DNA of 18,588 bases from a virus. Taxonomy: Duplodnaviria; Heunggongvirae; Uroviricota; Caudoviricetes. The stretch lies in IMG/VR virus record IMGVR_UViG_2526164690_000035, positions 1 through 18,588 of that record, one strand, 5' to 3'. Of this stretch, positions 1 through 18,588 are shown piece after piece. The position numbers and the translations under genes are program-made. The number at the start of each line of letters is the position of its first letter. Positions within the stretch are counted from its first letter, which is position 1. The notes below the pieces were generated by a model, which had not been told where the DNA came from, searched no databases, and worked only from the letters and a program-made list of their open reading frames with translations.

Positions 1-227
1 CCAACGTTAAGCTGTTGAGTCGTTTTAAGTGTAATTCGGGGCAGAATTGGTAAAGAGAGTCGTGTAAAATATCGAGTTCGCACATCTTGTTGTCTGATTA
101 TTGATTTTTCGCGAAACCATTTGATCATATGACAAGATGTGTATCCACCTTAACTTAATGATTTTTACCAAAATCATTAGGGGATTCATCAGTGTTGAGT
201 GGCCAGTCGCCCCGCAATAAAAGGATA

Positions 228-255
228 AAGCCATCGATAGAAATATTGATGGCTT
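228..255 (-). terminator. Putative intrinsic terminator downstream of the acetyltransferase gene
   Basis: Inverted repeat aagccatcgata / tattgatggctt (12-bp stem, one G-T pair) around a 4-nt loop, beginning 8 nt past the TAG stop at 264-266; on the minus strand it is followed by a T-rich tract (TATCCTTTTATTG). Confidence 0.45.
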
Positions 256-263
256 CATGTACT

Positions 264-836
264 CTATTTATACAATACAACACCGCTCTTTTTTGTTATA
301 TATGTGCAGTTCGATGGTATATCTTTATTTATAAAAGACATTGCACCTATTTTTACATTATCCCCAATTTTACGTGATAATCCAATGATGCAACAATTAG
401 CTCCGATATCAACGTTATTACCAATTTTTACTCTTGAACCAGGCATGTCACCATCTACCTGTCCAATGGTAGTATTCTGTCGCAAAACCAGATTTTCACC
501 AGCATCAACAGCAAAATGAACAACAATTCCAGTATGATGGGGAATTGTTAAACCTTTTCCAATATTTGCGCCCAATCCAATTTCGCAACCAAATCTGTTA
601 ATTATATTATTGTTTAACTTTCTGGCTGCTTTCTTATGTAATTTATTGCCATTAATATACATTTCATTAGCCAGTCTCCACCAGAAAAGGAAATTCCGAT
701 TGCGCTGCTTCTTCTCTCTTAATAGTCGCCAAACATCCATTTTTTCACGCCTGATGATTTCAGCCATCCAGTAGCTCAATAGAGCTTTTGAATTCCCGAA
801 GATGACAAAGTGAATAGCTATTAAGTAACATAACAT
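264..836 (-). CDS. Hexapeptide-repeat (left-handed beta-helix) O-acetyltransferase, serine acetyltransferase/WcaB-like
   Basis: 190-aa ORF. Translation contains the CysE/WcaB-type core GCEIGLGANIGKGLTIPHHTGIVV followed by repeated [LIV]-G-x-x-x-x hexapeptides (KIGNNVDIGANCCIIGLSRKIGDNVKIGAMSF). Gene and flanks are visibly AT-rich relative to the rest of the window. Start codon uncertain (weak SD before the ATG at 836). Confidence 0.75.
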   Translation of the reverse strand: MLCYLIAIHFVIFGNSKALLSYWMAEIIRREKMDVWRLLREKKQRNRNFLFWWRLANEMYINGNKLHKKAARKLNNNIINRFGCEIGLGANIGKGLTIPHHTGIVVHFAVDAGENLVLRQNTTIGQVDGDMPGSRVKIGNNVDIGANCCIIGLSRKIGDNVKIGAMSFINKDIPSNCTYITKKSGVVLYK

Positions 837-1302
837 ATTGCAACTGCCTATATTTTTTGGTTTCTATGTTTATATATTGACATTATAATTAAAACAATAA
901 TCATCAGTGTGTTACTGCGTTCCTGCTAAACTAAATCAACGCACAATGTAAACACAAATGTTAATTTTAAACTGAGCGCTAAAGGGATGTCAATATTGTA
1001 TTGATAATGAGTTGCAAGATTGCCAACACTTTCTATATTTTTGGATGTAATAATTTATATTTTATCTATTTAGTGTTTCTTTAGACTTATTAAGGATGTC
1101 ATTATTAATTTATGGCTTGCCATTTCTATACATATCTGTTAAAAATTTTGACTTGTTTGTTGAAAATAGATTTAATTGATTGGTTTATTTTTACATGACG
1201 CTCTTTAATATAGCTTCAGGTATATATAAGCACAATGCATTATTTCCAGAGGAAATTAACAAAATTGTTAGCTCTTATTTGTTGAGCTTATAGATATTAA
1301 TT

Positions 1303-1322
1303 AAGGCCCGATTCCGGGCCTT
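1303..1322 (-). terminator. GC-rich hairpin at the boundary of the AT-rich island, possible terminator for the small minus-strand ORF
   Basis: aaggcccg-attc-cgggcctt (8-bp stem) immediately 3' of the stop at 1326 on the minus strand, followed on that strand by an A/T-rich stretch (AATTAATATCTAT); T-tract is imperfect. Confidence 0.35.
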
Positions 1323-1325
1323 TCC

Positions 1326-1562
1326 TCATTCCGGCTTTTCGGGAAACGTTACTGGAAGGATGGAGGTATCCGTGGATTCGACTTTCTGCGCATAGAGAAT
1401 CCACTCGGTTAATTTTTGTTTACCCTGAACGGAAATAATGCCTAGCCGTAACTGTGAGTCCCAGAGCTGAGTTTTATCCCTGACGAGCTGTAGCAGGCTT
1501 TGCTTTTCTTTTTCCGCTTGTTGTCTTTGCATGACCGGTTGAGAAGTTACTTTGCATACCAT
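1326..1562 (-). CDS. Small hypothetical protein (78 aa), antisense to and overlapping the 5' end of lydA
   Basis: In-frame ATG at 1560-1562 within the 165-aa track ORF 1326..1823; only the part downstream of lydA looks protein-like (MVCKVTSQPVMQRQQAEKEKQSLLQLVRDKTQLWDSQ...). An AGGAGG sits only 2 nt from this ATG, so the true start may differ (alternative ATG at 1532). Not recognised as a known family. Confidence 0.3.
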   Translation of the reverse strand: MVCKVTSQPVMQRQQAEKEKQSLLQLVRDKTQLWDSQLRLGIISVQGKQKLTEWILYAQKVESTDTSILPVTFPEKPE

Positions 1563-1590
1563 TACCTCCTGACAACGTAGGAGGGAACTT

Positions 1591-1920
1591 GTGCTTGACA
1601 CACAGGAATTAGCTCCAGTTGCTATTGCGCTCCTGCTTTCAGTAATTGGTGGGATAGGCACGTTCCTGATGGATGTCCGAGACGGTCGCCAGTCTGGCAA
1701 TTTGTTAGGATTGGTTACGGAGATCTTTGTTGCAGTGACAGCTGGCGCGGTGGCGTACCTATTGGGGCAACACGAGGGCTGGGAGTTATCAATTACGTAC
1801 TTAATGGTAACGATAGCCAGCAATAACGGTCATGAGGTGATTTCAGGGATGAAACGAGTGAATATCGATAGCATTCTGAATGTTCTTACAAGTTTGGTGA
1901 AAAAGGGAGGCGGGAAATGA
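1591..1920 (+). CDS. lydA: Holin, P1 LydA-like
   Basis: 109-aa protein with GTG start preceded by AGGAGGGAA; hydrophobic transmembrane segments (VAIALLLSVIGGIGTFLM, IFVAVTAGAVAYLLG) and charged C-terminus typical of holins. Position as first gene of the operon with lydB/hdf/darA matches my recollection of P1. Name assigned by synteny and size, not by alignment. Confidence 0.65.
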   Translation: MLDTQELAPVAIALLLSVIGGIGTFLMDVRDGRQSGNLLGLVTEIFVAVTAGAVAYLLGQHEGWELSITYLMVTIASNNGHEVISGMKRVNIDSILNVLTSLVKKGGGK

Positions 1921-2360
1921 TTGGCTGGGGTGTATGCGTTCTTGCGTTAGCCTTAGCCGATCGCTATTTGCTAAAACGCAAGGACATCACGCACTTAGAA
2001 CTTGGTGATGTGGAAATTAAACCGGGTTTCATCCGGGTGCCGTTCAAATACCGGTCTAAATTCCCGTTTTTGCGCGGCGCAACGGTCAGATATTGGATCC
2101 GCGATGTTCAGAAGCCGACGACAGTGATTGAAGGCGAACAACGTTGTCTGACGTCGGCTGAACAGGGCGAAAACAGTGAATGGTTGTACATACCCACTGA
2201 ATATATGGGTAAAGGAGAGCGACTGTGGCATTTCAACGTCATGGTTACGCATGGCGACTCGTTCATTAACCCGTTGTATCGGATTTTCCCTGTTACTCAG
2301 CAAATCCGCAGAAGTTACGTAATAAATCTCGCACAGGATGTGTCAGATGACGAAAAATAA
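1917..2360 (+). CDS. lydB: LydB-like holin antagonist
   Basis: 147-aa ORF overlapping the lydA stop by 4 nt (ATGA coupling); hydrophobic N-terminus MIGWGVCVLALALA. Assignment by position after lydA and size only. Confidence 0.55.
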   Translation: MIGWGVCVLALALADRYLLKRKDITHLELGDVEIKPGFIRVPFKYRSKFPFLRGATVRYWIRDVQKPTTVIEGEQRCLTSAEQGENSEWLYIPTEYMGKGERLWHFNVMVTHGDSFINPLYRIFPVTQQIRRSYVINLAQDVSDDEK

Positions 2361-2949
2361 GTATGCAACGGTCGATTTTGACCAGGTTAATGAAAAGGGG
2401 CTGAAATCCCTTATCGCGGCGATCAATAAAACCGGGGTTACGGTAATTGAGGTTGACTCCAGCAACCGCGCAACAACGAAAGATGGCGTTAAAGTTAAAA
2501 CCGCAAAGCTGGTTCTTAACGACGGACAAATTCTTGCCATACAGGTAAACGATACTGGCGATATATCGTCTGTGAAACTGAATGGAAAAGCTATTCCTAA
2601 CGCTCAGTCGCCGGATATCAAGACGCTTGGTACCGTCATGGGACAGGCGGCTCGCAAAAACTCCGCAAAATTCCAGAAATCACTGATCGCCAAAGCGAAG
2701 CGTGTTGCCAATCCGGTAGACAAGAAACCGGCAGTTAAATCCAACTTTCAGCGCCTGCAAGAGGCAAAACAGCGGAATGCTCAGGTGGTTGCCGCTTATA
2801 AATCAGCTCAGAACTCGGTGTCTTTCAATCAACAGCAGATCACTGATTTGCGGGGGAAGCTGGATAAGGAGACAGGCCGACTCAATAACGAAAAGGCCCG
2901 AAATGGCGAACTCAAACGCCGTCTTAAGCAACTGAAAGCAGGAAATTAA
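2338..2949 (+). CDS. hdf: Hdf-like protein (homolog of a DarA fragment)
   Basis: 203-aa ORF. Shares internal segments with the downstream 639-aa protein: KNSAKFQ (DNA aaaaactccgcaaaattccag at about 2653-2676 versus aaaaactcggcaaaattccag at about 3552-3575, 20/21 nt identical) and LNDGQILAIQV versus LSDGQTISILF. Likely true start is the ATG at 2347 (MTKNK), 8 nt after an AGGA. Confidence 0.6.
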   Translation: MCQMTKNKYATVDFDQVNEKGLKSLIAAINKTGVTVIEVDSSNRATTKDGVKVKTAKLVLNDGQILAIQVNDTGDISSVKLNGKAIPNAQSPDIKTLGTVMGQAARKNSAKFQKSLIAKAKRVANPVDKKPAVKSNFQRLQEAKQRNAQVVAAYKSAQNSVSFNQQQITDLRGKLDKETGRLNNEKARNGELKRRLKQLKAGN

Positions 2950-2950
2950 C

Positions 2951-4870
2951 ATGGAACAGTTCAATATCAATAAAGGGGTGACGATCAAGCCTGGGCTTGA
3001 CGTGCTTCCCCCGCCAGTGACTGATGATGAATATCGCGCATTAATGGCCGGTGAGGACCGCTATCTGATGACGGAATCCAACACCCTGGAGGAAATCGAG
3101 GCTACGTTCTTCTATGACACGCCGATCCACTGGTGTGCTACGGATTTACTGGAGGCGATTAGTTCTACTCGTTTGCAGTTACACCGGACCATGCAGGCAT
3201 TTGTCCGGGCATTGAACCAGAAGCTGAATGGTACCGGAATCTCTGCGGGGAGTGATAAAACGGGCGATGTGGCCCAGAGCGGCGCGCGCGCGATCGGCGG
3301 CGCTGAAATTGGTCGGGCACGTAACGTTAACGGGCTGCCGGTCCTGCCAGCCATTATTCCGCTCAGTGATGGTCAGACTATCAGCATTCTGTTTCATAGC
3401 CCGACAGCGGAAAACCGGATCACCAATAGCGATACGCTGGTTGCTTTCCAGTTCTTACTGAATAAAAAAGACGTTACTCACACCGTTGCTCCGATGAGTG
3501 GACGTGATATGACGCTGGCGCAGGTCACCATGAAACTTGCCAACCTTGCAGAGAAAAACTCGGCAAAATTCCAGCGTGCGCAGAAGAAGAAAAAAGCCCT
3601 TGTTGATGAAATAACCCAACTACAGGCTGACAGTGACCAGAAAGAGGATGCCATGAGCGACCTCGCGGATCAGGTGGCAGCGGTAGAAGGGCAGAAGGCA
3701 GATCTGGAGCAGAAAATTAACGCTGTTGCATCGGAAGCGGATTCTCTTTATGAAGAGAATGAGCGTTTGCAGACGGAGATTGATCAGCTCAATCGCACTG
3801 GTGGGCGCGATACCATTGCTCCTGCGGGGATGACTGGTGGGTACTCTCGCGCGCTGACGGATCGCCTTGCCAGTATCAAAAATCGTATGCATATGAACGG
3901 GGAAGTGACGCTCAGTAATGGTGCATCAATGAAGCAATTCATTGAGGACGGCGAAGGGTATATCCAGTTAACCGATTCGGATGGCAGCGTGTACATGATC
4001 AAGGCTAAATCCATACAGGGTGTGGACATGGCAGATGCGATCGGCAAGCTGTTTAAAGCCTATAAAGCGGGTAATGTATCGGAATATCTGGTCCAACCAG
4101 AAGAACATAAACCGGAAAACGTCGAACCTGAATCAGCGGAGGATACCGGTAGCTCTTTGCCTGAACCAGAAGTCTCTGTAGGTGCATATCGATATGCCCT
4201 GCAAATGCGTCCGGCGGCCCCTGGCGCAATACCTGAAGGTAACAAAGCAATTCTGCCGCGCCCTGATGAAGGTGACCCGTATTATGAATATGCACGCTAC
4301 GGCATTGTTACTTACGATACCCCGCTTTCTGATCAGCAAATGAGTGAGTACGACCTGAAGTTATTGCCTCGCGAGGATTCTTTCGACTTCCTGGCGAAGA
4401 CACTTACTAATGGTCCGTTTGGCAAATATGCACAAAAAGCTCTGGAGCTGGCCACCAGCTCACCAGACGAGTTCCGCGTAATGCTGAAAACTCAGTTTCA
4501 AAAAACTTTCCCCAATATTGCGTTTCCTGGGGGCGCTGGCATCGAGAAAATGGTGCAGAGCATGATCAATGCATTGCAGGCCGAAGTCGGTGAGATTACT
4601 CAACCAGAACCGGTCCCGGCACAGCCTGATGAAACGGTTAGCGAAGCAGATGCAGAGGCTAATAAAGCCATTGAATATCTCAATAGCGTGATGGATATGC
4701 AAAGCACTGACATGGCGGAGATCCGTAACGCCCGGGGCAATGTCCGGGAAGCGATTGCTGCCCTTCAGGCTGCCGGACGTTTTGAGGAAAACGAAGAGCT
4801 GGTTAACGGTGCTGCTCGCCACCTGGCTGATCTGCTGGTAGCAATCCAGAAAGCGGGGGTAGCGGCATGA
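2951..4870 (+). CDS. darA: DarA-like capsid-packaged antirestriction protein
   Basis: 639-aa ORF with central coiled-coil region (LQADSDQKEDAMSDLADQVAAVEGQKADLEQKINAVASEADSLYEENERLQTEIDQL) and acidic proline-rich linkers. Size, operon position after lydA-lydB-hdf and the Hdf paralogy match my recollection of P1 DarA; no alignment done. Confidence 0.65.
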   Translation: MEQFNINKGVTIKPGLDVLPPPVTDDEYRALMAGEDRYLMTESNTLEEIEATFFYDTPIHWCATDLLEAISSTRLQLHRTMQAFVRALNQKLNGTGISAGSDKTGDVAQSGARAIGGAEIGRARNVNGLPVLPAIIPLSDGQTISILFHSPTAENRITNSDTLVAFQFLLNKKDVTHTVAPMSGRDMTLAQVTMKLANLAEKNSAKFQRAQKKKKALVDEITQLQADSDQKEDAMSDLADQVAAVEGQKADLEQKINAVASEADSLYEENERLQTEIDQLNRTGGRDTIAPAGMTGGYSRALTDRLASIKNRMHMNGEVTLSNGASMKQFIEDGEGYIQLTDSDGSVYMIKAKSIQGVDMADAIGKLFKAYKAGNVSEYLVQPEEHKPENVEPESAEDTGSSLPEPEVSVGAYRYALQMRPAAPGAIPEGNKAILPRPDEGDPYYEYARYGIVTYDTPLSDQQMSEYDLKLLPREDSFDFLAKTLTNGPFGKYAQKALELATSSPDEFRVMLKTQFQKTFPNIAFPGGAGIEKMVQSMINALQAEVGEITQPEPVPAQPDETVSEADAEANKAIEYLNSVMDMQSTDMAEIRNARGNVREAIAALQAAGRFEENEELVNGAARHLADLLVAIQKAGVAA

Positions 4871-5232
4871 CACTATCAGCTATTGAGTTAATGGACCTCA
4901 GCGATAAGTTGGATGCTCTGATGTCCAAAGCGGCTACCGCGAGTGGCATGGAGTTGCTGGATATCAGCGATGAAATTGACCAGATCATGCAACAGATGGG
5001 GTACGGCGCGTCCGGCGGCAGTAGTGGCGAGGAAAAACAACCTTCGGTACATGATGGTGTGCCAAAACTGGTTGCTGATTTCCTGGCTGATAAATTCGTC
5101 GATCAGAGCACTGATGCATTTATCGGTACGTTACAGGACTTGAGTCAATATGTTGGCACATACATCGACCTGGACCAGGTTAAACAGCACACGGCGGCAT
5201 GGATAGCCGCCAACATTAAAGAGGCAGCGTGA
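4867..5232 (+). CDS. ddrA: DdrA-like small acidic protein
   Basis: 121-aa ORF overlapping the darA stop by 4 nt (ATGA). Acidic, Asp/Glu-rich. Named by position and size only. Its stop codon abuts the right end of the TnpB element. Confidence 0.5.
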   Translation: MTLSAIELMDLSDKLDALMSKAATASGMELLDISDEIDQIMQQMGYGASGGSSGEEKQPSVHDGVPKLVADFLADKFVDQSTDAFIGTLQDLSQYVGTYIDLDQVKQHTAAWIAANIKEAA

Positions 5233-5400
5233 CATCCTCCACGCCCCGAAGGGCGTGGATTCCTGCTACGTTCAGGCTGTCGCCTGAATCATTTCGGTGG
5301 GTTCCTGCTTCAACGGGCGGCCTGACTGCACCATCCCTCCACAGGCAAGTACGGCGTGCCCCGCCGCTAAAATGTTACGAGCGCCGTTTACATCGGCGTT
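5233..5400 (-). ncRNA. Putative TnpB omega RNA (right-end element RNA) scaffold
   Basis: Inference from established TnpB biology: the guide RNA derives from the 3' end of tnpB plus the right end, and a right-end hairpin is present at 5239-5258. Extent is not determinable from sequence alone. Confidence 0.25.
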
Positions 5401-6480
5401 CGCTGTATATCCACATACCTGGCATCTGAATTTACTTTGTGACAGGCGATTTTCTTTCGCTGTATGACCACAGCACGCGCAACGCTGGCTTGTGTACGCT
5501 GGCGGAACAGCAAGCACCTGACCGCCACGCCAGAGCTGCTTGTACTCAAGCTGGCGGCGCATTTCATACCAGCCCTGATCCAGTATCGAACGGTTTAAAC
5601 CTGATTTTGCCCGGACATTGCGACCCGGATGACTTATCGTTCCCGCCGCTGACTTTGACATGTATTTAACCTTCAAATCCTCAATGACAATCATTGCGTG
5701 GTTTTTGCTGACGGTCGTTGTGACTTTGTGAAGGTAGTCCCTGCGGATATTTGCGATACGGGAATGCAGTCGCTGTATTTTGCGTTTCTGCTTCTGCCAG
5801 TTGTTGCTGAATTTGACCTTGCGGCTTAACTGTCGCTGAAGTCTCGCCAGCTTCTTCTGGTTTTTCTGAAAACTATTTACAGGTTCAAAGACTGTGCCAT
5901 CTGACAGCGTGGCGAGTTTAGCCACGCCAGCATCCAGTCCGACCATTGATGCTGAAGGGTGAACAGGAGTGGATACCTCTCTTTCTGTCTGAATACTGAT
6001 GTACCACTTACCGCAGGACTGGCTGACAGTAACATTTTTCACAATACCCGTGACCTGACGGCTATTCCGGTAGCGCATCCAGCCAAGTTTCGGCAGAAAA
6101 ATACGGCTGTTTTCCTGATCGAGCTTAACACCCTGCGGGTAGCGGAATGCATCATTCTGTCCCCGCTTTTTGAATCGGGGAAAAGCTGCCCGATTCTGGA
6201 AGAAGTTTTTGTAAGCCCGCTCAAGGTCTTTCAGTGACTGTTGCAATGGCTGTGAGGGAGAATCTTTAAGCCATTCGGTTTCAGTGTCTTTTTTCCACTC
6301 AACCAACCAGGAAGCCATTTTCGTGTAAGGGATGTATTTTTTACCGGCCTCATGATTCTCATTCTGAAGCGCCAGAGCACGGTTGAAAACGAAACGACAA
6401 GCTCCGGCAAAGCGCCTCATTTGACGCTCCTGTTGACCATCTGGTTTTAACCGGAATTTGAATGACACCTGTTGTTTCAT
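5272..6480 (-). CDS. tnpB: TnpB (OrfB) RNA-guided nuclease of the IS200/IS605 family
   Basis: 402-aa ORF with a RuvC-like core and C-terminal zinc-finger pattern (SQRCACCGH ... [20 protein letters not shown]) characteristic of TnpB/OrfB proteins. Confidence 0.9.
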
Positions 6481-6579
6481 GTCACTATTTTAAGCAAAAA
6501 TAGCCGGGAGGAAAACTGTGCCTTATATCCCCACTATGAGGAGCGTAGGGGGCGGCACATTGGATAAGGCGTAACAGGG

Positions 6580-17583: not shown

Positions 17584-18057
17584 TTAAATCAAGTCATCTC
17601 TTAGATTTTTAGCTACAACCATATAAAATGTTGCATATTTCATAATAATATCATCAAATTCTTTGTCTAAAACACTTCCAAGTTTCCCGTCTATAAATTT
17701 CCTCATAACGTTATTCATTCCATGTGTTTTAGCAAATATATTTTTTCCGTCTATTAAATTATCATCCTCAACAGGAGAATAAGATACACTCCATCCACAT
17801 TTGATTAAGTTTTTTGCCGATTTTGTGGAAATATCAAGAAGTATGGTTGCATCAATATTAATGATTTTACAGAATTTCATCATATTCTCTACAGAGAGAG
17901 AGGACTTACCATTTTCAATTTTTCCCCAGCCGGCACTTGTTATCCCAAGGCCAGATGCAATGTCTGATTGAGTAACACCATGCTTCTCGCGAAAATCGCG
18001 AATATGGAAAGCCAATATAGTTAAATAGGATGTTTTCATATGGGTAATGATACTCAC
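17584..18057 (-). CDS. HTH XRE-family (Cro/C1-type) DNA-binding protein with a roughly 70-aa C-terminal extension
   Basis: N-terminal helix-turn-helix KHGVTQSDIASGLGITSAGWGKIENGKSSLSVENMMKFCKIINIDATILL. Track ORF starts at the GTG at 18057; the ATG at 18037-18039 (MKTSYL...) is the more likely start (151 aa). C-terminal region not recognised. Confidence 0.75.
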   Translation of the reverse strand: MSIITHMKTSYLTILAFHIRDFREKHGVTQSDIASGLGITSAGWGKIENGKSSLSVENMMKFCKIINIDATILLDISTKSAKNLIKCGWSVSYSPVEDDNLIDGKNIFAKTHGMNNVMRKFIDGKLGSVLDKEFDDIIMKYATFYMVVAKNLRDDLI

Positions 18058-18074
18058 AGTTTATAAAACTTCAA
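18047..18074 (-). promoter_or_regulatory. Candidate sigma70 promoter giving a leaderless transcript for the HTH gene
   Basis: On the minus strand: TTGAAG (-35), 16-nt spacer, TATCAT (-10), then 7 nt (tacccat) to the ATG at 18039. An 11-bp palindrome AACTTGAAGTT overlaps the -35 and could be an operator. Confidence 0.3.
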
Positions 18075-18155
18075 GTATTTTATTGCGATAATCGTATGCG
18101 AGTCCACTTCTTGGTTGAAGATTGAACTTCGGTAATGTGCTGAAGAGACATTTAA

Positions 18156-18177
18156 TCATGCCCGGCATCAACCGGGC
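18156..18177 (-). terminator. Hairpin 3' of the KilAC-domain gene
   Basis: atgcccgg-catcaa-ccgggcat (8-bp stem), 10 nt beyond the stop at 18187; on the minus strand it is followed by GATTAAATGTCTCTT, an imperfect T-tract. Confidence 0.35.
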
Positions 18178-18186
18178 ATTCTTCCA

Positions 18187-18519
18187 TTATTCAGCCGCCA
18201 CCGGTTTTAACAAGCCAGCATCGAGCAGTTTACGCGTCAACCACTGCTGGCCTTTACCCGTTAATTGAGGCGTCAACCGTATCTGGTAGCCATCTTCATC
18301 ATCCAGCACCACTTCTTTCACCGTGAAATACCCCGCGTTGATGTACTGCTGGAACGGCACATTTTTACGTCCACCGGACGCTATCAGGATGCCGTTCTCC
18401 CGTAACCAGACAAACAGCGCGTTTTGCTTAAGTCCAACAACCTTTGCAAAATTCCCAATCAGGATCCCTTTAGCTACTGATACCCGGTCGGCAAAATCGA
18501 CTTTAGGAGCGGCGGCCAC
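18187..18519 (-). CDS. KilAC-domain (antirepressor C-terminal domain) protein
   Basis: 110-aa ORF with GTG start. Translation (VAKGILIGNFAKVVGLKQNALFVWLRENGILIASGGRKNVPFQQYINAGYFTVKEV...TPQLTGKGQQWL) resembles the C-terminal domain of phage Ant/KilA antirepressors. Confidence 0.55.
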   Translation of the reverse strand: MAAAPKVDFADRVSVAKGILIGNFAKVVGLKQNALFVWLRENGILIASGGRKNVPFQQYINAGYFTVKEVVLDDEDGYQIRLTPQLTGKGQQWLTRKLLDAGLLKPVAAE

Positions 18520-18530
18520 CAGCTGCTGAT

Positions 18531-18588
18531 TTAGCTGGTGGCTTTCTGTTCCAGAAGTTGCTTTTGTTCAGCCAGTTCGGCAGCCAGG
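18531..18588 (-). CDS. 3' end of a minus-strand gene running off the window edge
   Basis: Open frame from the window edge ending ...LAAELAEQKQLLEQKATS then TAA (stop at 18531-18533), 12 nt upstream of the KilAC ORF start; may be the N-terminal part of a split antirepressor gene. Confidence 0.3.
   Translation of the reverse strand, partial: LAAELAEQKQLLEQKATS

What the first reader, a model, noticed from the sequence alone, without database searches (positions are those of the whole stretch)
1..1325. AT-rich left island carrying a WcaB/CysE-like hexapeptide acetyltransferase with about 490 bp of non-coding AT-rich DNA
The first 1.3 kb is visibly AT-rich and ends abruptly at a GC-rich hairpin (1303-1322) where backbone-like composition begins. 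It encodes a left-handed beta-helix acetyltransferase with a serine-acetyltransferase-type core and its own terminator (228-255). Soluble hexapeptide acetyltransferases on phages are known to O-acetylate surface polysaccharides (for example NeuO of prophage CUS-3), so this could be a serotype-converting or receptor-masking gene. The stretch 837-1302 has no ORF in the track and is rich in A/T tracts, consistent with promoter or H-NS-bound regulatory DNA.
Basis: partly seen in the sequence, partly recalled or inferred. Interest (0 to 1): 0.5.

Follow-up and report, generated by a model that had tools for sequence, protein, structure and literature searches.

The report
Tail-fibre-linked acetyltransferase moron in P1-like plasmid
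A P1-like phage-plasmid carries, between its two tail-fibre chaperone genes, an AT-rich cargo gene for a small sugar-type acetyltransferase (mislabelled "serine acetyltransferase") that most likely decorates the cell-surface lipopolysaccharide; the gene is already annotated and its kind is familiar, but its function has not been tested.

Summary
There is an AT-rich stretch with a 190-aa hexapeptide acetyltransferase gene (264-836, minus strand), a hairpin terminator (226-257), 466 bp with no ORF (837-1302, 27% GC) and a GC-rich hairpin (1303-1322).

Three corrections:
- Bases 1-192 are the end of an IS10 inserted into the tail-fibre assembly gene, not part of the island.
- The island lies in the centre of the P1 invertible tail-fibre (C) segment. 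P1 has only 28 bp there, between U' and U.
- This copy has lost cin, lydC, Sv' and the 5' part of U' by a 2.9-kb deletion.

The gene, the tail-fibre tip and the tfa gene form one 1.8-kb block that is 92% identical to P2-like prophages. There the gene sits in the known cargo slot next to tfa.

The enzyme is under purifying selection. It fails every test for a true serine acetyltransferase. It has 46-68% identical relatives inside LPS-core gene clusters.

Best reading: a lysogenic-conversion moron that O-acetylates LPS core or another envelope glycan in the cytoplasm, possibly masking a phage receptor. The substrate is inferred, not shown. It is a new member of a known kind, of modest interest.

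The parts
1..192 (-). Outside end of IS10 (the element continues beyond the left edge of the window). It contains RNA-OUT (78-147, + strand) and the transposase start at base 85, reading leftwards. It is a separate element, not part of the island.
   Evidence: 100% identity to IS10 in phage record EF120459. Rfam RF00240 RNA-OUT 98.8 bits, E 5e-21. Translation MCELDILHDSLYQFCPELHLKRLNSLTL.
193..220 (+). Last 8 codons and the stop (VEWPVAPQ*) of the tail-fibre assembly gene tfa (U-equivalent), which the IS10 insertion has cut. Bases 193-201 (TGTTGAGTG) are the probable 9-bp target duplication (inferred).
   Evidence: Alignment to uninterrupted pO111_2 and p7_54_11A-2, where tfa ends 43 bp before the acetyltransferase stop.
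226..257 (.). Hairpin between the convergent tfa and acetyltransferase genes. It is a likely intrinsic terminator of the acetyltransferase transcript.
   Evidence: -14.7 kcal/mol (minus strand) and -16.4 kcal/mol (plus strand), z -5 to -6, no shuffle folds as well. A U-rich tail is present on the minus strand only.
264..836 (-). 190-aa hexapeptide (left-handed beta-helix) acetyltransferase of the CysE/EpsC/WcaB-like clade. RefSeq WP_001369353 'serine O-acetyltransferase'; called sacF in phage JL22.
   Evidence: The N-terminus is conserved in homologues, so the ATG at 836 is the start. dN/dS is 0.10-0.21.
837..1298 (-). AT-rich (26.6% G+C) ORF-free leader upstream of the acetyltransferase. It is found only in P1-like elements and its origin is unknown.
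   Evidence: No ORF longer than 37 aa. No Rfam family. Present in 65 of 5426 complete E. coli genomes, always on plasmids and never under an annotated feature. Only three phage records hold it, two of them the same phage. No match in any other fetched locus. All 11 IMG/VR hits align to the P1-like reference loci around the marker.
964..993 (-). Sigma-70 promoter-like site TTGACA-18 nt-TAAAAT (11 of 12 matches), about 120 nt upstream of the ATG. Candidate own promoter of the acetyltransferase.
   Evidence: Both hexamers are identical in the 93.5%-identical JL22 allele.
1303..1322 (.). GC-rich hairpin (GGCCCG-ATTC-CGGGCC). It is the bidirectional terminator of the P1 U'/U intergenic region and marks the right edge of the island.
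   Evidence: P1 has AAGGCCCGATAGCGGGCCTT in its 28-bp U'-U spacer. P1 homology runs from window 1299 rightwards. The fold is -15 kcal/mol.
1326..1562 (-). Remnant of tail-fibre assembly gene U'. About the last 68 codons (1326-1530) are kept, fused at the deletion junction 1530/1531 to the DNA just upstream of lydA.
   Evidence: Pfam Caudo_TAP 4e-18, matching only profile positions 55-131. 86% identity to P1 U'. Annotated as a 78-aa tail fiber assembly protein in p7_54_11A-2.
1544..1562 (+). P1 late promoter LPdar (-22 box AAGTTACTT at 1544-1552) followed by lydA (1591-1920). This is backbone, immediately right of the 2.9-kb deletion that removed lydC, cin, cixL, Sv' and the 5' part of U'.
   Evidence: P1 annotation and sequence. 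Exact -22 box match. 100% identity of 1531-1700 to P1.

Best explanation
The island is a moron: a self-contained cargo transcription unit with a promoter-like site, a long AT-rich leader, one gene and a terminator. It sits in the middle of the P1-type tail-fibre (C) segment. It arrived as part of a tail-fibre host-range cassette (fibre tip + tfa chaperone + acetyltransferase) that is exchanged among P2-, Mu- and P1-like temperate myoviruses.

Its product is a cytoplasmic, probably trimeric, acetyl-CoA-dependent left-handed beta-helix O-acetyltransferase. It may be membrane-peripheral through its hydrophobic N-terminal helix. It is not a serine acetyltransferase.

Most likely it O-acetylates a sugar of an envelope glycan while that glycan is still being built on the cytoplasmic face of the inner membrane. 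The first candidate is the LPS outer core; otherwise an Und-PP-linked O-unit or another surface polysaccharide. In a lysogen this changes the surface. The likely pay-offs are a masked receptor (superinfection exclusion, less loss of progeny on debris) and/or altered antigenicity.

Shown: the anatomy, the foreign origin, the block shared with P2-like prophages, purifying selection, failure of the serine-acetyltransferase criteria, and relatives in LPS-core clusters.
Inferred: the substrate, the site of action and the benefit.

Graded confidence: functional acetyltransferase moron imported with the tail-fibre cassette, about 0.9; envelope glycan as substrate, about 0.55; receptor masking as the selected role, about 0.35. 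The single confidence value given (0.55) refers to the envelope-glycan acetylation reading as a whole.
For: 1. Position. P1 has 28 bp between U' and U. Here and in JL22 and pO111_2 that spacer holds the 1.1-kb island.
2. Shared block. 1830 bp at 92.4% identity are shared with P2-like prophage loci L024 and L025. The block covers the last ~640 bp of the fibre gene, tfa, the terminator and the acetyltransferase, and stops 8 nt before the ATG.
3. Recurrent arrangement. The gene is convergent with tfa in P2-like loci, a Mu-like locus, phiNP, yong2 and 613R2 and a Gilliamella locus. The neighbouring Tfa is 47-98% identical to the P1-like one in all eight comparison loci, although in yong2 only the last ~63 residues align. 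The fibre tip is 62-95% identical in seven of the eight; yong2 has no match.
4. Function retained. dN/dS is 0.10-0.21, and the HH-G-I-V, RQNTTIG and IGDNV-IGAMSF motifs are conserved.
5. Not CysE. All NCBIfam scores are far below cut-off: EpsC 77.5/150, CysE 65.6/210.65, WcaB 56.5/194.65. No SATase_N domain is found. The serine-acetyltransferase motif LDHATG reads IPHHTG, and GDRHPKI reads GSR-VKI.
6. Relatives in LPS-core clusters. A 46% identical homologue lies between waaZ and waaL in Leminorella, near waaY and the LPS 3-alpha-galactosyltransferase gene. A 68% identical homologue lies next to two GT8 core glycosyltransferases and yibB/htrL. Others lie next to GT2/Ugd or NeuB.
7. Own expression signals. 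A promoter-like site is conserved between alleles and a terminator hairpin is present.
8. From established knowledge: P1, P2 and Mu all adsorb to the LPS core, and core assembly is cytoplasmic, which suits a soluble acetyl-CoA enzyme.
9. Precedent. A non-homologous AT-rich acyltransferase, NeaT, occupies the same P2 'moron position 2' and alters surface behaviour (PMC3573123).
Against: - No substrate or phenotype is known. The only paper found that discusses the gene states that the reason for its presence is unknown (PMC9603915).
- O-acetylation of the enterobacterial LPS core is not a well-established modification.
- Some homologues lie outside phage or glycan contexts, for example on a plasmid next to a type IV pilus-type gene set (prepilin peptidase, SLT) among IS66 and other IS remnants.
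- The link to one tail-fibre tip family could simply reflect how common that tip is in E. coli myoviral prophages.
- The promoter is a consensus match only.
- The AF2 model of the beta-helix part was poor (pLDDT about 45), so the active site was assessed from sequence only.
- No PADLOC defence model matches.
Confidence: 0.55

Rival explanations
1. It is what the annotation says: a serine O-acetyltransferase that boosts cysteine synthesis for the phage or host (an auxiliary metabolic gene).
For: RefSeq and GenBank name it serine (O-)acetyltransferase. The best solved-structure hits are serine acetyltransferases at E 1e-13. The catalytic His is conserved.
Against: - Scores are far below the CysE cut-offs: 65.6 vs 210.65 and 42.2 vs 397.
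- The N-terminal serine acetyltransferase domain is not detected.
- The Asp before the catalytic His and the His of GDRHP are replaced. In my recollection of the CysE structures these residues bind serine.
- The protein has 190 aa against about 273.
- Relatives sit in LPS and polysaccharide clusters, not cys operons.
Confidence: 0.05
2. It acetylates an envelope glycan, but the selected benefit goes to the bacterium (immune evasion, aggregation, colonisation) and has nothing to do with phage receptors. This would make it like NeaT or NeuO.
For: The island is common in STEC O111, O26, O103 and O157 P1-like plasmids. NeaT, in the equivalent P2 slot, affects virulence and aggregation (PMC3573123). 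A homologue lies on a plasmid next to a type IV pilus-type gene set.
Against: The tight and repeated physical linkage to the tail-fibre tip and tfa across four phage types is more easily explained by a phage-related role. The two roles are not mutually exclusive.
Confidence: 0.2
3. It acts on a small molecule or on a protein. Candidates are xenobiotic or antibiotic acetylation, a defence or anti-defence function, or acetylation of the tail fibre or its chaperone.
For: Hexapeptide acyltransferases include Vat/CatB xenobiotic enzymes. The gene always lies next to tfa.
Against: - No NCBIfam Vat or CatB hit appears for this protein, whereas a neighbour in locus L109 gives such hits readily.
- No PADLOC hit.
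- The gene is transcribed opposite to the tail genes, with its own signals, which is typical of lysogen-expressed cargo rather than a virion assembly factor.
- P1 itself and most P1-like plasmids lack it: 65 of 466 genomes with the P1-type lydAB region carry it.
Confidence: 0.12
4. The 466-bp AT-rich stretch is not regulatory DNA. It is the decayed remnant of whatever flanked the gene in an earlier host, kept only as a spacer.
For: Its divergence between alleles (6.5%) is about 60% of the synonymous divergence of the gene (dS 0.108), so constraint is weak overall. It has no ORF, no RNA family and no repeat family. Homologues elsewhere have upstream gaps as short as 24-220 bp.
Against: The promoter-like hexamers are conserved. 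A second cargo gene in the window, the porin at 10602-11717, has a similar 28-35% G+C leader, which suggests a shared regulatory style. No trace of a pseudogene was found, but a translated search was not done.
Confidence: 0.3

Closest known systems
[quoted passage not shown]
   Same: A single AT-rich (30% G+C) acyltransferase gene in the P2 'moron position 2', next to the tail-fibre assembly gene G and transcribed opposite to the tail genes. The closest relatives of the window's gene sit in exactly that slot.
   Different: NeaT is an integral-membrane Acyl_transf_3 (PF01757) protein. The protein here is a soluble hexapeptide-repeat enzyme, so the two are not homologous. NeaT has virulence phenotypes; this gene has none reported.
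NeuO, the polysialic acid O-acetyltransferase of prophage CUS-3
   Same: A phage-borne soluble hexapeptide O-acetyltransferase that modifies a surface polysaccharide from the cytoplasmic side.
   Different: There is no 5' heptanucleotide repeat tract for phase variation. No polysialic acid O-acetyltransferase is among the PDB hits listed. The best NCBIfam matches are EpsC, CysE and WcaB, while the NeuD-type and LacA/Maa-type models score much lower.
WcaB, EpsC and CysE, the short serine-acetyltransferase-like hexapeptide acetyltransferases
   Same: They share the beta-helix core and catalytic His, and are the best profile matches. From my knowledge, WcaB is a cytoplasmic enzyme of colanic acid synthesis, the kind of reaction proposed here.
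   Different: All scores are at half or less of the family cut-offs. This protein has an extra conserved N-terminal helical region of about 45 residues. Its context is a phage tail-fibre module, not a polysaccharide operon.
Membrane O-antigen acetylases of temperate phages (Oac of Sf6, GtrC of P22-like phages)
   Same: Lysogenic-conversion acetylation of LPS that blocks superinfection, which is the proposed role here.
   Different: Those are membrane proteins of an unrelated fold. They are encoded near int/att rather than beside tail-fibre genes.
The same gene in phage JL22 (sacF) and plasmid pO111_2 (WP_001369353)
   Same: 94.7-100% identical protein in the same position.
   Different: JL22 keeps cin, Sv' and a full U', so there the gene lies inside an invertible segment. 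The window copy has the 2.9-kb deletion (shared with pO111_2) and, in addition, an IS10 in tfa that is absent from all 5426 complete E. coli genomes searched.

Membership tests
Serine O-acetyltransferase CysE (TIGR01172 / PRK11132) | Profile score at or above the curated cut-off | tested here: not met
   65.6 bits vs 210.65; 42.2 bits vs 397.
Serine O-acetyltransferase CysE (TIGR01172 / PRK11132) | N-terminal alpha-helical serine acetyltransferase domain (SATase_N) and a length of about 270 aa | tested here: not met
   Pfam finds only weak Hexapep hits. The protein has 190 aa. PDB alignments cover only chain residues about 130-260.
Serine O-acetyltransferase CysE (TIGR01172 / PRK11132) | Serine-binding residues: the Asp preceding the catalytic His (LDHATG) and Arg-His of GDRHP | tested here: not met
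   The alignments read IPHHTG and GSR-VKI: Asp becomes Pro, His is lost, Arg is kept. The assignment of these residues to serine binding comes from my knowledge of CysE structures.
Colanic acid acetyltransferase WcaB (TIGR04016) | Profile score at or above the cut-off, and location in the wca cluster | tested here: not met
   56.5 bits vs 194.65. The gene lies in a phage tail-fibre module.
Hexapeptide-repeat (left-handed beta-helix) acyltransferase superfamily | Hexapeptide repeats and homology to solved beta-helix acyltransferases with a conserved catalytic His | tested here: met
   - Pfam Hexapep E 1.9e-5 (24.6 bits, just under the gathering score of 27).
- 40 PDB sequences matched at E <= 0.01, the best at 1e-13.
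- H100 is nearly invariant.
- The AF2 model of this part was of low confidence.
PHROG 2154 (phage protein family of unknown function) | Full-length profile match | tested here: met
   E 1.9e-83, residues 13-190 on profile positions 3-181 of 185.
Phage moron (lysogenic-conversion cargo unit) | Absent from close relatives, and inserted between conserved phage genes | tested here: met
   P1 has 28 bp at this site. 65 genomes carry the island, against 466 that carry the P1-type lydAB region.
Phage moron (lysogenic-conversion cargo unit) | Atypical base composition | tested here: met
   35% and 27% G+C against 47-50% in the backbone.
Phage moron (lysogenic-conversion cargo unit) | Own promoter and terminator, and expression in the lysogen | tested here: inconclusive
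   The terminator hairpin is significant. The promoter is an 11/12 consensus match conserved between alleles. No C1 operator and no convincing late -22 box lie in the island. Expression was not measurable here.
NeuO-type phase-variable capsule O-acetyltransferase | 5' tandem heptanucleotide repeats, and close similarity to polysialic acid O-acetyltransferases | tested here: not met
   No tandem repeats in 1-1700. No such enzyme is among the PDB hits listed.
Oac / GtrC / NeaT membrane acyltransferases (PF01757) | Acyl_transf_3 domain with multiple transmembrane helices | tested here: not met
   No PF01757 hit. Only the first ~20 residues are hydrophobic (KD19 1.66).
Known anti-phage defence systems (PADLOC) | Match to any defence-system protein model | tested here: not met
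   0 families.

The most novel reading that the evidence does not exclude
The acetyltransferase and the tail-fibre tip + chaperone next to it form a functional pair that moves as one cassette among P1-, P2- and Mu-like phages. The enzyme O-acetylates, from the cytoplasm, the very LPS-core (or other) receptor that the linked fibre tip recognises, so host range and self-exclusion are inherited together. In intact P1-like phages such as JL22 the gene lies inside the invertible C segment, co-directional with Sv'-U'. Flipping the segment would therefore also place it downstream of the late tail-fibre operon and couple receptor masking to the choice of fibre.
Probability: 0.2. Interest if true: 0.6.

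Novelty: new member of a known kind. Interest (0 to 1): 0.3.

Why it matters
If the enzyme acetylates the LPS core or another surface glycan, about one in seven P1-like phage-plasmids of E. coli would be carrying a surface-modifying gene that current annotation hides under a metabolic name. Many of these plasmids are in STEC O111, O26, O103 and O157.

This could affect phage susceptibility, and so phage therapy and P1 transduction host range. It could also affect antigenicity.

The 1.8-kb block shared with P2-like prophages is a clean example of tail-fibre cassettes carrying cargo across phage families. In practical terms, the 'serine O-acetyltransferase / cysteine biosynthesis' annotation (with its GO term) is almost certainly wrong.

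Tried and rejected
- Structure. The AF2 model from a 22-sequence alignment was good only for the N-terminal helices (pLDDT about 88) and poor for the beta-helix (about 45). No fold search was run, because it would have been meaningless.
- Origin of the AT-rich leader. Distant blastn against phages and E. coli genomes, blastn against all fetched homologue loci, and an exact 24-mer scan of IMG/VR found only P1-like elements. The origin stays unresolved. A translated search for a decayed gene was not done.
- Phage regulatory sites in the island. No P1 C1 operator was found; the two hits lie elsewhere, at 12459 and 16309. No late -22 box was found except a 1-mismatch match inside the ORF, which is within chance expectation.
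- Other features of 837-1302. No Rfam family, no tandem repeats, no meaningful repeat family, no ORF longer than 37 aa.
- My mistake, corrected. I first took the 402-aa ORF at 5272-6480 for a second IS10. Pfam shows it is a TnpB/IS605-type protein.
- Source of the IS10 junction. No complete E. coli genome holds the IS10-tfa junction.
- Plasmid pLH09-a-D carries a 'frameshifted' copy. Its many indels look like assembly errors, so I ignored it.
- The literature searches returned no functional study of this family.
Full report
**What is in the sequence**

The window is a P1-like (Punavirus) phage-plasmid. Its closest relatives are pO111_2 and p7_54_11A-2 of STEC O111, at 99.8-100% identity over 193-1700.

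G+C by segment:

| Segment | G+C |
|---|---|
| 1-192 | 36.5% |
| ORF 264-836 | 35.1% |
| 837-1298 | 26.6% |
| 1299-1590 | 46.9% |
| 1591-5228 | 50.0% |

- The minus-strand ORF 264-836 encodes 190 aa.
- The hairpin at 226-257 folds at -14.7 kcal/mol on the minus strand (z -5.1) and is followed there by a U-rich run.
- The GC hairpin at 1303-1322 folds at about -15 kcal/mol.
- The 466-bp stretch 837-1302 has no ORF longer than 37 aa.

**First correction: bases 1-192 are IS10**

- They are 100% identical to IS10.
- They contain RNA-OUT (Rfam RF00240, 98.8 bits).
- They contain the transposase start at base 85, reading out of the window.

The IS10 interrupts the tail-fibre assembly gene tfa 28 bp before the end of its stop codon. 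The window keeps only its last eight codons, VEWPVAPQ* (193-220). No complete E. coli genome in the collection has this junction. The window probably starts at a repeat-induced contig end. It is neither host chromosome nor a prophage border.

**Second correction: where the island sits**

In phage JL22 the gene order is R, S(stf), tfa | acetyltransferase (opposite strand) | AT-rich DNA | U', Sv', cin | lydC, lydA. In P1 itself, U' and U are convergent and only 28 bp apart, and that spacer contains the hairpin AAGGCCCGATAGCGGGCCTT.

P1 homology on the U' side ends at window base 1299. So the GC hairpin is P1's own U'/U terminator. The island is an insertion or replacement in the centre of the invertible C segment.

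In the window, as in pO111_2, a 2.9-kb deletion joins codon ~110 of U' to the DNA just upstream of the late promoter LPdar (junction 1530/1531). It removes lydC, cin, cixL and Sv'. The 78-codon ORF at 1326-1562 is the U' remnant (Caudo_TAP 4e-18, C-terminal half only). The tail-fibre segment is therefore frozen in one orientation.

**Origin of the island**

P2-like prophage loci that encode the closest non-P1 homologue (87% identical) share one uninterrupted 1830-bp block at 92.4% identity with the P1-like plasmid. The block contains:
- the last ~640 bp of the fibre gene;
- all of tfa;
- the terminator;
- the acetyltransferase gene, up to 8 nt before its ATG.

In those prophages the gene lies beside tfa (G), convergent with it, at the junction between the fibre operon and the sheath/tube tail operon. 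In L106 it is flanked directly by tfa and the sheath gene FI. That is the 'moron position 2' described for P2-like phages, where CFT073 carries the unrelated AT-rich acyltransferase NeaT (PMC3573123).

The same convergent tfa/acetyltransferase pair recurs in:
- other P2-like loci;
- a Mu-like locus;
- phiNP, yong2 and 613R2;
- a Gilliamella locus.

Against the P1-like copy, the neighbouring Tfa is 47-98% identical in all eight comparison loci, although in yong2 only the last ~63 residues align. The fibre tip is 62-95% identical in seven of the eight; yong2 has no match.

The AT-rich leader (829-1298) is not part of the shared block. It occurs only in P1-like elements: 65 of 5426 complete E. 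coli genomes, all on plasmids, and P1-like IMG/VR contigs. Its origin is unresolved. For comparison, 466 genomes carry the P1-type lydAB region, so about 14% of them have the island.

**The enzyme**

It belongs to the serine-acetyltransferase-like branch of hexapeptide acyltransferases but to none of the named families:

| NCBIfam model | Score (bits) | Cut-off (bits) |
|---|---|---|
| EpsC | 77.5 | 150 |
| CysE (TIGR01172) | 65.6 | 210.65 |
| WcaB (TIGR04016) | 56.5 | 194.65 |

LacA, NeuD, WbbJ, Maa and WcaF score much lower.

Further points:
- It lacks the N-terminal serine acetyltransferase domain.
- In alignments to solved serine acetyltransferases the catalytic His is kept. However, the preceding Asp is Pro, and the His of GDRHP is missing. 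I recall these residues as serine-binding in CysE.
- It matches PHROG 2154 (function unknown) at 1.9e-83.
- It matches no PADLOC defence model.
- Homologues of about 190 aa are widespread in Enterobacterales. They conserve the N-terminus, so the ATG at 836 is the true start.
- dN/dS is 0.10-0.21.
- The first ~20 residues are hydrophobic (KD19 1.66) and the protein is basic (pI 9.9), which hints at peripheral membrane association. This is an inference.
- AF2 modelled five N-terminal helices well but the beta-helix poorly.

**Clues to the substrate**

- A 46% identical homologue in Leminorella lies between waaZ and waaL, near waaY and the LPS 3-alpha-galactosyltransferase gene. NCBIfam scores for the galactosyltransferase, WaaZ (TIGR04437) and RfaL are above their cut-offs.
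- A 68% identical homologue lies beside two GT8 core glycosyltransferases and yibB/htrL.
- Pseudomonas-group homologues lie next to GT2/Ugd or NeuB genes.
- P1, P2 and Mu all use the LPS core as receptor, and the core is assembled on the cytoplasmic face of the inner membrane (established knowledge). A soluble acetyl-CoA enzyme can act there.

From this I infer O-acetylation of the LPS outer core, or of another cytoplasmically assembled glycan, with receptor masking and/or antigenic change as the benefit. None of this has been shown.

**Expression signals**

- A TTGACA-18-TAAAAT site on the minus strand (993-964) is the best promoter match in the region. Its hexamers are identical in the 93.5%-identical JL22 allele.
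- The island holds no C1 operator and no convincing late promoter box.
- The leader as a whole diverges at about 60% of the gene's synonymous rate, so most of it is weakly constrained.
- H-NS binding is plausible for 27% G+C DNA but cannot be tested here.
- In intact JL22-type segments the gene is co-directional with Sv'-U'. In the flipped orientation it therefore lies downstream of the late fibre operon, behind the hairpin. This is an untested possibility for orientation-coupled expression.

**What is already known**

The gene is annotated in RefSeq (WP_001369353). The JL22 paper notes it and says the reason for its presence is unknown (PMC9603915). I found no functional study.

**Verdict**

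- This is a new member of a known kind: a tail-fibre-adjacent lysogenic-conversion moron encoding a glycan acetyltransferase.
- Interest is modest. The main practical point is that the 'serine O-acetyltransferase' label is almost certainly wrong.
- The main open point is whether the enzyme and the linked fibre tip form a functional pair.

Noticed in passing
window 1-192: Outside end of IS10 with RNA-OUT (78-147) and the transposase start (base 85, reading left). It is inserted 28 bp before the end of the tfa stop codon, with a probable target duplication TGTTGAGTG at 193-201. The junction is absent from all 5426 complete E. coli genomes searched. The tail-fibre chaperone of this element therefore has an altered C-terminus, and the phage may be defective.
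   Followed up: partly
window 1530/1531 (and 1326-1562): A 2.9-kb deletion relative to P1 and JL22 removed lydC, cin, cixL, Sv' and the first ~110 codons of U'. It leaves a 78-codon U' remnant ORF that RefSeq annotates as a tail fiber assembly protein. The C segment can no longer invert. The deletion is shared with pO111_2 and other STEC plasmids.
   Followed up: yes
window 5229-6563: A 1.3-kb insertion between ddrA and ddrB carries a 402-aa TnpB/InsQ (IS605 OrfB, Cas12f-like TNB) gene on the minus strand (5272-6480). It is present in p7_54_11A-2 but absent from pO111_2, JL22 and P1.
   Followed up: partly
window 9863-11717: An OmpC/OmpK36-like porin gene (10602-11717, 371 aa; Porin_1 3e-148; PDB Omp36 2e-136) is preceded by its own 28-35% G+C ORF-poor leader. 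It lies between the hxr-like gene and ssb, where P1 carries IS1. This is a second AT-rich cargo gene that modifies the envelope in the same window. It could relate to receptor replacement.
   Followed up: partly
window 12459-12475 and 16309-16325: Two matches to the P1 C1 repressor operator consensus, with 1 and 2 mismatches. 0.1 matches are expected by chance. They are presumably genuine immunity operators, near ssb/lyz and upstream of the 14470-16179 ORF.
   Followed up: no
window 16200-18588: Another lower-G+C stretch (32-43%). It holds a DUF3944/Ubiq_cyt_C_chap-like protein (16816-17568, minus strand), an HTH_3 protein (17584-18057, minus strand) and a KilAC/ANT-domain protein (18187-18519, minus strand).
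   Followed up: no
L013-L015 5617-6605 (P2-like prophages): In some P2-like prophages a truncated tfa remnant and a class I methyltransferase gene lie between the acetyltransferase and the full tfa. This shows further cargo turnover at the same slot.
   Followed up: no
L110 2067-5210: A 64% identical acetyltransferase homologue with its convergent tfa lies in a Mu-like tail module. That module is next to IncFII RepA genes and a HicB-like antitoxin, so this may be another phage-plasmid type.
   Followed up: no

Follow-up and report, generated by a model that had tools for sequence, protein, structure and literature searches.

The DNA studied here raises the question of how a gene on the opposite strand came to stand between the anti-restriction genes ddrA and ddrB of a P1-like phage-plasmid, whether the segment that carries it can still move, and what its product would do at this site. 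In the window, as the whole stretch of 18,588 nt of viral DNA that was analysed is called below, the genes are arranged in the order lydA, lydB, hdf, darA (2951-4870), ddrA, a 402-aa minus-strand ORF, ddrB and hxr, and the genes upstream of the insert match the Pfam families DarA_N and DarA_C. Between positions 4000 and 8000 the window is 99.3% identical to phage RCS47 and 97.4% identical to Salmonella phage SJ46 over 4 kb, and the match to P1 and P7, at about 98%, is split into two pieces with 1.3 kb skipped.

An insertion between ddrA and ddrB

In the P1 reference genome (NC_005856) only 12 nt separate the ddrA stop codon from the ATG of ddrB and no tnpB lies between them, so the tnpB segment of the window is an insertion and not native to the locus. 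Alignment with this empty site, in which the P1 junction GCAGC|ATAAGG corresponds to GCAGC[5229...6563]ATAAGG in the window, places the whole insert at 5229-6563 on the minus strand, with a length of 1335 bp. No target base was duplicated and none was lost, as ...CCTTAT|GCTGCC... on the minus strand became ...CCTTAT[1335 bp]GCTGCC.... The target tetranucleotide TTAT (plus-strand ATAA, 6564-6567) flanks the left end of the element on the minus strand, overlaps the displaced native stop codon of ddrA and is the predicted target-adjacent motif (TAM) of TnpB. The element thus stands 3' of a specific tetranucleotide without target duplication, which is the insertion rule of the IS200/IS605 family.

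The two neighbouring proteins are hardly affected. From the ORF list and the junction alignment, ddrA (4867-5232, plus strand, 121 aa) now ends within the element, which supplies the stop codon TGA (5230-5232) and base 5229, the third base of the last Ala codon, and the native stop TAA is displaced to 6565-6567. DdrA of the window is 97% identical to that of P1, with an unchanged C-terminus and still 121 aa long. On the other side, ddrB (6580-9567, plus strand, 995 aa) is intact, carries the Pfam ddrB-ParB domain and encodes a protein 99% identical to P1 DdrB over its full length; the 16 native nucleotides 5' of it (ATAAGGCGTAACAGGG) are kept beside the insert.

The first-pass annotation, made from the letters alone, had proposed a TnpB-only IS200/IS605 element between ddrA and a ddrB-like gene. 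This is borne out by the absence of the gene from the P1 reference at this position and by the profile search, which assigned the 402-aa ORF to the TnpB family (OrfB_IS605); the three ORFs, with the 402-aa one at 5272-6480 on the minus strand, also lie where they had been placed. The proposed extent of 5233-6579 has to be corrected to the junctions given above, since the ddrA stop belongs to the element.

Besides P1 and P7, 390 records among 5426 complete E. coli genomes have the empty ddrA|ddrB junction, compared with 64 that have the filled ddrA/right-end junction, and a native P1 gene is thereby ruled out. RCS47 (FO818745) and SJ46 (KU760857) carry the same insertion with the same junctions, annotated as insQ or "transposase IS605" between ddrA and ddrB, and in RefSeq plasmids the gene is annotated as "RNA-guided endonuclease InsQ/TnpB family protein". 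Venturini et al. (2019; PMC6906374) described P1-like plasmids that carry IS609 or IS609-like insertions, with TTAT and TCAA as the sites of cleavage, including the "IS609-like sequence" of pSvP1. The insertion itself is therefore already known, an annotated and ordinary kind of a common E. coli IS. In the public RCS47 and SJ46 records and in Venturini et al. (2019) we found no description of altered ends or of a relation between guide and target, and a literature search on insQ with P1-like elements returned nothing specific. The damaged ends, the stop codon supplied by the element and the match of the guide to the empty site are new details, and they are refinements of a known thing.

Relationship to IS609

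By sequence comparison, the element is a tnpA-less derivative of the IS609 type (insQ of K-12) within the IS200/IS605 family. In an alignment with IS609 of E. coli K-12 both termini and tnpB are shared, and a segment of about 440 bp containing the divergently oriented tnpA (yncK) is missing. No tnpA ORF was found within the element, which hence encodes no Y1 (HUH) transposase and is non-autonomous. Its family assignment is based on the target rule, the architecture of the right end and TnpB, the left end being non-canonical.

IS609-type DNA is present in 5015 of the 5426 complete E. coli genomes, and in E. coli O55:H7 the annotation includes an intact tnpA of IS609 (protein WP_000604943.1). 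Copies that lack tnpA and have the same leader as the window element, but canonical ends, occur at several unrelated sites: next to hok on an F-like plasmid, between lydD and pro on a P1-like plasmid of E. albertii, on another phage-plasmid, on a Salmonella IncFII plasmid and on a Citrobacter chromosome (L033). Judging from this distribution, the short tnpA-less form as such looks mobile in trans, and the copy between ddrA and ddrB is the exception.

Ends of the element

Read on the minus strand, the element follows TTAT and consists of the left end (6563-6516), a leader (6515-6481), tnpB, a hairpin (5258-5239) and AGGATGTCAC (5238-5229), after which the flank continues with GCTGCCTCTTTAATGT.... 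In relatives the canonical left end reads CC(G/A)GTGCGCCGT-AAAA-CCCCGTCC-TTCA-GGGCGGGG-ATATAAGG. Of this, the window retains an outer part and the GGGGATATAAGGC motif, both homologous to the left end of IS609; the outer stem is TGTGCC/GGCACA as compared with GCGCC/GGCGC in K-12, a compensated change. The inner block GTAAAA-CCCCGTCC-TTCA-GGGCGGGG is replaced by GCCCCCTACGCTCCTCATAGTG, so that the AAAA guide tetranucleotide and the canonical TnpA-binding hairpin are both absent. The replacement block can form only a weak, imperfect and unrelated hairpin, with a fold energy of z = -0.2 against shuffles.

The tetranucleotide TTAT adjoins the left end at no fewer than eight other independent IS609 sites that were read directly in E. 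coli, E. albertii and Salmonella, namely the K-12, yedK, tetR/ytfB, yfeD, pM7424, E. albertii, p1_000200 and Salmonella IncFII sites, and Venturini et al. (2019; PMC6906374) name TTAT as the site at which IS609 is cleaved on the left. TTAT, or less often TTAC, also forms the left flank in the majority of the relatives that were sampled in other species, and the target covaries with the tetranucleotide 5' of the left-end hairpin: TTAT is paired with AAAA in at least 20 elements and TTAC with AAAG in five (L010, L025, L028, L029 and L066), with one exception (L011). Between the left end and the start of tnpB, the leader (6481-6515, minus strand) is specific to the tnpA-less derivatives and common to copies at other sites; it holds a -10-like TAAAAT at 6492-6487, a putative promoter.

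At the right end, the subterminal hairpin IP_R (5239-5258, minus strand) reads CCACGCCC TTCG GGGCGTGG, or CCACGCCC CGAA GGGCGTGG on the plus strand. When the region is folded as DNA it reaches z = -3.7 against shuffles, and compensatory changes in the hairpin occur across 43 relatives. The 10 nt from the foot of the hairpin to the right cleavage site (5229-5238, minus strand) are present as well, and their terminal tetranucleotide is TCAC. The right ends of the 43 relatives, which come from other sites and species, read ...GAGGATGTCAA with TCAA, bar one decayed copy reading TTAA, and among the copies compared TCAC was found only in the window and SJ46. At the right site the lesion amounts to one substitution, A to C in the final position of the cleavage tetranucleotide.

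The meaning of these changes for mobility can be judged from IS608, in which the left cleavage site lies upstream of the left hairpin, the right one, TCAA, is located 10 nt 3' of IP_R, and guides of 4 nt, placed 5' of the hairpin foot, read the cleavage sites; the transpososome is lost when either the guide sequence on the left or the cleavage site on the right is mutated (PMC3201880). On this precedent, with the AAAA guide and the hairpin lost on the left and TCAC in place of TCAA on the right, the copy in the window is predicted to be no longer excisable by the TnpA of IS609, although the altered left-end hairpin might still bind some TnpA. The first-pass annotation had located the right-end hairpin correctly and had seen no matching hairpin on the left, which is accurate as an observation, for the left-end hairpin resembles neither the one on the right nor the canonical one. 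Its suggestion of a truncated left end is to be rejected, as both termini are present and TTAT adjoins the left end as at other IS609 sites. The immobility that it had raised as a possibility along with truncation is plausible for a different reason, the replacement of the left-end hairpin and AAAA together with the change at the right cleavage site.

TnpB and its predicted RNA

The gene tnpB (insQ; 5272-6480, minus strand) is intact and encodes a 402-aa protein of the RNA-guided nuclease type, as shown by matches to Pfam, InsQ and ISDra2 TnpB. The Pfam matches are OrfB_IS605 (1.5e-34), Cas12f1-like_TNB (2.4e-24) and HTH_OrfB_IS605 (1.6e-16), and the protein aligns over its full length to the ISDra2 TnpB structures 8bf8 and 8exa (E = 9e-52). 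In this alignment the RuvC motifs GLD183AG, VIE267DL and NAD363VN are kept, as are two CxxC pairs (CACC and CQVC), so that the D-E-D triad and the zinc-finger cysteines are found together in a TnpB fold; D183, E267 and D363 correspond to D191, E278 and D361 of ISDra2 TnpB. A nuclease-dead, domesticated TnpB (TldR-like) was considered and ruled out, as the catalytic residues and a full-length C-terminus are present. For nuclease activity or a TAM of the IS609/InsQ TnpB, no published test was found in the literature. Between the window and SJ46, tnpB has a dS of 0.098 and a dN of 0.019, giving a dN/dS of 0.19, a low value to which mosaic gene conversion by functional copies at other places may have contributed, given the patches common to other copies.

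An omega-RNA scaffold is predicted at 5229-5390 on the minus strand, overlapping the 3' end of tnpB and the right end of the element. In Rfam the last 160 nt or so of the element, read on the minus strand, matched HgcC, sot0042 and RAGATH-18 weakly, and no family of this database reached its gathering score in the region; HgcC and sot0042 are RNAs of tnpB 3' ends. The region folds with z = -2.8 against shuffles, and in the consensus structure of a 44-sequence alignment 96% of the cells are paired, compared with 38-51% when the partners are slid by 1-3 columns, with changes on both sides in 16 pairs as opposed to 3-9 in the slid controls. It is in its conserved structure, and in that only, that this 3' region agrees with an omega RNA.

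The predicted guide of this RNA comprises the 16 nt of the flank directly 3' of the right end (5213-5228, minus strand; GCUGCCUCUUUAAUGU). It had been anticipated in the first-pass annotation that a guide would come from the 3' end of ddrA, and the flank agrees with this, the guide being antisense to the last ddrA codons. The window has a single copy of the guide sequence, with ...GTCAC in front of it and no TTAT beside it; at the empty ddrA|ddrB site of P1 the same 16 nt directly follow TTAT. If active, the nuclease would thus leave the allele that encodes it uncut and find a match in the empty allele of most P1-like replicons. The exact 41-nt stretch of TAM and target was found in about 330-350 E. 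coli records. According to two reports, IS605-family TnpB cleaves vacant sites with transposon-encoded guides (PMC10690162) and TnpB derives omega RNA by processing of its own mRNA (PMC10278001).

Taken as a whole, the following explanation is in our judgement probably correct: a tnpA-less IS609 derivative inserted once and became fixed, its TnpB and omega RNA target the empty site, and ddrB is served by read-through. The insertion would have occurred 3' of the TTAT that overlaps the ddrA stop, in the ancestor of a sublineage of P1-like phage-plasmids that comprises RCS47, SJ46 and many plasmids of E. coli and Salmonella, and the loss of the left-end AAAA and hairpin, together with TCAC for TCAA, would mean that IS609 TnpA no longer cuts the copy out. 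The tnpB transcript would be processed to an omega RNA with a 16-nt guide from the flank (5228-5213), and the TnpB-RNA complex would cut DNA in which TTAT is followed by GCTGCCTCTTTAATGT, as it is where ddrA|ddrB is uninterrupted, in P1 and in most P1-like replicons, while the insertion allele, with no TTAT beside the target, would be spared. Such targeting of the empty junction would match the known role of IS605-family TnpB in retention and homing, and read-through from the late dar promoter would account for ddrB expression.

The same features could also belong to a decaying passenger without function, which is neutral, persists only through its inability to excise and leaves TnpB and its RNA idle. 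Both elements of TnpA recognition are damaged, DdrA and DdrB are unchanged by the insertion, and no more than about 14% of the P1-like ddrA-ddrB loci carry it. The flanks add to this: among filled alleles their similarity shows no gradient towards the junction, and the distance between two filled alleles is no smaller than that of a filled allele from P1. In these sequences there is consequently no trace of recent homing with co-conversion, a result that as evidence is neither for nor against homing. Against a passenger of this kind stand a tnpB that has remained full length in two diverged copies, with intact catalytic residues and the dN/dS given above, and a 3' RNA region that keeps its pairing. 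We regard it as possible but doubtful.

Expression of ddrB

The insert separates two genes that lie next to each other in P1, and its roughly 1.3 kb contain no long plus-strand ORF between ddrA and ddrB, which could allow Rho-dependent termination. Polarity on the downstream gene, unless a promoter reads out of the element, had been expected in the first-pass annotation. It is conceivable that the antisense insert is polar on ddrB and hxr, lowers the amount of DdrB in the virion and changes the anti-restriction spectrum. One weak terminator-like site at 5846-5861 on the plus strand would fit, but the three terminator-like sites found in the insert are at chance level, 2.1 being expected in shuffles. 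A consensus promoter scan of the insert gave no more sites than shuffles did. Against polarity also stand the retained native 16 nt upstream of ddrB and the intact gene itself: between the window and SJ46, which both carry the insertion, ddrB has a dS of 0.048, a dN of 0.004 and a dN/dS of 0.08, a sign of strong purifying selection. From this comparison of two insertion-bearing lineages, it appears that ddrB has kept its function behind the insert, and a regulatory effect of this kind is in our opinion unlikely.

Origin and persistence of the copy

The copy in SJ46 agrees with that in the window in its junctions, in TCAC and, apart from 3 substitutions, in the odd left end, and the two have 12 private substitutions that were found in no other copy. 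Over their length, 51 of 1335 positions (3.8%) differ, partly in patches common to other IS609 copies. The shared lesions and private substitutions indicate that one insertion in an ancestor was followed by divergence and gene conversion, and rule out independent insertions in the lineages of the window and SJ46. The odd left-end variant of 99 nt is present in full in 75 PLSDB plasmids, those among the matches listed having the size of P1-like plasmids (94-147 kb), and within PLSDB it was seen only in P1-like plasmids.

That the window holds an ordinary, still-mobile non-autonomous IS609 derivative, present at the site only transiently and moved in trans by a chromosomal IS609 TnpA, would be in line with the sister copies of the same leader at unrelated sites, the abundance of IS609 in E. 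coli and the intact tnpA of O55:H7, but it is quite improbable, since the mobile-looking copies all combine the canonical left end (AAAA plus CCCCGTCC..GGGCGGGG) with TCAA, neither of which the window copy has, its left-end variant was found only at the P1 site, and two copies at this site that have diverged as far as stated above share both lesions, which speaks for a long stay.

Significance

In itself the element matters little, as it is a widespread E. coli IS annotated at the same position in public phage and plasmid records. It is of interest as a natural example of a TnpB-omega-RNA unit that has seemingly outlived its own mobility, with TnpA recognition damaged and the nuclease gene and RNA intact. 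In addition, its predicted target, perfect and flanked by the TAM, is present in most related phage-plasmids, which makes RNA-guided competition or homing testable with RCS47, SJ46 and P1.

More speculatively, the fixed and non-transposable unit may act in the plasmid-prophage state as a single-guide homing or exclusion nuclease against P1-like genomes with an empty site, an idea to which we assign a low probability. If it were true, incoming or co-resident P1-like genomes with an uninterrupted ddrA|ddrB junction, a state found in about 85% of P1-like replicons of E. coli, would be cut and then either converted to the insertion allele by recombination or eliminated, in a manner resembling the homing endonucleases of T-even phages except that it would be RNA-guided. 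P1 is a standard vector for transduction and delivery, and tools built on it could be affected by an active nuclease directed at the wild-type ddrA-ddrB junction in P1-like plasmids that reside in clinical E. coli.

Comparison with known systems

The closest known system is IS609 of E. coli K-12, which consists of insQ (b1432) and the tnpA pseudogene yncK (NC_000913.3, 1503161-1504908). The two elements have in common the left end TTAT|CC...GGGGATATAAGGC, the right end ...GGAGGATGTCA, the right-end hairpin, the 3' RNA region and a TnpB that is 93% identical to InsQ. They differ in that the K-12 element measures 1748 bp and includes the divergent tnpA, whereas the shorter copy in the window has another left-end core, another leader and an end in TCAC rather than TCAA.

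With IS608 of Helicobacter pylori, the paradigm of the family, the element has in common that it stands 3' of a tetranucleotide that was not duplicated, that its hairpins are subterminal and that 10 nt separate the foot of the right hairpin from the cleavage site, which here reads TCAC, and in the relatives of IS609 the guide tetranucleotide covaries with the target as the IS608 scheme has it. Unlike IS608, IS609 uses TTAT and not TTAC as its target and has its tnpA divergent from tnpB, and the copy in the window moreover lacks tnpA, the left guide and the canonical left hairpin.

The nuclease component resembles that of ISDra2 from Deinococcus radiodurans (PDB 8bf8, 8exa and 8h1j) in its RuvC and zinc-finger motifs. 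In ISDra2 the omega RNA overlaps the 3' end of tnpB and the guide is derived from the flank, an arrangement that the window element would share by analogy, with a predicted TAM of TTAT for its TnpB as opposed to TTGAT for that of ISDra2.

Insertions and neighbouring genes in P1-like elements

A further tnpA-less insertion of the IS609 type, with canonical ends, was found in the P1-like plasmid p2RM15115 of E. albertii (locus L090, positions 2464-3803), where it is placed between the antiholin gene lydD and the head-processing gene pro. The counterpart of this site in the window (~13167-13457) is empty. The insertion is independent of the copy between ddrA and ddrB and is the second in P1-like elements, which have therefore been hit by IS609 at least twice; its site appears to be the one reported for pJIE250-3 (PMC6906374).

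Two other genes lie away from the insertion. A full-length porin gene of the OmpC/OmpF type (10602-11717, plus strand; Pfam Porin_1, E = 3e-148), annotated as ompC in related plasmids, is located downstream of hxr, in the place taken by isaB and IS1 in P1. An ORF of 190 amino acids on the minus strand (264-836), which resembles hexapeptide-repeat transferases through weak Hexapep matches, precedes the lysis genes on their upstream side, at the position held in P1 by cin and the C-segment; a serine O-acetyltransferase is listed for related plasmids.

Sequence variation among the IS609 copies

The window copy and the copy at the same P1 site in SJ46 (L009) have in common a private N-terminus of tnpB (codons 3-10, window 6451-6473), the corresponding residues being MKRLQAFKFQLR in all other copies examined. 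Since this N-terminus adjoins the altered left end in both P1-site copies, a single replacement patch is suggested, which would span the core of the left end and the first ~30 nt of tnpB. Substitutions are also clustered at 6400-6423 and 5506-5515, where the window or the SJ46 copy matches either the P1-like copy of E. albertii or the copies from yfeD and Citrobacter, and this agreement with other IS609 copies indicates mosaic gene conversion among them. In SJ46, the loop of the right-end hairpin (L009 ~3247-3254, window 5247-5254) is inverted compared with the window, reading CGAA vs. TTCG on the same strand, and is accompanied by one change in the stem, which looks like a flip of the loop rather than four point mutations.

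Guide and target sequences

Directly after the predicted 16-nt guide, within the ddrA antisense, begins a terminator-like hairpin (5192-5212, minus strand), TGGCGGCTATCCATGCCGCCG followed by TGTGCTGTTT, which is native P1 sequence and comes from a terminator scan whose total was at chance level. This hairpin could set the 3' end of the predicted RNA.

When left ends from Enterobacterales were compared, the target tetranucleotide covaried with the four nucleotides on the 5' side of the left hairpin, with TTAC/AAAG at L010, L025, L028, L029 and L066, relatives sampled in other species, as opposed to TTAT/AAAA in the TTAT elements, and with L011 as the sole exception. Judged by this covariation, the guide-sequence rule of IS608, in which cleavage sites are read by 4-nt sequences 5' of the hairpin foot (PMC3201880), extends to the IS609 group.

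What the first reader, a model, noticed from the sequence alone, without database searches (positions are those of the whole stretch)
18187..18588. Possible split or frameshifted antirepressor gene
A minus-strand frame entering from the window edge ends ...LAAELAEQKQLLEQKATS with a stop at 18531-18533, and a GTG-initiated KilAC-domain ORF begins 12 nt later in a different frame. Ant-type proteins normally carry an N-terminal domain fused to KilAC, so this may be one gene disrupted by a frameshift, or a genuinely two-part arrangement.
Basis: seen in the sequence. Interest (0 to 1): 0.35.

Follow-up and report, generated by a model that had tools for sequence, protein, structure and literature searches.

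The report
Frameshifted P1-type antirepressor gene end
The two adjacent reading frames are the tail of one well-known phage P1-type antirepressor gene (ant) that has lost a single C in this sequence only, so it is a broken gene or a sequencing slip and not a new two-part arrangement.

Summary
On the minus strand, a frame entering from the window edge stops at 18533-18531, and a GTG at 18519 opens a 110-aa KilAC (Pfam ANT, E=1.8e-30) ORF in another frame.

The window is part of a P1-like phage-plasmid. Relatives that are 99% identical carry one uninterrupted 370-372-codon ant gene here (ORF6N domain, coiled linker, KilAC), preceded by icd and a C4 antisense RNA. The window differs by one missing C: CCC becomes CC at 18541-18540, in codon His256 of the linker.

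This allele was found nowhere else:
- no match in 5,426 complete E. coli genomes, PLSDB, IMG/VR, GTDB representative genomes or JGI metagenomes;
- the intact allele is in 352 E. coli records;
- all 100 homologous sites I fetched have CCC.

The genuine two-part reading is not supported.

Whether the deletion is in the DNA or is an assembly error cannot be decided without reads. It lies 47 nt from the window end, inside a three-copy repeat where the sequence switches paralogue. It also sits at the base of a hairpin that it lengthens from 9 to 10 bp, which fits slippage or quasipalindrome mutation. This is an ordinary finding of low interest.

The parts
18534..18588 (-). Visible end of the upstream ant fragment: residues L240-A255 of the intact protein, followed by two out-of-frame codons (T, S). 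The rest of the gene (about 716 nt, then icd and the C4 RNA in relatives) lies beyond the window edge.
   Evidence: Translation. Residue positions in the 372-aa homolog. Alignments A1 and A2.
18540..18541 (-). Frameshift site: CC where every relative has CCC, a 1-nt deletion in codon His256 (GCC CAC CAG becomes GCC ACC AGC TAA).
   Evidence: Alignment A1 and the difference list. All 100 sites in the fetched loci have CCC. The deletion allele has no match in any collection. The intact allele is in 352 E. coli records.
18531..18533 (-). Premature TAA stop created by the frameshift.
18515..18542 (-). Hairpin (quasipalindrome) spanning the deletion site, the premature stop and the GTG. Arms are GCCACCAGCT and AGCTGGTGGC, with loop AAATCAGC. 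The deletion removes a bulged C and lengthens the perfect stem from 9 to 10 bp.
   Evidence: ssDNA -9.7 to -12.0 kcal/mol; RNA -21.3 to -24.7 kcal/mol. Only 2 of 898 distinct single-nt deletions in the intact gene create a perfect stem of 10 bp or more across the junction.
18187..18519 (-). Residual 110-codon ORF, equal to residues V263-E372 of intact Ant (the KilAC domain), opened by an internal GTG that normally encodes Val263. It has no Shine-Dalgarno motif and its start lies inside the hairpin stem.
   Evidence: ORF; Pfam ANT, E=1.8e-30; ANT at 260-361 of the full protein; no SD-like motif in the 25 nt upstream.

Best explanation
The region is the 3' 36% of a single ant (antirepressor) gene of a P1-like phage-plasmid. 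In relatives the gene belongs to an extra immI-type module (C4 antisense RNA, then icd, then ant). That module sits where P1 has its res-mod genes, upstream of an HTH gene and a DUF3944 gene.

The intact protein is 370-372 aa: an N-terminal region, an ORF6N domain (residues 116-202), a coiled linker, and a KilAC domain (260-361). In this sequence one C of a CCC run in the linker (codon 256) is missing. The reading frame therefore ends two codons later. The KilAC part remains as an orphan ORF that happens to open at an internal GTG (Val263).

The split falls in the linker between two domains, which is why it looks like a tidy two-gene arrangement. If the deletion is real, both the Ant1-like and the Ant2-like products lose KilAC, because they share this C-terminus. 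The copy is then a pseudogene in a plasmid family that usually carries further ant copies. If it is not real, it is a consensus error at a contig end inside a repeat.

Shown here: the gene identity, the 1-nt deletion, its absence from all relatives examined, and the hairpin context. Inferred: loss of function, and the mutational mechanism (slippage or quasipalindrome template switching).
For: Identity of the gene:
- KilAC Pfam hit.
- 99% identical plasmids annotate one 1119-nt 'phage antirepressor Ant' gene here, preceded by an icd-like gene.
- The full-length homolog has ORF6N plus ANT domains.
- Rfam C4 RNA lies upstream of each of the three icd-ant modules in the closest plasmid.
- The C-terminus is 90% identical in protein and 86.6% in nucleotides to P1 ant1/ant2.

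The frameshift:
- One missing C in alignment A1.
- Against the closest complete plasmid, p88_0502-1, the window is 99.95% identical over 18.4 kb. Apart from ragged alignment at the IS10 junction at the far end (window 191-193), the only differences are this deletion plus 6 SNPs, all in the last 258 nt.

A private allele:
- The 36-mer with the deletion has 0 hits in IMG/VR, GTDB representative genomes and JGI metagenomes.
- A 40-mer centred on the deletion has no match in 5,426 complete E. coli genomes or in PLSDB.
- The intact 41-mer control hits 352 records at 412 places, and the intact allele is in 70 IMG/VR stretches.
- All 100 sites in the fetched loci have CCC. Of these, 75 are full ORFs of 320-384 aa.
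- 10 of 10 places adjacent to HTH and DUF3944 have Ant gene calls of 370-372 aa.

No sign of independent expression:
- No SD motif upstream of the GTG and no slippery heptamer.
- The GTG is buried in a 10-bp stem.

Literature: extra icd-ant1/2 homologs in RD-1, and an ant gene between pacB and c1, are already described for P1-like plasmids (PMC6906374). Ant1/Ant2 act as a C1 antirepressor held in check by c4 RNA (PMC8546580).
Against: - The upstream two thirds of the gene lie outside the window, so continuity with an intact N-terminus in this particular molecule is inferred from relatives.
- The exact 110-aa product is on record as a separate protein on 128 contigs, which at first sight suggests a free-standing gene. 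In the five places I read, four have an uninterrupted 371-codon ORF and one is frameshifted elsewhere.
- Stand-alone KilAC fragments can be active when over-expressed in a distant system, phi11 Gp07 (PMC5944126). Residual activity of the orphan ORF therefore cannot be excluded.
Confidence: 0.9

Rival explanations
1. The deletion is genuine: a recent, lineage-private inactivating mutation. It would arise by replication slippage in the CCC run or by quasipalindrome template switching at the hairpin, in a redundant ant copy under relaxed selection. This is a sub-case of the best explanation.
For: - The deletion removes the bulged C at the base of the strongest hairpin in the gene and lengthens the perfect stem from 9 to 10 bp.
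- Only 2 of 898 possible distinct single-nt deletions in the gene do something comparable.
- The closest plasmid has three ant copies, and its c1-adjacent copy is already a pseudogene (Q120*).
- About 3-4 of 81 complete copies in the fetched loci are disrupted by other mutations, so copy decay does occur.
- The rest of the window has no indels against its closest relative, so the sequence is not generally indel-prone.
Against: - The allele is seen in no other record.
- The lineage shows no other difference from p88_0502-1 across roughly 18.1 kb of unique sequence, so very little time has passed for mutations.
- The gain in the stem is only 1 bp, so a plain homopolymer event explains it equally well.
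Confidence: 0.45
2. The deletion is not in the DNA. It is a consensus or assembly error at the end of a contig that runs into a multi-copy repeat. The gene is intact in the organism.
For: - The site is 47 nt from the window end.
- All 6 SNPs against the closest plasmid lie in the last 258 nt. They are exactly the variants of the paralogous c1-adjacent ant copy, while the downstream flank is that of the HTH-adjacent copy. The window end is therefore a paralogue hybrid joined through a 173-nt identical stretch. A real recombinant or an assembler switching between repeat copies would both look like this.
- The other window end (1-192) is the terminus of IS10, with RNA-OUT at 78-147. Both ends lie in repeats, as in a draft-assembly contig (inference).
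- The error is a homopolymer under-call.
- No hypothetical truncated N-terminal product ending in EQKATS is on record among 15 billion proteins.
Against: - There are no other indels in 18.4 kb.
- A 3-nt run is short for a homopolymer error.
- The position at the hairpin base is unlikely for a randomly placed error, unless the hairpin itself causes the error.
- The sequencing platform and coverage are unknown.
Confidence: 0.45
3. The arrangement is a genuine two-part or recoded gene. Either the ORF6N-containing fragment and the KilAC fragment are made separately (reinitiation at GTG 18519), or a -1 ribosomal frameshift in the 34-nt overlap (18534-18567) restores a full-length protein.
For: - The stop and the GTG are only 11 nt apart, a distance compatible with termination-reinitiation.
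- The split falls exactly in an interdomain linker.
- An A-AAG site (CAA AAG, 18566-18561) lies in the overlap, and a stable hairpin follows.
- P1 Ant naturally works as two polypeptides, Ant1 and Ant2.
Against: - No relative has this arrangement, so nothing has been conserved or selected.
- There is no canonical X XXY YYZ heptamer and no SD motif.
- The GTG is sequestered in the stem.
- P1 Ant2 starts at codon 84, not at the KilAC boundary.
Confidence: 0.03

Closest known systems
Phage P1 immI operon: c4 RNA - icd - ant1/ant2 (NC_005856.1 48343-49731)
   Same: The order is the same: icd then ant, with the ant ATG overlapping the icd stop, and a C4 antisense RNA upstream in the relatives. The visible KilAC part is 90% identical to the P1 Ant1 C-terminus. 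The Met that starts P1 Ant2 (codon 84) is conserved in the homologs.
   Different: The middle of the protein is replaced: an ORF6N domain that is not detected in the P1-like copy 2. The linker is 7 aa longer than in P1, and the deletion lies in that extra heptad. The module sits at a different locus (the res-mod position, next to HTH and DUF3944) and is an additional copy. In the window the gene is frameshifted.
Extra icd-ant modules of P1-like phage-plasmids (pSvP1 RD-1; ant between pacB and c1 in RCS47 and pTZ20_1P; Venturini et al. 2019, PMC6906374)
   Same: The locus and neighbours are the same. pSvP1 (NZ_MN510446.1) matches the ant-HTH junction at 98.7%. The c1-adjacent copy matches the window's last 435 nt at 99.5%.
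   Different: Those copies are intact 370-372-aa genes. The window combines c1-adjacent-type SNPs with the HTH-adjacent flank, and carries the 1-nt deletion.
110-aa 'Ant2'/'phage antirepressor KilAC domain-containing protein' records (e.g. phage phi456 Orf87; EHW06751.1)
   Same: The 110-aa ORF opens at the same GTG, and the product is identical or nearly so.
   Different: In phi456 the upstream part was removed next to an IS1. In L075, L077, L078 and L079 the DNA encodes an uninterrupted 371-codon ORF and only the recorded start is short. None has the window's frameshift.
Two-domain phage antirepressor/Bro-type proteins with C-terminal KilAC (e.g. phi11 Gp07, Bro-N + KilAC)
   Same: General architecture: an N-terminal DNA- or protein-binding module fused to KilAC.
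   Different: Only the KilAC domain family is shared. No close sequence relationship was tested here.

Membership tests
P1-type Ant antirepressor (immI-type c4-icd-ant module) | C-terminal KilAC (Pfam PF03374 ANT) domain closely related to P1 Ant1/Ant2 | tested here: met
   E=1.8e-30. 90% protein identity to the P1 Ant1 C-terminus and 86.6% nucleotide identity.
P1-type Ant antirepressor (immI-type c4-icd-ant module) | N-terminal part and KilAC encoded in one continuous ORF | tested here: not met
   The window has a 1-nt deletion and a stop at 18533-18531. The feature is met in all relatives examined. The window copy is therefore a disrupted member (pseudogene or sequencing artefact) and not an intact gene.
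P1-type Ant antirepressor (immI-type c4-icd-ant module) | Preceded by icd with overlapping stop/start, and by a C4 antisense RNA with its target sites | not testable with these tools
   This region lies beyond window position 18588. In the closest relative, all three modules have icd and an Rfam C4 hit, and two have the c4-a1b1 target element.
P1-type Ant antirepressor (immI-type c4-icd-ant module) | Product binds and inactivates the C1 repressor | not testable with these tools
   Known for P1 Ant1/Ant2 from the literature (PMC8546580).
Free-standing KilAC-only gene with an independent upstream gene | Homologs show the same upstream stop and a separately initiated KilAC ORF with its own ribosome-binding site | tested here: not met
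   None of the 100 homologous sites has the stop. The deletion allele has no match in five collections. There is no SD motif upstream of the GTG. The 110-aa records inspected are remnants or short start calls.
Programmed -1 ribosomal frameshift gene | Slippery X XXY YYZ heptamer in the overlap, and conservation of the two-frame arrangement in relatives | tested here: not met
   No heptamer in the overlap. Relatives are in a single frame.
Quasipalindrome-associated (template-switch) mutation | The mutation converts an imperfect inverted repeat into a more perfect one | tested here: inconclusive
   The perfect stem goes from 9 to 10 bp and a bulged C is removed. Only 2 of 898 possible deletions do likewise. 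The gain is 1 bp, and simple slippage in the CCC run gives the same product.

The most novel reading that the evidence does not exclude
The split is real and tolerated or used. In that case the ORF6N-containing 257-aa fragment and a KilAC fragment reinitiated at GTG 18519 would be made as separate polypeptides and still assemble into a working, or differently regulated, antirepressor. This would be a natural domain-split experiment on P1 Ant, which normally acts as an Ant1/Ant2 pair.
Probability: 0.03. Interest if true: 0.3.

Novelty: already known. Interest (0 to 1): 0.1.

Why it matters
It matters little biologically. It is one broken, or mis-sequenced, copy of a redundant and already described antirepressor gene in a P1-like plasmid.

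There are two practical points.
- Annotators should treat the 110-aa KilAC ORF here as the tail of a frameshifted ant gene and not as a gene of its own. The same 110-aa model is recorded on more than 100 contigs, and in four of the five I inspected the DNA encodes the full gene.
- If the deletion is real, it is a small natural example of an indel at the base of a hairpin inside a multi-copy immunity gene family. The copies of that family appear to exchange sequence: some HTH-adjacent copies share a copy-1-type SNP.

Tried and rejected
1. Deletion allele elsewhere. I scanned for the exact 36-mer in IMG/VR, GTDB representative genomes and JGI metagenomes. I also ran a 40-mer centred on the deletion against complete E. 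coli genomes and PLSDB. All were empty, while the intact-allele controls were positive.

2. Extending the sequence beyond 18588. I looked up the exact 110-aa ORF. It returned long contigs, but all shown were c1-adjacent copies with CCC. Four of five had an open 371-codon ORF. The window's own source contig was not identified.

3. Truncated N-terminal products. I looked up seven hypothetical products ending in ...EQKATS, built from relatives. None is on record. This is a weak negative, because the look-up needs an exact match.

4. Programmed frameshift or reinitiation. There is no slippery heptamer and no SD motif, and the GTG lies inside a stem. Rejected as unsupported.

5. General indel-proneness of the window, which would point to a sequencing artefact. 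Apart from alignment raggedness at the IS10 junction, the ant deletion is the only indel in 18.4 kb against the closest plasmid. This test did not settle real versus artefact.

6. The 110-aa 'Ant2' of phage phi456 as evidence for a free-standing gene. Rejected: it is the remnant left next to an IS1.

Full report
**Observation**

On the minus strand, the frame that enters at the window edge reads LAAELAEQKQLLEQKATS and ends at TAA 18533-18531. The GTG at 18519-18517 lies in the -1 frame relative to it. It opens a 110-codon ORF that ends at TAA 18189-18187. That frame is closed upstream by TGA 18570-18568, so the two frames overlap by only 34 nt. The 110-aa product is a strong KilAC match (Pfam PF03374 ANT, E=1.8e-30).

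**What the locus is**

The window is a piece of a P1-like phage-plasmid. The 689 nt at this end match P1-type plasmids of E. coli at 96-99% and phage P1 and P7 ant1/ant2 at about 87%.

In pUMNF18_103, p88_0502-1 and eight further complete plasmids, the same junction carries these genes in order:
- an icd-like gene;
- a 1119-nt 'phage antirepressor Ant' gene whose ATG overlaps the icd stop;
- an HTH gene (window 17584-18057);
- a DUF3944 gene (window 16816-17568).

Rfam finds a C4 antisense RNA upstream of each of the three icd-ant modules of p88_0502-1, so these are complete immI-type modules. Venturini et al. 2019 (PMC6906374) already described extra icd-ant1/2 homologs plus a regulator at this position (RD-1, replacing res-mod). 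They also described an ant gene between pacB and c1.

The intact protein is 370-372 aa. It has an ORF6N domain at 116-202 and KilAC at 260-361. The linker is 7 aa longer than in P1 Ant1 (alignment A2). In P1, Ant1 and Ant2 (in-frame starts at codons 1 and 84) together antagonise the C1 repressor, and c4 RNA holds them in check (PMC8546580).

**The split**

Aligning the window to three relatives shows a single missing base. Relatives read AAAGCCCACCAG and the window reads AAAGCCACCAG (alignment A1). The CC is at 18541-18540.

The intact reading is ...LLEQKA-H256-QLNQQL-V263-AAAPKVDFADRV... In the window, GCC CAC CAG becomes GCC ACC AGC TAA. The upstream fragment would end as a 257-aa protein. 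The '110-aa ORF' is residues 263-372, opened at a GTG that normally encodes Val263. Because the break lies in the interdomain linker, it resembles a clean two-gene arrangement.

**Is the arrangement found elsewhere?**

No.
- The 36-mer with the deletion has no exact match in IMG/VR, in GTDB species-representative genomes or in JGI metagenomes.
- A 40-mer centred on the deletion cannot seed on the intact allele. It has no match in 5,426 complete E. coli genomes or in PLSDB.
- The intact 41-mer control hits 352 records at 412 places. The intact allele is in 70 IMG/VR stretches.
- In the 90 loci fetched, all 100 homologous sites have CCC. Of these, 75 are complete ORFs of 320-384 aa, 19 are cut by a locus end, and a few are disrupted by other mutations.
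- All 10 places with the same HTH and DUF3944 neighbours have Ant gene calls of 370-372 aa.

The 'one gene disrupted by a frameshift' reading stands.

**A trap: the 110-aa protein is on record**

The exact 110-aa sequence is recorded as a protein on 128 contigs (EHW06751.1 and others). A near-identical 110-aa 'Ant2'/'KilAC domain-containing protein' is recorded on 380 contigs.

In phage phi456 this ORF is what is left of ant next to an IS1. In four of the five long contigs returned for the exact sequence, the DNA has CCC and an ORF open all the way to the ATG that overlaps icd. The fifth is frameshifted elsewhere. These records are remnants or short start calls, not evidence for an independent gene. 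Why the short model is recorded on intact genes is not explained by my data. Propagation of an early short model through evidence-guided annotation is my guess.

**Real mutation or artefact?**

Against its closest complete relative (p88_0502-1, E. coli O111:H11), the window is 99.95% identical over 18.4 kb. Every difference outside the ragged IS10 junction at the far end (window 191-193) lies in the last 258 nt: six SNPs plus the deletion. The six SNPs are exactly the variants of the paralogous c1-adjacent ant copy of that plasmid. From 32 nt past the stop, the flank is that of the HTH-adjacent copy. The window end is thus a paralogue hybrid joined through a 173-nt identical stretch.

This pattern has two possible origins:
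- real gene conversion or recombination; some HTH-adjacent copies in other plasmids share one copy-1-type SNP;
- an assembler switching repeat copies near a contig end.

The other window end (1-192) is the terminus of IS10, with RNA-OUT at 78-147. Both ends lie in repeats, as expected of a draft contig (inference).

Points favouring an artefact:
- the allele is private;
- it is a homopolymer under- nt from the end, inside a three-copy repeat;
- none of seven hypothetical truncated N-terminal products is on record.

Points favouring a real event:
- there are no other indels in 18.4 kb;
- the c1-adjacent copy in the closest plasmid is already a pseudogene (Q120*), so these redundant copies do decay;
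- the deletion sits at the base of the strongest hairpin in the gene (18515-18542).

On the last point, the deletion removes a bulged C and lengthens the perfect stem from 9 to 10 bp. The predicted energy changes from -9.7 to -12.0 kcal/mol as ssDNA and from -21.3 to -24.7 kcal/mol as RNA. Only 2 of 898 distinct single-nt deletions in the gene create a perfect stem of 10 bp or more across their junction. That is the signature expected of slippage or quasipalindrome template switching. The gain is only 1 bp, so I rate that test inconclusive. I put real and artefact at roughly equal odds. Only the reads can decide.

**Function**

If the deletion is real, both the Ant1-like and the Ant2-like products lose KilAC, because they share the C-terminus. 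The orphan ORF has no Shine-Dalgarno motif within 25 nt, and its GTG lies in the 3' arm of the 10-bp stem. Efficient independent translation is therefore unlikely.

The overlap contains no X XXY YYZ slippery heptamer, and no relative needs recoding. Programmed frameshifting is unsupported. A stand-alone KilAC fragment is active when over-expressed in the distant phi11 Gp07 system (PMC5944126), so residual activity cannot be excluded. There is no evidence for it here.

**Verdict**

The region is a known gene family at a known locus: a P1-type ant gene in an extra immI-type module. It carries a private 1-nt deletion that is either a recent pseudogenising mutation or a contig-end error. It is not a new gene arrangement. 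Interest is low.

Noticed in passing
window 1-192 (RNA-OUT at 78-147): The left end of the window is the outside end of IS10/ISVsa5 (…GGGGATTCATCAG ends at 192), with an Rfam RNA-OUT hit. In the closest plasmid, p88_0502-1, the IS lies 4.4 kb further on, beyond the tail-fibre genes. The window's source therefore either lacks those genes (an IS-adjacent deletion) or has another IS10 copy. Both window ends lie in repeats, which suggests the window is a whole draft-assembly contig.
   Followed up: partly
window 18331-18558 versus L074 1490-2608 and 9800-10918: The last 258 nt of the window carry all six diagnostic SNPs of the c1-adjacent ant paralogue, although the downstream flank is that of the HTH-adjacent paralogue. 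This is either gene conversion between immI-type modules or an assembly chimera.
   Followed up: partly
L074 (NZ_CP077568.1 58000-93000): 1130-2608, 6280-7695, 9449-10918: The closest plasmid carries three c4-icd-ant modules in addition to whatever canonical immI it has. One is next to c1 and is a pseudogene (Q120*). One is inverted, with a P1-like middle region and no ORF6N. One is next to the HTH and DUF3944 genes. Each has an Rfam C4 RNA.
   Followed up: partly
L075, L077, L078, L079 at 9218-10333: Public gene calls record only the 110-aa KilAC ORF (10001-10333) and nothing in 9222-10000. Yet the DNA encodes an uninterrupted 371-codon ant gene. The short model is on record for 128 contigs. 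This looks like a propagated mis-annotation of the start.
   Followed up: partly
window 16816-18057 (minus strand): Downstream of ant lie a 157-aa HTH_3 (Cro/C1-type) protein and a 250-aa DUF3944 protein. They sit where P1 has res-mod (RD-1 of Venturini et al. 2019). Their function is unknown. The pairing of an extra antirepressor module with its own HTH regulator may be worth a look.
   Followed up: no
window 16255-16398: Only a 144-nt remnant of the 2255-aa darB-type N-6 DNA methylase gene is left between the 82-aa ORF (16492-16740) and the portal-like gene (14470-16179), as in p88_0502-1. Most relatives have the full gene.
   Followed up: no
window 5272-6480 and 10602-11717: The P1 backbone carries an IS200/IS605-type TnpB (InsQ) gene and an ompC/nmpC-like porin gene. 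These are cargo and insertions shared with p88_0502-1.
   Followed up: no
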